Part shown: one piece after another, positions 1-5,166 of the stretch
How the letters are laid out: each line of letters starts with the position of its first letter
Numbering within the stretch: the stretch's first letter is position 1
Origin: a plasmid
DNA length: 5,166 bases
Assembly (NCBI RefSeq): GCF_055900595.2
Contig: NZ_JBVWEU010000008.1
Direction: 5' to 3' (one strand)
Made by a program: the position numbers and the translations under genes
The notes under the pieces: generated by a model
What the model saw: the letters and a program-made list of their open reading frames with translations, nothing else
Told to the model about the DNA's origin: nothing
The model's database searches: none

Positions 1-485
1 TCCAGTGTCACAACTTTCTGATACACCGCCGCTGTGGCGTTGTAGTTCCTGTCGAGTATTGTTTTCATTCCCCATCCGAGCACACAGAACATAACCAGAA
101 AAGCCACTGACACCCCACCCAGCCATTTCCAGCTATACCCTTTAAGGGTGTTGTATTCCTGCACGATATTGCTGTGAATTGTCGCAATATCCCTGTTCAG
201 GGCATCCGCGTTTGCCTTCATGTTTGCGACTGACTCTTCCAGCCGCTGAAAATCCTGGCTGATGCGCTCACCTATCAGTCCTGCCACGTCCAGCTTCTGC
301 ACCTCATTTCTGACTTCATCCCTGACCTGTTTTGCCACACCGTCAGAAATATCCCGATATCCGCGAAGAGTTTCCCTTGCCACAGCCAGAGAATCAGCAA
401 CAGCTTTCTGTTGCTCCATTGCGGTATGTTGCAGATGCTCCACCGATAACAGGAGCGTGAGTAATTTTTCTTCTGTGCTGGCCAT
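1..485 (-). CDS. mobB: MobB-like mobilization accessory protein (partial; 3' end beyond window start)
   Basis: Minus-strand ATG at 485..483 lies 2 nt after the mobA stop (TGA-AC-ATG). Frame stays open to position 1 (161 codons, MASTEEKLLTLLLSVEHLQ...). Hydrophobic segment WLGGVSVAFLVMFCVLGWG near the window edge suggests a membrane anchor. Position directly downstream of a MOBQ relaxase fits MobB. Not in the supplied ORF track because it runs off the window. Confidence 0.7.
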   Translation of the reverse strand, partial: MASTEEKLLTLLLSVEHLQHTAMEQQKAVADSLAVARETLRGYRDISDGVAKQVRDEVRNEVQKLDVAGLIGERISQDFQRLEESVANMKANADALNRDIATIHSNIVQEYNTLKGYSWKWLGGVSVAFLVMFCVLGWGMKTILDRNYNATAAVYQKVVTL

Positions 486-487
486 GT

Positions 488-1414
488 TCAGAATCCCATA
501 GAAAATCCACGTGACGGTGATTTAACCCGTTCAGGTGCAGTTCGGTTCTGTCTGCTCACTCTGTCTCTCATGTCAAAGCCATGCTCCCGCGCAACATCAT
601 GTTGCAGCCTTCTGACCAGTTCATGTTGCTTAACCGGAGTGTCCAGCCATTCCCTGATGTCATGCCCGACCGTTCGCGCCTGTTCAAGATGGCGGGAATA
701 GTCCGGTTCAGACCGTTTTTGCATGATGTCATGACGCTGGGCATCATCAAGCCGTCCGGCAGCTTCAAAACCCAGATGCACTTCGGGACGTCGTTCAATG
801 CCCTGTTCTTTCAGCGTCCGGCAGTCAATGAAGCCCCTTTCAAAGCCATGCTTTCTCATATGTTCGTTGTGCTTCACCTCCCAGCGTTTTCGCAATTCCC
901 GCAACTGCTCTTTTTGCTGAGTGAGAGTCAGGCTTCCGGAATCCTTTTTCGCACCTCCCCGCTCGGGATACCTGGCGTTATAGCGCCGGAAATACTGTTC
1001 CGGTGTACGTTCAATGCCATCATTCACACGCTGACTCATCATGATATGCGCATGAGGCTGTTCGCCGCCGTCAATGCTCGCTTTCGGATTGTGAATGGCA
1101 AAACTCCAGGCGTGCCGTTCGCCAGCTTCCTGACGTACAAAATCCTGCACCAGTTCAAGGCGCTGTTCCGGTGTCAGTTCACGGGGTAATGCAATTTCAA
1201 GTTCCCTATAGGTCGAACCGTTCGCACGTTCAAACTGGTCAGCCGCCTGCCAGAAATGGGAAGGATTATCCCTGGCCCATTCCGGCATGTTTCCGTGTGC
1301 GGAATATTCCAAATCCTGACGGTCGCGGTATTTCTCTTTGCGCTCGATGTAATCGGCGTGGTTTGCAGCCTGCCCCTTGCCACCAAATTTAACGCTGAGG
1401 TGATAGGTTGCCAC
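488..1414 (-). CDS. mobA: MOBQ-family relaxase MobA (relaxase domain only, 308 aa)
   Basis: 308-aa ORF with GTG start and GAGGG about 8 nt upstream. N-terminus MATYHLSVKF...ADYIERKEKY (catalytic Tyr region), ERANG, EIALPREL and HAHIMMSQRVNDGIER (histidine-triad motif) match my recollection of RSF1010 MobA-type relaxases. No primase-like C-terminal extension. Confidence 0.85.
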   Translation of the reverse strand: MATYHLSVKFGGKGQAANHADYIERKEKYRDRQDLEYSAHGNMPEWARDNPSHFWQAADQFERANGSTYRELEIALPRELTPEQRLELVQDFVRQEAGERHAWSFAIHNPKASIDGGEQPHAHIMMSQRVNDGIERTPEQYFRRYNARYPERGGAKKDSGSLTLTQQKEQLRELRKRWEVKHNEHMRKHGFERGFIDCRTLKEQGIERRPEVHLGFEAAGRLDDAQRHDIMQKRSEPDYSRHLEQARTVGHDIREWLDTPVKQHELVRRLQHDVAREHGFDMRDRVSRQNRTAPERVKSPSRGFSMGF

Positions 1415-1439
1415 GGTTTCAGCCCTCTGCAGGAGCGCA

Positions 1440-1480
1440 CTGTTTCTCGACGAAGGAGAGAAACATATAAGTGCGCTTCC
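1440..1480. other. oriT: oriT, RSF1010/MOBQ type (inverted repeat plus nic-site consensus)
   Basis: 8-bp inverted repeat TGTTTCTC (1441-1448) / GAGAAACA (1458-1465), followed by TAAGTGCGC (1468-1476). This closely resembles the RSF1010 oriT core as I recall it (GTTTCTCGAAGAGAAAC...TAAGTGCGCCCT, nick after TAAGTGCG). Lies between divergent mobA and mobC. Confidence 0.6.
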
Positions 1481-1590
1481 TTCTAATTTTACGAATTAGC
1501 ACGGAAGATACCCCCTGCACCCGCCGACCGCAAGCGATATACTGCACGACCACAACACACCGCAAAAAAACACCAGGGAGCATCACGAAC

Positions 1591-1989
1591 ATGCGCATCA
1601 GCAACATCGAATGGCTGAAGAAACGGATCGGATTCATCAGGAAGCTCGGAGAACAGACCGCACGACAGAGACAGATTATTGACCTGATCGACAACGAAGC
1701 CGGACTCACAGAACAGGAACGCAAACTTCTCCACGTACTGGCAACAGCGGAAAAAAACGACTTACAGGCACAGGAGAGCGAACGAAAACAGGCGGTCCAA
1801 AAACGAATCGAGGGAAAAAAACAACGACGGGAACGCAATCACCGGCTCTTTCTCGCGGCTGGGCTACTGATCGAAGCAGGACTGGTAGACACAAAAACAG
1901 GCGAGCTATGCTATAAAAAAGACAGGATATTACAGGCACTTAAGGAACTTAAGTACGATCTGGAGACATCCCCAAACCCAGACGCGTAA
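1591..1989 (+). CDS. mobC: MobC-like relaxosome accessory protein (132 aa)
   Basis: ATG at 1591 with GGGAG SD (1576-1580) 10 nt upstream; TAA at 1987-1989. Divergent from mobA across oriT, as in RSF1010. Segment KKQRRERNHRLFLAAGLLIEAGL resembles the conserved basic/hydrophobic core of RSF1010 MobC as recalled. The track ORF 1471..1989 (GTG start, no SD) is probably an artefactual N-terminal extension. Confidence 0.65.
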   Translation: MRISNIEWLKKRIGFIRKLGEQTARQRQIIDLIDNEAGLTEQERKLLHVLATAEKNDLQAQESERKQAVQKRIEGKKQRRERNHRLFLAAGLLIEAGLVDTKTGELCYKKDRILQALKELKYDLETSPNPDA

Positions 1990-2015
1990 GTGCCTCCATC
2001 CGTGTTCCGATTCCC

Positions 2016-2075
2016 TGGTGCTTCCTCGCTCATTCGCTCGCTACGCTCGGTCATGAGACTGCGGCGAGCACTACC
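2016..2075. other. ssi: Primosome assembly site (PriA-dependent ssi/pas), pBR322-like
   Basis: CTTCCTCGCTCATTCGCTCGCTACGCTCGGTCATGAGACTGCGGCGAGC is strongly similar to the ColE1/pBR322 sequence TTCCTCGCTCACTGACTCGCTGCGCTCGGTCGTTCGGCTGCGGCGAGCGG (recalled from common cloning-vector sequence), which corresponds to the n'-pas region. ColE2 plasmids are reported to carry ssi signals. Confidence 0.45.
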
Positions 2076-2139
2076 ACCACAATCACGCGGAAAGCCGCGC
2101 CATTGCAGGGCTGAACGGGGAAAAACGGCAAAAAACCTG

Positions 2140-2197
2140 CTGCTCAAAAAGACGCCAGAAAGGCGCTGTTATCTGATATAGGCTTATTTGGTCTACT
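2140..2197 (-). other. ori: ColE2-type origin of replication (Rep-binding / primer RNA site)
   Basis: Directly 3' of rep and overlapping its stop codon. The rep-sense strand reads TAGACCAAATAAGCCTATATCAGATAACAGCGCCTTTCTGGCGTCTTTTTGAGCAGC, which matches my recollection of the ColE2-P9 minimal origin (AGACCAGATAAGCC..TATCAGATAACAGCGCC..TTTGGCG). Confidence 0.6.
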
Positions 2198-3107
2198 CTA
2201 CGAGACCTCGTTTTTTCAGTTGGTAATACCAGGCGCGACTGATCCCTAATGCCTCCCACGGTTTCAGCGTGCGTGCAGATGTAGCTACTGTGCTGCGCTT
2301 AGACTTAGAACCGCCCTTGCGACCGCGTGCAGCCTGAATTTCTGGCGTGTGCGTATCAGCCACATACTGTGCGAAAGTTTCCGGCGTGAAGTTCCTGTGC
2401 GTGTATTTCGCAATGCTCTTGCCAATAGCCCGACATTCAGCCAGTGAAAGCGGAACGGGAAGCGATGCATTGTACATTTCGACACGCTGGATCACCGCTT
2501 CAAGCCACTGTGAGAACGCTGGCCAGCCCTGACGAATCGCCCTGTAAGCCCATTTGCGCGTCATTTCGAACAGGTGGCAGTTTCGCCCCATCCCGTAATG
2601 TTTATCGATGCTACGACGCTCTGAGGCGCTCAAATCGAGATAATCAGCCAGTTCATCGAGGGTATAGGCTTCCTCGCGCCACTCCATCACCAGCCATTCC
2701 AGGTGGAACGGATTTTTGCAAATCAGGCCGCTGTAGTTCACATCCGCACAAAGTTTCTCACACAGCGAACGTTCAACCGCTGCGGCATATTTCAGCGCCT
2801 TAACCGAGGCATCAGGCGCGGTTCTCACGGCGATGTTGAGTGCGTAGAGCAGGTGAGCGTGTCCGTTCACAGGATTTTTAACGGTGATGTTCGGCGCGGG
2901 AGCGTTCCGGTCGCTCCAGTCAATCGCAGCCCCCTCGCGGTCAACGTCAAAAACCAGCCAGAACTGTGCATGAGGCTGGTTCTGCTGGATATACCGTGCA
3001 AGAAGCGCGCGCCCTTTGCCGGAGATACGAAGGCCGAAAGCGAGATCATCCGTGTGATAGGGACGGTGGGGTAAATTTTCTTCGAAGTATTGAAGCGCGG
3101 CGCTCAT
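2193..3107 (-). CDS. rep: ColE2-type replication initiator Rep (primase-like, 304 aa)
   Basis: 304-aa ORF, ATG at 3107..3105 with AAGGA SD 10 nt upstream. Sequence (MSAALQYFEENLPHRPY..., FDVDREGAAIDWSDRNAPAPNITVKNPVNGHAHLLYAL, GKSIAKYTHR) matches my memory of the ColE2/ColE3 Rep family. Origin-like sequence lies immediately downstream, as in ColE2. Confidence 0.85.
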   Translation of the reverse strand: MSAALQYFEENLPHRPYHTDDLAFGLRISGKGRALLARYIQQNQPHAQFWLVFDVDREGAAIDWSDRNAPAPNITVKNPVNGHAHLLYALNIAVRTAPDASVKALKYAAAVERSLCEKLCADVNYSGLICKNPFHLEWLVMEWREEAYTLDELADYLDLSASERRSIDKHYGMGRNCHLFEMTRKWAYRAIRQGWPAFSQWLEAVIQRVEMYNASLPVPLSLAECRAIGKSIAKYTHRNFTPETFAQYVADTHTPEIQAARGRKGGSKSKRSTVATSARTLKPWEALGISRAWYYQLKKRGLVE

Positions 3108-3124
3108 GTGTTACGATTCCTTCC

Positions 3125-3203
3125 AGGTTATCGACCGACATCGCCCCTGTATTTTCGTGAAAGTCTTGGCGGATAGACACGAATTTCAGGGGCGTTTGTT
3201 TTT
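3125..3203 (+). ncRNA. Putative antisense RNA (RNAI-like) complementary to the rep mRNA leader
   Basis: Bipartite hairpin: outer stem CGCCCCTG (3142-3149) / CAGGGGCG (3187-3194), inner stem TTCGTG (3154-3159) / CACGAA (3178-3183), followed by TTTGTTTTT (3195-3203) on the + strand only. Candidate + promoter TTGAAG (3090-3095), 16-nt spacer, TGT-TACGAT (3109-3117) overlaps the rep start. The 5' end is a guess. Confidence 0.4.
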
Positions 3204-3262
3204 CAGTCGCTTACACTACCCCCAACGACAAAACCTGTCGAGCCTTCCCGCAAATCCGATCC

Positions 3263-3290
3263 ATTTACCATAACTCCCGTTGTACGTACC
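3263..3290 (-). other. cer-like XerC/XerD recombination core (multimer resolution site)
   Basis: Minus strand reads GGTACGTACAA-CGGGAG-TTATGGTAAAT. XerD arm is identical to the ColE1 cer XerD site (TTATGGTAAAT); XerC arm is 10/11 to cer GGTGCGTACAA. Central region is 6 bp. Confidence 0.65.
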
Positions 3291-3391
3291 ATGTAAAACG
3301 CCCTCAATCGCTTTCTGGCGCAAAAAACGCAAAAAGACAAGAAAACACCAGGCCAAACCAGAAAAACGCGTCAGAAACGTTTTCAGAGCGT

Positions 3392-3405
3392 TGCATAACT
3401 ATGCA
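3392..3405. promoter_or_regulatory. ARG-box-like palindrome (possible ArgR accessory site of the cer-like locus)
   Basis: TGCATA-AC-TATGCA palindrome, about 120 bp from the Xer crossover region on the XerC side, where cer carries its ArgR site. Pattern TGnAT-N4-ATnCA versus ARG-box TGAAT-N4-ATTCA. Confidence 0.3.
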
Positions 3406-3532
3406 CGAAAGCGATGTGCGATCGGTTTCGTGCGTTCTGAACACCGAACGGCTCAAAACGACAAGTTTTCTCCCCTGGTGCGTGGCGCTCTGACGGGGTT
3501 TCCTGTTTCCAAACTTCACATCTCGCCAGGAC

Positions 3533-3556
3533 AAAAAAAAACCGACCTGGGGTCGG
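3533..3556 (-). terminator. Rho-independent terminator (minus strand)
   Basis: Minus strand: CCGACC-CCA-GGTCGG followed by 9 T (seen on + as A9 then CCGACCTGGGGTCGG). Confidence 0.55.
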
Positions 3557-3691
3557 TGGCAAGAATCAGAGTCTATGGGAAATATTTTAGTTATCGGATG
3601 CTCAATATTCACAAACGCAAAAAATGCCTCAGTGATGCCCTAAAACAACCTTTCCAGAAGGAGTCCGCGCTTTACGATGCACGGAAGAGAT

Positions 3692-3713
3692 AAAAAACCC
3701 CACAAAAGTGGGG
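3692..3713 (-). terminator. Rho-independent terminator (minus strand) at the backbone/AT-rich boundary
   Basis: Minus strand: CCCCAC-TTTT-GTGGGG followed by TTTTTT. Confidence 0.5.
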
Positions 3714-3940
3714 AACCAAGAGAAACAACAATTACAGGTTGTTGGTTGTGTTCGAACAACGATGAAGTAGCTACGCTAAATAATAATTACCGTACAGGCC
3801 CTACATATTCAACACTAAATTTAAGATCCTGACGAAGGATTTATAAATGCACGAAAACACATAGACAGACAAATTCACTAAATTCATACACAAAAACAAG
3901 TGTAGTTTTCTAAGTAAATTAGATTCGACAACCAATTAGT

Positions 3941-3949
3941 TTATCCACA
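3941..3949 (+). promoter_or_regulatory. DnaA box consensus (TTATCCACA)
   Basis: Exact 9-mer TTATCCACA inside the A/C-rich tract. Only one copy seen, so function is unproven. Confidence 0.3.
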
Positions 3950-4097
3950 TCGCATTCCACTCTTGCTACACCAATCACATTTCTTGATATGTAATAGCAG
4001 AAAAAATAAAACCAGACACCAATAGACCAAAAAACAAACATTCAACAAGAAACATTTTGAACAATATCACAAAACTGTCACAACCATCATCAGACTT

Positions 4098-4126
4098 TTG
4101 AAAAAAACTGGTTGCTGTTTTATAAA
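4098..4126 (+). promoter_or_regulatory. Candidate sigma70 promoter (TTGAAA, 17-nt spacer, TATAAA)
   Basis: -35 TTGAAA at 4098-4103, 17-nt spacer, -10 TATAAA at 4121-4126. About 105 nt upstream of the + strand terminator at 4212-4236. Confidence 0.35.
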
Positions 4127-4132
4127 AGCGAC

Positions 4133-4237
4133 TGTAACAACCTCCACTCTATAGTTCCATTAGTTTAAAGTGTCACACAAACTGAGCATCCATTTGTTTT
4201 CCTTACTTTTGCCCCTGTATTCCAAGGGGTTTTTTTA
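4133..4237 (+). ncRNA. Candidate small RNA, module 1 (promoter to terminator, about 105 nt, no ORF)
   Basis: Predicted start about 7 nt after the -10 at 4121-4126. Contains ACACAAAC, then TTTTCCTTAC (4197-4206), then terminator hairpin. No ATG in the interval. Confidence 0.3.
4212..4236 (+). terminator. Rho-independent terminator (plus strand), module 1
   Basis: CCCCT (4212-4216) / AGGGG (4225-4229) stem with 8-nt loop, followed by TTTTTTT (4230-4236). Preceded by TCCTTAC at 4200-4206. Confidence 0.5.
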
Positions 4238-4467
4238 TAACTTAAAGATTAGCACACCACACAAAAACAATAAAAAAAAACGACAAGTTATACAATAAAA
4301 CCAGTACCATCCATACAGCTAATTACATATAAATACTATTAAACCATCTGGACATTAAAAATAAACTCTTATAACATAAAATTAATGCGGTTCCGGTACC
4401 ATATGTCAGGGATAATGTGCAAATGGAGGTATCGGAACTGCATTTCAGTTCATTATTAATTAATGAC

Positions 4468-4494
4468 AAAAAAAAACCTCTGCGAGCGCAGAGG
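4468..4494 (-). terminator. Rho-independent terminator (minus strand), module 3
   Basis: Minus strand: CCTCTGC-GCTC-GCAGAGG followed by 9 T (+ strand A-run 4468-4476). Preceded on the minus strand by TCCTTAC (+ coordinates 4503..4497). Confidence 0.65.
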
Positions 4495-4526
4495 GGGTAA
4501 GGAATGTTCCCGGTCATAATATGTCG
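4468..4526 (-). ncRNA. Candidate small RNA, module 3 (about 60 nt)
   Basis: Runs from the candidate minus-strand promoter (4533-4561) to the terminator at 4468-4494. Contains ATTCCTTACCCCC immediately 5' of the hairpin. Confidence 0.3.
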
Positions 4527-4532
4527 ATAGTG

Positions 4533-4561
4533 TTTATATACATACAGAACAAGAACAACAA
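4533..4561 (-). promoter_or_regulatory. Candidate sigma70 promoter on minus strand (TTGTTG, 17-nt spacer, TATAAA)
   Basis: Minus strand -35 TTGTTG (+ 4561..4556), 17-nt spacer, -10 TATAAA (+ 4538..4533). Directs transcription toward the 4468-4494 terminator. Confidence 0.35.
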
Positions 4562-4713
4562 CCAGCCAACTAATAAATATTTTATTTTTTAGAGCTGAAA
4601 CCTTAAAGCTCACTTCCATTCCATACATTGTTATAAACCTTATGTTGAAAACTGAAAGTAAGTACGGCAGACTTATTAAGTTGCGTGCAGTCTTTTCACG
4701 TTATACAAACAAG

Positions 4714-4770
4714 AACACCTGCGAAGTTATTTCTCCTTACATATCCCCCTATGCCAACGGGGGATTTTTT
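4714..4770 (+). ncRNA. Candidate small RNA, module 2 / possible leader of the 69-aa ORF
   Basis: Weak promoter TTGCGT (4681-4686), 15-nt spacer, TATACA (4702-4707). Transcript would contain TTCTCCTTAC (4731-4740), then ATAT, then the 4743-4770 hairpin and T-run. Start is uncertain. Confidence 0.25.
4743..4770 (+). terminator. Rho-independent terminator (plus strand), module 2
   Basis: ATCCCCC (4743-4749) / GGGGGAT (4759-4765) stem with 9-nt loop, followed by T-run to 4770. Preceded by TCCTTAC at 4734-4740. Confidence 0.6.
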
Positions 4771-4842
4771 CTGGTTCACTAACGCATAAATAATAGTGAC
4801 ACCCTATCATTCACAAACCGTGATAATATAAGGATTATCATC

Positions 4843-5052
4843 ATGGCAAAATTAGGTGAAAACACCCCACATATTATCGATGCTACTGTAGATTTTATGG
4901 CATCAAGCCAGGCATTTCGTGAGTATCTGAAAAAACTTCCCCCTGATAACACAATACCGCCAGCTCTTACTGATGAGCACGTACCGTTATATATACGAAG
5001 GCTGGAATACTATCGTCTGCTTTATCGACCAAAGCAGACAGAATCATATTGA
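4843..5052 (+). CDS. Hypothetical small protein (69 aa), not recognised
   Basis: ATG at 4843 with AAGGA SD (4830-4834) 8 nt upstream; TGA at 5050-5052. Balanced codon usage, hydrophilic, no transmembrane segment. I do not recognise the family ([18 protein letters not shown]...). Competes with a minus-strand frame that is open from the window end to a TAA near 4966. Confidence 0.45.
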
Positions 5053-5166
5053 AAAAAACGGTGAACGGTTCGCGAAATCCTTTCGCGGGTCGTGAGGCGT
5101 TGGACAAGCGAAGCGCGTCAGTTTTTCCGGCTCTTCCCCGTGACAGGTTTCTCCACCAGTTTATCT

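Follow-up and report, generated by a model that had tools for sequence, protein, structure and literature searches.

We identified, on a small Escherichia coli plasmid, what is probably (at roughly two chances in three) a complete mobilization module of the pSC101 type, belonging to the RSF1010/R1162-related branch of MOBQ and occupying positions 5118..5166 plus 1..~2019 of the 5,166-nt stretch analyzed here (the window). The module would consist of an RSF1010-like oriT with a TraD-like accessory gene on one side and, on the other, a two-gene operon encoding the relaxase MobA and a small protein, here called ORF2 (Table 1).

The window represents an entire circular E. coli plasmid of ~5.16 kb with a ColE2-type replicon. 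More than 200 near-identical records were found, pCE10B among them; many circular records of 5162–5168 bp matched over the whole length at 99.7–99.9%, and a dimeric record gave one contiguous match containing an annotated CDS that bridges the window ends. Because the plasmid is a complete circle, ORF2 runs on at position 5166, wrapping the window ends. The sequence past position 1, which the initial annotation had sought for the 3′ end of the downstream gene, is thus present at the other end of the window, stop codon included.

Table 1. Features of the mobilization module and the adjoining replicon.
Feature	Position	Strand	Remarks
ORF2 (mobX-like)	join(5118..5166, 1..485)	minus	177 aa; single 534-nt CDS in the dimeric record and in pCE10B
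ORF2, 5′ part	1..485	minus	codons 1-161 and two bases of codon 162
ORF2, 3′ end	5118..5166	minus	last base of codon 162, codons 163-177, stop TGA 5120-5118
ORF2 predicted transmembrane segment, residues 122-140	66-122	minus	from hydropathy
ORF2 juxtamembrane GYSWKWL motif	120-140	minus	contains [YW]xWK
mobA/ORF2 junction	483..490	minus	TGA (490-488), AC (487-486), ATG (485-483)
mobA	488..1414	minus	GTG start; 308 aa; stop TGA at 490..488; relaxase-only MOBQ
Tyr22 (motif I, catalytic)	1349-1351	minus	aligned to R1162 Y25
Glu71/Glu73 (motif II acidic pair)	1202-1204, 1196-1198	minus	aligned to R1162 E74/E76
His108/His121/His123 (motif III three-His cluster)	1091-1093, 1052-1054, 1046-1048	minus	aligned to R1162 H112/H120/H122
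Putative oriT core	1434..1477	plus	inverted repeats, then TAAGTGCGC
oriT inner inverted repeat, TGTTTCTC/GAGAAACA	1441-1448/1458-1465	plus	
oriT outer repeat, AGCGCACT/AGTGCGCT	1434-1441/1470-1477	plus	
Accessory gene, TraD-like, in the 'mobC' position	1591..1989	plus	132 aa; divergent from mobA
ColE2-type replicon module	2020..3474	minus	rep 2193-3107 (304 aa) and flanking origin/control regions; edge of the mobilization module

MobA is predicted to be a stand-alone relaxase

By homology, MobA is a genuine stand-alone MOBQ HUH relaxase without a primase domain. Annotated in RefSeq as 'MobA/MobL family protein' (WP_001331297.1), it matched PF03389 (MobA/MobL) at 106 bits (E = 3.3e-30), above the cut-off of 26.7 bits, and PDB 2NS6 (R1162 minMobA) with E = 3.3e-38. 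Its predicted active-site residues align with those of R1162, numbered as in PMC6856555. MobA was 54% identical to pSC101 MobA and 43% identical to RSF1010 MobA over residues 1–227 (~230 aa), with nothing past that point; an IncQ1 plasmid whose MobA N-terminus is identical stood in for RSF1010 in these comparisons. Pfam returned only PF03389 and, below threshold, a relaxase-nuclease family, each matching at the N-terminus, and no RepB primase domain was found within the 308 aa. In RSF1010, in contrast, relaxase and RepB primase form one 709-aa MobA. The initial annotation had read a 308-aa MobA lacking the primase and followed by a TGA-AC-ATG junction; the coordinates, length and junction can be read directly in the sequence, and the domain assignment agrees with the Pfam result. 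Nor was a nested mobB found inside mobA: relatives do not share the open stretches that its other frames show across the relevant region.

MobA would nick oriT and then become covalently joined to the 5′ end, and the protein with its DNA strand would leave through the type IV secretion system of a helper plasmid. A primase domain would not be needed for this, because a separate ColE2-type Rep primes replication.

The oriT and accessory gene resemble those of pSC101

The region adjoining mobA contains an RSF1010-type hairpin and nick core and is the putative cognate oriT. The sequence GCGCACTTA together with GTTTCT...AGAAAC is conserved in this plasmid, pSC101, the RSF1010-like IncQ1 plasmid and three others. 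We take the nick site to lie between 1475 and 1476 on the plus strand, by analogy with R1162. Across oriT, the divergent accessory gene product was 37% identical (E = 7e-13) to the product of the pSC101 gene annotated traD; its match to PF06412 (TraD) was weak at 14.2 bits, and its Proteus homologue clears the family cut-off. The RSF1010-like IncQ1 record, unlike this TraD-like gene, is annotated with 'mobilization protein C'. A promoter scan yielded sites no more frequently than in shuffles and none near oriT, and an Rfam scan gave a single, sub-threshold match in the rep leader.

The overall plan matches the mobilization region of pSC101 (mobA, mobX, a traD-like gene and oriT), reportedly described by Meyer (2000, J Bacteriol 182:4875). 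Comparison with the pSC101 sequence (RefSeq NC_002056) showed the same gene order and orientation, a relaxase-only MobA with the same C-terminal motif and stop, a small helical protein with a single predicted transmembrane (TM) segment directly 3′ of mobA, a divergent TraD-like gene across oriT, and the same oriT core, comprising GCGCACTTA and the GTTTCT/AGAAAC hairpin. Unlike in pSC101, MobA is 63 aa shorter here (308 versus 371 aa), ORF2 lacks the Cys-containing C-terminal tail of MobX (CDGKPC), the distance from the mobA stop to its start is 2 nt as against 12 nt, and the replicon is of the ColE2 type instead of Rep_3. RSF1010/R1162 (IncQ1) likewise shares a homologous relaxase domain with the active-site residues and the same oriT core, and it encodes an accessory protein (helical N-terminal part, WxWK motif, one TM segment) just 3′ of the relaxase domain. 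Its mobB, however, is nested in mobA in another frame, whereas ORF2 follows the mobA stop.

The Rep protein matched PF03090 (E = 4.7e-43) and PF08708, and the replicon was 90% identical to that of ColE9-J at the nucleotide level over 1471 bp, with Rep also 90% identical. MOBQ42 plasmids carry essentially the same ColE2-type (Col156) replicon, and it suggested membership of MOBQ4, a family whose relaxases share ~84% mean identity over the N-terminal 300 aa and carry a long C-terminal SogL-like domain (Garcillan-Barcia et al. 2019, PMC6856555). The MOBQ4 plasmids ColE9-J and pIGWZ12 are also small enterobacterial mobilizable plasmids with oriT between divergent mobA and mobC-position genes. Membership was ruled out, however, because MobA was only 27% identical over 242 aa to ColE9-J MobA, whose C-terminal domain is SogL-like and whose ORF spans ~768 aa. 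ColE9-J yielded no ORF2 homologue and, unlike the MOBQ4 colicin plasmids, this plasmid has no colicin operon.

mobA and ORF2 are separate, intact genes

The order TraD-like gene, oriT, mobA, small TM gene recurs across relatives, in keeping with the earlier observation of a small gene right after mobA. The MobA and downstream proteins measure 371 and 194 aa in pSC101, 369 and 196 aa in Proteus plasmids, and 311–317 and 176 aa in Col3M-type and other 3-kb plasmids; in metagenomic relatives with ORF2 proteins 18–28% identical to that of this plasmid, they measure 309–353 and 174–241 aa, and the genes overlap by 11–23 nt.

The initial annotation had also raised the alternative that mobA and ORF2 are a pseudogene split by a frameshift near 485–490 in a longer ancestral ORF; that ancestor could have been, for instance, a relaxase fused to a C-terminal domain. 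The tight 2-nt junction and the long-fusion MOBQ relaxases found elsewhere (RSF1010, MOBQ4/ColE9-J) are all that speaks for such an origin, which we regard as extremely improbable. Among the 120 best homologues listed, none ran through the junction as a MobA-ORF2 fusion: relatives at 61–97% identity were 303–317 aa long, the next clade was 355–375 aa long, with the pSC101 clade at 369–371 aa, and the few longer homologues carried unrelated Pfam domains. The mobA stop follows a C-terminal end, SRGFSMGF, and this motif and the stop are kept out to pSC101. ORF2 always has its own ATG, which is conserved and opens a MAST(E/D) N-terminus, and its frame relative to mobA differs by lineage, lying in frame after the stop in pSC101, at +2 here, and overlapping elsewhere; a stop in the ORF2 frame is also present 12 codons 5′ of the ATG. 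Both ORFs are under strong purifying selection (dN/dS 0.08–0.25; 0.08–0.18 for mobA and 0.10–0.25 for ORF2), and the same structure occurs in more than 480 plasmid records. Homologue lengths, the conserved stop with its C-terminal motif and the dN/dS values effectively rule out a split gene. Conservation and selection indicate that the 177 aa of ORF2 form a real and conserved protein, and that mobA-ORF2 is an intact pair.

Since the ATG lies 2 nt past the mobA stop and an SD-like GGGA is present within the last mobA codons, 8 nt 5′ of the ATG, the mobA mRNA likely directs ORF2 synthesis too. Initiation would fall to ribosomes arriving from termination on mobA or to ribosomes loading at the junction. 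Translational coupling, which the initial annotation had suggested, is made plausible by this close spacing and would tie synthesis of the MobX-like protein to that of MobA. The spacing is not conserved, however, ranging from -23 to +12 nt among relatives, and those with +11 and +12 spacing have a good SD of their own (AAGGGG, AGGA), which makes it equally possible that ORF2 is initiated independently. The RNA fold of the junction was no better than shuffles (z = -0.19), which supports neither coupling nor a structure hiding the ORF2 start.

ORF2 is a candidate membrane-anchored partner of MobA

ORF2 is annotated as 'hypothetical protein' in RefSeq (WP_000168770.1), and neither Pfam nor NCBIfam gave a family assignment. 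We found no experiments on ORF2 or its close relatives, which are annotated as hypothetical proteins throughout. The predicted layout is a cytoplasmic, helical part of ~120 aa, the [YW]xWK motif, one TM helix and a short basic tail. Hydropathy analysis gave one 19-aa window with a mean Kyte-Doolittle (KD) value of 2.03, the next best reaching 0.35, and no signal peptide or lipobox was found in the protein. An AF2 model of low global confidence (pTM 0.25) predicted two long helices, 4–61 and 68–166, and no globular fold.

The closest named relative of ORF2 is MobX of pSC101, to which weak sequence similarity suggests that ORF2 is a diverged relative. BLASTP aligned the two with E = 0.002 over 138 aa at 24–27% identity, with the TM segments in register. 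MobX scored 18.1 bits against an HMM derived solely from ORF2-family sequences, a value that is weak in absolute terms and comes from a method that over-scores low-complexity helical/TM proteins; the highest scores were 9.0 bits among 1000 full shuffles and 12.7 bits among 1000 segment-preserving shuffles. Comparison of the ORF2 family with MobX by hhalign gave a probability of 77% and E = 2e-5 over 89 columns, again for proteins of a helical/TM kind that is prone to over-scoring.

The name mobB, which the initial annotation had given to this gene and had made dependent on MobB homology, does not stand on sequence grounds. ORF2 did not match PF17511 (Mobilization_B) at E <= 0.1, RSF1010 MobB reaching 1.1e-61 as a control; the ORF2-family HMM scored RSF1010 MobB at 0.5 bits, a level reached by 210–374 of 1000 shuffles, BLASTP against it gave E = 0.74, and hhalign gave a marginal 51% over 44 columns.

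The likeness to MobB lies in architecture. ORF2, MobX and MobB are built alike: the N-terminal part is helical, and it is followed by a [YW]xWK motif, a single predicted TM helix and a short tail, with one hydrophobic 19-mer (KD 2.0–2.4) after 98–121 hydrophilic residues; this window lies at 99–117 in MobB and at 122–140, after a 121-aa helical part, in ORF2. IncQ MobB is described, via PMC4655240, as having a hydrophilic N-terminal MobA-binding part and a C-terminal membrane segment; its function is taken from that secondary citation and from the title of Parker & Meyer 2007. Because architecture and gene position agree, a MobB-like role is our best guess for ORF2. It may act like R1162 MobB, as a membrane-anchored adaptor binding the relaxase or relaxosome, and would then lift transfer frequency by presenting the relaxase to the coupling protein of the helper.

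True orthology of ORF2 to IncQ MobB, with the gene here un-nested from mobA, is unlikely. The RSF1010 mobB start falls at mobA codon ~250, shortly past the end of MobA similarity (~227–230) and hence at a matching position, the two proteins share their architecture, and hhalign aligns the ORF2 family, MobB and MobX at the juxtamembrane motif (GYSWKW in one, GWHWKLW in the other) at 26–51% probability. Yet the Pfam, NCBIfam, BLASTP and HMM comparisons were all negative, and a profile searched against 1.84 billion representative proteins found only 74 matches, with no 137-aa IncQ MobB among the near-full-length divergent ones inspected (146–241 aa).

A broader reading, which we offer as speculative, is that ORF2, MobX and IncQ MobB form one ancient family of tail-anchored relaxase-docking adaptors marked by a juxtamembrane [YW]xW[KR]. 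The un-nested mobA-adaptor operon would be ancestral, and the nested mobB of RSF1010 would have arisen by mobA read-through in another frame across the adaptor gene (overprinting), fusing relaxase to primase. If this were true, the conserved C-terminal RG[FWY]S tail of MobA would be the element recognised by the adaptor or the coupling protein.

ORF2 could also be a membrane protein without a relaxosome role that rides in the mobilization operon, such as an entry-exclusion, immunity or plasmid-maintenance factor. In small mobilizable plasmids such as ColE1, exclusion-type genes adjoin the mob genes; ORF2 has a single predicted TM segment and no family annotation, and mobA and ORF2 can recombine independently, being 99% and 85% identical, respectively, between two plasmids. 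We consider this quite improbable, however: ORF2 is always attached 3′ of a MobA/MobL gene, whichever the replicon type (ColE2, Col3M, Rep_3), down to 18–28% identity; in pSC101, its closest named relative, MobX, has the designation of mobilization protein; and ORF2 has neither signal peptide nor lipobox and, like MobB, consists mostly of a hydrophilic, helical N-terminal part.

Significance of the module

As transfer modules go, the mobA-ORF2 pair is ordinary and intact, and the small E. coli plasmid that bears it is very common. A relaxase-only MOBQ protein with a small downstream accessory gene has been known since pSC101, and beyond the two points that follow current understanding is unchanged. 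One ColE2/Col156 replicon goes with two MOBQ modules, the pSC101-like one here and MOBQ4 in colicin plasmids, so replicon typing alone fails to predict the mobilizing helper plasmids. A gene present in more than 480 sequenced enterobacterial plasmid records, and now labeled 'hypothetical protein', could reasonably be renamed a MobX-like mobilization accessory protein.

A complete circular plasmid with adjoining mobA and ORF2 genes

End to end, the window is 99.7-99.9% identical to many circular plasmid records from E. coli, 5162-5168 bp in length and including pCE10B (NC_017648), and a dimeric plasmid record matches it as one contiguous piece. The window is the whole plasmid, not a fragment. 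The initial annotation had accurately described the end of mobA, the AC spacer and the ATG of an open second frame (ORF2), which has no stop up to window position 1. On a circular reading, the sequence beyond position 1 is supplied by the other end of the window (5118..5166), and in matching records ORF2 is one annotated 534-nt CDS that crosses the cut point.

Features of the plasmid
Feature	Position	Strand	Remarks
ORF2	join(5118..5166, 1..485)	minus	177 aa, circular reading
mobA/ORF2 junction	TGA 490-488, AC, ATG 485-483	minus	read from sequence
mobA ORF	GTG at 1414 to TGA at 490-488	minus	308 aa, read from sequence
oriT outer repeat	1434-1441/1470-1477		AGCGCACT/AGTGCGCT
oriT inner inverted repeat	1441-1448/1458-1465		TGTTTCTC/GAGAAACA
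oriT core	after the repeats		TAAGTGCGC
ColE2/Col156-type replicon	2020-3474		90% identical to ColE9-J replicon
69-aa ORF	4843-5052	+	WP_001096196.1, hypothetical protein in all records

MobA, a relaxase without a primase domain, and its oriT

MobA scored 106 bits with the Pfam MobA/MobL family (PF03389; cut-off 26.7) and matched 2NS6, the crystal-structure construct of R1162/RSF1010 MobA, with an E-value of 3.3e-38. Full-length RSF1010 MobA (709 aa) was 43% identical over residues 1-230, and past residue 230 the two proteins gave no alignment. Tyr22, Glu71/Glu73 and His108/121/123 align to R1162 Y25, E74/E76 and H112/H120/H122, the active-site numbering of PMC6856555. Because of these matches, the aligned active site and the end of similarity at residue ~230, MobA is a relaxase without a primase domain, as initially proposed.

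Immediately before its stop, MobA closes with a conserved motif that reads SRGFSMGF in this plasmid and DKGWSFSR both in pSC101 and in plasmids of Proteus; the 3-kb relatives have SRGFSISR and SRGYDYER, and more distant ones the weaker forms RGFGYGD and RGEYGD. The tail encoded at 488-520 (minus strand), (S/D)(R/K)G(F/W/Y)S..(F/R)-stop, is thus kept from this plasmid to pSC101; RSF1010 MobA/RepB ends in DRGGPDFSM-stop. The motif may be a shared candidate recognition or secretion signal.

An RSF1010/pSC101-type oriT lies in the 176 bp that separate mobA from the divergent gene; its core and hairpin are shared by six plasmids, pSC101 and an RSF1010-like IncQ1 plasmid among them. The outer inverted repeat around the hairpin (1434-1477) includes the nick-core sequence itself, and GTGCGC flanks the hairpin on both sides, invariant in the same six plasmids. 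By analogy with R1162, we take the putative nick to lie between 1475 and 1476 on the + strand.

The mobA/ORF2 junction

A frameshift that split a longer ancestral ORF had been offered as an alternative origin of the short MobA. In the 120 matches listed, lengths are 303-317 aa for MobA homologues with 61-97% identity and 355-375 aa for the next clade; a MobA-ORF2 fusion of ~485 aa is absent from them, and the few longer entries, with their unrelated Pfam domains, have the look of chimeric assemblies. ORF2 in relatives always has its own ATG, with a conserved N-terminus MAST(E/D). Across lineages it starts +2, +2, +2, +11, +12 and +12 nt from the mobA stop, and in others it overlaps mobA by 11, 11 and 23 nt; this varied offset is therefore unlike the product of a recent frameshift. 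Pairwise dN/dS (Nei-Gojobori) was 0.08-0.18 for mobA and 0.10-0.25 for ORF2, and 516 plasmid records contain ORF2, at least 80% of it being covered in 483. Homologue lengths among the 120 listed matches, the conserved C-terminal motif and stop, the ORF2 ATG and low dN/dS in both genes rule out the frameshift origin.

Since the gap is 2 nt and an SD-like GGGA lies within the last mobA codons, 8 nt upstream of the ORF2 ATG, joint translation of the two genes from a single mRNA is likely and their translational coupling plausible. As for the coupling suggested initially, RNA folding at the junction was no better than in shuffles (z = -0.19), and lineages conserve a tight linkage, within -23 to +12 nt, rather than a spacing of exactly 2 nt. 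Lineages with 11-12-nt gaps have a good SD of their own (AAGGGG or AGGA).

In a comparison with pSTEC17_183-g, MobA of this plasmid is 99% identical (dS 0.036) but ORF2 only 85% (dS 0.38). This suggests that a recombination breakpoint lies at the junction or shortly beyond it, the genes being exchanged as separate units.

ORF2 as a mobX-like gene

ORF2 is annotated as a hypothetical protein in every annotated record and matched no Pfam or NCBIfam family. For comparison with RSF1010 MobB, we took the 137-aa ORF nested in mobA of an IncQ1 plasmid; this sequence matched PF17511 (Mobilization_B) at 1e-61. The initial label mobB finds no backing in the sequence: ORF2 did not match PF17511, and BLASTP against RSF1010 MobB was not significant (E 0.74).

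pSC101 has the same layout, with a 371-aa mobA, a 12-nt gap, a 194-aa gene named "mobilization protein MobX" in RefSeq, and a divergent gene annotated traD across oriT. Its MobA is 54% identical to that of the window, and its traD product 37% identical to the TraD-like protein (E 7e-13). This shared gene context provided the lead to MobX, which is 24% identical to ORF2 over 138 aa (E 0.002), with hydrophobic segments in register.

An ORF2-family HMM was built from 18 sequences, with MobX-type members left out to avoid circularity, and scores were controlled with composition-preserving and segment-preserving shuffles. pSC101 MobX scored 18.1 bits, a value reached by 0/2000 shuffles (maxima 9.0 and 12.7), and RSF1010 MobB scored 0.5 bits, matched by 210/1000 and 374/1000 shuffles. 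With hhalign, the ORF2 and MobX families aligned at 77% probability (E 2e-5, 89 columns), ORF2 and MobB at 51% (44 columns), and MobX and MobB at 27% (17 columns), one juxtamembrane motif (GYSWKW, RYTWKS, GWHWKLW) anchoring all three alignments. MobX thus appears to be the nearest named relative of ORF2, and "mobX-like" would be a better label than "mobB"; ORF2 may nevertheless share an ancestor with IncQ MobB.

Profile searching of 1.84 billion representative proteins found 74 ORF2 relatives, the full-length ones being 146-241 aa. In all three divergent relatives with contigs examined, the gene lies directly 3' of a 309-353-aa MobA/MobL gene, itself preceded by a small divergent gene. ORF2 is thus a conserved relaxase-linked gene. 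On a 3.6-kb metagenomic contig, a 214-aa pentapeptide-repeat protein (2677-3321) adjoins a distant mobA-ORF2 relative and could be a candidate Qnr-type quinolone-resistance cargo on such mobilizable plasmids.

A single TM-grade hydrophobic window (mean Kyte-Doolittle 2.0-2.4, next best at most 0.46) is present in each of ORF2, MobX and MobB; it comes after 98-121 hydrophilic residues and leaves a tail of 20-59 aa. AF2 models ORF2 as two long helices, 4-61 and 68-166 (mean pLDDT 70, pTM 0.25), and predicts no globular fold. MobB is reportedly required for MobA's type IV transport signals, going by a 2007 title of Parker and Meyer. Since ORF2 has this architecture in common with MobB, is likewise encoded just 3' of the relaxase domain and appears related to MobX, we infer a MobB-like role for it, which would act as a predicted membrane-anchored relaxase adaptor enhancing mobilization.

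In the RSF1010-type IncQ1 plasmid, mobB (787-1200) starts at about mobA codon 250, and RSF1010 similarity to the window MobA ends just before it, at residue ~227-230. This is consistent with a nested mobB sitting where a separate gene once lay downstream.

The replicon and its mobilization modules

The rep leader (3072-3195) gave a weak, sub-threshold Rfam match to PK-repBA (26 bits, gathering score 45). The stretch 3600-4840, which separates the replicon from the 69-aa ORF, is AT-rich (GC 0.31-0.37 versus about 0.52 elsewhere); no ORF in it matched a family, and several hairpins resembling terminators, with T-runs after them, occur on both strands. Neither Pfam nor NCBIfam gave a match for the 69-aa ORF, which is convergent with ORF2; in the interval between the two, at about 5070-5087, is a short palindrome, CGCGAAA...TTTCGCG.

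MOBQ42 plasmids carry a Col156/ColE2 replicon (PMC6856555). The window plasmid combines this replicon with a different, pSC101-like MOBQ module, unrelated to the MOBQ4 module of ColE9-J: the two Rep proteins share 90% identity, but the relaxases are only 27% identical, that of ColE9-J being much longer. One replicon is therefore found together with two distinct MOBQ modules. The window-type module also occurs on a Col3M-type replicon (pCGF41), and its pSC101 version on Rep_3 replicons. The mobilization module of this very common plasmid is a diverged relative of known ones.

Follow-up and report, generated by a model that had tools for sequence, protein, structure and literature searches.

The intergenic region between mobA and a divergent accessory gene on a small enterobacterial plasmid very likely contains an origin of transfer (oriT). 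On the strength of its sequence, we assign positions ~1418-1509 to the oriT of a pSC101/RSF1010-type (MOBQ1-class) mobilization module, where all positions refer to the window, the whole stretch of 5166 bases that was analysed. The original prediction had described an RSF1010-like inverted repeat and nic consensus at 1441-1476. We found both there, as the repeat IR1 and the nick core TAAGTGCGC, and the arms, spacing, core and orientation match those of an RSF1010-type record (Table 1).

Genetic context of the intergenic region

The window corresponds to a whole plasmid of ~5.16 kb. It aligns end to end, at 99.7-99.9% identity, with over 200 circular plasmids that measure 5162-5167 bp and come mostly from E. 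coli, with some from Klebsiella, Citrobacter and Shigella (for example, pJJ1886_2 and pSCU-175-5). PLSDB types the matching plasmids as mobilizable, MOBQ, with replicon Col156/rep_cluster_2131; the window plasmid is a ColE2-like (Col156), MOBQ-typed cryptic plasmid of the pJJ1886_2 type. Cryptic "MOBQ12" plasmids of ~5.2 kb are frequent in E. coli ST131, where they have been described as cryptic only, and the window plasmid fits them in size and content (Lanza et al., PMC4270462). Literature searches with plasmid names and with MOBQ12 plus oriT returned no experimental or functional study of this plasmid type, and none of the matching records has a feature annotated within 1415-1590.

Table 1. 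Features of the window plasmid and of its predicted oriT region.
Feature	Position	Strand	Details
mobA	488-1414	minus	GTG start at 1414; 308 aa
132-aa accessory gene	1591-1989	plus	ATG at 1591; divergent from mobA
ColE2-type rep	2193-3107	minus	PF03090 and PriCT_1
177-aa ORF in the mobX position	485-1, then 5166-5118	minus	directly downstream of mobA; spans the window ends
mobA/accessory-gene intergenic region	1415-1590		176 bp, the exact gap between the divergent start codons
Conserved unit, predicted oriT	1418-1509	plus	also kept by distant plasmids and by "orphan" copies lacking a relaxase
Outer repeat, left arm AGCGCACT	1434-1441	plus	8 nt, 100% complementary to 1470-1477
IR1 TGTTTCTC / GAGAAACA	1441-1448 / 1458-1465	plus	8-nt arms, 100% complementary; 9-nt loop
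Nick core TAAGTGCGC	1468-1476	plus	predicted nick between G1475 and C1476
Outer repeat, right arm AGTGCGCT	1470-1477	plus	AGTGCG/CT, spanning the predicted nick (slash)
IR2	1476-1507	plus	outer CTTCC/GGAAG; inner CTAATT 1483-1488 / AATTAG 1494-1499; begins at nick+1
Candidate -10 hexamer TATACT of the accessory gene	1538-1543	plus	putative

On one side of the region lies a relaxase gene. The original prediction had assumed a relaxase of the MOBQ class, and the mobA product is indeed a genuine MobA homolog: it matches the Pfam family MobA_MobL (PF03389, E 3e-30), is 43% identical to the relaxase domain of RSF1010 MobA (E 2e-53) and aligns with the sequence of the minMobA crystal structure (PDB 2NS6, E 3e-38). 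Its similarity to pSC101 MobA is greater still (54% identity, E 5e-87). The protein consists of the MOBQ relaxase domain only, without a primase domain. Residues Y22, E71/E73 and H108/H121/H123 align with Y25, E74/E76 and H112/H120/H122 of RSF1010 MobA, all of which appear in the published list of its catalytic residues (PMC6856555). As is characteristic of MOBQ1-type oriTs, the candidate origin therefore adjoins a MobA/MobL-family relaxase with a catalytic tyrosine and a three-histidine motif.

The gene on the other side had been taken for mobC. Its position is equivalent to that of mobC, but similarity to RSF1010 MobC could not be demonstrated. BLASTP aligned the 132-aa protein neither with RSF1010 MobC nor with the MobC of MOBQ4 plasmids, and an hhalign comparison of a seven-sequence profile with RSF1010 MobC gave a weak match (E 0.006, probability 6%) that aligned on an ERK..R..(L/V)..G motif. 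Scans for known families found nothing in Pfam at E <= 0.01 and no relevant family in NCBIfam at E <= 1; with the Pfam threshold relaxed to E <= 10, the only match was TraD (PF06412), at 14.2 bits and under the 22.3-bit cutoff. Direct comparisons were more informative. The protein is 37% identical to the product of a pSC101 gene annotated TraD (E 7e-13) and 29% identical (E 9e-10) to the TraD of a Shigella plasmid, a protein scoring above the PF06412 threshold, and both of these genes occupy the same genomic position as the 132-aa gene. The TraD-like set, including the 132-aa protein, aligns over its full length and has the motif (E/R)R..R(N/D/T)H.L...(A/L)GL..(V/E/L)AGL in common. Despite its own sub-threshold score, the protein thus counts among the TraD-like accessory proteins (PF06412) through its clear homology to these two. 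Because of its identity to the pSC101 TraD and to the PF06412-passing Shigella TraD, we assign the 132-aa gene, by sequence comparison, as a diverged TraD-like relaxosome accessory gene that is positionally equivalent to mobC.

When translated across the window ends, the ORF downstream of mobA is identical to the reference at 178 of 178 positions; identical plasmids list it as a hypothetical protein, and a Pfam search with it returned no significant family. It resembles pSC101 MobX only weakly (24% over 138 aa, E 0.002) but agrees with it in position and size. A hydrophobic segment lies close to its C-terminus. On the replicon side, an Rfam search of the whole window found nothing in the oriT. 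Its sole match was a sub-threshold one to PK-repBA in the leader of the ColE2-type rep (3072-3195, minus strand; 26 bits versus a gathering score of 45, E 0.011), which may mark an antisense-RNA or translational control region of the replicon.

Anatomy of the predicted oriT

Aligning the region with the RSF1010 oriT shows GTTTCTC/GAGAAAC arms, a spacing of 11 nt between AGAAAC and the nick, and TAAGTGCGC in common. The RSF1010 oriT-mobC sequence used for this comparison is 100% identical to IncQ1 records in the plasmid collection. In the RSF1010-type record (L002), the oriT CCAGTTTCTCGAAGAGAAACCGGTAAGTGCGCCCT lies at 2501-2535 on the strand reading towards mobC, from which mobA diverges. IR1 is presumed to be the relaxase-binding hairpin. 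The core TAAGTGCGC has a single match in the window, even with one mismatch permitted, and the composite pattern GTTTCTC-N(3-15)-GAGAAAC-N4-AAGTGCGC occurs once (1442-1476, plus strand) and in 0 of 200 dinucleotide-preserving shuffles. Folded as single-stranded DNA, 1425-1515 reaches -17.7 kcal/mol, compared to -7.8 +/- 2.1 for shuffled sequences (z = -4.6).

RSF1010 is nicked at TAAGTGCG/CCCT, as listed in a table of substrates (PMC4814116), and the homologous nick in the window is therefore predicted to fall between G1475 and C1476. This is also where the original prediction had put it. By analogy with RSF1010/R1162 and pSC101, we infer not only the position of the nick but also its strand, the polarity of transfer, the roles of the accessory proteins and the overlap of the oriT with mob promoters.

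A second hairpin, IR2, begins at the first base past the predicted nick. The CTAATT/AATTAG palindrome noticed earlier is present and turns out to be the inner part of this larger structure. IR2 is imperfect (CTTCC..CTAATT TTACG AATTAG..GGAAG) and more stable than its shuffles (z = -3.2). In the MobA-anchored set of related loci, 14 of 17 likewise have a hairpin that starts from the first base 3' of the predicted nick, with sequences that are unrelated between lineages. When species-representative genomes were scanned more widely by pattern, a hairpin start was placed at nick+1 or nick+2 in 36 of 60 nick-core-like loci, compared to 12 of 48 control matches. By analogy, IR2 would form the leading end of the transferred strand, and it could be a binding site of the accessory protein.

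The description of the region as a 176-bp divergent promoter region is accurate as to the gap, which is exact, but a strict scan for sigma-70 consensus promoters and terminators over 1350-1650 found no sites. That divergent promoters lie within 1415-1590 is suggested by the gene arrangement. The candidate -10 hexamer upstream of the accessory gene, which the strict scan missed, is part of a block (ACCGCAAG..ATATACT) that has been kept in three diverged lineages.

We rejected a third, GC-rich hairpin at ~1421-1434 (CCCTCTGCAGGAG), 5' of the outer repeat, as no more stable than shuffled sequences (mean z -0.6). It overlaps the likely ribosome-binding site of mobA, and similar hairpins are found 5' of the oriT in many relatives.

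Conservation across related loci

A tblastn search with the relaxase domain of the window matched 1475 plasmids. From these we fetched 16 loci whose relaxase domains are 38-80% identical to that of the window at the amino acid level; one ended before the core and one was without it, leaving 14 with a readable oriT core, to which we added RSF1010 and MOBQ4 records. All 14 loci and the RSF1010-type record contain the GTTTCT/AGAAAC repeat, the 11-nt spacing and the core, on the strand reading away from mobA. Overall, 16 of 16 MOBQ1-type loci have 11 nt between AGAAAC and the nick, and the GTTTCT/AGAAAC arms are conserved in 16 MobA-linked loci. The core itself reads TAAG(T/C)GCGC or a near variant (TAAGCGCAC, TAAGTGGGC, CAAGTGCGA) in the fetched loci and the RSF1010 record. 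The arms of IR1 show compensatory change: the closing base pair is T:A, A:T or C:G depending on the locus, and in one lineage a G:C pair has become C:G, giving CTTTCT/AGAAAG. The window has the arrangement typical of MOBQ1-type oriTs, with an inverted repeat followed at a fixed distance by the core (T)AAGTGCG/C. On the strand leading away from mobA towards the accessory gene, the repeat is 5' of the nick, as in the RSF1010-type record and in pSC101 (L022).

More distant plasmids keep a smaller part of the region. When the 176-bp region was used as a blastn query, the most distant plasmids kept only query positions 3/4-66, which correspond to 1417/1418-1480 of the window. Moreover, the oriT unit is present on two 2-kb plasmids that code for nothing but a Rep protein, L143 (CP056926.1, 2063 bp, at ~1047-1130) and L144 (CP093118.1, 2295 bp, at ~187-275). 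Each copy consists of the 5' flank, IR1, TAAGTGCGC or TAAGTGCAC, and a second hairpin, and tblastn of both plasmids detected no similarity to MobA. These orphan copies amount to a natural deletion series and delimit the putative functional unit to about 1418-1509. They also make L143 and L144 candidates for mobilisation by a relaxase acting in trans.

At the other end of the scale, plasmids of E. coli, Klebsiella, Citrobacter and Shigella carry the 176-bp region with 100% identity. Of 5426 complete E. coli genomes, 433 contain it, in each case plasmid-borne and unannotated. This distribution is consistent with active horizontal spread.

Two further matches deserve mention in their own right. 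An 82-kb E. coli plasmid (L145, NZ_OZ547118.1) carries a related mobA-oriT-traD module at 1909-4690, with the core TAAGTGCAC and ~1.2 kb separating the oriT from the TraD-like gene; it has the appearance of a small plasmid that was captured or cointegrated. The scan pattern was also matched by a repeat of ~80 nt, GATCAGAAGGACACY-GTTTCTCGTTAGAGAAAC-TCTTAAGATAAACAACAGTGTCC-GCACTATTTCGAGTGCG, on ten contigs of one Synergistaceae metagenome-assembled genome (L077-L086). This repeat contains nested inverted repeats, has no MobA close by and is apparently unrelated to the oriT; it may be a dispersed repeat element.

An outer repeat spans the predicted nick

IR1 is enclosed by a second pair of complementary arms, the right one of which overlaps the nick core. 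These outer arms are paired in the minimum free energy fold, and shuffling the flank alone abolished the extra stability of that fold (0 of 300 shuffles). The two arms also vary together. Among 51 dereplicated loci, the core TGCGC is accompanied by a flank ending in CGCAC in 15 of 16 cases, and the core CGCGC by one ending in CGCGC or CGCGT in 14 of 19. Further pairs are TGGGC with GCCCAC and TGGCGC with GCGCCAC. When flanks and cores were paired at random, the observed complementarity was reached in 0 of 1000 permutations. The related loci considered here are numbered L006-L020 and L023-L142 in our collection.

RSF1010 differs in this respect. It has no such flank beside IR1, and the complement of its nick core lies ~24 nt further upstream, where GAGAGCGCAC is a 9/10 complement of GTGCGCCCTC; in the window, the complement abuts IR1. 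A tentative and somewhat doubtful reading is that, in the pSC101-like branch, complementarity between the nick core and the 6-8 nt directly 5' of IR1 is maintained and that the outer stem is a functional element, so far undescribed. Such a stem might serve as an intrastrand clamp or splint, keeping the two ends in place to be rejoined, or it might gate nicking. The covariation fits intrastrand pairing or a symmetric protein-binding site alike.

Comparison with characterised mobilization systems

The window and RSF1010/R1162 (IncQ1, MOBQ11) agree in the arms of the inverted repeat, the TAAGTGCGC core and the 11-nt spacing. In both, the nick strand reads towards the accessory gene, mobA lies upstream and diverges, and a hairpin is found just 3' of the nick, and the relaxase domains, 43% identical, have the same catalytic residues. 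The differences lie in the details around this common plan. The IR1 loop is 3 nt in RSF1010 and 9 nt in the window, and the sequence 3' of the nick is CCCTCC in RSF1010 and CTTCC in the window. Unlike RSF1010, the window plasmid has a MobA without a primase domain and without a nested mobB, and an accessory gene without demonstrable similarity to MobC.

The description "RSF1010-like" names the right oriT family, but the closest characterised relative of the module is pSC101. The pSC101 mobilization region, which comprises mobA, mobX, a divergent "traD" and the oriT, has reportedly been characterised by Meyer in 2000. The order of elements (mobX-like gene, mobA, oriT, TraD-like gene) is the same in the window, with MobA 54% and the accessory protein 37% identical. 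The pSC101 oriT reads GCGCAC-GTTTCT...AGAAAG-TCTAAGTGCGC, followed by a hairpin CCCTGATAA...TTATCAGGG, so that the plan of outer flank, IR1, core and IR2 is common to both plasmids. They differ in their replicons (pSC101 Rep versus the ColE2-like/Col156 type), in the unrelated sequences of IR2, in the length of MobA (371 aa in pSC101 and 308 aa in the window) and in the MobX-like protein, which is barely similar (E 0.002). Because MobA is closer to that of pSC101, the layout is the same and the oriTs are very similar, the label that fits the window module best is a pSC101-type member of the RSF1010 oriT family.

MOBQ4 plasmids such as pIGWZ12, pE2022_4 and ColE9-J are small enterobacterial plasmids too, some with a ColE2-like replicon, and they have the ATAAGTGCGC core and a GCAGG-GCGCAC 5' flank in common with the window. 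In a four-way alignment of the window with RSF1010 and MOBQ4 plasmids, the nick core is invariant. However, the MOBQ4 relaxase is only 26% identical to that of the window, its inverted repeat has ACAATC/GATTGT arms and its MobC is unrelated. We considered filing the window plasmid under MOBQ4 and ruled this out: the relaxases of that family have an average identity of 84% (Garcillan-Barcia et al. 2019, PMC6856555), the 26% identity of the window's relaxase and its different inverted repeat set it apart, and it is missing from Table S2 of that study.

The experiments on MOBQ4 support the window oriT by analogy only. There, the oriT was experimentally proven to be the ~178-bp gap between divergent mobA and mobC genes (Garcillan-Barcia et al. 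2019, PMC6856555). Both sub-fragments were inactive when this oriT was split, mobC was stimulatory and non-essential, and the relaxases worked ~1000-fold better in cis (PMC6856555). In view of this cis preference and of the inactive sub-fragments, a cloned minimal fragment of the window might score poorly even if the oriT is genuine.

Discussion

Our analysis points to the following scheme for transfer of the window plasmid. MobA would recognise the IR1 hairpin (1441-1465) at its base, along with the core TAAGTGCG in single-stranded form. Its Tyr22 would then cut the plus strand between G1475 and C1476 and stay attached to the 5' end at C1476. A helper conjugative plasmid would export the plus strand 5'->3', so that IR2 and the accessory gene leave first and mobA last, after which MobA would rejoin the ends at the regenerated IR1-core. 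The TraD-like protein, and possibly the MobX-like protein too, would assist in forming the relaxosome.

Repeats between divergent genes invite a regulatory explanation, in which they serve only as operator or promoter elements for autoregulation of the two promoters and the likeness to an oriT is a decayed, non-functional relic. The transcription of both genes must start within the 176-bp gap, a block containing TATACT is conserved near the accessory gene, and covarying palindromes would also be expected of binding sites for dimeric proteins. Nevertheless, we regard this explanation as very improbable. The core is invariant and the 11-nt spacing exact next to relaxases that have diverged down to 38% identity, and the unit is retained on Rep-only plasmids, where there are no mob genes for it to regulate. 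The adjacent relaxase has all of its catalytic residues, and identical copies of the region occur in four genera. A regulatory role is, in addition, compatible with one in transfer: in RSF1010, the mob promoters and the oriT overlap, and both roles coexist.

The region could also be a functional oriT that is nicked elsewhere, either on the minus strand, where GTGCGC follows the inverted repeat (from 1441 down to 1436), or at a shifted position of the plus-strand core. The outer repeat does lend the site a near-symmetry (AGCGCACT at 1434-1441 versus AGTGCGCT at 1470-1477), and the sequence 3' of the predicted nick is unlike that of RSF1010, but the minus-strand copy has neither the conserved TAAG nor the 11-nt spacing, whereas the full core with the correct spacing is on the strand leading away from mobA in 16 of 16 MobA-linked loci. 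A nick outside the predicted position is very improbable. As for a chance resemblance to the RSF1010 oriT in an intergenic region, TAAGTGCGC with at most one mismatch is expected ~1.2 times per shuffled window. The composite pattern, in contrast, appeared in none of the 200 shuffles, lies in the right orientation beside a MobA homolog and is conserved in hundreds of plasmids, and we consider the probability of coincidence negligible. The preferred reading remains an oriT of the pSC101/RSF1010 type with its nick between G1475 and C1476.

Very probably, then, the window oriT is an ordinary, hitherto unannotated member of a well-known family, which introduces no new principle and follows the established MOBQ relaxase/oriT scheme. 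The sole aspect that possibly deserves a specialist's second look is the covarying outer repeat across the nick. The plasmid type is very common, yet its oriT is unannotated in the records. The predicted oriT and nick placement would explain the spread of this "cryptic" 5-kb plasmid and point to a helper-dependent step, and the 2-kb Rep-only plasmids with the same oriT could ride on a relaxase supplied in trans.

Follow-up and report, generated by a model that had tools for sequence, protein, structure and literature searches.

A ColE2-type origin and a pas-like element with a covarying single-strand structure next to rep in a Col156/MOBQ4 plasmid

The region downstream of rep in this plasmid very probably serves vegetative replication as a module of the ColE2 type (class C theta), in which the leading strand would be primed by Rep and a pas element would load the PriA primosome. 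The window, by which we mean the whole stretch of 5166 bp that was analysed, was found to be a complete small plasmid of E. coli that belongs to the Col156/MOBQ4 type and is mobilizable. Plasmids of the ColE1, ColE2 and F types are known to combine an origin with a pas, as the sequence-only reading of this region had already said for the ColE2 type, and current understanding is unchanged by our results. The one mildly new result is a model of the pas family, backed by covariation, that has a GCGNAGC apex. The assignment is of use mainly as an annotation anchor: for a Col156/MOBQ4 plasmid that is very common in E. coli, it would fix the origin, the direction of replication and the strand that is the lagging-strand template. 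The features on which the description is based are as follows.

488-1414, minus strand: MobA/MobL relaxase gene (Pfam MobA_MobL)
2018-2071, minus strand: pas-like element of 54 nt in ssiA sense, GTGCTCGCCGCAG...GAGCGAGGAAGCAC, recognised by homology, conservation and covariation
2072-2142, minus strand: variable spacer of low identity between the origin/terminator and the pas-like element
2143-2166, minus strand: terminator-like hairpin for rep, GCGCC-TTTCT-GGCGT (2166 to 2152) and then CTTTTTGAGC
2162-2194, minus strand: ColE2-type origin of 33 bp, with a 31/33 match to the ColE2-P9 minimal origin
2175-2169, minus strand: right repeat CAGATAA, exact
2174-2172, minus strand: predicted primer template AGA, inside the right repeat
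2190-2184, minus strand: left repeat CAAATAA, with one substitution relative to CAGATAA
2193-3107, minus strand: rep, encoding a ColE2-family initiator/primase of 304 aa, from the listing of open reading frames; TAG stop at 2195-2193

The origin reads AGACCAAATAAGCCTATATCAGATAACAGCGCC on the minus strand from 2194 to 2162, and the minimal origin of ColE2-P9 reads aaaatgagaccagataagccttatcagataacagcgcc (PMC3163176, supplement). The right repeat and the AGATAACAGCGCC block are identical in the two, whereas the window differs from ColE2-P9 by the one substitution in its left repeat and by one 1-nt insertion between the repeats. The score of this alignment was 54, against a best score of 19 elsewhere in the window and a maximum of 29 over 200 shuffles. 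Since the match starts inside the rep TAG, the origin overlaps with the stop codon. Both the presence of a ColE2-type origin abutting rep and this overlap had been proposed from the sequence and are borne out. The span of 2140-2197 that had been proposed for the origin does contain it, but the origin proper is limited to 33 bp and the proposed span also takes in the terminator-like hairpin of rep.

Origins of the ColE2 type are composed of two CAGATAA repeats, specificity sites and a primer block (PMC3632715). In the window, a segment of about 32 bp with the repeats and the primer-containing block was found directly past rep. The arrangement is the same as in ColE2-P9 and ColE3-CA38, where a Rep with Replicase and PriCT_1 domains is followed by an origin that abuts the rep stop and by a terminator after the origin. 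Among six ColE2-type plasmids the identity of the origin was found to be 0.94 in the right half and 0.54 in the left half. This distribution fits a putative division of the origin into a left half for specificity and a right half that is catalytic. The terminator-like hairpin of rep, which has CAGCGCC in common with the right end of the origin, is also well conserved (mean identity 0.91 among ColE2-type plasmids), and the spacer beyond it is variable, with a mean pairwise identity of 0.71 and a minimum of 0.45 over 2078-2142.

A second terminator-like hairpin was noticed on the plus strand at 2190-2207 (GGTCTACTCTACGAGACC and then TCGTTTTTTC), where it covers the rep stop as well as the origin's left edge. 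The two terminators, this one and that of rep at 2166-2152, are convergent, and transcripts from the mob side would therefore run through the pas and the origin before they end. When genome contigs were scanned with the origin pattern, two matches were obtained and no new variants were added. One is located at 3874-4052 of a 4289-bp contig of Acinetobacter idrijaensis MII (contig_139; L008), where the origin core of 33 nt and the pas core of 60 nt are identical to the window with the same spacing. The other, on a 360-bp contig of Moraxella sp. (L007), matches the degenerate origin pattern only. Both are non-enterobacterial assemblies, and the matches would represent either contamination or an unexpectedly broad distribution.

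The initiator was found to have the domains that are characteristic of ColE2-type (class C theta) replicons, namely a Replicase domain (an AEP-like primase; PF03090, 4.7e-43) and PriCT_1 (PF08708, 1.7e-4, above its cutoff) with a C-terminal origin-binding domain. For the C-terminal domain, PDB 3VW4 (chains named Rep) was matched at 1.2e-56. The colicin-E2 plasmid pIGMS5, in which the origin agrees with that of ColE2-P9 at 38/38 positions, encodes a Rep with 76% identity to that of the window. In comparison with the P9-type protein, the window Rep contains a 9-aa insertion in the C-terminal DNA-binding domain at residues ~245-255 (2345-2377), and it is accompanied by the 1-nt insertion found between the two repeats of the origin (origin 2176-2180). 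Their joint occurrence would fit a coupled change of specificity in Rep and origin, as far as can be judged from the sequences. We take this pairing of insertions to resemble the ColE3-type specificity class. A second group of plasmids (pP, pKPHS4 and pRHB24-C10_4) was observed to have a Rep of 339 aa and an origin whose left half differs.

Two further observations concern rep. An internal fragment of ~450 bp (2347-2800) occurs unannotated in many large plasmids (90-340 kb), to which it is 91-100% identical; the matching records number 1155, of which ~405 are typed as conjugative. These copies look like a remnant of a ColE2-type rep that was taken up, without origin or pas, by a widespread large-plasmid backbone. 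In addition, the Rfam family PK-repBA gave a sub-threshold match at 3072-3195 on the minus strand (26.2 bits, where the gathering score is 45; E = 0.011), which spans the rep start and its 5' leader. The rep 5' leader in ColE2 plasmids is a known place of antisense RNA control of Rep translation.

The Rep protein of ColE2 synthesises the primer ppApGpA at a fixed position within the origin, which is then extended by DNA polymerase I (PMC9743546, PMC4538821). In the window origin, AGA was found on the rep-sense strand only, at 2194-2192 and 2174-2172, and does not occur on the complementary strand. From this we infer the primer site and the direction of replication, where the leading strand would leave rep behind and grow toward lower coordinates, with displacement of the parental minus strand. 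The direction reported by Takechi & Itoh in 1995 is said to agree with a leading strand that leaves rep.

The pas-like element has a conserved core at 2016-2072, within which the structured part is located at 2018-2071. It lies 90-146 bp past the 33-bp origin, and the distance of 65-125 bp given in the sequence-only reading also holds when it is counted from 2140. A blastn comparison aligned 2020-2069 of the window with 1360-1311 of ColE1 (NC_001371) at 88% identity over 50 nt (E ~1e-12), and this pas-like stretch is the only segment that the window and ColE1 have in common. The complete element of 54 nt was observed to be 78-85% identical to the ColE1, pBR322-like and IncF variants. The suggestion that the element is pBR322-like is upheld by this homology in the same sense and at a similar distance, by its conservation and by its compensatory changes.

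In NC_001371, RNAI is located by Rfam at 645-749 on the minus strand. The start points of RNA II and RNA I lie 555 nt and 445 nt, respectively, upstream of the ColE1 origin. These distances would place the ColE1 origin near 1194, so that the homologous segment (1311-1360) lies at about +117 to +166 in the RNA II sense. The window element is found at +102 to +158 from the predicted primer start (AGA at 2174) on the minus strand. It is therefore on the displaced strand and within ~100-200 nt of the leading-strand start, where the ColE2 direction is the one predicted above, and its strand and spacing would match the requirements of a lagging-strand primosome site. Its position, its strand and the pBR322 sequence suggest that the ColE1 homolog is the mapped ssiA site. 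In ColE1, n'-pas/ssiA is located just past the origin, where it is exposed by extension by DNA polymerase I and serves in lagging-strand priming (PMC3167613, PMC3640518).

The window element resembles ColE1/pBR322 ssiA (n'-pas, rriA) in its strand relative to the fork, its distance from the leading-strand start, its helices and its GCGNAGC apex. The two differ in the closing pairs, which are GT...AC in the window but CC...GG in ColE1, and this change makes the AAGCGG of ColE1 read AAGCAC in the window. The internal helix is CTCAT/ATGAG in the window, whereas ColE1 uses a register of its own. The leading strand of ColE1-type plasmids is primed by RNA II and that of the window by Rep. Unlike in pBR322, no DnaA box was found next to the pas or in the spacer in a scan of the window; the only perfect DnaA box in the window is located at 3941-3949, and this number is at chance level.

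The pas part of the query was found to match at least 5000 plasmid records with E values of 1e-8 to 1e-10 against 7.3 Gb, which is far beyond chance. In large IncF-type plasmids the element is located either next to an initiator of the RepB type or downstream of sopAB, and it was also observed at an IncFII-like RepA replicon. The homologs at the RepB-type replicon or past sopAB have the same GT...AC closers and the same CACCAGGG tail as the window. In all seven of the enterobacterial-type ColE2 loci that were checked, pIGMS5 included, the element is located on the rep-sense strand ~87-90 nt past the origin. The version in pIGMS5 has an 8-nt deletion, by which it is shorter than that of the window and has lost the internal helix. 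At the locus of an Edwardsiella ColE2-type plasmid the element is absent altogether. Single-strand initiation (ssi) sequences of F, R100, R6K and ColE2 are attributed in PMC6856555 to Nomura et al. 1991 (Gene 108:15), and the ColE2 member of this set may be the element described here, of which the colicin-E2 plasmid pIGMS5 carries the shorter version.

When six ColE2-type plasmids were compared, the element stood out as a conserved island with an identity of 0.92, against 0.71 in the spacer and 0.58 downstream. A metagenome scan with the anchors GCTCGCCGCAG and GAGCGAGGAAGC was pooled with the plasmid loci to give 149 instances. Eighty-two are located after a ColE1-type origin in the same sense and 27 after a ColE2-type origin at 98-108 nt, with 26/27 at 107-108. 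A further 31 were observed in other or unrecognised contexts, and nine have too little upstream sequence to be classified.

The element can be drawn as a closing helix, in which 2071-2064 pairs with 2029-2026 and 2021-2018, and an internal helix that leads to the apical mini-hairpin GCGTAGC at 2046-2040. The two positions just outside the fixed anchors were found to pair in 107/108 distinct sequences, where the outer closing combination is CC/GG in 71, GT/AC in 29, AC/GT in three, GC/GC in two and a G.T wobble in two. In an alignment of 77 variants the closing helix is 100% paired with both sides changing (CG/GC/AU/UG and CG/UA/UG), its inner half being invariant by design as it was fixed in the search pattern. 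The internal pair is CG in 66/77 and UA in 11/77, and the hairpin-closing pair is GC in 73/77 and AU in 4/77. The observed covariation score was reached by 0/500 shuffles and the slid-register controls all collapsed, although the 77 variants fall into a few lineages and the covariation events are therefore few. Covariation was seen in four pairs, which is what a conserved single-strand structure of an ssiA-type site would require. The G.T wobble cells (n=7) fit the ssiA-sense strand only, since they become A.C mismatches on the other strand, and this points to the ssiA-sense strand as the strand that folds.

The CTCAT/ATGAG extension of the internal helix is lineage-specific and paired in 13/77 variants. 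We considered this window-type extension and the IncF-specific extension of the apical stem as general features of the family and rejected both, as each is paired in 13/77 only.

At the apex, the variable residue of GCGNAGC was observed to be T in 41 sequences, A in 13, C in 10 and G in five, and ACGNAGT variants also occur. The GCGNAGC sequence is the extraordinarily stable DNA mini-hairpin of Kimoto and Hirao, which is poorly bound by SSB and whose GNA-type stability is missed by nearest-neighbour parameters (PMC13037366). The folding energy of the element as single-stranded DNA was found to be no better than that of shuffled sequences (z = -0.06 for the window element and +0.92 for the ColE1 homolog, with both strands at -0.16 to +1.05), probably because standard parameters miss the stability of the mini-hairpin. 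The ssiA/ssiB of RSF1010 and the G4-type signals are also structured initiation signals with GNA-type mini-hairpins (PMC13037366), but these are read directly by DnaG or the RepB' primase and not by PriA, and they have no sequence homology to the window element.

It is possible, though we suggest it only tentatively, that the pas elements of ColE1, ColE2 and IncF are one horizontally shared single-stranded DNA module, in which the SSB-resistant d(GCGNAGC) and the covarying closing helix are constant and the mini-hairpin, rather than a hexamer such as AAGCGG, marks the site for PriA. If this is true, the change from AAGCGG to AAGCAC in the window is half of a compensated base pair. A 54-nt pas model common to ColE1-, ColE2- and IncF-type replicons may aid the design of minimal ColE1/ColE2 vectors and studies of site recognition by PriA.

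In the mechanism that we propose, Rep would bind the 33-bp origin and make ppApGpA with the AGA in the right-hand CAGATAA repeat as template. DNA polymerase I would extend this primer toward lower coordinates, forming a D-loop from which the parental minus strand is displaced. About 100-160 nt into the displaced strand the 54-nt element (2071 to 2018) would fold into its closing helix, internal helix and apical GCGTAGC. By homology with ColE1/pBR322 ssiA (n'-pas), this fold would be the entry site for PriA and then for PriB, DnaT, DnaB-DnaC and DnaG; the PriA dependence of the element is a part of the scheme that we infer from this likeness. Lagging-strand synthesis would begin at the element and proceed from it as far back as the origin, so that replication would be unidirectional.

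The element is probably accessory, with a role in efficiency, and not essential, because the 32-bp ColE2 origin replicates without it and pIGMS5 tolerates the 8-nt deletion. The 32-bp origin was reported to replicate with Rep supplied in trans, and a 470-bp ColE2 fragment is described in the same source as supporting normal growth and colonies (PMC3163176). That the pas accounts for the advantage of this 'robust' 470-bp fragment of the DIAL paper compared with the 32-bp origin was considered and rejected. About 400 nt of the fragment run inside rep to just before the stop, and by the stated length the remaining ~70 nt should end before the pas.

Other explanations of the conserved segment were weighed against a replication role. 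It is unlikely that the segment is an inert fossil, without a role, of recombination with a ColE1- or IncF-type plasmid. In favour of a fossil, the segment is the only stretch in common with ColE1, is dispensable for a minimal ColE2 replicon and tolerates an 8-nt deletion inside it in pIGMS5. However, the element has kept an identity of 0.92 while its flanks diverged to 0.58-0.71, and compensatory changes keep its helices paired. Its strand and its distance from the origin are nearly fixed in the 27 ColE2-type instances, and it is found beside at least three further replicon contexts. We regard as very unlikely a role in conjugation, in which the element would prime the complementary strand in the recipient after MOBQ-mediated transfer and not the vegetative lagging strand. 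The plasmid is mobilizable, with a MobA_MobL relaxase and MOBQ typing, and an RSF1010-like oriT repeat with GTGCG|C at ~1440-1476 is located within 550 nt of the element. Single-strand initiation sites are also known in the leading regions of conjugative plasmids. With the orientation and nick position of RSF1010/R1162, the oriT repeat and the nick consensus read 5' to 3' along the plus strand, and it is this strand that would be transferred. In contrast, the ssiA sense of the element, as indicated by the G.T wobbles, is on the minus strand, which would not be transferred. In plasmids of the ColE1 and ColE2 types whose MOB systems are unrelated, the position of the element was moreover observed to track the origin and not oriT.

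The covariation cannot tell RNA from single-stranded DNA, and the element is in the RNA II sense in ColE1 and in the rep mRNA sense in the window. The structure could in this case act as RNA, for instance by terminating or processing a read-through rep/mob transcript or by forming a small RNA on it, but we consider this highly improbable. The element is located downstream of the rep terminator-like hairpin and has no T-run of its own, and a search of Rfam over the origin/pas region gave no family for it even at E<=1. The IncF contexts show no consistent transcript orientation, and GCGNAGC is specifically a DNA mini-hairpin. A site for lagging-strand priming of vegetative replication remains the reading that we prefer.

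Bases 1990-2260 and 2000-2800 of the window were found to be 100% identical to NZ_CP023898.1, an E. coli plasmid of 5162 bp that is typed as MOBQ and mobilizable, and to many other records of 5.16 kb. The plasmid sequence is already present many times in databases, and its overall layout is that of the MOBQ42/Col156 ColE2-like group of PMC6856555. The RSF1010/R1162-like oriT was observed at 1440-1480 on the plus strand, between the divergent mobA and the open reading frame at 1591-1989, as GTTTCTC...GAGAAAC and then ATATAAGTGCG|CTTCC. The product of the 1591-1989 frame gave no Pfam match and is longer than the MobC of under 100 aa described for MOBQ4 plasmids.

A XerC/XerD-type recombination core was noticed on the minus strand at 3263-3290 (GGTACGTACAA-CGGGAG-TTATGGTAAAT), in which the central region is 6 nt and not 8 nt. 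It has one mismatch to the cer arms. The pattern with a 6-nt centre is expected by chance to have no occurrence in the window, and the pattern with an 8-nt spacer gave no match in the window. A cer-like site has been reported for MOBQ42 plasmids (PMC6856555), and the core at 3263-3290 fits this report. Finally, an AT-rich block was observed at 3700-4840 (34% GC against 52% elsewhere), which is without a convincing open reading frame and contains several motifs of a hairpin and T-run, for example near 4211-4236, 4478-4500 and 4741-4770.

Follow-up and report, generated by a model that had tools for sequence, protein, structure and literature searches.

A probable ColE2-type antisense RNAI gene opposite the rep leader of a small Col156/MOBQ plasmid

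Post-transcriptional repression of Rep by a small antisense RNA, RNAI, directed against the 5′ UTR of rep mRNA is described for ColE2 replicons in two papers (PMC5304414, PMC6856555), which cite Yasueda 1994, Takechi 1994 and Sugiyama & Itoh 1993 for this RNA. Among ColE2-related Pseudomonas replicons, control modules have been exchanged and occur with and without leader peptides (PMC5304414). The control region of ColIb-P9 combines a leader peptide with GGCG in the target loop and CGCC a short way upstream of rep; its antisense RNA acts by blocking the pseudoknot, and the leader peptide is repressed by it as well (PMC4705826).

Here we analyze a stretch of 5,166 bp, called the window throughout, in which positions 3090-3203 very probably constitute the gene of a ColE2-type antisense RNAI (the incA determinant) for plasmid copy-number control, as judged from sequence comparison. 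A ColE2-family RNAI gene is an already known kind of element; that it is transcribed and represses Rep in the plasmid studied here we infer from homology.

Replicon type and anatomy of the rep leader

The window is a complete small ColE2-type plasmid: near-identical circular records in PLSDB span 5,162-5,168 bp, and through them the plasmid is typed as Col156/MOBQ. Its Rep protein, whose start codon is annotated identically in the related locus L001, contains the Pfam domains Replicase (PF03090, 4.7e-43) and PriCT_1 (PF08708, 1.7e-4), a pair that characterizes the ColE2-like initiators of MOBQ4_2/Col156 plasmids (PMC6856555). A MobA/MobL relaxase gene is present at 1414..488. The ori-like sequence listed in Table 1 resembles the ColE2-P9 ori; a ColE2-type rep and, downstream of it, a ColE2-type ori are both found beside the RNAI locus. 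The segment 3040-3330 is 89.9% identical to ColE7-K317 (NC_024962), which belongs to the classical, experimentally studied ColE2-related plasmids, and more than 1,100 PLSDB records match the leader of the window plasmid.

Table 1. Coordinates of features at and around the RNAI locus (window numbering)
Feature	Position	Strand	Description and basis
ColE2-type ori-like sequence	2150..2190	-	AGACCAAATAAGCCTATATCAGATAACAGCGCC, just past the rep stop codon; replicon marker, outside the RNA gene
rep	2193..3107	-	304-aa ColE2-type initiator/primase, the gene under control; ORF list
-35 hexamer TTGAAG of the putative RNAI promoter	3090..3095	+	opposite rep codons 5-6; sequence and conservation
rep start codon AUG	3105..3107	-	ORF 2193..3107
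Extended -10 TG-T-TACGAT of the putative RNAI promoter	3109..3117	+	between the rep Shine-Dalgarno and AUG of the other strand; conservation
rep Shine-Dalgarno region GGAAGGAA	3117..3124	-	directly adjoins the end of the predicted RNAI-mRNA duplex
Predicted RNAI transcript, ~79 nt	3125..3203	+	predicted ends; fold z -5.34
Bipartite hairpin	3142..3194	+	terminator stem plus target-recognition stem-loop; folding, covariance model, covariation
Loop motif CTTGGCGG	3165..3172	+	on the antisense RNA; holds UUGGCG plus the U-turn-type YUNR motifs CUUG and UUGG
T-run TTTGTTTTT	3195..3203	+	tail of the intrinsic terminator; + strand only
Candidate rep promoter	3267..3296	-	-35 TTACAT (3296-3291), 18-nt spacer, -10 TATGGT (3272-3267)

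The hairpin opposite the rep leader has a G+C-rich outer stem of 8 bp, in which CGCCCCTG (3142-3149) pairs with CAGGGGCG (3187-3194). TATT/TTT forms the internal loop, TTCGTG (3154-3159) and CACGAA (3178-3183) make up a 6-bp inner stem, and the apical region comprises 18 nt (3160-3177). On the rep mRNA loop the complement of the loop motif reads CCGCCAAG, and this mRNA loop carries no YUNR-type motif. Downstream of the mirror hairpin on the opposite strand the 3′ flank is ATGTCGGTCGA, with no T-run. Folding of the 117 nt from 3090 to 3206 yielded -38.9 kcal/mol (z -2.5), and the 72 nt ending at the T-run yielded -29.1 (z -4.1), a stability that none of 200 shuffled sequences reached.

These observations uphold several claims of the initial annotation. 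It had described a bipartite hairpin with a T-run in the rep leader at 3090-3206, which is seen both in the sequence and in the folds; it had placed this structure upstream of the rep start on the opposite strand, where we measure a distance of 35-87 nt from the hairpin to the start codon (3107-3105, minus strand); and it had confined the T-run to the + strand, a bias that is kept across the variants considered below. The fold of 3125-3203, which it had named as a check, yielded -31.4 kcal/mol (z -5.34, with 0 of 200 shuffles as stable); within it, the 5′ tail (3125-3141) of the predicted RNAI is mostly unstructured. Finally, the + strand promoter that it had proposed over the rep start codon (TTGAAG, 16 nt, TGT-TACGAT) is present in the sequence, and its core is conserved.

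This putative promoter has a 16-nt spacer and extends across the rep start codon (CAT, 3105-3107). From its position, RNAI would start at 3124-3126, 7-9 nt past the -10 element, and its 3′ end would fall within the T-run. The resulting transcript would lie entirely upstream of the rep AUG (3107) and antisense to the leader; it is fully complementary to rep mRNA from -18 to -96 relative to the AUG, so that the predicted RNAI-mRNA duplex leaves the Shine-Dalgarno and the AUG uncovered. The candidate rep promoter, in which TATGGTAAAT is kept in 11 of 17 variants and the match to the consensus is weak (4+4 of 12), would give rise to a leader of ~150 nt holding the whole RNAI target.

A generic promoter and terminator scan of 2900-3500 reported nothing. 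We do not take this null result as absence, because the RNAI promoter, with 8 of 12 consensus positions, is one match below the threshold of 9 of 12 used in the promoter scan, and the apical part of the hairpin at 3142-3194 exceeds the 8-nt loop limit of the terminator scan. The window contains a single instance of the core pattern TTG-N16-TGNTANNNT, where chance would give ~0.23, and at least one match was present in 44 of 200 shuffles of the window. A lone occurrence in 5 kb is thus weak evidence by itself, and the weight of the pattern comes from its conservation.

Conservation of the hairpin and of the promoter core

Searches of PLSDB for similar DNA, together with tblastn searches using Rep as the query, supplied 27 related loci, which represent 17 distinct versions of the leader from plasmids of Escherichia, Salmonella, Enterobacter, Klebsiella, Edwardsiella, Hafnia, Yersinia and Aeromonas, and in which the identity of Rep to that of the window falls to as low as 54%. 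The locus L020, on a plasmid of 29 kb and with a Rep that is 62% identical, was excluded; its leader is of another kind and lacks both the promoter pattern and a + strand T-run. The bipartite hairpin and a T-run in antisense orientation are found in all 17 variants, the T-run being TTTGTTTTT, TTTGTTTTTT, TTCGTTTTTT or TTGTCTTTT, and the 12 variants whose folds were tested against shuffles gave z-scores of -2.0 to -4.5.

An unguided MAFFT alignment of the 17 variants returned an empty consensus structure in RNAalifold, because the stem registers slip by one position and the apical regions differ in length. A covariance model was therefore built from three ungapped window-type sequences, and its matches were aligned with Infernal. 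A first such alignment, which admitted matches up to E 10, was discarded because true matches were mixed with reverse-strand and junk matches. The model detects the hairpin in all loci of the ColE2 family that carry one, including the ColE7 and ColE2-P9-type hairpins (E 2e-11 and 7e-13, respectively). In the Infernal alignment of 11 variants, 98% of the cells are standard pairs, and 8 of the 14 stem pairs have changed on both sides, in 25 cells. For covariation the alignment scores 0.535, compared to 0.157 +/- 0.033 in shuffles, none of 500 of which reached this value, and pairing falls to 35-52% when the partners are slid. Because the model guided the sequences onto the structure, these numbers are somewhat inflated; the independent folds of single sequences agree with this alignment.

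One outer pair of the stem is U.G on the + strand in five variants, which makes it an A.C mismatch in the mRNA-sense hairpin. Together with the one-sided T-run, this indicates selection on a + strand RNA, and it bears on the possibility that the hairpin acts only in cis, as a stabilizer or translational enhancer in the rep mRNA leader, and that there is no functional + strand RNA. The minus strand does fold into a mirror hairpin of its own (-33.1 kcal/mol, z -2.7), and the leader of ColE2 rep mRNA reportedly matters for translation, a finding attributed to Nagase et al. that also speaks for a cis-acting role. An exclusive role of this kind would nevertheless leave unexplained the + strand T-run, the promoter core aimed into the hairpin and the U.G pairs that are tolerated on the + strand only, and we consider it very unlikely. 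A role of the mRNA hairpin in cis is compatible with the presence of an antisense RNAI gene, to which it is no alternative.

The promoter core is conserved as well. In all 17 variants a hexamer beginning with TTG lies exactly 16 nt before a TAnnnT hexamer, itself preceded by TGn, while the inner positions of the -10 element vary (TACGAT, TAGGAT, TAATAT, TAAGAT, TATATT, TAGACT). The invariant positions are those that matter most for recognition by sigma-70. They are constant despite a difference in the overlapping code, which consists of rep codons in the window clade and of a leader ORF in a more distant clade. In 26 of the 27 loci the core occurs once, at the homologous site and in antisense orientation, and the hairpin with its one-strand T-run recurs at the same place as the core in the same proportion (26/27).

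The conserved promoter also helps in judging whether the structure is a plain intrinsic terminator that guards against stray + strand transcription and yields no RNA with a regulatory function. It does have the build of an intrinsic terminator; however, no + strand gene ends there, the ORFs on that strand being spurious, a dedicated conserved promoter lies 30 nt upstream, and the long, bulged, covarying upper stem with its conserved loop 8-mer exceeds what termination needs. This explanation is the least probable of those that we weighed. Replicon type, homology to ColE7-K317, covariation and the promoter core all support the identity put forward in the initial annotation, namely a ColE2-type RNAI antisense to the rep leader.

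A shorter RNAI and its relation to I-complex control

The RNAI predicted for the window is 79 nt long, compared to 113 nt predicted for the leader of the ColE2-P9 type, which is represented by the loci L012, L013, L015, L016 and L018. We take L012 to be of this type in view of its ori (TGAGACCAGATAAGCCTTATCAGATAACAGCGCCC), which matches that of ColE2-P9. The difference lies in an additional hairpin of 34 nt (CCGCGCTTTCCCATCGGGAAACGCGG) that the ColE2-P9-type leader carries downstream of the promoter and ahead of the main hairpin, and that gives the longer predicted RNA two stem-loops. This insert is absent from the window, from ColE7-K317 and from most Col156 plasmids, so that an RNAI of 79 nt is to be expected here. 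The length given for ColE2 RNAI, reportedly by Takechi in 1994, is ~115 nt, and the 113-nt prediction fits this value. The initial annotation had pointed to a ColE2 RNAI of about 115 nt as the model; for the present locus this requires correction, as the 5′ stem-loop of 34 nt is missing and 79 nt are predicted. An RNA of 79 rather than ~115 nt is a length variant inside the ColE2 RNAI family and provides no ground for exclusion from it.

The sole notable Rfam match in the window is a sub-threshold one to PK-repBA (RF01089, the IncB rep leader), which extends from 3195 to 3072 on the minus strand with 26.2 bits and E 0.011, the gathering threshold of this family being 45 bits. Several distant plasmids with a ColE2-type Rep score above this threshold (L017, 53.0 bits; L025, 51.9; L014, 47.9), and six others reach 35-43 bits. 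The plasmids of this distant clade, NZ_CP083739 and NZ_CP089003 among them, come from Klebsiella, Yersinia, Hafnia, Edwardsiella and Aeromonas. In their leaders the conserved AUG opens an ORF of 16-17 aa whose stop codon overlaps the TTG or GTG start of rep, the mRNA loop is CUUGGCGG, and in eight of the nine distant-clade variants a perfect 6-7-nt complement of the loop (UGGCGG/CCGCCA(A)) follows 22-28 nt after the leader AUG. In these elements, such leaders follow the design described for the control region of ColIb-P9.

Both the sub-threshold match and the distant plasmids, with their leader ORF and their complementarity between loop and distal site, lend some support to an IncB/IncI-type switch in the window as well, in which a pseudoknot between the leader loop and the ribosome binding site would activate rep, the antisense RNA would block this pseudoknot and a leader peptide would be coupled to it. 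Against this, the window has no leader ORF, since the conserved AUG is the start codon of rep itself. No conserved complement of at least 6 nt to the mRNA loop is found near the start of rep in the window clade, where complementary 5-mers are scattered and vary from one close variant to the next. The inverted loop places GGCG on the antisense RNA, and the score is far under 45. For the window, such a switch is already largely refuted, and we rank it behind an exclusively cis-acting hairpin and ahead of a plain terminator, all three being very improbable. With 26.2 bits against the required 45, no leader ORF and no conserved partner for its loop, the window does not belong to PK-repBA.

The antisense RNAI of the window is nonetheless related to this family in several details. 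The AAGGA of the Shine-Dalgarno region is kept in all variants and aligns with the AAGGA of the PK-repBA consensus, and the N-terminus of Rep in the window clade (MSAALQYFEENLPH) is colinear with that of the distant-clade Rep after its TTG start. When the apical 18 nt of the window are compared to the distant-clade loop, 12-14 positions match in the reverse complement and 5-9 in the forward orientation, and the loop 8-mer CTTGGCGG itself appears reverse-complemented in the distant clade. Hence, GGCG/UUGGCG is located on the antisense RNA in the window and on the mRNA in the distant clade. The window clade thus looks like a simplified, loop-inverted relative of PK-repBA in which rep would occupy the place of the leader peptide.

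These relationships suggest to us that the ColE2 RNAI cassette may well be a derivative of the I-complex (IncB/IncIalpha) module that was joined to an unrelated initiator. In the classical ColE2 clade, to which the window belongs, the absence of ~43 nt with the leader ORF and the pseudoknot partner would have fused rep to the initiation site of the leader peptide. A precise inversion of the apical loop, for which recombination or template switching between the arms of the stem offers the simplest route, would have taken the U-turn motif UUGGCG off the mRNA and placed it on the antisense RNA. Of the ancestral mechanism, repression in this clade would thus retain the 'leader-peptide' arm alone. 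We found no statement of such a descent in the literature searched, the primary ColE2 papers lying outside that search. The link is a plausible extension of the work on exchanged control modules (PMC5304414) and no surprise.

Proposed mechanism and comparison with known systems

By analogy with ColE2, we propose that a constitutive sigma-70 promoter at the rep start codon fires rightward from ~3125 and that transcription would end at the hairpin and T-run (3142-3203), producing an RNAI of ~79 nt. The leader of rep mRNA would fold as the mirror-image hairpin, and the exposed loops, containing UUGGCG on RNAI and CGCCAA on the mRNA, would kiss first. Pairing would then extend along the stems, which are broken by the internal loop, and into the unpaired 5′ tail of RNAI, a process that the conserved internal loop may aid. 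The final duplex would stop immediately 5′ of the Shine-Dalgarno region GGAAGGAA, where it would hinder binding of the 30S subunit and/or remove leader structure needed for initiation, resulting in less Rep. Because the dosage of RNAI would track plasmid copy number, a negative feedback loop would be established, and plasmids sharing the loop sequence would be incompatible. The ends of the transcript, the binding pathway and the mode of the translational block are all predictions of this model.

For the window plasmid itself this assignment adds little, as it annotates the copy-number and incompatibility determinant of very common Col156/MOBQ4 plasmids of E. coli; RNAI genes are missing from the deposited annotations of the plasmids examined. 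From the exact sequence of the loop and upper stem (3154-3183) it should be possible to predict incompatibility among co-resident ColE2-type plasmids, and the length variant of 79 versus ~113 nt should be useful to those who employ ColE2 replicons as vectors. Some modest further interest attaches to the link with the I-complex and to the inversion of the loop. One antisense control module would be present on the same initiator family in a complete form that depends on a pseudoknot and in a reduced one with its loop inverted, and the two would illustrate the exchange and simplification of replication-control cassettes.

Among the antisense systems of other plasmids, ColE1 RNAI shares with the present RNA its name and its role as an antisense copy-number controller of small colicin plasmids, although its mechanism is unrelated: it blocks maturation of the RNAII primer, and no Rep protein is involved. 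CopA/CopT of R1 (IncFII) follows the same logic as that proposed here, in that a constitutive, unstable, bulged antisense RNA kisses the rep leader and blocks translation; however, R1 works via a leader peptide (tap) and RNase III, and the window has no leader ORF. Neither ColE1 RNAI (RF00106) nor CopA-like RNA (RF00042) gave an Rfam match in the window at E values up to 1.

The I-complex (IncIalpha ColIb-P9 and IncB pMU720; RF01089 and RF01087, PK-repZ) resembles the window in architecture. There, too, the antisense RNA comprises one long bulged hairpin and a terminator, its -10 element lies between the Shine-Dalgarno and the AUG of the first ORF of the mRNA, the GGCG/CGCC loop motif is common to both, and AAGGA...UAACAnAUG of the window aligns with the family consensus. 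The I-complex antisense RNA also represses the ORF that starts at the corresponding AUG (PMC4705826). Its initiator protein is unrelated to the Rep of the window, and the window differs from it in having neither a leader peptide nor a distal pseudoknot partner and in the inversion of its loop.

The RNAI (incA) genes of ColE2-P9 and of ColE2-related colicin plasmids such as ColE3-CA38 and ColE7-K317 lie, as in the window, opposite the rep 5′ leader and encode the same terminator hairpin with the loop CTTGGCGG or CTTGCCGG; their promoter likewise overlaps the rep start, and the types of Rep and ori are shared with the window. Relative to the ColE2-P9 type, the stem and apical sequences of the window differ, and a different incA specificity should follow from this.

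Leader types and the orientation of the apical loop

Nine small plasmids of the distant clade in PLSDB (L014, L017 and L021-L027) carry a rep leader of the IncB/IncI type beside a ColE2-type Rep (54-69% identity), and their hosts belong to Klebsiella, Yersinia, Hafnia, Edwardsiella and Aeromonas. The Rfam model of the IncB rep leader, PK-repBA, scores above its gathering threshold in three of them. In these distant-clade plasmids a leader ORF of 16-17 aa overlaps the TTG/GTG rep start and contains CCGCCA, the complement of the mRNA loop UGGCGG. Comparison of window 3160-3177 with the apical loops of L014, L021-L023, L026 and L027 revealed a near-exact inversion, and CAATCTTGGCGGA is common to the loops of both clades once reverse-complemented. 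Because the loop is inverted between them, the two clades bear the UUGGCG/U-turn motif on different RNAs: the antisense RNA in the classical ColE2 leaders of the window clade, the mRNA in the distant clade.

In the window, the UGGCG loop of the predicted antisense RNA, RNAI, could pair with 5′-CGCCG-3′ of the rep mRNA (5 bp, one of them G·U). We speculate that this pentanucleotide might provide a second RNAI contact at the initiation site; the same nucleotides also face constraint from coding and from the spacer of the RNAI promoter.

Truncated copies and the remainder of the plasmid

Several hundred E. coli plasmids that are conjugative, of F type and large (80-190 kb), among them that of strain RS218 (CP007150.1), harbour the window replicon in truncated form. 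In these copies the match starts at 3183, within the hairpin, and rep, mostly unannotated, is only partial. Elsewhere, the long A+T-rich stretch at window 3700-4830 holds no credible ORFs and includes three G+C-rich hairpins followed by T-runs. The gene for a hypothetical protein of 177 aa, annotated as WP_000168770 in the near-identical plasmid NZ_CP023898, crosses the window ends, which makes the window a linearized circle.

Coordinates of features in the window and in compared plasmids
Feature	Location	Strand	Remark
Distant-clade rep leaders (examples)	L017 1525-1642; L025 263-378
5′-CGCCG-3′ of rep mRNA	window 3098-3102	minus	rep codons 2-3, just past AUG
Origin-like sequence	window 2150-2190	minus	directly after rep stop codon
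34-nt hairpin	L012 1255-1300		likewise L013, L015, L016, L018
Parts matched by truncated copies	window 3183-3330 and parts of 2347-3100
Hairpin/T-run site	about 4208-4238	plus
Hairpin/T-run site	about 4468-4496
Hairpin/T-run site	about 4743-4772	plus
177-aa hypothetical gene	window 1-483 and 5114-5166	minus

Relation to ColE2-P9-type plasmids

The ColE2-type origin-like sequence of the window, AGACCAAATAAGCCTATATCAGATAACAGCGCC, differs at a few positions from that of L012, a plasmid that we take to be of ColE2-P9 type from its origin. In leaders of the ColE2-P9 type, the predicted RNAI has an additional hairpin of 34 nt (CCGCGCTTTCCCATCGGGAAACGCGG) at its 5′ end; neither the window nor the classical ColE2-related plasmid ColE7-K317 has it.

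Follow-up and report, generated by a model that had tools for sequence, protein, structure and literature searches.

Tandem intrinsic terminator motifs upstream of the cer-rep region of a small ColE2-type plasmid

Upstream of the cer-like site and the rep gene of a small, cryptic and very common E. coli plasmid lie two genuine, canonical Rho-independent terminator motifs, T1 and T2, which stand in tandem on the minus strand and are aimed at cer and rep. Positions are given throughout in the coordinates of the window, the whole stretch of DNA that was analysed (5,166 nt). By somewhat more than an even chance, we lean towards a reading in which both motifs would be functional, T1 as the terminator at the end of the plasmid's cargo and T2 as the terminator of a small cargo RNA unit, and in which cer and the control of rep would be shielded from transcription. 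Tandem terminators in this setting are ordinary plasmid architecture, a matter of housekeeping.

Plasmid layout and the terminator motifs

The window is a complete small plasmid, mobilizable, of about 5.16 kb and of the ColE2 type (Col156, MOBQ4). It is matched over at least 80% of its length by 255 PLSDB records, the best of them at 99.7-99.9% identity (e.g. pCE10B, NC_017648), and the sequence of the terminator region is found in near-identical form in 297 of 5,426 complete E. coli genomes, plasmid-borne every time. Its Rep carries the pair of Pfam domains (Replicase and PriCT_1) by which ColE2-type replicons are recognised; together with the PlasmidFinder type of the relatives (Col156), this pair assigns the window to the ColE2-like branch of the MOBQ4 plasmids, in which a cer-like site is present and an antisense RNA, RNAI, controls rep by acting on the rep leader (PMC6856555). 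The layout can be summarised as ori-rep-leader-cer-T1-T2-cargo-mob, and a minus-strand transcript leaving the cargo would meet in turn T2, T1, the accessory arm of cer, the cer core, the promoter and leader of rep, and rep itself. Public records annotate nothing at T1 or T2 except an implausible ORF running through cer. A 69-aa plus-strand ORF at 4843-5052 (hypothetical in RefSeq) is without a Pfam match. The features of the backbone and the terminators are as follows.

488-1414, minus strand: mobA (ORF with Pfam MobA_MobL)
1591-1989, plus strand: mobC-like ORF, 132 aa, without a Pfam match
2193-3107, minus strand: rep, ColE2-type initiator-primase (Pfam Replicase PF03090 and PriCT_1 PF08708)
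3140-3206: rep leader stem-loop, a long hairpin whose plus-strand continuation is TTTGTTTTT
3263-3290, minus strand: cer-like core, GGTACGTACAA-CGGGAG-TTATGGTAAAT (XerC half-site, 6-bp central region, XerD half-site), aligning with ColE1 cer
3291-3475, minus strand: cer accessory sequences, a widely conserved block
3533-3557, minus strand: T1, intrinsic terminator (stem 3541-3557, 7 bp, loop CCA; U8 tail 3533-3540)
3692-3713, minus strand: T2, intrinsic terminator (stem 3698-3703/3708-3713, 6 bp, loop UUUU; U6 tail 3692-3697)
4468-4494, minus strand: third terminator, further upstream (stem 4477-4494, U9 tail 4468-4476), conserved in IncF homologues

The cer-like site shows the defining features of a cer-type Xer multimer-resolution site (PMC5357621, PMC2655662), namely two half-sites around a central region of 6-8 bp and about 180 bp of accessory sequence. 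The alignment with the ColE1 cer region extends to ~3475, and within it TTGCATAACTATGCA at 3391-3405 falls on the ARG-box region of ColE1 cer; over 1,000 plasmids have kept the accessory block (query positions 1-176). The promoter and leader of rep start directly past the XerD half-site of the core. The leader gives a sub-threshold match to the Rfam family PK-repBA (26.2 bits against a gathering score of 45; E 0.011), and its stem-loop at 3140-3206 is probably the target and the terminator of a ColE2-type antisense RNAI.

A sequence-only reading of this DNA had proposed two tandem minus-strand terminators upstream of a cer-like site and rep. The consensus scan, folding and shuffles all confirm the pair, and the positions of the cer core and of rep bear out its context; the coordinates proposed for it were correct to within one base, with the T1 stem extending to 3557 rather than 3556 and the interval between the two motifs measuring 134 bp rather than 135. 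Read on the minus strand, T1 is ACCGACC-CCA-GGTCGGT followed by TTTTTTTTG and T2 is CCCCAC-TTTT-GTGGGG followed by TTTTTTATC, each stem containing five GC pairs. Both motifs thus have the hallmarks of Rho-independent termination: a short loop on a GC-rich stem whose length falls within about 5-12 bp, a U-tract directly 3' of the stem, and a strength above that expected from composition. In the consensus scan they are the second and third best terminator-like sites on the plasmid, and by folding alone, compared with dinucleotide shuffles, T1 reaches -10.5 kcal/mol (z -3.0) and T2 -11.4 kcal/mol (z -4.1). A strict class was also defined, which required 6 or more Watson-Crick pairs (5 or more of them GC), a loop of 3-5 and 6 or more T among the 8 bases that follow. 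Three sites in the window belong to it, their stems ending at 3540, 3697 and 4476, and every one is on the minus strand; the mean in 1000 dinucleotide shuffles was 0.01, and not one shuffle had two such sites on one strand within 200 nt. Inspection of the plus strand found no T-run after either hairpin, and the restriction of the T-run to the minus strand indicates that T1 and T2 are unidirectional. A search of Rfam at E values up to 1 returned no match at T1, at T2 or in the cargo.

It is scarcely credible that the hairpins act at the level of DNA, as signals for single-strand priming or recombination, or that they are chance palindromes. Short palindromes can serve other roles, and nothing specific to these two speaks for such a role, whereas a terminator is recognised by just this combination, a GC stem with a T-run directly after it on a single strand; none of the 1000 shuffles gave two matches to the strict class, and stems of only 6-7 bp are also unfavourable to the idea.

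T1 and the junction of cargo and backbone

T1 is found outside the accessory arm of cer, at a distance of 66-82 bp (66-83 bp, measured to the end of cer, when the window and the plasmid pMG828-4 are counted together). In relatives with near-identical rep and cer, homology to the window ends at ~3476-3505, a break which on these alignments is the boundary between backbone and cargo and the point at which cargo has been inserted. The cargoes that lie behind this break differ among the plasmids compared (the window, L005, L010 and L011), being a colicin operon, a FAD-dependent oxidoreductase with ArsR, or an AT-rich module. One further plasmid, L006, has kept cer and cargo with another type of rep (rep_cluster_2150), and its homology to the window begins at 3145, in the rep leader.

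T1 is conserved in L006 and L016, and in pMG828-4 its stem is unchanged while two bases of the loop differ (CCA to CUU); the cargo gene of pMG828-4, the FAD-dependent oxidoreductase, is transcribed toward T1. The relatives of the colicin E2 group (L010 and L011) carry cea-cei-cel on the rep strand and have one strong terminator, 68-103 bp away from where cer ends, with a hairpin whose sequence is unrelated to that of T1 at the equivalent position. Terminators T1 and T2 have been described for the colicin E2 operon itself (PMC4353708), and the distal one (T2 of that operon) resembles T1 of the window in lying on the rep strand, directly upstream of a cer-like site and at the end of the cargo, at a comparable distance from cer (68-103 bp against 66-82 bp). 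The two differ in build, the colicin terminator having a 13-pair stem and a T-rich stretch on the other strand too, in contrast to the 7-bp, unidirectional T1, and in the window T1 is not preceded by genes for colicin, immunity or lysis.

Under one rule applied throughout, a terminator before cer is present in the family of the window, in pMG828-4 and in the colicin plasmids, and no canonical one is present in three cargo-less Col156 relatives in which mobA abuts cer (L012-L014), in a plasmid with another AT-rich cargo (L015) or in ColE1. From these exceptions it follows that shielding of cer is not obligatory. Across the plasmids aligned, a terminator at the junction of cargo and cer is recurrent in cargo-bearing members and is not universal; it may have been brought along by each cargo or may have been retained by selection. 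Since the place of T1 is taken in the colicin relatives by a distal operon terminator of unrelated hairpin sequence, T1 is best read as an end-of-cargo terminator that would prevent transcription from entering cer and the promoter of rep. Its position is that of the end of the cargo, and the promoter candidates of its own are weak only.

The same resemblance could be taken to mean that T1 and T2 are the relic of a colicin operon, its T1-lysis gene-T2 arrangement (PMC4353708) having persisted after loss of the colicin genes. Order, strand, approximate spacing and the cer-adjacent position all match the colicin relatives. Against this, tblastn and blastn searches of the window found no trace of cel or cei beyond chance words, the hairpin sequences are unrelated, and T2 is homologous instead to a non-coding module of IncF plasmids, and we judge such an origin very improbable. 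The flanking lysis gene, following colicin and immunity genes, by which the colicin T1 and T2 are identified was not found here, and with no similarity to cel or cei in the window this assignment is largely refuted.

The sequence between the two terminators could be read as a gene in its own right. Its features are as follows.

3558-3691, minus strand: 134-bp interval, the junction of a T1-proximal block and the start of the AT-rich module
3584-3614, minus strand: candidate promoter within the interval (-10 TAAAAT at 3589-3584; -35 GTGAAT at 17 bp or TTGTGA at 19 bp)

The T1-proximal block (3558-3618) is 84% identical to pMG828-4, and the AT-rich module that is common to IncF plasmids begins at ~3645. 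The sequence-only reading had suggested that the interval could encode a very short RNA, with weak promoter support. The TAAAAT element is indeed present and its support is indeed weak: the -35 matches the consensus at 3 of 6 positions with the 17-bp spacer or at 4 of 6 with the 19-bp spacer (8-9 of 12 in total), and although this is the best candidate in 3558-3691 it falls below the threshold of the scan and is not conserved in pMG828-4, where the -10 reads TAAAAA, without the final T, and the spacing is changed. If this promoter were used, T1 would end an RNA of about 43 nt. The promoter-like site itself speaks for such a product, as do the 17 nt directly 5' of the T1 hairpin, which are identical in pMG828-4, and the 100% identity of the entire interval to its counterparts in L006 and L016, set between diverged flanks. 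The region of complete identity covers 3545-3745, and in the same comparison cer is 82-94% identical and 3795-4045 is 65-80% identical; a role in termination only does not explain such perfect identity, which could reflect either constraint on the interval between T1 and T2 or a recombination tract. The second of these would remove the identity patch as an argument for a gene, the -35 is poor or mis-spaced, and the product would scarcely exceed the terminator hairpin. We therefore give little credence to an RNA gene in the interval and retain the reading of T1 as the terminator at the end of the cargo.

T2 and a candidate small RNA

The AT-rich segment has diverged homologues, ~70% identical, in large IncF plasmids, where they lie amid IS fragments near sta1 or fimbrial genes and have no cer or rep nearby. 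The stretch in common with these plasmids starts at ~3645-3671 and hence takes in T2. The IncF copies have an undamaged T2 stem that closes loops of 5-6 nt, and the 24 nt directly 5' of it are identical; T2, these 24 nt and a promoter-like site further upstream have an overall identity of ~75-78%. The stem is reduced to 4-5 bp in pMG828-4 and pCE10B (4 bp in pMG828-4). On these comparisons T2 belongs with the AT-rich cargo module, not with the backbone. The elements proposed for the unit that it would end are as follows.

3783-3812, minus strand: candidate promoter of the T2 unit (TTGAAT 3812-3807, 18-bp spacer, AATTAT 3788-3783; 8 of 12 consensus matches)
3692-3776, minus strand: candidate non-coding RNA of ~85 nt ending at T2, its start placed from the position of the promoter

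The promoter-like site is conserved ~85-95 nt upstream of T2. For an IncF homologue (L003), the scan reports TTGAAA-17-TAAATT ~70 nt upstream of the T2 homologue, and this aligns with the site at 3812-3783 in the window; pMG828-4 has TATTGAAT...TAAATT at the aligned position, and in L006 and L016 the -35 is weaker still (TTGAGG). Given a conserved promoter-like site upstream of T2, an RNA of ~85 nt running from ~3776 to 3692 is predicted, and T2 probably ends this candidate RNA. The retention of T2 in IncF plasmids without an adjacent cer or rep, together with the conserved site upstream, is the reason for preferring to see T2 as ending a small transcription unit of its own, the insulation of cer and rep then being a by-product.

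Several features of the unit are those of a small RNA. A conserved ORF was sought in 3640-4860 across seven homologues, and none persists in the IncF copies; the unit has been kept across contexts in four lineages (small Col156-type plasmids, L006/L016, pMG828-4-type plasmids and IncF plasmids), and the combination of retention with the lack of a conserved ORF is that by which a small RNA is recognised. The RNAalifold consensus of six sequences consists of two small hairpins and the terminator, with one compensatory GC-to-AU change and several G-U pairs which would be A-C mismatches on the other strand and fit a minus-strand RNA only. This consensus structure is lost on adding the more divergent pMG828-4 lineage. 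A duplex search of the candidate RNA against the translation-start regions of the plasmid and the other cargo units, by duplexfold, which is crude on long inputs, found nothing beyond shuffles. A real small RNA at 3776-3692 is, on this comparative evidence, plausible but unproven.

Small promoter-to-terminator genes without an ORF are familiar from plasmids, with RNAI, the regulator of ColE2 rep, and Rcd, encoded within the cer of ColE1, as examples (PMC6856555, PMC4393325). The candidate T2 unit resembles these in its organisation and differs from them in that it is not antisense to rep or cer, has no Rfam match, lies in cargo that is common to IncF plasmids, and has no complementary target detected on the plasmid.

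An exact-pattern scan for the T2 block in one genome per species returned low-coverage contaminant mini-contigs only and added no diversity. The copies concerned (L018-L021) are exact and sit on tiny contigs, three of them at ~1x coverage, in assemblies of Streptococcus parasanguinis, Moraxella, Brevibacterium and Mesorhizobium, and are almost certainly contamination by this E. coli plasmid. A 1.1-kb 'plasmid' (L025) was left out of the comparisons; it differs mostly by small indels, several of them in homopolymer runs, and looks like an assembly artefact.

The different histories of the two motifs bear on whether they could be a pure pair of insulators, both belonging to the backbone, both selected only to block cargo transcription into cer and rep, and neither ending an RNA product of its own. 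The hairpins stand in tandem on the strand of rep and are unidirectional, a terminator recurs at the same position in the colicin relatives, and both hairpins are present in pMG828-4 despite its different cargo, all of which would be expected of such a pair. However, T2 is kept in IncF plasmids away from cer and rep, along with its upstream sequence and promoter-like site, the homology break at 3476-3505 puts even T1 on the cargo side, and the cargo-less relatives are without such terminators. We consider a pair of this kind rather unlikely and prefer to see T1 as the end of the cargo and T2 as the end of a unit within it.

Proposed shielding of cer and rep and the possible nature of the cargo

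With T1 and T2 as functional Rho-independent terminators of different origin on the rep and mob strand, the following course of events can be proposed. Minus-strand transcription would arise in the cargo, for which candidate promoters are found at 4081..4054, 4862..4834 and 3812..3783, and the mob operon, unterminated, may add to it; no convincing terminator is found at the end of that operon, the inverted repeat CGCGAAAGGATTTCGCG at 5053-5118 (minus strand) scoring z -0.9. T2 would stop the small cargo unit (~3776 to 3692), and T1, with its uninterrupted U8, would catch read-through from T2, the third terminator (4494-4468) standing further upstream. By virtue of this serial placement little transcription would then cross cer into the rep promoter and leader, and the control region of the replicon would be shielded. 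The predicted benefit is the protection of a replicon whose copy number is set by the balance of rep mRNA and RNAI (PMC6856555), and the PepA/ArgR/Xer complex on cer may be spared as well. We infer termination itself, the promoter and start of the T2 unit, the insulation of cer and rep and its benefit to them from the arrangement and conservation of the motifs.

That the pair would insulate replication and resolution functions from transcription leaving the AT-rich segment had also been part of the sequence-only reading. This is supported insofar as a terminator 66-103 bp outside the cer arm recurs across differing cargo, and has to be narrowed insofar as T2 is not backbone and the cargo-less relatives, L015 and ColE1 are without one. 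A repeat related to that at 5053-5118 (minus strand) directly adjoins cer in the cargo-less plasmids L012-L014. Tandem terminators engineered ahead of the replication control region of a plasmid (e.g. those of rrnB in expression vectors) are a comparable arrangement, meant to keep read-through from destabilising it; read-through can cause severe plasmid instability, and inclusion of a terminator has been recommended (PMC2254391). The engineered elements follow a strongly expressed gene, whereas the arrangement in the window is natural and transcription upstream of it is predicted only. Our literature searches on transcription across cer returned no paper testing it or showing harm from it, those on this plasmid, including by name, no expression or termination data, and those on small RNAs of ETEC plasmids nothing directly relevant.

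The terminators are a small annotation for a plasmid family in which databases have left this position blank, and one that is useful for vectors built on Col156/ColE2 replicons and for models of copy-number control. The benefit of cryptic MOBQ4/Col156 plasmids to the host is not known (PMC6856555), and the conserved non-coding cargo bounded by T1 and T2 is a concrete place in which to seek it.

Within the AT-rich segment (3720-4840, 1.1 kb), islands of 75-95% identity coincide with pairs of promoter-like and terminator sites, against ~70% for the IncF homologues. This pattern suggests that the segment is a cluster of small non-coding transcription units. A stronger form of the idea, that T2 ends a real, expressed small RNA of ~85-95 nt and that the whole 1.1-kb ORF-free cargo is a small-RNA gene cluster of at least 3-4 promoter-terminator units, we entertain tentatively, as possible and on balance doubtful. 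These units are common to the IncF plasmids at ~70% identity, lying there close to loci for heat-stable enterotoxin and fimbriae. If true, the selectable payload of the plasmid would be regulatory RNA and not protein.

One further candidate small RNA, 'unit B', occupies 4098-4237 on the plus strand, with TTGAAA at 4098-4103, a 17-bp spacer and TATAAA at 4121-4126, and with ~100 nt to a terminator at 4211-4230 followed by a T-run. Its core, GTTTAAAGTG...ACTGAG...CATTTGTT, is kept in the IncF copies and in pMG828-4, and no covariation was seen in it. L003 has also conserved another promoter-like site of the plus strand, TGGACA-17-TAACAT (4349-4377), and the transcript predicted from it heads toward the minus-strand terminator at 4494-4477. 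Two convergent units may therefore overlap within 4349-4500.

What the first reader, a model, noticed from the sequence alone, without database searches (positions are those of the whole stretch)
3715..5052. AT-rich, terminator-dense accessory segment with almost no coding capacity between cer/rep and the mob module
Composition changes abruptly at about 3715, just after the minus-strand terminator at 3692-3713, and returns to backbone-like GC content after about 5052. In roughly 1.3 kb there are five terminator-like hairpins on both strands and only one ORF of 60 aa or more with a credible RBS. That is unusual for plasmid cargo, which normally encodes proteins, and points to an RNA-based or DNA-site-based function, or a degraded remnant.
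Basis: partly seen in the sequence, partly recalled or inferred. Interest (0 to 1): 0.5.

Follow-up and report, generated by a model that had tools for sequence, protein, structure and literature searches.

The report
Small-RNA gene cluster on cryptic plasmid
The AT-rich stretch of this very common small E. coli plasmid encodes no conserved protein apart from a 69-residue YibT-like one, and instead looks like four or five short terminator-ended RNA genes of unknown function, which have not been tested experimentally.

Summary
GC falls from 0.50-0.55 to 0.30-0.38 over about 3715-4900. Terminator-like hairpins number 5 in 3690-5060, against 0.9±0.9 in shuffles. The only ORF that keeps its frame in relatives is the 69-aa YibT paralogue (4843-5052).

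The window is the roughly 5.17-kb ColE2-type ("Col156") cryptic plasmid, pJJ1886_2-like. About 5% of complete E. coli genomes carry it.

The segment is not a colicin remnant and shows no protein-family trace in any frame.

Four diverged lineages show islands of conservation separated by hypervariable spacers. Each island pairs promoter-like hexamers with a terminator on the same strand. Two hairpins keep pairing through G·U wobbles and compensatory changes that work only on the strand their terminator or promoter implies.

The 7-mer TCCTTAC occurs three times in the window. Each copy sits 0-6 nt upstream of a terminator stem on the transcribed strand. Units B and E are paralogous.

Best reading: a cluster of plasmid-borne small regulatory RNAs with CU-rich, anti-Shine-Dalgarno-like seeds, plus a yibT-like gene behind a leader and attenuator. 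No expression data or targets exist. IS1 and blaOXA-48 insertions show the segment is dispensable for replication. Interest is moderate.

The parts
3692..3777 (-). Unit A: candidate small RNA of about 85 nt. It has two small hairpins, a single-stranded UUUCUCUUGG stretch, a terminator stem at 3713-3698 and a U-tail (A-run 3692-3697 on the + strand).
   Evidence: The terminator was found by the scan. The 3' 90 nt are conserved at 75-100% against large-plasmid homologues, while neighbouring DNA is 30-50%. The consensus fold on the minus strand keeps one pair by an AU to GC compensatory change and two by U·G wobbles, which would be mismatches on the + strand. The 5' end is inferred only.
3784..3812 (-). 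Promoter-like site for unit A: TTGAAT (3812-3807), 17 nt, TAATTA (3789-3784). In the large-plasmid lineage it reads TTGAAA-17-TAAATT.
   Evidence: Read from alignment A1. The -10 hexamer is weak and the consensus scanner did not call the site. Inferred.
3830..4058 (.). Hypervariable AT-rich spacer with no conserved ORF. It is unalignable in the Koxy-type lineage.
   Evidence: There are 12-16 variable columns per 50 nt among lineages that are 92-100% identical elsewhere. Identity to the large-plasmid lineage is 30-65%. ORFs here have no counterparts in relatives.
4059..4073 (.). Short conserved motif GA..A..ATCACAAA, overlapping a minus-strand promoter-like site (GTGACA-16-CAAAAT, 4081-4054).
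   Evidence: The motif is invariant in three lineages in alignment A2. The promoter-like site comes from the scan. Its function is unknown.
4098..4155 (+). Promoter-like elements for unit B: TTGAAA (4098-4103), 17 nt, TATAAA (4121-4126). A second -10-like box TATAGT lies at 4150-4155 and reads TATA.T in all lineages.
   Evidence: Read from alignments A2 and block B. The spacer sequence diverges while the hexamers are kept. The scanner did not call the site. Inferred.
4133..4236 (+). Unit B: candidate small RNA of about 75-105 nt. It has a small 5' hairpin, a conserved single-stranded stretch GAGCAU.CAUUUGUUUUCCUUAC (TCCTTAC at 4200-4206), a terminator stem at 4212-4229 and seven U (4230-4236).
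   Evidence: This is the best conserved island in all lineages. The terminator is retained with changes in the loop and stem base. The ORF crossing it (4170-4298) is frameshifted in relatives. The 3' module is paralogous to that of unit E.
4349..4377 (+). Promoter-like site for unit C: TGGACA, 17 nt, TAACAT.
   Evidence: The consensus scan called it. Both hexamers and the 17-nt spacing are identical in the window and large-plasmid lineages, while 9 of 17 spacer bases differ.
4384..4444 (+). Unit C: a 17-bp hairpin (arms 4384-4400 and 4428-4444) with a conserved 27-nt loop. The 3' end of the transcript is unknown.
   Evidence: RNA fold of 4384-4500 gives -44 kcal/mol, z = -6.5, with 0 of 200 shuffles as stable. 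On 10 distinct sequences 94.9% of cells pair. One pair changes AU to GC, and all 17 cells with a one-sided change are G·U on the + strand. A diverged second copy lies in pCFSAN004181P.
4435..4451 (+). Weak terminator-like hairpin that overlaps the 3' arm of hairpin C.
   Evidence: Found by the scan. It is deleted in two large-plasmid lineages, so it is probably not functional or not essential.
4468..4526 (-). Unit D: candidate short RNA of about 58 nt, convergent with unit C. UUCCUUAC (GTAAGGA at 4497-4503 on the + strand) abuts the terminator stem 4494-4477, followed by nine U.
   Evidence: It is the strongest terminator in the scan. GGGGTAAGGAAT is near-invariant across 10 sequences. The hairpin is kept in all lineages.
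4533..4561 (-). Promoter-like site for unit D: TTGTTG (4561-4556), 17 nt, TATAAA (4538-4533). The large-plasmid lineage reads TTGAAA-17-TATAAA.
   Evidence: TTTATATACA (4533-4542) is invariant in alignment A3. The scanner did not call the site. Inferred.
4592..4611 (.). Conserved palindrome GAGCT-N10-AGCTC.
   Evidence: It is invariant in 7 of 8 lineages of alignment A3. Its function is unknown.
4681..4770 (+). Unit E: promoter-like TTGCGT (4681-4686), 15 nt, TATACA (4702-4707). The transcript would run from about 4714 with CUGCGAAGUUAUUUCUCCUUAC (TCCTTAC at 4734-4740), a terminator stem at 4746-4763 and a U-tail to 4770. It could act as a short RNA and as the leader/attenuator of the yibT-like gene.
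   Evidence: The block is conserved in every lineage. In other contigs it stands alone, with homology starting right at the -35 box. Its 3' module aligns with that of unit B at score 33, against a shuffle maximum of 28. The 46-aa ORF 4642-4782 loses its ATG or gains a stop in relatives. The terminator has decayed in the large-plasmid lineage.
4843..5052 (+). yibT-like gene, 69 aa, with AAGGA at 4830-4834 as ribosome-binding site.
   Evidence: RefSeq annotates it as a hypothetical protein, and one record names it yibT. It is 72% identical to chromosomal YibT. It is conserved at 91-98% aa identity in related plasmids. There is no Pfam, NCBIfam or PDB match. The predicted three-helix fold has pLDDT 71 and no structural match.

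Best explanation
Window 3.67-4.82 kb is a non-coding, horizontally moving AT-rich module. It carries four or five short transcription units, each with its own terminator, and is followed by a gene for a YibT-paralogue small protein.

Two units read leftward: A (about 3777 to 3692) and D (about 4526 to 4468). Three read rightward: B (about 4133 to 4236), C (from about 4384, a 17-bp hairpin) and E (about 4714 to 4770).

B, D and E share one 3' design, and A has a variant of it. The design is a single-stranded pyrimidine-rich stretch containing UCCUUAC (UCUCUUGG in A), placed 0-6 nt before a terminator hairpin that starts with CCCC, then a run of 6-9 U. This is the layout of Hfq-type base-pairing small RNAs. 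UCCUUA also matches the last six bases of 16S rRNA.

The most likely mechanism is that these are plasmid-borne regulatory small RNAs. Their CU-rich stretch would pair with Shine-Dalgarno regions (GUAAGGA-like) of host or co-resident-plasmid mRNAs and change their translation or stability. Unit E would also act as leader and attenuator of the yibT-like gene.

Shown: the composition, the excess of terminators, the absence of conserved ORFs, the island pattern of conservation, strand-specific pairing in two hairpins, the shared motif, and the B/E paralogy.

Inferred: transcription itself, the 5' ends, Hfq dependence, action in trans, and the targets.
For: - Terminator-like sites: 5 in the segment against 0.9±0.9 in shuffles, with no excess elsewhere on the plasmid.
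- No ORF in 3715-4842 keeps its frame in four other lineages. Six-frame translation matches no NCBIfam family.
- Conservation is patchy in the same places in independent comparisons. Islands A, B, C-D and E are 75-100% identical while spacers are 30-55%. Spearman rho is 0.33-0.42, p = 0.014-0.001.
- For unit C the promoter-like hexamers are invariant while 9 of 17 spacer bases differ at constant spacing. The 2.4-kb arsR/oxidoreductase cargo in the Koxy-type lineage lies between units B and C, not inside them.
- Hairpin C folds with z = -6.5. On 10 distinct sequences 94.9% of cells pair, one pair changes AU to GC, and all 17 one-sided changes are G·U on the + strand only.
- The hairpins of unit A show an AU to GC change and U·G wobbles valid only on the minus strand, which is the strand of its terminator.
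- TCCTTAC occurs exactly 3 times in 2 x 5166 positions. Each copy lies 0-6 nt upstream of a terminator stem on the transcribed strand. Random windows from the segment share a 7-mer this way in fewer than 1 in 1000 trials.
- The 3' modules of B and E align at score 33, against a shuffle maximum of 28.
- The non-coding part is at least 99% identical in most carriers. 299 of 5426 complete E. coli genomes hold at least 80% of it.
- There is precedent for plasmid-borne sRNAs: pNDM-HK (PMC5880898) and a small-plasmid RNA with 73 Hfq-mediated partners in EPEC (PMC8550237).
Against: - I found no expression data for this plasmid. All promoters are consensus-level, and only that of unit C passes the scanner. 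Promoter-like sites as a class are not enriched: 5 against 5.3±2.4.
- There is no Rfam match in the segment.
- No translation-initiation region on the plasmid pairs with any candidate seed better than shuffled seeds do (z between -1.2 and +1.6). Host targets could not be searched.
- Covariation is thin: three compensatory pairs in total, from few and related lineages.
- In the large plasmids the module sits among IS debris. Unit E has lost its terminator there, one copy is truncated by a Tn3-family element, and L007 has lost the motif in unit B.
- IS1 sits in the hairpin C loop of one viable plasmid.
- A six-base anti-SD-like motif might reflect common descent of the terminators rather than function.
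Confidence: 0.45

Rival explanations
1. The right-hand half (about 4349-4842) is one long cis-acting control region for the yibT-like gene. In this reading a roughly 460-nt leader starts at the unit C promoter, unit D is its antisense RNA, and the 4746-4763 terminator is an attenuator. Units A and B would be separate or irrelevant. No RNA acts in trans.
For: No convincing promoter lies between the 4746-4763 terminator and the ORF. The only scanner hit overlaps the ribosome-binding site, so read-through from upstream is likely. C and D are convergent and would overlap. The Koxy-type plasmids keep 4378-5166 as one block at about 88% identity next to the mob genes.
Against: The large-plasmid lineages keep blocks C, D and E but have no yibT-like gene. 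There, E leads into a different 420-nt leader and an 18-aa ORF. Pairing of D with the hairpin C loop is no better than shuffled sequence and shows no lineage-matched preference. The Koxy-type junction removes the unit C promoter yet keeps the hairpin.
Confidence: 0.15
2. The segment is functionless hitch-hiking DNA. It would be a decaying piece of AT-rich virulence-plasmid sequence that a small plasmid captured, kept only because the plasmid lineage is young and clonal.
For: Homologues at about 70% identity lie in IncF ETEC/STEC plasmids among IS fragments. They sit near sta1 and a fragment of an EspK/GogB-like effector gene. The 3830-4058 part is hypervariable. IS1 and blaOXA-48 insertions are tolerated. 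More than 240 plasmid records are at least 99% identical, so within-lineage conservation says little.
Against: Divergence is strongly non-uniform, and the same islands are kept in independent lineage comparisons. Terminator hairpins and promoter hexamers persist while flanking bases change. Wobble and compensatory changes are strand-specific. The repeated TCCTTAC-terminator arrangement is far from chance. No protein remnant is detectable.
Confidence: 0.2
3. The conserved islands act as DNA or single-stranded DNA sites rather than as RNA genes. Hairpin C would be a single-strand initiation (priming) site on the transferred or lagging strand. The terminators would simply insulate rep and mob from stray transcription out of promoter-rich AT-rich DNA.
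For: If the relaxase gene enters last, as is usual for MOBQ plasmids (general knowledge, not tested here), the + strand is the transferred strand. The evidence for hairpin C is specific to the + strand. G·T pairs are tolerated in DNA hairpins. The terminators face both ways at the edges of the segment.
Against: Insulation does not explain the conserved single-stranded sequences or the shared TCCTTAC motif. The structure of unit A is specific to the minus strand. Hairpin C is interrupted by IS1 in a circulating plasmid. No similarity to any known ssi family could be shown. The loop is more conserved than the stem.
Confidence: 0.1
4. The segment holds a type I toxin-antitoxin locus: a small hydrophobic peptide controlled by an antisense RNA.
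For: The minus strand is T-rich and offers hydrophobic mini-ORFs, for example the 40-aa ORF 3919-4041. C and D form a convergent, antisense-like pair.
Against: None of the small ORFs is conserved in frame, length or start codon in any other lineage. Their hydrophobicity follows from base composition. No Sok, Sib, IstR or similar Rfam family matches. Mini-ORFs next to the conserved TAAGGA boxes vary from 0 to 9 codons or more.
Confidence: 0.03

Closest known systems
Hfq-type base-pairing small RNAs whose CU-rich anti-Shine-Dalgarno seed lies just before the terminator (for example ChiX/MicM of E. coli; recalled from general knowledge, not tested here)
   Same: Length is 55-105 nt. Each unit has a small 5' hairpin, then a single-stranded conserved pyrimidine-rich stretch, a GC-rich terminator hairpin and a tail of 6-9 U. 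There is no ORF. The conserved stretch is complementary to a ribosome-binding-site-like sequence (GUAAGGA).
   Different: There is no sequence or Rfam relationship. Expression, Hfq binding and targets are unknown. Several related units are clustered on a high-copy mobilisable plasmid rather than being single chromosomal genes.
Plasmid-borne regulatory sRNAs described by RNA-seq or RIL-seq (pNDM-HK sRNAs, PMC5880898; the p5217 RNA with 73 Hfq-mediated partners in EPEC, PMC8550237)
   Same: Small non-coding transcripts encoded on plasmids and proposed to act on host genes.
   Different: The replicons are different. p5217 is described as rop-encoding, that is ColE1-type (PMC3486847), and its sequence could not be fetched. 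Those RNAs were detected experimentally. The ones here are predictions.
ColE2-type colicin plasmids (pColE8 NC_012882; a ColE2 plasmid NZ_CP110200)
   Same: They share the same Rep, ori, rep leader and cer-side backbone (window 1974-3475 at 89-93% identity). Their cargo sits at the same junction, next to 3475.
   Different: Their cargo is an SOS-regulated colicin-immunity-lysis operon. Here there is no similarity to it at DNA or protein level and no LexA box. The mob module also differs.
Type I toxin-antitoxin loci (hok/sok, ibs/sib and the like)
   Same: AT-rich DNA, short convergent transcripts, strong terminators and small hydrophobic reading frames.
   Different: No conserved toxin ORF and no match to the known antitoxin RNA families.
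YibT, a 69-aa protein of unknown function encoded on the E. coli chromosome
   Same: The ORF 4843-5052 has the same length, 72% identity and 20 invariant columns across 15 homologues.
   Different: This copy is plasmid-borne and lies behind an unrelated AT-rich leader. Only the ORF itself matches the chromosome, at about 77% DNA identity (H99).

Membership tests
Hfq-type trans-acting small RNA | Intrinsic terminator with a long U-tail at the 3' end | tested here: met
   Units A, B, D and E end in GC-rich stems followed by 6-9 U. The hairpins are kept across lineages, except that unit E has lost its terminator in the large-plasmid lineage.
Hfq-type trans-acting small RNA | Own promoter giving a short discrete transcript | tested here: inconclusive
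   Promoter-like hexamers at a fixed distance are conserved while their spacers diverge. Only the unit C promoter passes the consensus scan, and promoter-like sites are not enriched. No transcript data exist.
Hfq-type trans-acting small RNA | Non-coding: no conserved reading frame | tested here: met
   Reading frames are broken in relatives. There are no family hits in six frames.
Hfq-type trans-acting small RNA | Conserved single-stranded seed complementary to a target mRNA | tested here: inconclusive
   Conserved unpaired stretches containing UCCUUAC exist. No plasmid gene start pairs better than with shuffled seeds. Host mRNAs could not be scanned.
Hfq-type trans-acting small RNA | Binding to Hfq (or ProQ) and a regulatory effect in vivo | not testable with these tools
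   This needs co-immunoprecipitation or RIL-seq, plus genetics.
Colicin operon (or its remnant) of ColE2-type plasmids | Homology to colicin, immunity or lysis genes | tested here: not met
   blastn against pColE8 and a ColE2 plasmid finds only 1974-3475. tblastn of ColE2 colicin, immunity and lysis proteins finds nothing in the segment. NCBIfam on six frames is empty.
Colicin operon (or its remnant) of ColE2-type plasmids | SOS (LexA) box at the promoter | tested here: not met
   CTGT-N8-ACAG with up to 1 mismatch has no hit in 3476-5060. The unit D promoter region does not align with the ColE2 colicin promoter.
Type I toxin-antitoxin | Conserved small toxin ORF with a ribosome-binding site | tested here: not met
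   No small ORF is conserved across lineages.
Type I toxin-antitoxin | Antisense RNA of a known family | tested here: not met
   Rfam at E<=1 gives nothing in the segment and nothing in four related loci.
Single-strand initiation (ssi) / primosome assembly site | Stable hairpin on the strand that becomes single-stranded | tested here: inconclusive
   Hairpin C is stable and specific to the + strand. Which strand is transferred or lagging was not determined, and no ssi reference sequences were available.
YibT protein family | Full-length sequence similarity to E. coli YibT | tested here: met
   72% identity over 99% of the length to a protein named YibT, E = 5e-23. The alignment has 20 invariant columns.

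The most novel reading that the evidence does not exclude
A family of related plasmid-borne small RNAs carries a 16S-rRNA-like anti-Shine-Dalgarno motif (UCCUUAC) and is expressed from a multicopy cryptic plasmid. These RNAs would retune translation of a set of host or helper-plasmid mRNAs. That would be the long-sought benefit explaining why this 'cryptic' plasmid is kept in about 5% of sequenced E. coli, including the pandemic ST131 lineage.
Probability: 0.15. Interest if true: 0.7.

Novelty: new member of a known kind. Interest (0 to 1): 0.45.

Why it matters
Small "cryptic" Col-type plasmids are among the commonest replicons in clinical E. coli. 299 of 5426 complete genomes carry this non-coding module. 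Yet there is "no clue" to what cryptic MOBQ4 plasmids give the host (PMC6856555).

If the cargo of this plasmid is a set of regulatory RNAs plus a YibT-like protein, three things follow:
- It gives a concrete, testable reason for the plasmid's persistence.
- It adds new sRNA families to the accessory genome of ST131.
- It shows that standard annotation, which finds five CDS and nothing in 1.1 kb, misses the plasmid's main cargo.

The backbone also matters in practice, because derivatives have picked up blaOXA-48. If the units prove silent, the segment is simply tolerated AT-rich baggage, and the finding is ordinary.

Tried and rejected
1. Colicin remnant: rejected.
2. Remnant of any known protein family: six frames against NCBIfam gave nothing. 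Pfam and NCBIfam on individual ORFs gave nothing. tblastn with the neighbouring EspK/GogB-like effector fragment gave nothing.
3. Known RNA families: Rfam at E<=1 gave only a weak PK-repBA hit in the rep leader, outside the segment. Related loci gave nothing.
4. Type I toxin-antitoxin: no conserved small ORF.
5. Kissing interaction between unit D RNA and the hairpin C loop: duplex energies are no better than shuffled sequence and show no preference for the matching lineage.
6. Self-regulation of plasmid genes (rep, mobA, the 133-aa ORF, the 177-aa ORF, yibT-like) by the candidate seeds: z between -1.2 and +1.6.
7. Terminal inverted or direct repeats that would mark a transposable unit: none of note.
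8. Phage origin: no match in 50,697 phage records. Viral-contig pattern hits were unrelated coding sequence.
Only a contaminant contig and one Koxy-type plasmid were real.
10. The short 'plasmids' of 1.6-4.2 kb that seemed to consist mostly of the segment are linear, incomplete assemblies.
11. Lead p5217 (a small EPEC plasmid RNA with 73 RIL-seq partners): it is described as a rop-encoding plasmid, so probably unrelated. Its sequence was not retrievable.
12. YibT-like fold: a three-helix model with pLDDT 71 and no PDB match.
Full report
IDENTITY OF THE WINDOW. The 5166 bases are a complete small plasmid of the pJJ1886_2 type (NC_022649, 5167 bp). The segment 3715-5052 is at least 99% identical in 241 PLSDB records, mostly E. 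coli with some Klebsiella and Shigella. Its non-coding part (3715-4842) is present at 80% coverage or more in 299 of 5426 complete E. coli genomes, almost always on plasmids. The backbone is ColE2-like: a Rep gene on the minus strand (2193-3107) with a ColE2-type origin just downstream of it (sequence read directly, about 2155-2190). There is a MobA/MobL relaxase (488-1414, minus). RefSeq annotates five CDS in all, and only one lies inside the finding, the 69-aa ORF 4843-5052.

OBSERVATION CHECK. GC is 0.50-0.58 up to about 3500, then 0.44 at 3501-3700. It is 0.30-0.38 from 3701 to 4900 and 0.455 at 4901-5100. Terminator-like hairpins number 5 in 3690-5060, against 0.9±0.9 in shuffles. The rest of the plasmid shows no excess, with 6 against 5.1±2.0. 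Two ORFs of 60 aa or more exist, and only the 69-aa one survives comparison with relatives. So the description is correct and exceeds chance. The boundaries need adjusting. ColE2 and ColE8 colicin plasmids share only 1974-3475 with the window, so the slot that holds their colicin operon begins at about 3476. The piece shared with other plasmid lineages runs from about 3668 to 4801-4819.

RELATIVES. Four further lineages were found.
- A variant 91-94% identical over the whole region, seen in metagenome contigs (L136, L139, L164, L167, L189).
- A "Koxy-type" group of 6.4-7.5-kb plasmids. It keeps 3689-3726, keeps 4150-4295 at 77% identity and keeps 4378-5166 at about 88%. It carries a 2.4-kb arsR plus FAD-dependent oxidoreductase insert exactly between 4296 and 4377.
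- Large IncFIA/FIB ETEC/STEC plasmids with 68-75% identity over 3671-3900 and 4058-4801. These stretches are unannotated, lie among IS fragments and sit near sta1. One of them holds a second, truncated copy.
- Contigs that carry only the right half of block E (4674-4801). It is followed by about 420 nt of conserved non-coding sequence, a conserved 17-19-codon ORF and a convergent fragment of an EspK/GogB-like effector gene.

Nothing related occurs in phage records, on E. coli chromosomes or in the per-species genome set beyond a contaminant and one Koxy-type plasmid.

CODING POTENTIAL. Every ORF of 15 codons or more in 3690-4850 was compared with the relatives. None keeps start, frame and stop. 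The 101-aa ORF has stops in all other lineages. The 46-aa ORF 4642-4782 loses its ATG in one lineage and gains a stop in another. Six-frame translations of 3476-4860 match no NCBIfam model. Colicin, immunity, lysis and effector proteins find nothing by tblastn. There is no LexA box. The segment is therefore not a recognisable decayed operon.

ISLANDS OF CONSERVATION. Divergence is very uneven, and it is uneven in the same places in independent comparisons (rho 0.33-0.42, p 0.014-0.001). Conserved islands are 3690-3800 (A), 4110-4240 (B), 4345-4545 (C and D), 4592-4611 and 4655-4800 (E). Spacers at 3830-4058 and 4260-4310 are hypervariable. Each island couples promoter-like hexamers with a terminator on the same strand. 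For unit C, TGGACA and TAACAT are identical between lineages at a constant 17-nt spacing, while 9 of 17 spacer bases differ. The Koxy-type cargo and the junctions of the stand-alone E block fall between units. The stand-alone E homology begins right at its -35 box.

RNA-LEVEL SIGNALS. Hairpin C (4384-4400 paired with 4428-4444) is exceptionally stable, with z = -6.5. Across 10 distinct sequences 94.9% of cells pair. One pair switches AU to GC, and all 17 one-sided changes give G·U on the + strand. On the other strand those would be A·C mismatches. Unit A, folded on the minus strand, keeps one pair by an AU to GC change and two by U·G wobbles. In both cases the favoured strand is the one expected from the neighbouring promoter or terminator. 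This argues for selection on a single-stranded nucleic acid, most simply RNA. The number of independent events is small, so this is suggestive rather than conclusive.

A SHARED 3' MODULE. The 7-mer TCCTTAC occurs three times in the whole plasmid counting both strands: 4200(+), 4734(+) and 4497(-). Each time it lies 0-6 nt upstream of a terminator stem that begins with CCCC, on the transcribed strand. Unit A has TCTCTTGG in the same place. Four random 16-nt windows from the segment share a 7-mer three ways in fewer than 1 in 1000 trials. The 3' parts of B and E align significantly, at 33 against a shuffle maximum of 28, so at least these two are paralogues. The motif equals the 3'-terminal UCCUUA of 16S rRNA (general knowledge) and is complementary to GUAAGGA, a strong Shine-Dalgarno context. 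A U-rich single strand, then a hairpin, then a long U-tail is the classical Hfq-binding module (general knowledge).

WHAT THE SEGMENT IS NOT NEEDED FOR. One circulating plasmid has IS1 inside the loop of hairpin C, with a target duplication at 4413-4421. The 7872-bp derivatives carry an IS1-flanked blaOXA-48 unit inside the yibT-like ORF at 4875-4883. Replication and maintenance therefore do not depend on these parts, as expected for cargo.

THE ONE GENE. ORF 4843-5052 is a paralogue of the chromosomal small protein YibT, at 72% identity. No domain, solved structure or fold match is known. No good promoter lies between the 4746-4763 terminator and the ORF. It is therefore probably transcribed by read-through from unit E, which would then act as leader and attenuator.

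NEGATIVE TESTS OF MECHANISM. Pairing of unit D RNA with the hairpin C loop is no better than chance and does not co-vary by lineage. None of the five plasmid gene starts is a better partner for the candidate seeds than for shuffled seeds. Targets, if any, must lie on the chromosome or on other plasmids, and these could not be scanned here. Rfam has no family for any unit. No paper found in the searched library describes this region.

VERDICT. The best-supported reading is a compact cluster of four or five small RNA genes, partly paralogous, with CU-rich anti-SD-like seeds next to strong terminators, plus a yibT-like gene behind a leader (confidence about 0.45). The rivals are:
- a purely cis-acting control region for the yibT-like gene (0.15);
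- tolerated, decaying AT-rich baggage from virulence plasmids (0.2);
- DNA or single-stranded DNA sites such as a priming signal, plus insulating terminators (0.1);
- a type I toxin-antitoxin locus (0.03, essentially refuted).

As a kind of thing, plasmid-borne sRNAs are known (PMC5880898, PMC8550237). These particular units match no described family, so I rate them as new members of a known kind. Interest is moderate. The plasmid is very common and its benefit is unexplained, but nothing here is shown experimentally.

Noticed in passing
L194 (NZ_CP195349.1, 7872 bp); insertion at window 4875-4883: Derivatives of this cryptic plasmid carry an IS1-flanked blaOXA-48 unit inserted in the yibT-like ORF. 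The backbone is therefore already a carbapenemase vehicle. Several 7872-bp records exist.
   Followed up: partly
L195 (NZ_CP145145.1, 5944 bp); window 4413-4421: IS1 is inserted in the loop of hairpin C with a 9-bp target duplication. In metagenome contig L178 a Tn3-family transposase gene abuts and truncates the same hairpin. The loop may be an insertion hot spot.
   Followed up: partly
L004, L005, L006 (Koxy-type plasmids); between window 4296 and 4377: Related 6.4-7.5-kb plasmids carry an ArsR/SmtB regulator and a 552-aa FAD-dependent oxidoreductase as cargo, exactly between units B and C. One record also has a rhodanese-domain CDS.
   Followed up: no
L003, L007, L156, L178, L182, L185, L186; about 420 nt downstream of the block E homologue: A conserved 17-19-codon ORF, MI(S/F)FSG..FIKN.C.C.Y, has a strong GAGGAG ribosome-binding site at the end of a long conserved leader. 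It lies upstream of a convergent effector-like gene fragment. It could be a small protein or a leader peptide.
   Followed up: partly
L178 10661-11296 (+); L186 1000-1677: An AT-rich ORF or pseudogene weakly matches the EspK/GogB type III effector family (NCBIfam E = 6.5e-9, far below the cut-off). It lies next to the homologous non-coding module.
   Followed up: partly
L008 2870-3250 (pCFSAN004181P): A second, diverged and truncated copy of the module, running from the unit B terminator remnant through C-D to the start of E, lies in the same large plasmid next to a LysR gene and an IS91 fragment.
   Followed up: partly
window 3072-3195 (-): There is a weak Rfam hit to PK-repBA (26 bits, E = 0.011, below the gathering score) over the rep leader. 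This presumably reflects the ColE2-type structured rep leader that is the target of the antisense copy-control RNA.
   Followed up: no
window 3211-3460: The cer-side backbone region varies more between the 92-100% lineages (6-9 variable columns per 50 nt) than rep or most of the AT-rich islands do.
   Followed up: no
L040 (NZ_WMZH01000013.1, 'Streptococcus parasanguinis' scaffold, 1247 bp): This scaffold is 99.6% identical to window 3601-4755. It is almost certainly E. coli plasmid contamination in a Streptococcus assembly.
   Followed up: no
window 4402-4420 and 4511-4526 (+): A GTCAGG.ATAAT.TGT-like motif occurs twice as a direct repeat: in the hairpin C loop and in the 5' region of unit D. 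Each lineage has its own spelling of it. The RNA-RNA pairing idea failed, so a protein-binding site remains possible.
   Followed up: partly

Follow-up and report, generated by a model that had tools for sequence, protein, structure and literature searches.

The DNA analysed here, hereafter the window, is 5,166 nt long and represents an entire mobilizable plasmid of the Col156/ColE2 type, as for example pJJ1886_2. Its rep gene starts at 3107 on the minus strand, the modules discussed below lie at 3692 or beyond, and the backbone segment 3300-3475 is widely shared (>1500 plasmids). The sole protein cargo of the 5.2-kb plasmid is a paralogue of YibT. An AT-rich island, ~3690-4800 (~1.1-1.3 kb), carries no annotation in RefSeq. 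Three modules, each consisting of the heptamer TCCTTAC, a terminator-like hairpin and a T-run, had been noticed there in an initial annotation of the sequence. Besides modules 1 to 3, we describe a module 0, absent from that annotation, a fifth terminator unit, and a structured plus-strand element, islX (Table 1).

Table 1. Candidate units, with coordinates in the window
Feature	Position	Strand	Promoter-like site	Other elements
Module 1	4098..4237	+	TTGAAA 4098-4103, 17-nt spacer, TATAAA 4121-4126	Putative RNA ~4133-4237 (~105 nt); heptamer 4200-4206; stem 4211-4230, then T7
Module 2	4681..4770	+	TTGCGT 4681-4686, 15-nt spacer, TATACA 4702-4707	Putative RNA ~55-60 nt; heptamer 4734-4740; stem 4746-4763, A, T6 to 4770
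Module 3	4468..4657	-		T9 4468-4476; stem 4477-4494; heptamer 4497-4503
Module 3, internal site		-	TTGTTG 4560-4555, 17-nt spacer, TATAAA 4537-4532	Putative ~60-nt short form
Module 3, upstream site		-	TTTCAG 4657-4652, 16-nt spacer, TATAAC 4635-4630	Putative ~155-nt long form
Module 0	3692..3788	-	~3795-3825, directly upstream: TTGAAT-17-TAATTA	Putative ~95-nt RNA; T6 3692-3697; stem 3698-3713; CU tract CTCTTGG 3722-3716
Fifth terminator unit	~3533..3600	-		T8 3533-3540; stem 3541-3557; CU tract TTCTTGC 3565-3559
islX	4349..4449	+	TGGACA 4349-4354, 17-nt spacer, TAACAT 4372-4377	16-bp hairpin, 4385-4400 paired with 4428-4443; 27-nt loop with conserved CAGGGAU

The 5.2-kb plasmid occurs in ~6% of complete E. 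coli genomes, exclusively as a plasmid, and ranks with the most frequent small plasmids in ST131 and other pandemic lineages. The island itself was found in 345 of the 5426 complete E. coli genomes, each time on a plasmid. No chromosomal place of the island or its modules was found in these genomes, which rejects a dispersed repeat of the REP, ERIC or MITE type. Searches for a homologue on chromosomes, or for a known sRNA from there, were likewise negative. In species-representative genomes, the module 3 signature pattern matched only Escherichia-type plasmid sequence; one match was a mislabelled contaminant scaffold, and another, from Succinivibrionaceae (L014), was dismissed as a chance pattern match. 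A scan of 313 kb of flanking plasmid DNA revealed no extra module members. A phage origin was rejected, as the phage search gave no match, and so was a XerCD cer core, with no match inside the island at up to 3 mismatches. For pIGJC156, Col156, pJJ1886_2 and plasmid yibT, the literature search returned only typing and announcement papers.

The order module 0, module 1, islX, module 3, module 2 is retained in four lineages with 67-88% identity, and is common to 7.4-kb plasmids and large IncF plasmids of STEC and ETEC. On the latter plasmids, diverged copies of the island adjoin sta1 and ehxA. Compared with the IncF copies, the spacers are unalignable (41-46% identity), whereas the blocks 5' of the terminators reach 63-90%: 90% in the 5' part of module 1, 82-86% in the body of module 2, 88% in the heptamer zone of module 3 and 77% in module 0. 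None of the island ORFs of at least 12 aa is preserved across the lineages, and the longer ORFs of the window have lost their start codons in the L003 lineage. Conservation that proceeds in blocks and ends at terminators, with no conserved ORF of this length, resembles the pattern of RNA genes. A type I toxin-antitoxin system was rejected, as its candidate hydrophobic minus-strand ORFs (4070-3977 and 4041-3921) contain stops in L003 and are unalignable in IncF.

Modules 1 to 3 end in intrinsic (Rho-independent) terminators, which are kept in the relatives, except for module 2 in the IncF lineage. The stems have 6-7 bp (5 bp in module 2), of which 4-5 are GC, and the runs behind them are T7, A+T6 and T9, respectively. 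The T6 of module 2 had been recognized initially, but the A between stem and T6 had been omitted. No lineage lacks the terminators of modules 0, 1 and 3; their loops and stems have changed. RNAalifold supported only terminators and small stems, and modules 1 and 3 showed no compensatory double changes. A long-range UAAGG:CCUUA helix in the minimum free energy structure of module 3 was discarded: it has just 5 bp, is missing from the RNAalifold consensus, and in L012 suffers a change from G to U that no second change compensates. Equally discarded was a 17-nt complementarity between modules 0 and 3 (inverted repeat I4), a low-complexity chance match absent from the IncF copies.

All promoters are proposed at the level of consensus resemblance, and a scan yielded no more promoter-like sites than in shuffled sequences. 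Hexamers with their spacing are kept across lineages for module 1, module 0, the short form of module 3, and islX. The string A(C/T)ACAAAC, which had been described as shared upstream of modules 1 and 2, coincides in module 2 with the -10-like TATACA, and its counterpart in module 3 with the -10-like TATAAA. The module 1 promoter was read by eye; the scan rejects a -10 ending in A. In the IncF copies the hexamers of this promoter are TTGCAA and TATAAG. For module 2, the putative promoter has a suboptimal spacer. The internal site of module 3 appears as TTGAAA-17-TATAAA in IncF and as TTGTCC-16-TATAAA in the 7.4-kb plasmids. In L010, the scan picked out a site matching that of module 0 (TTGAAA-17-TAAATT). 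Upstream of the fifth terminator unit we found no convincing promoter.

Each unit has its own conserved parts. In module 1, a near-invariant 5' stretch (4134-4195) contains ACCUCC and is identical to 100% in L003 and to 90% in IncF. Module 2 has a conserved core, CTGCGAAGTTATTTCT (4719-4734), also present in 71 metagenome contigs, and lies 72 nt 5' of the yibT-like ORF. In module 3, the block AGCTTTAAGGTTTCAGCT is the complement of 4593-4610, and the heptamer zone, with 88%, is better conserved than any other part; the body has 63-65%. A C-to-U change that L003 carries in the stem of this module produces a U-G pair, and does so on the minus strand alone. Module 0 is 77-87% identical across lineages, and its segment 'GTTGTTTCTCTTGG' is invariant in 12 distinct variants. 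The fifth terminator unit shares the layout of the other units, with ~40 nt conserved upstream; it is common to the 5.2-kb and 7.4-kb plasmids and absent from the >1500 plasmids sharing 3300-3475. The islX helix has a consensus energy of -26 kcal/mol and one compensatory pair. Five of its pairs vary only to G-U or U-G, where the minus strand would carry A-C mismatches. Furthermore, islX and module 3 travel together, as a separate partial copy of both occurs in L010 and L012.

As initially reported, TCCTTAC is limited in the window to its places in the three modules. By shuffling, 0.39 copies are expected and three copies were reached in 2/200 shuffles; 357 heptamers occur at least three times in the window. 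Its count alone is thus unremarkable, and the non-random feature is its placement. In all three cases the heptamer stands just 5' of the terminator-like hairpin, on the same strand and with a gap of 2-5 nt, which confirms the earlier observation. The region holds six terminator-like sites (1.1 expected), and we estimate the chance that all three copies fall within 6 nt upstream of six sites at ~(36/10332)^3, or ~4e-8. After correction for the 357 repeated heptamers this becomes ~1e-5. Related CU-rich tracts, CTCTTGG and TTCTTGC, lie directly 5' of two further minus-strand stems, those of module 0 and the fifth unit. The relaxed motif YTC(C)TTRS has nine copies in the window; five of them are found at the five strong terminators, so that each of these is preceded by one. 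The motif is also beside the terminator in diverged lineages. That a short motif and terminators merely coincide by chance, for which the many repeated heptamers and the 2/200 shuffles might speak, is therefore hardly credible.

That the heptamer is the key functional element finds weak support at best. Its conservation is uneven, best in module 3 and with variable last positions. In module 1 the stretch that holds it is the least conserved, 47% identical where the 5' part has 90%, and a 7-nt deletion breaks it in IncF copies; in IncF module 2 it reads TTCTTAA and the hairpin is lost. The predicted probability of being unpaired is 0.54 in module 1, 0.57 in the short module 2 and 0.01 in module 3, where the heptamer is thus predicted to be paired. 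The two substitutions observed inside it each turn a C into U, giving UUCUUA from UCCUUA, in module 3 of the L003 lineage and in module 2 of IncF. With changes of this type, pairing with GGA is retained via G-U, while GGA on the opposite strand is destroyed.

The initial proposal of a paralogous small RNA family with an anti-Shine-Dalgarno (anti-SD) motif holds in part. Conserved ORF-free blocks, conserved terminators and promoter-like hexamers agree with small RNAs; paralogy and the anti-SD role have weak support at most. Similarity between modules is confined to ~35-60 nt, and profile cross-hits range from E 0.009 to 0.55. With E 0.009 and 0.043, those linking modules 1 and 2 are borderline; those of module 3, at E 0.29-0.55, lack significance. 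The next-best window matches of each module profile are the other two modules, in register, and other terminators remain unmatched. As for the proposed occlusion of SD sequences, the search for targets among the initiation regions of the plasmid's own genes (rep, mobA, mobC, yibT-like, orf177) was negative, and the module RNAs paired with these no better than shuffled sequences did (z -1.6 to +1.9). Mimicry of the 16S rRNA 3' tail was rejected as well. Module 2 (ACCUGCG...UCCUUA) reaches p ~0.02 against shuffles without being the best site of the window, and modules 0, 1 and 3 are at background.

A similarity restricted to motif and terminator would also fit an array of terminators acting as insulators. 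The hairpins would then only keep transcription from running on into rep, mob and the cargo slot. What is conserved upstream would be promoters or other DNA-level signals, and the CU-rich tract would descend from a duplicated terminator cassette without any function as RNA. Ordinary intrinsic terminators and insulators likewise consist of a GC-rich stem-loop and a U tract, and form convergent pairs flanking a cargo slot. Here, module 1 (+) and module 3 (-) converge on the slot that in the 7.4-kb plasmids holds an ArsR regulator and an FAD-dependent oxidoreductase, and module 0 and the terminator at 3557 are directed towards rep. The poor conservation of the module 1 heptamer zone points the same way. 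However, the 60-100 nt 5' of each terminator are conserved far above the spacers, with one run of 62 nt reaching 90-100% identity, and a bare terminator would not need such upstream blocks. Plain terminators have neither these blocks nor a shared CU-rich tract, and the modules have both. In addition, the terminator stems differ between modules, and the upstream core of module 2 persists where the hairpin is lost. We consider an insulator array unlikely, though quite conceivable.

The function could also reside on the opposite strand, where the heptamer reads GUAAGGA. This could serve as a Shine-Dalgarno sequence or a CsrA-type GGA site following a hairpin in longer RNAs, for example a plus-strand RNA that begins at islX, crosses 4477-4503 and ends at the terminator of module 2. 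Module 3 and others like it would then be cis-antisense regulators of these RNAs, and the heptamer merely the complement. The wobble pattern places islX on the plus strand, just 5' of the complement of the module 3 hairpin, and both are mobile as one unit; the heptamer zone is the best-conserved part of module 3, an ATG follows GGGGGTAAGGA in three of the four lineages, and the complement of module 1 reads GTAAGGAAAACAAATG. Yet the ORFs are just 4-14 codons long and unlike each other in sequence and length (MFPVIICR, MNTPVRILS, MIQSE; MDAQFV, MILS), the ATG is lost in L003, and no start codon is suitably placed on the complement of module 2. On this strand the C-to-U changes abolish GGA, and the T-runs place termination on the heptamer strand. 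Taken with the points in its favour, we regard an opposite-strand function as improbable.

Module 2 might, moreover, belong to the yibT-like gene, as its 5' leader or an attenuator, instead of being a free-standing RNA. It lies directly 5' of this ORF in all small plasmids, and in the hairpin-less IncF and T6SS-adjacent copies, which keep the core and the T-run, promoter and core lead into a different long stretch of conserved sequence. An attenuator or riboswitch leader would need a partner for the CCCCC arm; there is no upstream G-run with which it could form an antiterminator, and the module also occurs without a yibT-like gene. A separate promoter-like site (GTGACA-18-GATAAT) lies between terminator and ORF, and the region upstream of chromosomal yibT is homologous only up to about -40. 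It accounts for one module only, and we give this explanation a small probability.

We consider the modules to be real, and to be most likely the 3' ends of separate short non-coding RNAs forming a candidate cluster of four to five units, a reading that we hold with about even confidence. Together with islX as plus-strand structured element, these transcription units would make up a mobile, protein-free island of ~1.1-1.3 kb, which would be the main cargo of a ColE2-type cryptic plasmid. Each unit would start at a sigma-70-like promoter and continue as 25-100 nt of conserved, mostly unstructured RNA. Its 3' part would consist of a pyrimidine-rich tract (UUCCUUAC, CUCCUUAC, CUCUUGG or UUCUUGC), followed by the intrinsic terminator and a tail of 6-9 U. 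In this reading the promoters, transcription, seed function, Hfq dependence and targets are inferred. The RNAs would most likely act as enterobacterial base-pairing sRNAs, in which the single-stranded C/U-rich tract beside the terminator would pair with purine-rich ribosome-binding regions of mRNAs from the host or co-resident plasmids. In module 1, the invariant 5' ACCUCC region may also pair with such regions. The U tails of 6-9 are compatible with Hfq binding, and their length suggests that the RNAs may depend on Hfq. Anti-SD complementarity of six to seven nt cannot alone give specificity.

The initial annotation knew of no described plasmid system with this layout. We found no paper describing the modules. 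No Rfam covariance model matched the island at its gathering threshold. The best sub-threshold match was CyaR (RyeE, RF00112) for the short form of module 3, with the whole model aligned and ...GGAAC-UCCUUA-terminator in register. CyaR is likewise a short enterobacterial sRNA with an intrinsic terminator at its end, and its C/U-rich anti-SD-like motif (..CCUCCUUA..) reportedly pairs with ribosome-binding regions, for example that of ompX. Membership was rejected, as the 17.6 bits of this match (E 0.7-4) fall well short of the gathering score of 47 and are not significant. The GGAAC part is missing in other module 3 lineages, and CyaR is chromosomal and CRP-dependent with its seed in a hairpin loop, whereas the modules are plasmid-borne.

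The constitutive sRNA ChiX (MicM/SroB, ~80 nt) has a layout like that proposed for modules 1 to 3. It is said to repress chiP through a C/U-rich region near the terminator that covers the ribosome-binding site. ChiX binds Hfq, in part through the poly-U tail that follows its terminator (PMC5006887). Unlike the modules, ChiX is chromosomal and single-copy, with target and decoy known; neither sequence similarity nor an Rfam match links the two. Plasmid antisense RNAs (ColE2 RNAI, FinP, CopA, Sok) are also short, terminator-ended and plasmid-encoded, and block translation of plasmid mRNAs. The backbone here is of the ColE2 type, in which rep is controlled by RNAI (PMC6856555). However, these RNAs are cis-antisense to their target, and the modules are >590 nt from rep. 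A ColE2-type RNAI was rejected, as the modules do not lie at the rep 5' UTR, show no excess pairing, and also occur on IncF plasmids without this rep.

No host benefit is known for the 5.2-kb plasmid, and an RNA-gene-like island is a concrete, testable candidate. The island could even be a horizontally mobile 'sRNA cassette', in which four or five RNAs, each with an anti-SD-like C/U tract near its terminator and transcribed from a plasmid of 10-15 copies, would reprogram host translation by SD occlusion of specific mRNAs or by titrating an RNA chaperone such as Hfq. Such a selectable cargo would explain the spread of the plasmid and of the STEC/ETEC island copies, although we regard this extension as doubtful. 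If the units are only terminators, the finding shrinks to an ordinary insulated cargo slot. If they are sRNA genes, plasmid-borne trans-acting sRNAs would join a field in which chromosomal ones predominate. The diverged copies beside sta1 and ehxA hint at a relevance for virulence plasmids.

The AT-rich, protein-free island at ~3690-4800 carries a series of terminator units, and the chances that these are functional RNA genes seem to us about even. The plasmid itself is complete at 5166 bases and belongs to the Col156 / MOBQ type, according to the PLSDB typing of the matching records (~240 of 5.16-5.17 kb at at least 99% identity); pJJ1886_2 of E. coli ST131 strain JJ1886 is one example. Colicin operons are normally present in the ColE2-like MOBQ4-2/Col156 plasmids (PMC6856555). 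On the window plasmid no colicin operon was found, and its place is taken by the AT-rich stretch (30-36% GC vs ~53% elsewhere), which carries no annotation in RefSeq. The yibT-like ORF is the sole protein gene outside the backbone. The rep leader (3072-3195, minus strand) has a sub-threshold Rfam match to PK-repBA, the repBA regulatory-region pseudoknot (26.2 bits vs a threshold of 45, E 0.011), and is presumably a structured 5' UTR targeted by a ColE2-type RNAI. The ColE2-like origin we take to lie just downstream of rep, at ~2150-2195. Over 1500 small plasmids have the region 3300-3475, next to the 3533-3600 unit, in common; it is probably a cer-like part of the backbone.

Table. Features of the plasmid and island copies on a relative
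Feature	Position	Strand	Remarks
mobA	488-1414	minus	backbone gene
mobC-like gene	~1591-1989	plus	399-bp CDS by annotation of relatives
rep, ColE2-type	2193-3107	minus	backbone gene
177-aa ORF	spans window ends		backbone gene
fifth terminator unit	3533-3600	minus	stem 3557-3541, T8; preceded by GATTCTTGCC
TTCTTGC tract	5' of stem 3557-3541	minus	terminator of the 3533-3600 unit
module 0	3692-3788	minus	conserved body ~95 nt; in all island lineages; missed by the initial annotation
CTCTTGG tract	5' of stem 3713-3698	minus	terminator of module 0
tiny ORF MFPVIICR-stop	4503-4529	plus	inside module 3; follows GGGGGTAAGGA
tiny ORF MYINTIDIL-stop	4517-4546	minus	inside module 3
yibT-like 69-aa ORF	4843-5052	plus	paralogue of chromosomal yibT, 77% DNA identity
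module 0 promoter-like		minus	TTGAAT-17-TAATTA; L010 TTGAAA-17-TAAATT (called by scan)
module 1 promoter-like		plus	TTGAAA-17-TATAAA; IncF TTGCAA/TATAAG
islX promoter-like		plus	TGGACA-17-TAACAT
module 3 internal promoter-like		minus	TTGTTG-17-TATAAA; IncF TTGAAA-17-TATAAA; 7.4-kb TTGTCC-16-TATAAA
module 2 promoter-like		plus	TTGCGT-15-TATACA, weaker than the others
island copies in L010 (NZ_CP012501.1)	6849-7968, 16708-16956, 18827-19947		two inverted full, one partial (islX + module 3)

The initial annotation had described three modules in which the heptamer TCCTTAC precedes a terminator-like hairpin and a T-run, and this description is borne out. All three copies of TCCTTAC in the window (4200 and 4734 on the plus strand, 4503 on the minus; 0.39 expected) lie 2-5 nt 5' of a same-strand hairpin, a non-random position with a chance probability that we estimate at ~1e-5 after correction. 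By itself the count means little: 357 heptamers occur three times or more in the window. The module sequences had been given correctly, apart from a missed A separating the stem from T6 in module 2, and the shared A(C/T)ACAAAC turns out to be the -10-like element of the module 2 promoter-like sequence. Two further strong terminators in non-coding plasmid DNA, those of module 0 and of the 3533-3600 unit, show a similar pyrimidine tract immediately 5' of their stems; in module 0, GTTGTTTCTCTTGG is invariant at this place. YTC(C)TTRS occurs nine times in the window, five of them at the five strong terminators. The tract-plus-terminator feature is real, and wider than first seen.

Relatives were drawn from PLSDB, species-representative genomes and metagenomes (71 contigs). 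The island is syntenic, with the order module 0 (minus), module 1 (plus), islX (plus), module 3 (minus) and module 2 (plus) kept in four settings: the 5.2-kb plasmids, the 88% variant lineage L003, 7.4-kb plasmids, and large IncF STEC/ETEC plasmids. The latter carry up to two and a half copies at 67-83% identity, close to sta1, ehxA and a gentisate operon. Spacers can hardly be aligned between the window and these copies (41-46%), and the blocks 5' of the terminators are conserved (module 1 5' part 90%, module 2 body 82-86%, module 3 heptamer zone 88%, module 0 77%). No ORF of at least 12 aa is preserved across lineages in any frame; a 101-aa minus-strand ORF through the module 3 terminator lacks its start codon in L003 and has many stops elsewhere. 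Every lineage retains the terminators of modules 0, 1 and 3, with changes in loop and stem, and the promoter-like hexamers of modules 0, 1, 3 (internal) and islX keep their spacing. Conservation of the 3533-3600 unit extends to both the 5.2-kb and the 7.4-kb plasmids. Among 5426 complete E. coli genomes, 345 carry the island, always on plasmids and never on the chromosome.

The 7.4-kb plasmids have an insertion that separates the module 1 terminator from islX precisely at their junction and encodes an ArsR/SmtB regulator and an FAD-dependent oxidoreductase (L004, 491-3001). The units could be no more than an array of terminators or insulators enclosing a cargo slot, a reading which we consider unlikely. 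Modules 1 and 3, with their convergent terminators, bracket a poorly conserved slot (4238-4380), which holds the same two genes in cointegrates. The L010 copies bracket a gentisate-degradation operon, each within ~2 kb of a sta1 enterotoxin gene, and look like an inverted segmental duplication; The arrangement was also noted for L008, L011 and L012, likewise large IncF STEC/ETEC plasmids. An assembly labelled 'Streptococcus parasanguinis' includes a 1247-bp scaffold (L013, NZ_WMZH01000013.1) with 99.5% identity to window 3507-4755; almost certainly, this E. coli plasmid had contaminated it.

The modules had also been called paralogous. In a profile search, the next-best window matches of each module were the other two, in register, and other terminators were not found. 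The cross-matches were marginal (module 1 to 2, E 0.009; 2 to 1, E 0.043; with module 3, E 0.29-0.55), and the 313 kb of plasmid DNA flanking the copies yielded no further members. What the modules have in common is therefore a motif and a layout; descent from one ancestor is plausible for modules 1 and 2, and for module 3 it is unproven.

The heptamer is not uniformly conserved. It is the best conserved part of module 3 (TCCTTAC in Col156 and IncF, TTCTTAC in L003, TCCTTAT in the 7.4-kb lineage). In module 1 three lineages retain it, and in IncF a 7-nt deletion leaves CTCTTAC or TTTTTAC; its zone is the least conserved part of this module (47%), and the 5' part with ACCUCC is 90-100% identical. 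Module 2 has TCCTTAT (L003), TCCTTAA (T6SS-adjacent lineage) or TTCTTAA (IncF). The T6SS-adjacent and IncF copies have lost the hairpin and kept both the upstream core CTGCGAAGTTATTTCT and the T-run, which lead into another conserved non-coding stretch. Module 2 might instead be a leader of the yibT-like gene, whose homology to chromosomal yibT begins ~40 nt 5' of the ATG; we regard this as very unlikely. In L050 (6060-6760), L056, L073, L081 and L067, the promoter-like site and core of module 2 lack the hairpin and precede a different conserved non-coding stretch of ~300 nt, unannotated in RefSeq. This stretch, found on IncF plasmids and on one contig adjoining T6SS tssB/tssC, has a strong SD with a short ORF (MISFSGLLFIKNP...) at its end. 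Both substitutions inside the heptamer are C to U, a change that would keep GGA pairing by wobble and abolish GGA on the complementary strand. These two events give a small hint that constraint may act on the heptamer strand. That the heptamer itself is the seed appears doubtful.

Strand-specific pairing is also seen in islX (4349-4449). Eight distinct variants preserve its 16-bp helix (4385-4400 with 4428-4443), with one compensatory pair (A-U to G-C) and five pairs that vary only to G-U or U-G, equivalent to A-C mismatches on the other strand. By this pattern, a plus-strand RNA or single-stranded DNA element immediately adjoins module 3. The loop keeps CAGGGAU, with a CsrA-like GGA motif, and L011 and L012 lack the 3' arm. 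A plus-strand RNA running antisense to module 3 might start with islX; alternatively, islX might serve for priming on single-stranded DNA. In the L003 module 3 terminator, a C-to-U change produces a U-G pair that exists on the minus strand alone, which fits the orientation set by the T-run. Function might otherwise lie on the opposite strand, with GUAAGGA 3' of the hairpin followed by tiny, non-conserved ORFs, and module 3 as the antisense partner of an islX-initiated plus-strand RNA; we find this reading quite unlikely. The two putative tiny ORFs of module 3 overlap on opposite strands, and the MYINTIDIL frame and its TGA stop are kept in three lineages despite a 3-nt indel. Neither has a conserved peptide sequence.

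A cluster of small non-coding RNA genes would fit the promoter-like sites, ORF-free conserved bodies, long-U-tail terminators, block-wise conservation and strand-specific wobbles. From the promoters, predicted from sequence alone, modules 2 and 3 (short form) would yield RNAs that are alike in layout and ~55-60 nt long; those of modules 1 and 0 would measure ~95-105 nt. The C/U-rich tract by the terminator is predicted to be single-stranded, and thus accessible, in modules 1 and 2. In ChiX, such a terminator-adjacent tract covers ribosome-binding sites, the layout of modules 1 and 2, and in CyaR a tract of this type does so from within a loop. Because anatomy and accessible tract match this arrangement, base-pairing sRNAs are favoured. 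They would pair with purine-rich initiation regions, probably with Hfq; Hfq sites of ChiX have been described (PMC5006887).

Nothing in the island was significant in Rfam, the best match being the module 3 short form to CyaR (17.6 bits vs 47), and the literature on these plasmids does not mention RNAs from this region. A type I toxin-antitoxin locus, an attenuator with alternative structure, a dispersed repeat and a phage origin were rejected; a ColE2 copy-control RNA was ruled out by position, absence of pairing and presence on IncF plasmids. The units do not convincingly imitate the 3' end of 16S rRNA. The small-RNA family proposed initially is partly supported, in its RNA-gene-like anatomy; a key role of the heptamer has weak support or none.

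Should the units prove to be RNAs, they would join the plasmid-borne base-pairing sRNAs, a known kind. Their relevance rests mainly on the abundance of a plasmid with no known host benefit, and on the mobility of the island between small cryptic and large virulence plasmids.

Follow-up and report, generated by a model that had tools for sequence, protein, structure and literature searches.

Introduction

Three sites in a small plasmid of Escherichia coli carry the sequence TCCTTAC, whose complement GTAAGGA reads as a strong SD on the opposite strand and is followed at each site by a very short ORF. Are these ORFs translated leader or regulatory peptides, or do the SD-like sequences merely mirror a motif that serves the other strand? 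The window, i.e. the whole stretch of DNA that was analysed (5,166 nucleotides), is a complete 5.16-kb Col156/ColE2-type MOBQ plasmid, which is mobilisable and occurs in 311 of 5,426 complete E. coli genomes. It is known in the literature as cryptic only (PMC4270462). All three sites lie in the following region:

3473-5054, no strand assigned: variable cargo slot, occupied by the RNA module (~3671-4819) and by a yibT-like ORF (4843-5052)

The AT-rich RNA module comprises 1.15 kb, which corresponds to 22% of the plasmid. It carries no annotation in the records inspected, and no description of it was found in the literature under plasmid names, Col156, plasmid sRNAs or exact sequence strings. 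The same 1.15-kb module is retained in large F-type plasmids without the ColE2 replicon. Conservation was compared among the Col156-type, F-type and 7.4-kb lineages; the sequences represent three or four related lineages only. Locus L055 was left out, since homopolymer indels scattered over it point to errors of assembly. Across lineages that are just ~69% identical, the predicted promoters, the terminators and the strand-specific helices of the module are kept.

The TCCTTAC motif and its terminators

TCCTTAC occurs three times in the window, compared to 0.39 expected copies, and three copies were reached in just 2 of 200 shuffles. A terminator-like hairpin with a T-run follows 0-5 nt 3' of every copy, and the T-runs are confined to the motif strand. 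Altogether, 3500-5166 contains six terminator-like sites (1.1 expected). The motifs and related terminators are:

4200-4206, plus strand: module 1 motif TCCTTAC, an unpaired tract 5' of terminator M1
4211-4237, plus strand: terminator M1, hairpin GCCCCT/AGGGGT (4211-4230) with T7 after it (4231-4237)
4719-4740, plus strand: invariant CTGCGAAGTTATTTCT, then the module 2 motif (C)TCCTTAC at 4733-4740
4744-4770, plus strand: terminator M2, hairpin TCCCCC/GGGGGA (4746-4763) and T6, in the Col156 and 7.4-kb lineages
4494-4505, no strand assigned: invariant 12-mer GGGGTAAGGAAT (AUUCCUUACCCC on the minus strand), containing the module 3 motif at 4497-4503
4468-4494, minus strand: terminator M3, hairpin CCTCTGC/GCAGAGG at 4477-4494, then T9 (4476 to 4468)
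3692-3713, minus strand: terminator M0, a fourth, related one, hairpin 3713-3698 and T6, preceded by UUUCUCUUGGUU; conserved in F-type copies

M0, M1, M2 and M3 each consist of a G+C-rich stem-loop and, directly after it on the transcribed strand, a T-run, as in intrinsic terminators. All lineages have M1 and M3; the closing pair of the M1 hairpin is a G·U on the plus strand only, and the M3 stem is identical in every copy aligned. F-type copies have lost the hairpin of M2 and retained its T-run. The motif itself also varies. At module 1 it is kept in the 7.4-kb lineage, reads TTTTTAC in L004 and L008, and in most F-type copies is CTCTTAC, abutting the stem. At module 2 the variants are CTTCTTA (F-type) and TCCTTAT (L006). 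The 12-mer of module 3, one of 11 invariant blocks, is unchanged in Col156-type and F-type copies and has one G->A change in the 7.4-kb lineage; its flank diverges. Modules 1 and 2 share 80% identity over 20 nt and have similar loops. They are clearly paralogous, as 3' ends of the predicted RNAs, and module 3 is an inverted relative.

This family relationship would also be expected if the sites were plain insulating terminators, four to six of which would shield the ColE2-type rep control region and mob/yibT from read-through. TCCTTAC would then recur through duplication of one terminator and would have no function. The degeneration of the motif in some copies, such as TTTTTAC in L004 and CTTCTTA in the F-type module 2, agrees with this idea, as does the orientation of the sites: on the minus strand, the terminators at 3541-3557, 3698-3713 and 4477-4494 face rep, and on the plus strand two face yibT/mob. 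Left unexplained, however, are the invariant blocks outside the terminators, the invariance of the module 3 12-mer despite its diverging flank, the conserved promoter hexamers and plus-strand-specific helices described below, and the retention of the module in F-type plasmids that lack the replicon to be shielded. We consider the shielding role unlikely, and the same grade applies to a functionless, merely duplicated motif.

Predicted promoters and strand-specific helices

Upstream of and between the terminators, the following elements were found:

4098-4126, plus strand: predicted promoter P1, TTGAAA-N17-TATAAA, predicted start near 4133
4133-4237, plus strand: predicted RNA1, ~105 nt, with a conserved, largely unstructured core at 4133-4198
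4349-4377, plus strand: predicted promoter P4, TGGACA-N17-TAACAT, predicted start near 4384; the best plus-strand candidate
4384-4444, plus strand: long 5' hairpin, stem of 14-17 bp, loop conserved
4592-4611, plus strand: conserved small hairpin GAGCT-GAAACCTTAA-AGCTC, its loop containing CCUUAA
4651-4699, plus strand: conserved internal helices of the predicted long plus-strand RNA
4533-4561, minus strand: predicted promoter P3, weak and read from sequence and alignments, -10 TATAAA (4538 to 4533), -35 TTGTTG (4561 to 4556)
4468-4526, minus strand: predicted antisense RNA3, ~58 nt, fully complementary to the plus-strand RNA

In silico, the predicted non-coding units have a promoter and a terminator of their own and fall within 50-400 nt. 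At P1 and P4, and more weakly at P3, the hexamers are conserved while the spacers diverge. For example, P1 of the F-type copies reads TTGCAA-N17-TATAAG with a diverged spacer. An invariant block begins at 4133, at the predicted P1 start, and TCTGGACAT at P4 is invariant. P3 was missed by the promoter consensus scan; all lineages share its TATAAA and have a TTGnnn hexamer 16-18 nt further upstream. In F-type copies, conservation does not extend to the small hairpin of RNA3.

For the 4384-4444 hairpin, 101 of 104 cells pair on the plus strand (14 of them as G·U) versus 87 of 104 on the minus strand. The corresponding values for the helices at 4651-4699 are 90 of 90 (21 G·U) and 69 of 90. One-sided changes in both elements always give G·U on the plus strand. 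These plus-strand-specific G·U pairs show that, of the putative transcripts, the RNA opposite mini-ORF 2 (see below) would be the structured one. A covariation test was not significant; one pair had changed on both sides, as happened in 312 of the 500 shuffles too.

Strand-specific wobbles suit single-stranded DNA as well as RNA. In DNA they would be G·T pairs, and the plus-strand hairpin 4384-4444 would be a priming signal (ssi) on the transferred strand after mobilisation. The plus strand has TAAGTGCGC in an oriT-like site (1439-1482), which, judged by oriT sites of the RSF1010 type, would make it the transferred one. However, a conserved promoter is positioned for a transcript whose first base would be that of the hairpin (4384), and this coincidence counts against a function as single-stranded DNA. 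Moreover, the TCCTTAC modules would be unaccounted for. Such a function is therefore improbable.

The mini-ORFs opposite the motif

The reading frames are located as follows:

4173-4193, minus strand: mini-ORF 1 (MDAQFV*), ATG GAT GCT CAG TTT GTG and TGA at 4175 to 4173; judged incidental
4701-4718, minus strand: mini-ORF 2 (GTG start; MFLFV*), TAA at 4703 to 4701; judged incidental
4504-4530, plus strand: mini-ORF 3 (MFPVIICR*), eight sense codons to 4527 and TAG at 4528-4530; not conserved

All three units of SD and mini-ORF that the earlier note had described are present in the sequence, albeit module 2 lies outside the interval 4172-4527 to which they had been assigned. On the minus strand, module 1 offers GTAAGGA (4206 to 4200), a 6-nt spacer AAACAA and ATG (4193 to 4191), and module 2 offers GTAAGGAG (4740 to 4733), a 14-nt spacer and GTG (4718 to 4716). 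On the plus strand, GGGGGTAAGGA of module 3 (4493-4503) is directly followed by the ATG at 4504. The distance between SD and start is hence suitable at module 1 and unsuitable at module 2. For module 3 the note was right in calling it very short, as it amounts to 0 nt from GGA, or to 5 nt with GGGGGU in the role of the SD. Two G's of GGGGGU are located in the hairpin stem; it could nevertheless serve as an SD, and mini-ORF 3 could be translated.

If the mini-ORFs were leader or regulatory ORFs, ribosomes would load at GTAAGGA, and translation would control RNA structure, stability or downstream expression. The good spacing at module 1 is in agreement with this proposal, and most lineages retain an SD-like sequence with a subsequent ATG at that site. 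Five of six lineages keep an ATG 0-2 nt past GGGGTAAGGAAT (after GGAAT) at module 3, with GGGGGU 5 nt upstream, and the plus strand is here the strand with supported RNA structure. In contrast, neither start, stop, length nor peptide is conserved as a whole: each module yields three to six peptides of 0 to >21 codons. The peptide of mini-ORF 1 is MDAQFV, MILS or MNAQFMLHFKLMEL, its frame is changed by a 1-nt deletion in the 7.4-kb lineage, its stop is lost in F-type copies, and the base differences within it are non-synonymous in its frame. Mini-ORF 2 encodes MFLFV, MFLFVL, MLV, MFV or an ORF of >21 codons, and has no start in L004. Mini-ORF 3 gives MFPVIICR, MNTPVRILS, MIQSE, MIRSE, a 24-aa ORF or a 13-aa ORF, and the ATG is missing in L006.

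Furthermore, neither a downstream gene nor a switchable structure was found on the mini-ORF transcripts, and no conserved ORF follows. The next features on the same strand are terminators, namely M0 after mini-ORF 1, M3 after mini-ORF 2 and M2 after mini-ORF 3. Known leader peptides such as tap of R1 repA, the repY/repB leaders of IncI/IncB and those of cat/erm likewise are tiny ORFs behind an SD in a plasmid control region; unlike the mini-ORFs, they are conserved and translationally coupled or structurally linked to a downstream gene on the same strand. Mini-ORFs 1 and 2 are also antisense to the strand favoured by the terminators and wobble pairs.

Starts at such distances are expected by chance. 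A start codon at all three sites is unremarkable because 53% of the positions in 3650-4900 have an ATG, GTG or TTG 0-14 nt away; the probability that all three sites do so by chance is ~0.15. A start at the functional spacing of 4-9 nt exists for 29% of the positions in 3650-4900 and, among the three modules, at module 1 only. The combination of a start codon and a tiny ORF is thus not above chance. Translated leader or regulatory peptides, the first of two possibilities raised in the earlier note, are on these grounds very improbable. Its second possibility, by-products of an anti-SD motif, is supported: the strand that carries the motif is that of the terminators, and the G·U pairs fit the plus strand only. 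Read as mini-ORFs, the finding is ordinary: they are mirror images of a terminator-proximal motif.

Other coding sequences were not detected in the module. No conserved ORF of at least 12 aa was found on either strand between lineages, only frame-independent echoes of conserved DNA blocks, and Pfam gave nothing at E <= 1 in six frames of 3473-5054. A plus-strand ORF from GTG 4170 looked coding-like, with 4 of 6 Col156/F-type differences at third codon positions. It was rejected as a gene, since the terminator lies within it, no SD precedes it and, in the 7.4-kb lineage, its fourth codon is a stop.

Predicted pairing within the putative long plus-strand RNA

In the predicted fold of the full-length plus-strand RNA, 4497-4503 pairs with 4734-4740, with P(unpaired) ~0.01. 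This SD-masking long-range pairing is predicted in the window and in L006 (P(unpaired) 0.01-0.08). F-type copies employ another partner, and the MFE structure of the 7.4-kb lineage does not contain the pairing. In a type I toxin-antitoxin locus of the hok/sok kind, the 3' anti-SD of the plus-strand RNA and the antisense RNA3 would both mask the SD, and the toxin ORF would be decayed or tiny. The module resembles such loci in its location on plasmids, in the predicted convergence of P4 and P3 with a 58-nt overlap that places a short antisense RNA over the SD-like site, and in the predicted 5'-3' pairing of GUAAGGA with UCCUUAC in the same RNA. This reading is hardly credible, as a conserved small hydrophobic ORF is absent from both strands in all lineages, the hydrophobic ORFs of the T-rich minus strand are not shared (in L006 the 40-aa ORF 3919-4041 stops early), the reading frame after the SD-like site ranges from 0 to 24 codons, the pairing partner varies across lineages, and no Rfam toxin or antitoxin family was matched.

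A putative small-RNA module

We consider it probable that the SD look-alikes and their tiny ORFs are the reverse complement of a terminator-proximal pyrimidine tract and arise as by-products within a small-RNA module. The tract UCCUUA(C/U) would stand unpaired just 5' of intrinsic terminators, and the opposite strand would read as an SD. The terminators would close small non-coding transcription units in a protein-free 1.15-kb module of the cargo slot. The first unit would be RNA1, transcribed from P1 (4133-4237). The second would be a long plus-strand RNA (~390 nt) from P4, which would begin with the 60-nt hairpin at 4384 and end near 4770 at the module 2 terminator. The third, the short antisense RNA3, would extend from ~4526 to 4468, end at the module 3 terminator and overlap the long RNA. 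If these small RNAs are real, they would provide a function for a very widespread plasmid hitherto called cryptic.

The tract is most likely an RNA pairing element, i.e. an anti-SD-like seed beside an Hfq-type 3' module, as in ChiX and CyaR. ChiX (MicM) and CyaR (RyeE) are Hfq-dependent enterobacterial sRNAs in which a CCUC/CCUCCUUA-type anti-SD tract pairs with the ribosome-binding site. The layout is the same: an A-rich (ARN-like) stretch is followed by a pyrimidine anti-SD-like tract and an intrinsic terminator with 6-9 U. Hfq-type 3' features are present as sequence in UUUUCCUUACUUUU before M1, UUAUUUCUCCUUAC before M2 and U6-U9 tails; as regards ARN motifs, AACAAGAACAACAAC lies at 4548-4562. 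The predicted RNA3 and RNA1 (58-105 nt) also fall into the size range of ChiX and CyaR. In contrast to these, the RNAs proposed here would be plasmid-borne and exist in several paralogous copies on both strands. Clusters of paralogous small units with one short motif beside the terminator are likewise formed by OmrA/B, Qrr1-4 and LhrC1-5; the difference is that the units are here predicted, and that the cluster includes a copy in antisense orientation to another of its units.

A matching site for the seeds may exist within the module itself. The plus-strand RNA would contain the complement of module 3, GGGGGUAAGGAAU, with which RNA3 could pair perfectly and modules 1 and 2 through UCCUUAC over 7-8 bp. 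One might imagine a self-contained sRNA/sponge circuit, composed of sibling sRNAs with the seed UCCUUAC and a longer RNA bearing the SD mimic GGGGGUAAGGAAU; we propose it with considerable doubt. If it is true, the sibling sRNAs and the antisense RNA would compete for GGGGGUAAGGAAU, and free seeds could act on ribosome-binding sites of the host or of co-resident plasmid genes. A cryptic plasmid would in this way gain a means to influence its host.

Relatives and database matches

In searches for more distant relatives, a scan of genome contigs gave only Escherichia matches plus chance matches, a phage collection gave no match, and a metagenome scan led to the 7.4-kb lineage only. The region upstream of chromosomal yibT shares GTTTTCCTTA and ACCGGGAAC with the module, yet the similarity is within the null distribution, and it was dismissed as a relative. 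The seeds of RNA1, RNA2, RNA3 and M0 were compared with the translation starts of rep, mobA, orf132, orf177 and yibT, and none beat the shuffled controls. ARAGORN found no tRNA or tmRNA. For a Xer/cer site, a ColE1-type RNA I/II and an integron attC, reading of the sequence revealed no convincing core site, and there was no Rfam match.

Rfam returned no family at its gathering score, neither for the whole window nor for 3650-4900 at E <= 10. Among the weak sRNA matches at module 3 is CyaR_RyeE (RF00112) on the minus strand at 4471-4543 (E = 4.3); with 17.6 bits compared to a gathering threshold of 47, membership in this family was rejected. Weak matches to CrcZ (13-14 bits) reflect CA-rich tracts. 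Finally, a weak match to PK-repBA (26 bits) is located upstream of rep at 3072-3195.

Plasmid identity and cargo slot

The window is a complete circular plasmid of 5,166 bases. It is matched over its full length, with at least 99% identity, by more than 200 records of this size (5.16 kb) from E. coli, Shigella and Klebsiella (e.g. pCE10B and pSCU-175-5); typing assigns these records to replicon Col156 (or rep_cluster_2131) and a MOBQ relaxase. MOBQ12 plasmids of 5.2 kb have been termed cryptic, with no phenotype (PMC4270462).

Annotated genes of the plasmid
488-1414, minus strand: mobA
1591-1989: 132-aa ORF
2193-3107, minus strand: ColE2-type rep, matching Pfam Replicase and PriCT_1
spanning the window ends: 177-aa ORF
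4843-5052, plus strand: 69-aa ORF, 'hypothetical protein'

A weak match to Rfam PK-repBA (3072-3195, minus strand; 26 bits, threshold 45) covers a hairpin and an AAGGA just upstream of the rep start and presumably corresponds to the antisense/leader region, of ColE2 type, that controls rep. An inverted repeat, GTTTCTC...GAGAAAC, followed by TATAAGTGCGC (1439-1482, plus strand), resembles an RSF1010-type oriT with its nick region.

Sister plasmids define positions 3473-5054 as a variable cargo slot. In the 3.75-kb plasmid L058, 3472 is joined directly to 5055, and the slot of the 6.08-kb plasmid L057 holds an operon for a tRNase-type colicin, immunity and lysis. The cargo of the window plasmid is an RNA-like module and the 69-aa ORF. 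A 137-aa ORF at 3280-3693 (plus strand), listed as hypothetical protein in some records (L001, 1528-1941), is probably not a gene; it spans the junction of backbone and cargo (3472) and a minus-strand terminator.

The product of the 69-aa ORF is paralogous to YibT, a small protein encoded on the chromosome (72% amino-acid identity); identity to chromosomal yibT at the DNA level is ~77% and limited to 4836-5037. The ORF has the SD TAAGGAT (4829-4835), complementary in sequence to the UCCUUA motif; SD and ATG are both mutated in the 7.4-kb lineage. Chromosomal yibT is listed among the predicted targets of RydC (-24 to -10; PMC6354806), and the similarity of its upstream region to the module is not significant.

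Relatives of the AT-rich stretch

Between ~3700 and 4840, where all three TCCTTAC modules are located, the G+C content falls to 32%. No record annotates this stretch, not even those of RefSeq, in which Rfam RNAs would be listed; no Pfam family matched the six frames of 3473-5054, and the conserved strings of the module had no match in the literature searched. A perfect DnaA-box consensus, TTATCCACA, in the AT-rich region (3942-3950, plus strand) is kept neither in the variant L006 nor in F-type copies. In scans covering metagenomes and one genome for each species, the stretch turned up only on Escherichia-type plasmids, and nothing like it was found in a phage collection. Three diverged lineages and one truncated copy were identified.

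Lineages of the AT-rich stretch
Lineage 1: Col156 type, including the 89%-identical variant L006
Lineage 2: 7.4-kb plasmid type, ~82% identical
Lineage 3: F-type, ~69%-identical copies in large IncF virulence plasmids, adjoining fimbrial, STa-toxin, gentisate-pathway and IS sequences
Truncated copy: beside lysR and microcin B17 genes

TCCTTAC tracts at terminator-like hairpins

The plasmid contains three copies of TCCTTAC in all (0.39 expected), a count attained in 2 of 200 shuffles. A G+C-rich hairpin with a trailing T-run begins 0-5 nt 3' of each copy, and a consensus scan of 3500-5166 yielded six terminator-like sites compared to 1.1 expected. The combination of motif and hairpin is thus real and non-random. 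Modules 1 and 2 are paralogous (80% identity over 20 nt), with alike loops and alike CA-rich upstream sequence; module 3 is their inverted relative.

The modules in the three lineages
Module 1: Col156 type, TCCTTAC; 7.4-kb type, TCCTTAC; F-type, mostly CTCTTAC (TTTTTAC in the copies L004 and L008)
Module 2: Col156 type, TCCTTAC (TCCTTAT in L006); 7.4-kb type, TCCTTAC; F-type, CTTCTTA, hairpin lost
Module 3: Col156 type, invariant GGGGTAAGGAAT; 7.4-kb type, one G->A in the 12-mer; F-type, invariant GGGGTAAGGAAT

At module 3, the 12-mer has a freely diverging flank. A short tract that is conserved beside a terminator, combined with a variable 5' part, looks like the seed region of a base-pairing sRNA.

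A fourth terminator-like site (3692-3713, minus strand), kept in F-type copies, comes after UUUCUCUUGG, which is related to the TCCTTAC tract. Together with a further site at 3541-3557 (minus strand), this fourth site points towards the rep control region.

Mini-ORFs opposite the motif

The earlier note had described, opposite each TCCTTAC, a tiny ORF behind a strong SD. All quoted strings occur in the sequence; the module 2 unit lies outside the range named in the note.

SD-like sequences and mini-ORFs
Module 1, minus strand: GTAAGGA 4206->4200, spacer AAACAA, ATG GAT GCT CAG TTT GTG TGA 4193->4173
Module 3, plus strand: GGGGGTAAGGA 4493-4503, ATG...TAG 4504-4530
Module 2, minus strand: GTAAGGAG 4740->4733, 14-nt spacer, GTG TTC TTG TTT GTA TAA 4718->4701

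The combination does not exceed chance, however, as 53% of all positions in 3650-4900 have an ATG, GTG or TTG within 0-14 nt. A start codon at the functional spacing of 4-9 nt is found for 29% of these positions and, among the three units, only for module 1.

Predicted products among the lineages
Mini-ORF 1: MDAQFV; MILS (1-nt deletion, frame shift); MNAQFMLHFKLMEL (stop lost)
Mini-ORF 2: MFLFV; MFLFVL; >21 codons; MLV; MFV; no start codon in L004
Mini-ORF 3: MFPVIICR; MNTPVRILS; 24 aa; MIQSE; MIRSE; 13 aa; no ATG in L006

Across lineages, the mini-ORFs do not act like genes. Substitutions in mini-ORF 1 change amino acids (D->N, V->M, stop->L) and sit at would-be third positions of the opposite strand. 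On either strand, no ORF of at least 12 aa is common to the lineages beyond echoes of conserved DNA blocks. The mini-ORFs are most likely by-products, an alternative already offered in the note: any copy of the motif would yield an SD-like sequence and a tiny ORF on the opposite strand. Mini-ORF 3 may be translated, since an ATG beside the invariant 12-mer is retained in five of six lineages. The proposal of leader or regulatory peptides is not supported, as the products differ among lineages and the next feature on each mini-ORF's strand is a terminator, not a gene; the comparison with leader-peptide families fails because the mini-ORFs are unconserved and lack a downstream gene. A plus-strand ORF from GTG 4170 (4170-4298) was also rejected: it crosses a terminator and has no SD, and its fourth codon is a stop in the 7.4-kb lineage. 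In this frame, four of the six differences between Col156 type and F-type are at third codon positions (MSHKLSIHLFS vs MQHKLSIHLFS).

Predicted transcripts

The underlying feature would rather be pyrimidine tracts close to terminators, at the 3' ends of predicted small non-coding transcripts. When Col156-type and F-type copies are compared, 60% of the columns show no change, the invariance being concentrated in 11 blocks (9-17 nt), and several conserved pieces seem to fit together as transcription units.

Predicted promoters
P1: 4098-4126, plus strand, TTGAAA-N17-TATAAA
P4: 4349-4377, plus strand, TGGACA-N17-TAACAT

In F-type copies, P1 reads TTGCAA-N17-TATAAG with a diverged spacer. Transcription from P1 is predicted to start at 4133, where an invariant block begins, and the module 1 terminator follows 105 nt on. 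P4 is the top plus-strand candidate; its -35 lies inside an invariant block, and a 60-nt hairpin begins right at its predicted start (4384). In the 7.4-kb type, P4 is lost: an FAD-dependent oxidoreductase gene and an arsR-family gene (984-3150 of L005) are inserted between window positions 4295 and 4378, precisely in the gap that separates the module 1 terminator from the beginning of the long hairpin. Because no plus-strand terminator was found between 4384 and module 2, the simplest reading is a predicted plus-strand RNA that stops near 4770 after ~390 nt.

The minus strand has an invariant TATAAA (4538->4533), preceded in every lineage by a TTGnnn hexamer at a distance of 16-18 nt. This promoter, which is weak and was not reported by the consensus scan, would start RNA3, a predicted RNA of ~58 nt that ends at the module 3 terminator and is fully antisense to the predicted long RNA. 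Just downstream of the module 2 terminator lies CATAAATAATAGTGACA (4785-4801), the longest of the module's invariant blocks. Its minus strand carries TATTAT with TTGTGA or GTGTGA 15 nt upstream, which could be the promoter of another RNA antisense to the long one.

Predicted RNA structure

Six base-pair positions of the 60-nt hairpin vary one-sidedly, and every change yields G·U on the plus strand; on the minus strand these would read A·C. Paired cells amount to 101/104 on the plus strand versus 87/104 on the minus strand, and to 90/90 versus 69/90 for the conserved helices at 4651-4699. Formal covariation is weak, as a double change is seen in one pair, not above shuffles, even though 98% of cells pair compared to 41-47% with partners slid. 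The proposed structure therefore rests on conservation and wobble-pair strand asymmetry in a small set of related sequences.

In the fold of the whole predicted plus-strand RNA, GUAAGGA (4497-4503) pairs with UCCUUAC of module 2 (4734-4740; P(unpaired) ~0.01). This modelled pairing is only plausible, because the site folds onto CUUACC elsewhere in F-type copies and the pairing is absent from the minimum-energy fold of the 7.4-kb lineage.

Comparison with known systems

The AT-rich module can be described as a putative conserved RNA-only cargo module, whose expression we infer; this predicted set of small transcripts is new, of a familiar kind. ChiX and CyaR consist of an A-rich stretch, a pyrimidine anti-SD-like tract and a terminator, and the module has the same layout, its terminators carrying 6-9 U. 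RNA3 is not a member of CyaR_RyeE, because its alignment to this Rfam family scored 17.6 bits (threshold 47). A hok/sok-like reading was discarded for lack of a conserved toxin ORF. No pairing target was found on the plasmid itself. The plus strand is strongly A/C-rich at 4258-4320, 4546-4581 and 4704-4718. These tracts contain runs of A-A-N or A-R-N triplets (e.g. AACAAGAACAACAAC), of the kind bound by the distal face of Hfq, and give weak CrcZ-type Rfam matches (13-14 bits).

Follow-up and report, generated by a model that had tools for sequence, protein, structure and literature searches.

What does a small plasmid carry between positions 4468 and 4770, within a stretch that its annotators have left empty? 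The window, the whole stretch of DNA that was analyzed, is a complete Col156 cryptic plasmid of ~5.16 kb (5166 bp) with a ColE2-type Rep and a MOBQ classification, and the segment under study lies inside its AT-rich cargo, a quarter of the molecule that is blank in both RefSeq and PLSDB. Such plasmids are termed "cryptic" because their annotation is limited to rep, mob and hypothetical genes. The target region is present in 349 of 5426 complete E. coli genomes; the plasmid itself is among the commonest cryptic plasmids of E. coli, and its carriers include the ST131 strains JJ1886 and JJ1887.

A preliminary description had interpreted the segment as an imperfect inverted pair of terminator modules (2 and 3) flanking divergent candidate promoters, and had proposed that it is either an inverted duplication or a small bidirectional transcription unit. 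The reading favored here, tentatively and from sequence comparison, is that 4468-4770 may constitute the promoter-proximal core of two independent, divergent, small non-coding transcription units, designated D (leftward) and E (rightward). In its best form, this reading takes D as a candidate small RNA (sRNA) with an anti-Shine-Dalgarno seed and E as a putative promoter/leader upstream of a yibT paralog. The relevant features are the following.

1441-1480: oriT, as read from sequence.
3072-3205, beside rep: ColE2-family RNA I/Rep leader region (weak PK-repBA match; hairpin read from sequence).
3262-3289: cer-like core.
4098-4238, plus strand: unit B with module 1, consisting of TTGAAA-17-TATAAA (4098-4126), a conserved body of ~105 nt, TCCTTAC (4200-4206) and terminator T1 (4211-4238).
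4349-4444, plus strand: unit C, promoter TGGACA-17-TAACAT (4349-4377), then a 17-bp hairpin (4384-4444).
4468-4494, minus strand: T2 (module 2), intrinsic terminator of unit D, with a stem-loop at 4477-4494 and a U9 tail from 4476 to 4468.
4495-4526, minus strand: body of candidate small RNA D, ~58 nt in total, predicted start at ~4524-4528.
4533-4561, minus strand: candidate sigma-70 promoter of D, TTGTTG (4561-4556), 17 nt, TATAAA (4538-4533).
4592-4610, no strand: invariant 19-mer GAGCTGAAACCTTAAAGCT between units D and E, the same in all aligned lineages.
4659-4735, plus strand: conserved non-coding block E, with TTGCGT (4681-4686) and TATACA (4702-4707), or TACAAA at 17-nt spacing.
4743-4770, plus strand: T3 (module 3), intrinsic terminator, stem 4743-4749/4759-4765 with a U6 tail, preceded by TCCTTAC (4734-4740).
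4843-5052, plus strand: gene for a 69-aa YibT paralog downstream of T3, with the Shine-Dalgarno sequence TAAGGA at 4830-4835.

The two strings from which the inverted pair had been built both exist, one base away from the positions first assigned to them (AGAGGGGGTAAGGA is 4490-4503 and TCTCCTTACATATCCCCC is 4732-4749), and they share an exact 7-nt match, GTAAGGA/TCCTTAC; the G5/C5 run, however, can be joined to that match only by bridging a 4-nt gap. A ranking of inverted repeats in 4100-4850 does not place the pair among its 25 longest, and the reverse complement of module 2 aligns locally to module 3 with a score of 15, against a dinucleotide-shuffle mean of 13.5 (p = 0.23). Local comparison of the two halves of 4468-4770 likewise gives no inverted similarity (p = 0.75), and global alignment of the halves is slightly above shuffles (p = 0.008), a value that probably reflects the presence of terminators at both ends. 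Reverse-complement similarity ends at the 7-mer and at generic terminator architecture. The arms also occur apart: the L008 copy carries only 4677-4801, and in the copies at L005 2081-2453 and in L062 module 2 is present and module 3 is absent. Because homologs with a single arm and unrelated flanks exist, the inverted duplication falls to the very observation that the preliminary description had named as contradicting it.

The pattern formed by the three modules is what departs from chance: TCCTTAC occurs exactly three times in the 5166-bp plasmid on both strands (4200-4206, plus; 4497-4503, minus; 4734-4740, plus), compared with 0.39 expected. The extended pattern TCCTTA-N0-6-CCCC has three distinct sites against 0.02 expected, and all three motif sites are followed, at a distance of 0-5 nt, by a CCCC-stem terminator. 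Modules 1 and 3 align in direct orientation over ~45 nt (p < 0.0005), and the true paralog of module 3 is module 1, a direct repeat. In L003-type lineages, TCCTTAC is missing from module 1 by way of a 7-nt indel. The sharing of TCCTTAC and its adjoining terminator could reflect paralogy or sequence exchange among terminator modules, most clearly between modules 1 and 3.

The terminators at both modules, facing outward as originally proposed, were confirmed (minus strand, 4494-4477 followed by T9; plus strand, 4746-4763 followed by T6), and both were picked up by a terminator scan, which reported five terminator-like sites in the AT-rich region compared with 1.1 expected. T2 consists of a 7-bp GC-rich stem (5 GC) and a 4-nt loop, and the hairpin with its U7-9 tract is kept in every lineage, with differences in the loop and in stem length. 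The 59-nt D RNA is predicted to fold at -15.1 kcal/mol (z = -2.9). Within the D body there is a conserved UUCCUUAC-CCCC segment, in which TCCTTAC occupies 4503-4497, along with a small GGRA/UYCC hairpin on the 5′ side; the core YUGACYG...AUUCCUUAYCCCCUCUG is conserved in the window and in the L002, L003, L005, L028 and L071 types, and the putative seed sequence is AUUCCUUACCCCC. Unit D is intact in all five or six diverged lineages (68-90% identity).

The hexamers of both candidate promoters are present as first described; taken alone, however, they are weak in the window, where the position-weight-matrix score is 5.06 bits for D and 3.4 bits for E with its 15-nt spacer (TTGCGT/TATACA). From 59 to >100 sites of equal score are found within the 1.2-kb AT-rich stretch, and a consensus promoter scan (-35/-10) reported neither promoter. 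At the position of the D promoter, other lineages have TTGAAA-17-TATAAA (10.2 bits), TTGAAT with an 18-nt spacer (7.2 bits) or TTGTCC with a 16-nt spacer (7.2 bits), and across lineages the TTG of the -35 element, the TATAAA and a spacing of 16-18 nt are fixed and the spacer sequence is variable. The predicted D start site was placed from the position of the -10 hexamer.

On the rightward side, block E keeps 80-95% identity with lineages whose overall identity is ~67%, and its TTGCGT and TATACA hexamers are invariant across lineages. The homology of L008 begins at 4677, just upstream of these hexamers. In L133, the -10 region reads TATAAT as the result of a polymorphic 3-nt indel (GTA/ATA). 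The consensus fold of the block showed no compensatory pairs, and its only long reading frame is interrupted by a stop codon in L005, L007 and L071. T3 (5-7 pairs, 8-9-nt loop, -11.7 kcal/mol) is kept intact by three lineages, namely the window, L002/L004/L009 and L028; L003, L005, L006, L007 and L071 have lost its 3′ arm, and in L008 that arm is shortened. Thus, with T2 universal, the E hexamers invariant and T3 dispensable in two lineages, the arms are separable rather than a symmetric pair, and 4468-4770 is not a palindrome. The idea of a small bidirectional transcription unit appears to survive in part, in the conserved promoter positions and in T2, but not as a single unit, given the loss of T3 in some lineages and the separability of the arms.

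Downstream of T3, the 69-aa protein is 72% identical to proteins named YibT by their sources. The chromosomal yibT copy adjoins mtlR, and DNA homology starts at the ribosome-binding site.

Across lineages, the conserved elements are 90-100% identical, compared with 25-55% for the DNA between them. Comparison in six frames across lineages yielded no conserved ORF, as all frames are equally similar and are broken by indels, and NCBIfam and Pfam searches of the local ORFs gave no match. Rfam gave no match in the region at the gathering threshold or at E <= 1, and permissive Rfam scans returned only sub-threshold, non-reproducible matches, CyaR, Ref84 and Hrs1 among them. A scan of genome contigs for the 19-mer found only one Escherichia contig, one contaminated Streptococcus scaffold and two chance matches, and a metagenome scan added lineages at 68-90% identity, none beyond the enterobacterial plasmid family. 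Because the homologs all come from E. coli or close relatives, the conservation in part represents recent shared ancestry and IS91-linked spread.

Similar organization is seen in the neighboring units, which have better promoters than D and E. The promoter of unit B scores 9.15 bits, and conservation begins at its predicted start, ~4133. The structure of unit C is conserved strand-specifically: the plus-strand hairpin folds at -27.6 kcal/mol (z = -5.3), compared with -18.2 kcal/mol for the minus strand, changes that keep G-U pairing work on the plus strand only, and there is one compensatory pair. A Xer (cer-like) site at the 4384-4444 hairpin was considered and rejected, the real cer-like core being that at 3262-3289, and an oriT within the target was rejected in the same way, since oriT sits at 1441-1480. 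Inspection of the target by eye showed no Ter site and no fit to CRP spacing; an ssi was likewise rejected.

The invariant 19-mer contains a potential regulatory site. Its internal 14-mer, GCTGAAACCTTAAA at 4594-4607, is a perfect match to the published 14-bp Cra (FruR) consensus, RSTGAAWCSNTHHW (PMC5829826), a match that emerged after several regulator consensuses had been tried by eye. It is the single match in the whole plasmid, compared with 0.06 expected, and is identical in 67 of 67 homologous copies; the chromosomal yibT neighborhood showed no Cra box, even with one mismatch allowed. Cra activates from sites upstream of promoters. The candidate box would lie ~75 bp upstream of the D start and ~113 bp upstream of the E start, and its position suggests that carbon-flux sensing may control D, E or both. 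As in Cra-controlled promoters of E. coli, a consensus 14-mer is found upstream of both candidate promoters; unlike those promoters, the candidate site is plasmid-borne and precedes non-coding units, with no metabolic gene nearby.

In the favored reading of D and E as independent units, a weak sigma-70 promoter (TTGnnn-17-TATAAA) would drive leftward synthesis of a ~58-64-nt RNA containing a small 5′ hairpin and a single-stranded UUCCUUAYCCCC segment and ending in a strong terminator that bears a U7-9 tail. The UUCCUUAYCCCC segment resembles an anti-Shine-Dalgarno seed, and D would have the anatomy of an Hfq-type base-pairing sRNA. Among the units, only D combines the features of this anatomy (~58-64 nt, U7-9, conserved UUCCUUAYCCCC and no conserved ORF). 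Pairing of D, E, B and the C tail to the initiation regions of rep, mobA, mobC, yibT and orf177 is predicted to be no better than for shuffles, and the target of D could lie in the host rather than on the plasmid. Rightward transcription from the invariant promoter/leader block would begin at about 4714 and, in the window lineage, would mostly end at T3 to give a ~57-nt RNA, with the yibT-like gene possibly served by read-through of T3 or by a separate weak promoter. In lineages without T3, E transcription would presumably run on.

Several other explanations could account for parts of this pattern. Passive insulation, in which T0-T3 simply wall off the cargo slot from rep, cer and mob, the hexamers arise by chance in 33% GC DNA and no dedicated RNAs are made, is judged unlikely. 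The promoter scores in the window are indeed ordinary for AT-rich DNA, a FAD-dependent oxidoreductase/ArsR cargo sits between modules 1 and 2 in relatives, and the rep side is shielded by two further minus-strand terminators (one at 3541-3560, read from sequence). Such insulation, however, leaves unexplained the invariant -10/-35 hexamers, the 19-mer and the 77-nt block amid intervening DNA that decays to 25-55%, as well as the stronger D promoter at the equivalent position in other lineages, and T1 and T3 are wrongly oriented to terminate an inserted minus-strand cargo gene. Distinctly unlikely is a leader attenuator, in which transcription of the yibT-like gene starts at the E promoter, T3 acts as a regulated terminator within a ~130-nt 5′ leader and UCCUUAC, as an anti-Shine-Dalgarno element, can pair with the ribosome-binding site TAAGGA. 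The Shine-Dalgarno sequence at 4830-4835 needs a start upstream of ~4828, and the interval from T3 to the ATG yielded no good promoter; E, T3 and yibT lie co-linearly in the L002 and L028 lineages as well as in the window, and the leader folds with z = -2.4. Yet the UCCUUA:UAAGGA pairing amounts to only 6 bp and is no better than shuffles (p = 0.12), only ~30 nt of leader precede T3, the E block is equally conserved where yibT is not downstream (L003, L005 and L008), and a TATCAT/TATAAT -10 element at 4805-4810, read from sequence, could serve yibT alone.

A cis-antisense or type I toxin-antitoxin arrangement, with D as the antisense to a plus-strand unit C transcript encoding a small toxic peptide, seems very improbable. 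Its appeal lies in the unit C promoter and hairpin just upstream of the D gene, in a hydrophobic stretch in a minus-strand ORF and in possible plus-strand read-through into the D gene, since no U-tract follows the T2 hairpin when it is read on the plus strand; but no small hydrophobic ORF is conserved, as indels break every frame, and conservation of D extends to lineages in which cargo has taken the place of the C promoter (L002-type) or that promoter is truncated (L071). Scarcely credible is the originally proposed inverted duplication, or any symmetric element, whether cruciform or a palindrome bound by protein. In its favor are the 7-mer and C-run at equivalent positions of the two outward terminators, and the slightly above-shuffle global alignment. 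The interior is asymmetric, local inverted similarity is at chance, the arms are found apart in L008, in L005 (L005b) and in L062, and the closest relative of module 3 is the direct repeat at module 1.

Among known systems, CyaR (RyeE; ...GGAACC..UCCUUgGCC) and D (GGGAACAUUCCUUACCCC) are both short RNAs in which a small hairpin presents or borders a stretch of pyrimidines, and both end in a GC-rich terminator with a long U tail. In the permissive Rfam alignment, the entire CyaR_RyeE model (RF00112) spans exactly the predicted D gene, at 17.6 bits, far below the gathering threshold of 47, and the match was not reproduced in the homologous L005 or L002 segments. CyaR is responsive to carbon status, and upstream of D lies the consensus of a carbon regulator, Cra; D differs in being ~30 nt shorter and plasmid-borne and in having no recognized CRP site. 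The resemblance is one of design, not homology. A second comparison is provided by p5217, a ~5-kb cryptic mobilizable plasmid of EPEC E2348/69, from which RIL-seq revealed an unannotated Hfq-bound sRNA with many host transcript partners, indicating that small cryptic plasmids can carry trans-acting sRNAs (PMC8550237). Unlike the Col156 plasmid, p5217 is of the ColE1 type (rop, mobCAB) and unrelated in sequence, and its sRNA resides at the rop side. The literature yielded no link between Col156 and sRNAs. Within the same plasmid family, the ColE2-type RNA I/Rep leader antisense is likewise a small plasmid-encoded, terminator-ended RNA, but that system, at 3072-3205, is 1.3 kb away from the studied region.

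The AT-rich module is also found without the Col156 backbone, in IncF plasmids, and the best explanation is that a portable 1.1-kb non-coding module (about 3671-4801) forms the cargo of the Col156 plasmid. Related plasmids carry inserted genes for a FAD-dependent oxidoreductase and for ArsR in the interval that separates module 1 from module 2. A broader interpretation, regarded as quite doubtful, is that about 3671-4801 is a portable "sRNA island" of four to five promoter-to-terminator units (A-E) that is the true cargo, with D, together with the lineage-specific 3′ ends of B and E that bear TCCTTAC, acting as anti-Shine-Dalgarno-seed sRNAs on host mRNAs under the control of Cra (carbon flux). 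If so, the plasmid could confer a selectable phenotype with no accessory protein other than the YibT paralog.

Should the units prove silent, the finding would shrink to ordinary terminators in AT-rich DNA. If they are expressed, the cargo of this plasmid would be regulatory RNA and a small stress-linked protein paralog, which would offer a testable reason for the persistence of the plasmid and would add a plasmid-borne, possibly Cra-controlled layer to the post-transcriptional control of its host.

The 5166 bases constitute a complete small plasmid, circularly permuted, which matches end to end at 99.7–99.9% more than 240 PLSDB records, each of 5.16–5.17 kb, of type Col156 or rep_cluster_2131 and with a MOBQ relaxase. 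Region 4468-4770 is contained in 349 of 5426 complete E. coli genomes, nearly always on a plasmid, and resides in a stretch (3700-4850; GC 32–38%) with zero annotation in RefSeq and in PLSDB.

Genes, modules and candidate promoters of the plasmid
488-1414, minus: mobA; the ORF downstream of it wraps across the window origin
1441-1480: oriT signature, RSF1010-like
1591-1989: mobC-like ORF
2193-3107, minus: rep
4098-4126, plus: candidate unit B promoter, TTGAAA-17-TATAAA, 9.15 bits, the region's best
4200-4238, plus: module 1, TCCTTAC then terminator T1
4349-4377, plus: unit C promoter-like site, TGGACA-17-TAACAT, then hairpin 4384-4444
4503-4468, minus: module 2, TCCTTAC then terminator T2
4734-4770, plus: module 3, TCCTTAC then terminator T3
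4843-5052, plus: 69-aa ORF, YibT paralogue

An origin-like sequence, which we take to be of ColE2 type, lies at ~2161-2197. The rep leader (3072-3195, minus) gives a weak PK-repBA match (26.2 bits; gathering threshold 45), and on the plus strand (~3143-3205) a long hairpin that precedes TTTGTTTTT looks like the terminator of a ColE2-type antisense RNA I. Upstream of rep, a cer-like XerC/XerD core, GGTACGTACAA-CGGGAG-TTATGGTAAAT (3262-3289, minus), agrees with the consensus at 21 of 22 positions; presumably it corresponds to the site of multimer resolution that has been reported in ColE2-type plasmids. At 3941-3949 (plus), within the AT-rich module, lies a perfect DnaA box, TTATCCACA; a DnaA requirement is not known for ColE2-type replication. 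Natural derivatives include CP088695.1 (L014, 4013 bp), which is devoid of mobA and mobC and retains rep, the AT-rich module, yibT and the downstream ORF, and head-to-tail dimers in assemblies (NZ_CP146568.1; 10,328 bp).

Diverged relatives are found in four settings. Col156-type plasmids (L002, L004, L009, L013; 82–86% identical) carry a 2.6-kb cargo, encoding an FAD-dependent oxidoreductase and an ArsR/SmtB regulator, that sits between 4295 and 4378, exactly between module 1 and the 4384 hairpin, and takes the place of the unit C promoter. Large IncF plasmids (L003, L005-L007; ~70%) contain the entire AT-rich module, ~3671-4801, without the Col156 backbone and adjoining IS91-family, IS3 and IS21 remnants; IS91 one-ended transposition is a plausible means of spread. 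L005 also has the sta1 enterotoxin gene near the module. The remaining settings are metagenomic contigs (L028 and L060 at 90%, L071 at 68%) and partial copies; L003 and L005-L008 each display 2–5 matching places. L010 (NZ_WMZH01000013.1), deposited under the name Streptococcus parasanguinis, is a scaffold of 1247 bp with 99.5% identity to 3507-4755; an E. coli plasmid has almost certainly contaminated that assembly.

The preliminary description had taken modules 2 and 3 for an imperfect inverted pair, its symmetry suggesting an inverted duplication or a small bidirectional transcription unit rather than chance. This is partly right: the terminators, shared motif and promoter hexamers are all real, and the paired strings are present, albeit one base further left than it placed them. 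The complementarity consists of GTAAGGA/TCCTTAC and a G5/C5 run across a 4-nt gap, and as an inverted pair it does not exceed chance: the pair does not rank with the 25 longest inverted repeats within 4100-4850, module 2 (reverse complement) aligns to module 3 with a score of 15, where shuffles average 13.5 (p = 0.23), and the two halves of 4468-4770, the left reverse-complemented, give p = 0.75. Direct alignment of modules 1 and 3, on the other hand, spans ~45 nt (p < 0.0005), so the true relative of module 3 is a direct repeat and not its inverted neighbor. The arms are also separable among relatives, as the partial copy L008 comprises only 4677-4801, and L005 2081-2453 and L062 keep unit C, unit D (the leftward unit ending at T2) and the 19-mer while lacking unit E (the rightward promoter/leader block preceding T3). 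The inverted-pair framing is thus wrong.

Counting both strands, the plasmid has exactly three copies of the shared motif TCCTTAC (0.39 expected), each 0–5 nt 5′ of a terminator-like stem, and TCCTTA-N0-6-CCCC has three sites against 0.02 expected. Across lineages TCCTTAC is stable in module 2 only; in module 1 a 7-nt indel accounts for its presence in the window and L028 lineages, and in module 3 the sequence has diverged to TCCTTAT, TCCTTAA or TTCTTAA. This pattern fits better with exchange of sequence among terminator modules than with a strictly required element.

Against an overall identity of ~67% among lineages, sharp blocks of conservation are separated by segments of 25–55% identity.

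Conserved blocks
4466-4506: T2 plus GGGGGTAAGGAATG
4528-4546: TATAAA region
4592-4610: 19-mer
4659-4735: inter-lineage conservation
4765-4801: inter-lineage conservation

No reading frame is conserved: all six are similar to an equal degree across lineages and each is broken by indels, indicating that the region is not protein-coding. The terminators of modules 2 and 3 are supported by a scan (5 terminator-like sites against 1.1 expected) with which folds agree; the A/T tract of T2 (4468-4476) shows natural length variation (7–9 nt) in plasmids that are otherwise nearly identical. The hexamers of the proposed divergent promoters are present as described, but score only 5.06 (minus) and 3.4 (plus) bits in a crude sigma-70 matrix, and 59 to more than 100 sites score equally well in the 1.2-kb AT-rich stretch. 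The main alternative, which we consider unlikely, is that passive insulator terminators lie within promoter-rich AT DNA. Comparison supports in part, and in altered form, the idea of a small bidirectional unit: our tentative preference is that two independent small divergent units would flank a conserved Cra-like box.

Candidate unit D is the best-supported element of the region. Its predicted promoter retains the -10 TATAAA and the TTG of the -35 in all lineages, with variable spacer sequence and a spacing of 16–18 nt; the aligned promoter scores 10.2 bits in L005 (TTGAAA-17-TATAAA) and 7.2 bits in L003 and L002. In every lineage the predicted RNA (58–64 nt) contains YUGACYG...AUUCCUUAYCCCC, a short GGRA/UYCC hairpin and a terminator with U7-9, whose stem length and loop differ. 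In anatomy it resembles a base-pairing sRNA of the Hfq type, whose candidate seed would be anti-Shine-Dalgarno-like. Its pairing with the initiation regions of five plasmid genes was no better than random. In a permissive Rfam scan the full CyaR model aligns to exactly the predicted gene; given a score of 17.6 bits against a gathering threshold of 47, and no match in the L005 and L002 homologues, membership in the CyaR family was rejected.

In unit E, TTGCGT...TATACA and the AACAYCTGCGAAGTTATTTCT after it show almost no variation among lineages, and homology to L008 starts 4 nt upstream of the -35. Natural 3-nt GTA/ATA indels at 4703/4704 fall inside the candidate -10, one variant creating a perfect TATAAT. 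Only the window, L002 and L028 lineages have an intact T3: L003, L005, L006, L007 and L071 have lost its 3′ arm and L008 has a shortened one, with flanks still conserved, which argues that the selected feature is the promoter/leader block and not the terminator. The consensus fold of this block contains zero compensatory pairs. Downstream of T3, the 69-aa ORF annotated "hypothetical protein" shares 72% protein identity with source-named YibT proteins, and its DNA homology to the chromosomal yibT copy, which adjoins mtlR, begins at the ribosome-binding site. It is the sole accessory protein gene found on the plasmid; yibT knockout alters butanol tolerance and membrane fatty-acid composition (PMC4888631). 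Because its Shine-Dalgarno requires a start site upstream of ~4828, and no convincing promoter was found between T3 and the ATG, unit E and T3 may serve as its promoter and leader terminator. However, unit E is equally conserved where yibT is absent downstream, and such attenuation, which overlaps with the preferred arrangement of two units, seems less likely still than insulation.

Between units D and E, an invariant GAGCTGAAACCTTAAAGCT includes GCTGAAACCTTAAA, which agrees at every position with the Cra (FruR) consensus RSTGAAWCSNTHHW (PMC5829826). The plasmid has no other match (0.06 expected; at least one in 11 of 200 shuffles). All 67 homologous copies carry the sequence unchanged, and the degenerate L005b copy (ACTGAAACCTTAAA) still satisfies the consensus. 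Since several regulator consensuses had been tried by eye beforehand, statistical support for this candidate box, ~75 bp upstream of the predicted start of unit D and ~113 bp upstream of that of unit E, is moderate.

The neighboring units B and C resemble D and E, supporting a putative cluster of small transcription units. Unit B (4098-4238, plus), with a ~105-nt body conserved from its predicted start onward and ending at T1, is a stronger sRNA-gene candidate than module 2 or module 3. The 17-bp hairpin at 4384-4444 is predicted to be much more stable on the plus strand (-27.6 versus -18.2 kcal/mol for the minus), and across lineages it keeps G-U pairs on the plus strand only, with one compensatory pair, as befits a structured plus-strand RNA or plus-strand ssDNA. 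As the plus strand is the one nicked at oriT, the hairpin may be a signal for single-strand initiation.

The region would be of modest interest unless its transcripts and their host targets were demonstrated; 4468-4770 would provide new, unannotated examples of intrinsic terminators together with a candidate plasmid sRNA gene.

Follow-up and report, generated by a model that had tools for sequence, protein, structure and literature searches.

We read the open reading frame (ORF) at positions 4843–5052 (+ strand) of the 5,166-bp stretch of DNA analysed here (the window), with moderate confidence, as a functional plasmid-borne paralogue of the enterobacterial gene yibT. The gene would sit at the junction between a conserved non-coding block and the mobilization genes, would be translated from a conventional Shine-Dalgarno (SD) sequence and would likely have a promoter of its own, while the UCCUUA hexamer further upstream would not be a dedicated anti-SD element.

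Setting and family of the plasmid gene

The window corresponds to a complete, circular and mobilizable E. coli plasmid of ~5.16 kb of the Col156/ColE2 type. Hundreds of circular ~5.16-kb E. coli plasmids match it from end to end with up to 99.9% identity, so that its two ends must be joined in the real molecule, and the matching plasmids are typed as Col156 or rep_cluster_2131 and carry a MOBQ relaxase. Annotation places three genes on the minus strand, i.e., a MobA/MobL relaxase gene (488–1414), a ColE2-type replication initiator gene (2193–3107) and a gene for a 177-aa hypothetical protein that spans the window ends (485 down to 1, then 5166 down to 5118). The latter is 534 nt long and has its stop at 5118, clear of the ORF at 4843–5052, which thereby escapes the concern raised in the earlier note that the real gene might be a minus-strand frame entering from beyond 5166 and ending near 4966. 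Upstream of the ORF (GC content 0.41) the plasmid is AT-rich from ~3700 to 4840, with a GC content of 0.34 between 4058 and 4801 as compared to 0.52 in the backbone. The ORF had been called the only substantial one of this AT-rich segment, which is incorrect insofar as a 101-aa ORF exists on the minus strand (4323–4628); this candidate was rejected as a gene, since indels disrupt its frame in related plasmids, and neither it nor the minus-strand ORFs at 4779–4952 and 4967–5107 are annotated in the plasmid records examined.

The ORF starts with an ATG at 4843, ends with the stop codon at 5050–5052 and encodes 69 aa, as originally described from the letters and the ORF list, and it is present in RefSeq as the coding sequence of a hypothetical protein (WP_001096196.1). 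That it is a genuine gene with a good SD sequence and a hydrophilic product was confirmed by this entry, by its identity to YibT (74%) and by a dN/dS of ~0.2, but the view of an orphan with an unrecognised product had to be abandoned. A phmmer search of 5.8 billion proteins recovered 112 relatives, several of them named "protein YibT", and BLASTP against YibT of E. coli K-12 (b4554, YP_588470.1) gave a gapless alignment over 68 of the 69 aa (74% identity, E = 5e-38). The gene is in fact already named yibT in some deposited annotations of this same plasmid, and the figure legend of a plasmid survey labels a "YibT" gene (PMC10265513). In an alignment of 20 family sequences 16 columns are invariant, and the plasmid protein conforms to each of them; the residues N7, D17-F-M-A-S-S22, F25, P39, R53-L54, Y57-R58, Y61 and P63, which are invariant in YibT, are all retained, as is the core VDFMASS...RL.YYR. 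Searches with the single protein against Pfam, NCBIfam, PHROGs, PADLOC and the PDB (phmmer) yielded no usable match. YibT proteins form a small family restricted to Enterobacteriaceae, with 77 clusters at 50% identity of which many consist of fragments; a species-level genome scan found 57 yibT loci. The ORF itself is at least 99% identical in 231 plasmid records. Judged by its sequence, it is a real gene of a known family.

Native mass spectrometry of colonies has shown chromosomal YibT as an intact protein (PMC9196203), and LC-MS detected it in Salmonella, in which it depends tightly on sigma-S (PMC5437024). In a rob mutant yibT mRNA drops to 2% of the wild type level (PMC7537768), PhoB acts as a positive regulator of the gene (PMC10294691), and its deletion leads to higher butanol tolerance and a shifted membrane fatty-acid composition (PMC4888631, PMC7537768). 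K-12 YibT and the plasmid-encoded protein are of equal length (69 aa), co-linear and share the same invariant core. Their genomic contexts differ, as the K-12 gene (b4554) is located between mtlR and yibL (mtlR-yibT-yibL), whereas the plasmid copy resides on a high-copy mobilizable plasmid.

A conserved non-coding block upstream of the gene

Two groups of related plasmids delimit the region upstream of the ORF. The pMG828-4 sister lineage (sampled as L004, L005, L006, L011 and L072) shares positions 4378–5166 of the window at ~88% identity, and its mob backbone is 99–100% identical. Large plasmids of the IncF and ETEC types (L067, L069, L070 and L071) carry homologues of positions 4058–4801 at ~69% identity, without yibT, and no ORF was found in its place downstream of the module M2 described below, where one would suit a general "leader" role. 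The IncF copies are homologous up to 4801, the end of an invariant 17-mer (CATAAATAATAGTGACA, 4785–4801, +) which is the last conserved element of the block and is identical in 8 copies from 4 lineages, and homology to chromosomal yibT starts at 4836. The non-coding block and yibT are thus separate units joined at ~4802, and the gene would have been placed at this junction with the small-RNA-like block on one side and the mobilization genes on the other.

Three modules were distinguished within the block. M1 (4099–4238, +), recognised by terminator scan and conservation, consists of the hexamers TTGAAA and TATAAA with a 17-nt spacer, followed by an RNA-like unit of ~105 nt ending with UUUUCCUUAC and a terminator. 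Its body (~4134–4196) is nearly invariant and its promoter hexamers are conserved at an overall identity of 69%. M2 (4714–4772, +), with which M1 shares the repeat D3, is a small-RNA-like unit that contains UCCUUA at 4734–4739 and an intrinsic terminator, as indicated by terminator scan, fold and conservation; its 5' end would lie at ~4714. A candidate promoter for M2 (TTGCGT, 15-nt spacer, TATACA; 4681–4707, +) is suggested by the conserved positions of its -35 and -10 hexamers. In the pMG828-4 lineage most copies have TATAAT as this -10 and two have GTAAT, and two of the IncF copies show TACACA there. M3 (4468–4528, minus strand), detected by terminator scan and its TCCTTAC motif, is an RNA-like unit (CAUUCCUUACCCCC) with a terminator, in which ATTCCTTA and the stem CCTCTG/CAGAG are invariant and the loop is variable; GTATATAAA precedes it in 7 of 8 copies, and M3 occurs alone in L070.

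The module-2 terminator of the earlier note is indeed found at the end of M2, between TCCTTA and TAAGGA, with a stem at 4746–4763 (7 bp, -11.7 kcal/mol) followed by ATTTTTT, the stem-loop extending over ~4743–4765 and the U-tract to 4772. Its helix is 100% paired in five plasmid sequences; in pSME173_2 a C and its matching G are both deleted. The strong form of this terminator is found only in the Col156-type copies, while the promoter-like hexamers and the M2 core, CTGCGAAGTTATTTCT(C/T)CTTA, are conserved in 8 copies, the core being invariant. In M1 and M3 the promoter-like hexamers and the bodies are likewise conserved, and the terminator stems are retained while the loops vary, across lineages that are 69% identical overall. 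In the comparison with the pMG828-4 lineage, M2 (4714–4772) has 1.7% variable columns (1 of 59, located in the terminator loop), as compared to 23% in the upstream flank (4510–4680; Fisher p = 4.7e-5), 11% in the M2 promoter, 14% in 4773–4842 and 5.2% in the ORF.

The block is present in 350 of 5,426 complete E. coli genomes (~6%). Plasmids carry 504 of the 505 copies; no copy is annotated, and the phages searched had none. In Rfam, the window and the IncF loci gave no family that covers the modules, and the sole match of note was a sub-threshold one to PK-repBA, in the rep leader. A literature search for small RNAs of Col156 plasmids gave nothing relevant. M1, M2 and M3, each of which combines a promoter-like element with a short UUCCUUA(C) stretch rich in pyrimidines and a U-tailed terminator, look like small-RNA genes and resemble Hfq-type trans-acting small RNAs, of which CyaR, with an anti-SD seed next to a Rho-independent terminator, is an example. 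They differ from these in that they have neither an Rfam match nor a supported target.

M2, possibly together with M1 and M3, might accordingly be imagined as a trans-acting anti-SD small RNA directed against the plasmid yibT and/or other mRNAs with an SD sequence of the UAAGGA type. The window has exactly three copies of the motif TCCTTAC, in M1 (+, 4200), M2 (+, 4734) and M3 (-, 4503), each of them 3–6 nt before an intrinsic terminator stem, and the conservation of promoter-like hexamers, single-stranded core and terminators across lineages of ~69% identity, as well as the low variability of M2 relative to its flanks, would fit such a role. However, predicted duplexes of the three seeds scored no better than shuffles against seven regions comprising plasmid translation-initiation regions and chromosomal yibT (z -1.1 to +1.2), no Rfam family was matched, and the motif itself is not strictly kept, since the IncF M1 has lost TTCCTTA and three of the four IncF copies of M2 read UCUUCUUA. 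We therefore regard regulation in trans as unlikely, although it is the alternative that fares best.

Translation start, promoter and pairing with UCCUUA

In the reading that we prefer, translation would start from a conventional SD sequence, TAAGGA (4829–4834, +), with an 8-nt spacer to the ATG. This hexamer, which aligns with the GGAG SD of chromosomal yibT, was found at the position given in the earlier note, as were GATAAT (4822–4827) and TCCTTA (4734–4739). The SD-to-ATG segment of K-12 yibT (ATCATCATGG) is homologous to that of the plasmid, and DNA homology between the two genes begins at 4836, only 7 nt before the ATG.

The earlier note had further seen no convincing promoter belonging to the ORF. 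This holds for a full consensus, as a scan for combined -35 and -10 elements reported nothing convincing for the ORF, but not for -10-like elements. TATCAT at 4805–4810 (+), with a C at -13 and no good -35, is located downstream of the M2 terminator and 32 nt before the ATG, and the alignment shows a perfect TATAAT at its position in four plasmids of the pMG828-4 lineage. The chances are roughly even that TATCAT is the -10 element of the ORF, of the sigma-S kind that does without a -35, a reading based on the analogy with CTAAACT upstream of yibT in Escherichia, Citrobacter and Salmonella. Transcription would then most likely start from this -35-less, sigma-S-like promoter downstream of the M2 terminator. 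Against our preferred explanation it must be said that TATCAT lacks a matching -35 and is absent from the output of the consensus scan. Leaderless expression from TTCACA-17-GATTAT (4810–4838), the one pair that the scan did report near the start of the ORF, was considered as well and would be possible, but was set aside as these hexamers are not conserved in the sister lineage.

A transcript from the putative promoter would have a leader of ~26 nt. When modelled from 4817, it folds into a hairpin (4818–4846, +; -8.5 to -12.6 kcal/mol) with the SD sequence in the loop (>0.9 unpaired) and the AUG paired (<0.05 unpaired), so that the SD would be exposed and the start codon engaged. According to the folds this hairpin is specific to the lineage of the window, being kept neither in the pMG828-4 lineage nor in chromosomal leaders; a GC-rich leader hairpin is found in the Escherichia chromosomal copies and is lacking in the plasmid copy.

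The upstream region of the chromosomal genes is characterised by a 15-nt DNA motif (GCACGTTTTCCTYAA) whose GCAC part is 100% conserved. It is carried 71–95 nt before the ATG by every one of the 48 chromosomal orthologues examined and precedes a sigma-S-like -10 by ~20 nt. The plasmid yibT lacks it at this place, the sole match to GCACnnTTT in the window being at 1437, far from the ORF, which indicates that the plasmid copy lost the chromosomal regulatory context. The chromosomal UUUUCCUUAA, a look-alike of UUCCUUA, was rejected as a conserved anti-SD homologous to that of the plasmid because it is part of the GCACGTTTTCCTYAA motif. Given the absolute conservation of GCAC, its distance of ~20 nt to the putative -10 and the strong Rob dependence of yibT, the chromosomal GCACGTTTTCCTTAA motif would be a candidate MarA/SoxS/Rob box; no published marbox assignment for it was found in a literature search, and a quick scoring with a degenerate marbox did not discriminate and carries no weight.

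The earlier note had proposed instead that the ORF is expressed by read-through of the M2 terminator, acting as an attenuator, and that UCCUUA (4734–4739) pairs with the SD sequence (4829–4834) and represses translation in cis. Anti-SD hairpins of this general kind are known from translational attenuators, RNA thermometers and riboswitch expression platforms, and the likeness here consists of a pyrimidine hexamer upstream which, if a common transcript existed, could base-pair with the SD. M2 lies on the strand of the ORF at a distance of 70 nt from it, and the stretch from the terminator to the SD contains no full consensus promoter. The complementarity of 6 nt does exist, and its pairing is thermodynamically possible: the probability of pairing is 0.49–0.51 in an RNA of positions 4714–4870, 0.38–0.40 for 4714–4900 and 0.9 for 4714–4850, thus ranging over the modelled read-through RNAs from 0.2 to 0.9 depending on the ends assumed, and a structure forced to contain the helix (-33.3 kcal/mol) is within 0.7 kcal/mol of the minimum free energy fold (-34.0 kcal/mol), which takes up the local hairpin at 4818–4846 instead.

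Several observations nevertheless speak against cis repression. The match does not exceed chance expectation, as mononucleotide shuffles of the upstream 163 nt contain TCCTTA in 7% of cases, and any 6-mer complementary to the 13-nt SD region is found in 39% of shuffles. In the pMG828-4 lineage the SD sequence TAAGGA is replaced by CAGATC (AAGGATTA to CAGATCAA), with five changes clustered on the SD which, together with TATCAT to TATAAT at 4805–4810, are found within 4773–4842, while the anti-SD side never varies in five plasmid sequences; three of the six base pairs are broken in three of the five, and no compensatory change is found, i.e., the two sides do not co-vary. M2 is conserved in IncF plasmids without yibT. 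In contrast to the known leaders, a good and conserved intrinsic terminator (7-bp GC-rich stem and six U, with the compensatory double deletion mentioned above) divides the two partners, and the folds reveal no alternative antiterminator or sensor structure. Moreover, a -10 element (TATCAT/TATAAT) is present downstream of the terminator, which makes read-through unnecessary.

The lineage that lost the SD sequence also shows a change of ATG to ATA in one copy and of the stop codon to Trp in two. The SD may thus have been lost there because selection on the gene had weakened, and not because the pairing is of no importance. Whatever the cause of this loss, M2 is, from the alignments, conserved independently of the SD and of yibT, and UCCUUA would be part of this unit with its own promoter and terminator, maintained irrespective of the neighbouring gene. 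Incidental read-through and masking may occur in the lineage of the window, but a dedicated attenuator or SD-masking mechanism is unsupported by the comparisons. We thus consider the proposed combination of read-through and repression in cis improbable. A similarly small chance is given to the combined scheme in which UCCUUA would be the M2 seed of a plasmid-borne family of anti-SD small RNAs (M1, M2 and M3; ~4058–4801) and M2 would control the adjacent yibT in trans or via read-through.

Selection on the plasmid copy and what the protein may be

Compared to the Escherichia chromosomal copies, the plasmid yibT shows a dS of 0.9–1.2, a dN of ~0.2 and a dN/dS of 0.17–0.21, and compared to those of Citrobacter and Salmonella, where dS is saturated, a dN/dS of 0.08–0.15. 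With a dN/dS of ~0.2 over a dS of ~0.9 the plasmid gene is an old paralogue under purifying selection and not a recent capture from E. coli, and one genome holds both a plasmid-type and a chromosomal-type yibT (L011 and L014). Its product would be an old relative of the small cytoplasmic stress protein of enterobacteria and is predicted to form three helices. A decaying passenger, i.e., a captured copy of yibT useless to the plasmid and weakly or not expressed, is suggested by the loss of the SD in the sister lineage and of the start codon (one copy) or stop codon (two copies) there, by truncated yibT fragments between IS elements on large plasmids and by a higher dN/dS within the plasmid lineage (0.35–0.58, from only 6–9 changes), but seems very doubtful, and less probable than the alternatives discussed above, in view of this purifying selection, the retention of all family-invariant residues, the absence of frameshifts from the five aligned full-length plasmid copies, the identity of at least 99% among 231 plasmid records, and the canonical SD and start codon in the lineage of the window.

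A possible kinship of the protein is suggested by InterPro, which, according to a quotation in PMC5437024, assigns YibT to the theta superfamily of DNA polymerase III. The best PDB match of the family profile is HOT of phage P1 (1se7; E = 0.0035), and hhalign of the YibT profile with theta/HOT gave E = 2.2e-4 at a probability of 45% over 47 columns, values that make the similarity a marginal one. Of 20 family members, 4 matched Pfam PF06440 at E ≤ 0.001, with 8.3e-6 as the best value, and 11 did so at E ≤ 0.1; the plasmid protein alone had no match in Pfam even at E ≤ 10. Theta (HolE, PF06440) and HOT (PDB 1se7, 2ido) are of similar size to the plasmid protein with its three predicted helices and have in common with YibT the motif DK-VD(F/L)-A-x-x-x-AF(K/R)E and a C-terminal RL..(Y/H)R. 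Structure searches retrieved neither theta nor HOT and gave no theta-like fold, and a literature search for a link between YibT and theta yielded nothing relevant. The defining activity of theta and HOT is the binding of the epsilon proofreading subunit. We take the resemblance as a weak lead rather than as established membership. If real, this resemblance to the proofreading-accessory proteins of DNA polymerase III (theta/HOT) would provide a parallel to the carriage of HOT by phage P1; both HOT and the plasmid YibT are copies on a mobile element beside a chromosomal one.

With the assignment to YibT, a "hypothetical protein" of a common cryptic plasmid gains a family name, which is modest by itself, and a speculative regulatory model for the plasmid gene is removed. 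The conserved, never annotated block of small-RNA-like modules may be the more interesting by-product of the analysis. The plasmid ranks with the most frequent small cryptic plasmids in clinical E. coli, and through its high copy number it would add a further dose of a stress protein under different regulation.

The non-coding block and its small-RNA-like units

The plasmid carries a conserved non-coding block that has never been annotated (window 4058-4801, also 3671-3900) and that comprises several promoter-plus-terminator units, namely the small-RNA-like units M1 (4099-4238, +), M3 (4468-4528, -) and M2 (4714-4772, +). Among 5,426 complete E. coli genomes, 350 carry the 4058-4801 block; 504 of its 505 occurrences lie on plasmids, with up to five copies per plasmid. 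Homologues of ~69% identity were found on plasmids of the IncF and ETEC types, and the block matched no family in Rfam.

The plasmid contains exactly three copies of the heptamer TCCTTAC, at 4200 (+), 4734 (+) and 4503 (-), and each lies 3-6 nt upstream of the stem of an intrinsic terminator. Since CUCCUUA forms the 3' end of 16S rRNA, all three copies would be anti-SD-like. A possible fourth unit (4349-4460, +), convergent with M3, has a promoter-like TGGACA-17-TAACAT (4349-4377, +) that is kept in the IncF copies; after it come a conserved inverted repeat (TTCCGGTACC...GGTATCGGAA, +) and a weak hairpin resembling a terminator (4435-4451, +).

In the sister Col156 lineage (pMG828-4, NC_008489.1), genes for an ArsR/SmtB regulator and a FAD-dependent oxidoreductase are inserted between an M1-like unit and M3. 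The module/yibT block of this lineage is ~12% diverged from that of the window despite a mob backbone that is 99-100% identical, which suggests that the plasmid lineages have recombined.

Leaders of yibT and rep

In the leader of the plasmid yibT ORF (4843-5052, +), AAGGAU is located in the loop of a predicted local hairpin (4818-4846). CsrA binding sites present a GGA in a hairpin loop, and the predicted hairpin resembles such a site. The leader of the replication initiator gene rep shows a sub-threshold match to the Rfam family PK-repBA (3072-3195, -; 26 bits, E = 0.011), probably representing a stem-loop that is targeted by a plasmid antisense RNA in copy-number control. Two further strong intrinsic terminators (3541-3557 and 3698-3713, both -) are found in the stretch that separates the rep promoter region from the AT-rich block. 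Across this stretch, one RefSeq record places a 137-aa hypothetical ORF (~3282-3695), which looks doubtful.

yibT beyond the small plasmid

Copies that match either the plasmid ORF or E. coli yibT exactly or nearly so were found in assemblies labelled Ramlibacter, Corallococcus, Moraxella, Oscillospiraceae (a MAG) and Staphylococcus aureus (L010, L016, L024, L015 and P0086), mostly on very short contigs (379-458 bp), and most likely represent E. coli or plasmid contamination. Large resistance plasmids (IncX1, IncF, IncR; L008, L009) carry fragments of yibT, either truncated or bordered by IS1, IS5 or IS26. One of these fragments adjoins an MltR-family gene, suggesting that chromosomal mtlR-yibT segments were captured.

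A 15-nt motif, GCACGTTTTCCTYAA, is found upstream of yibT in all 48 chromosomal loci examined (L012-L064; at least nine genera), 71-95 nt from the ATG; an example lies at 6455-6470 (-) of locus L003. We found no published assignment of GCACGTTTTCCTYAA as a marbox in the literature. The motif is marbox-like, in keeping with the Rob dependence of yibT.
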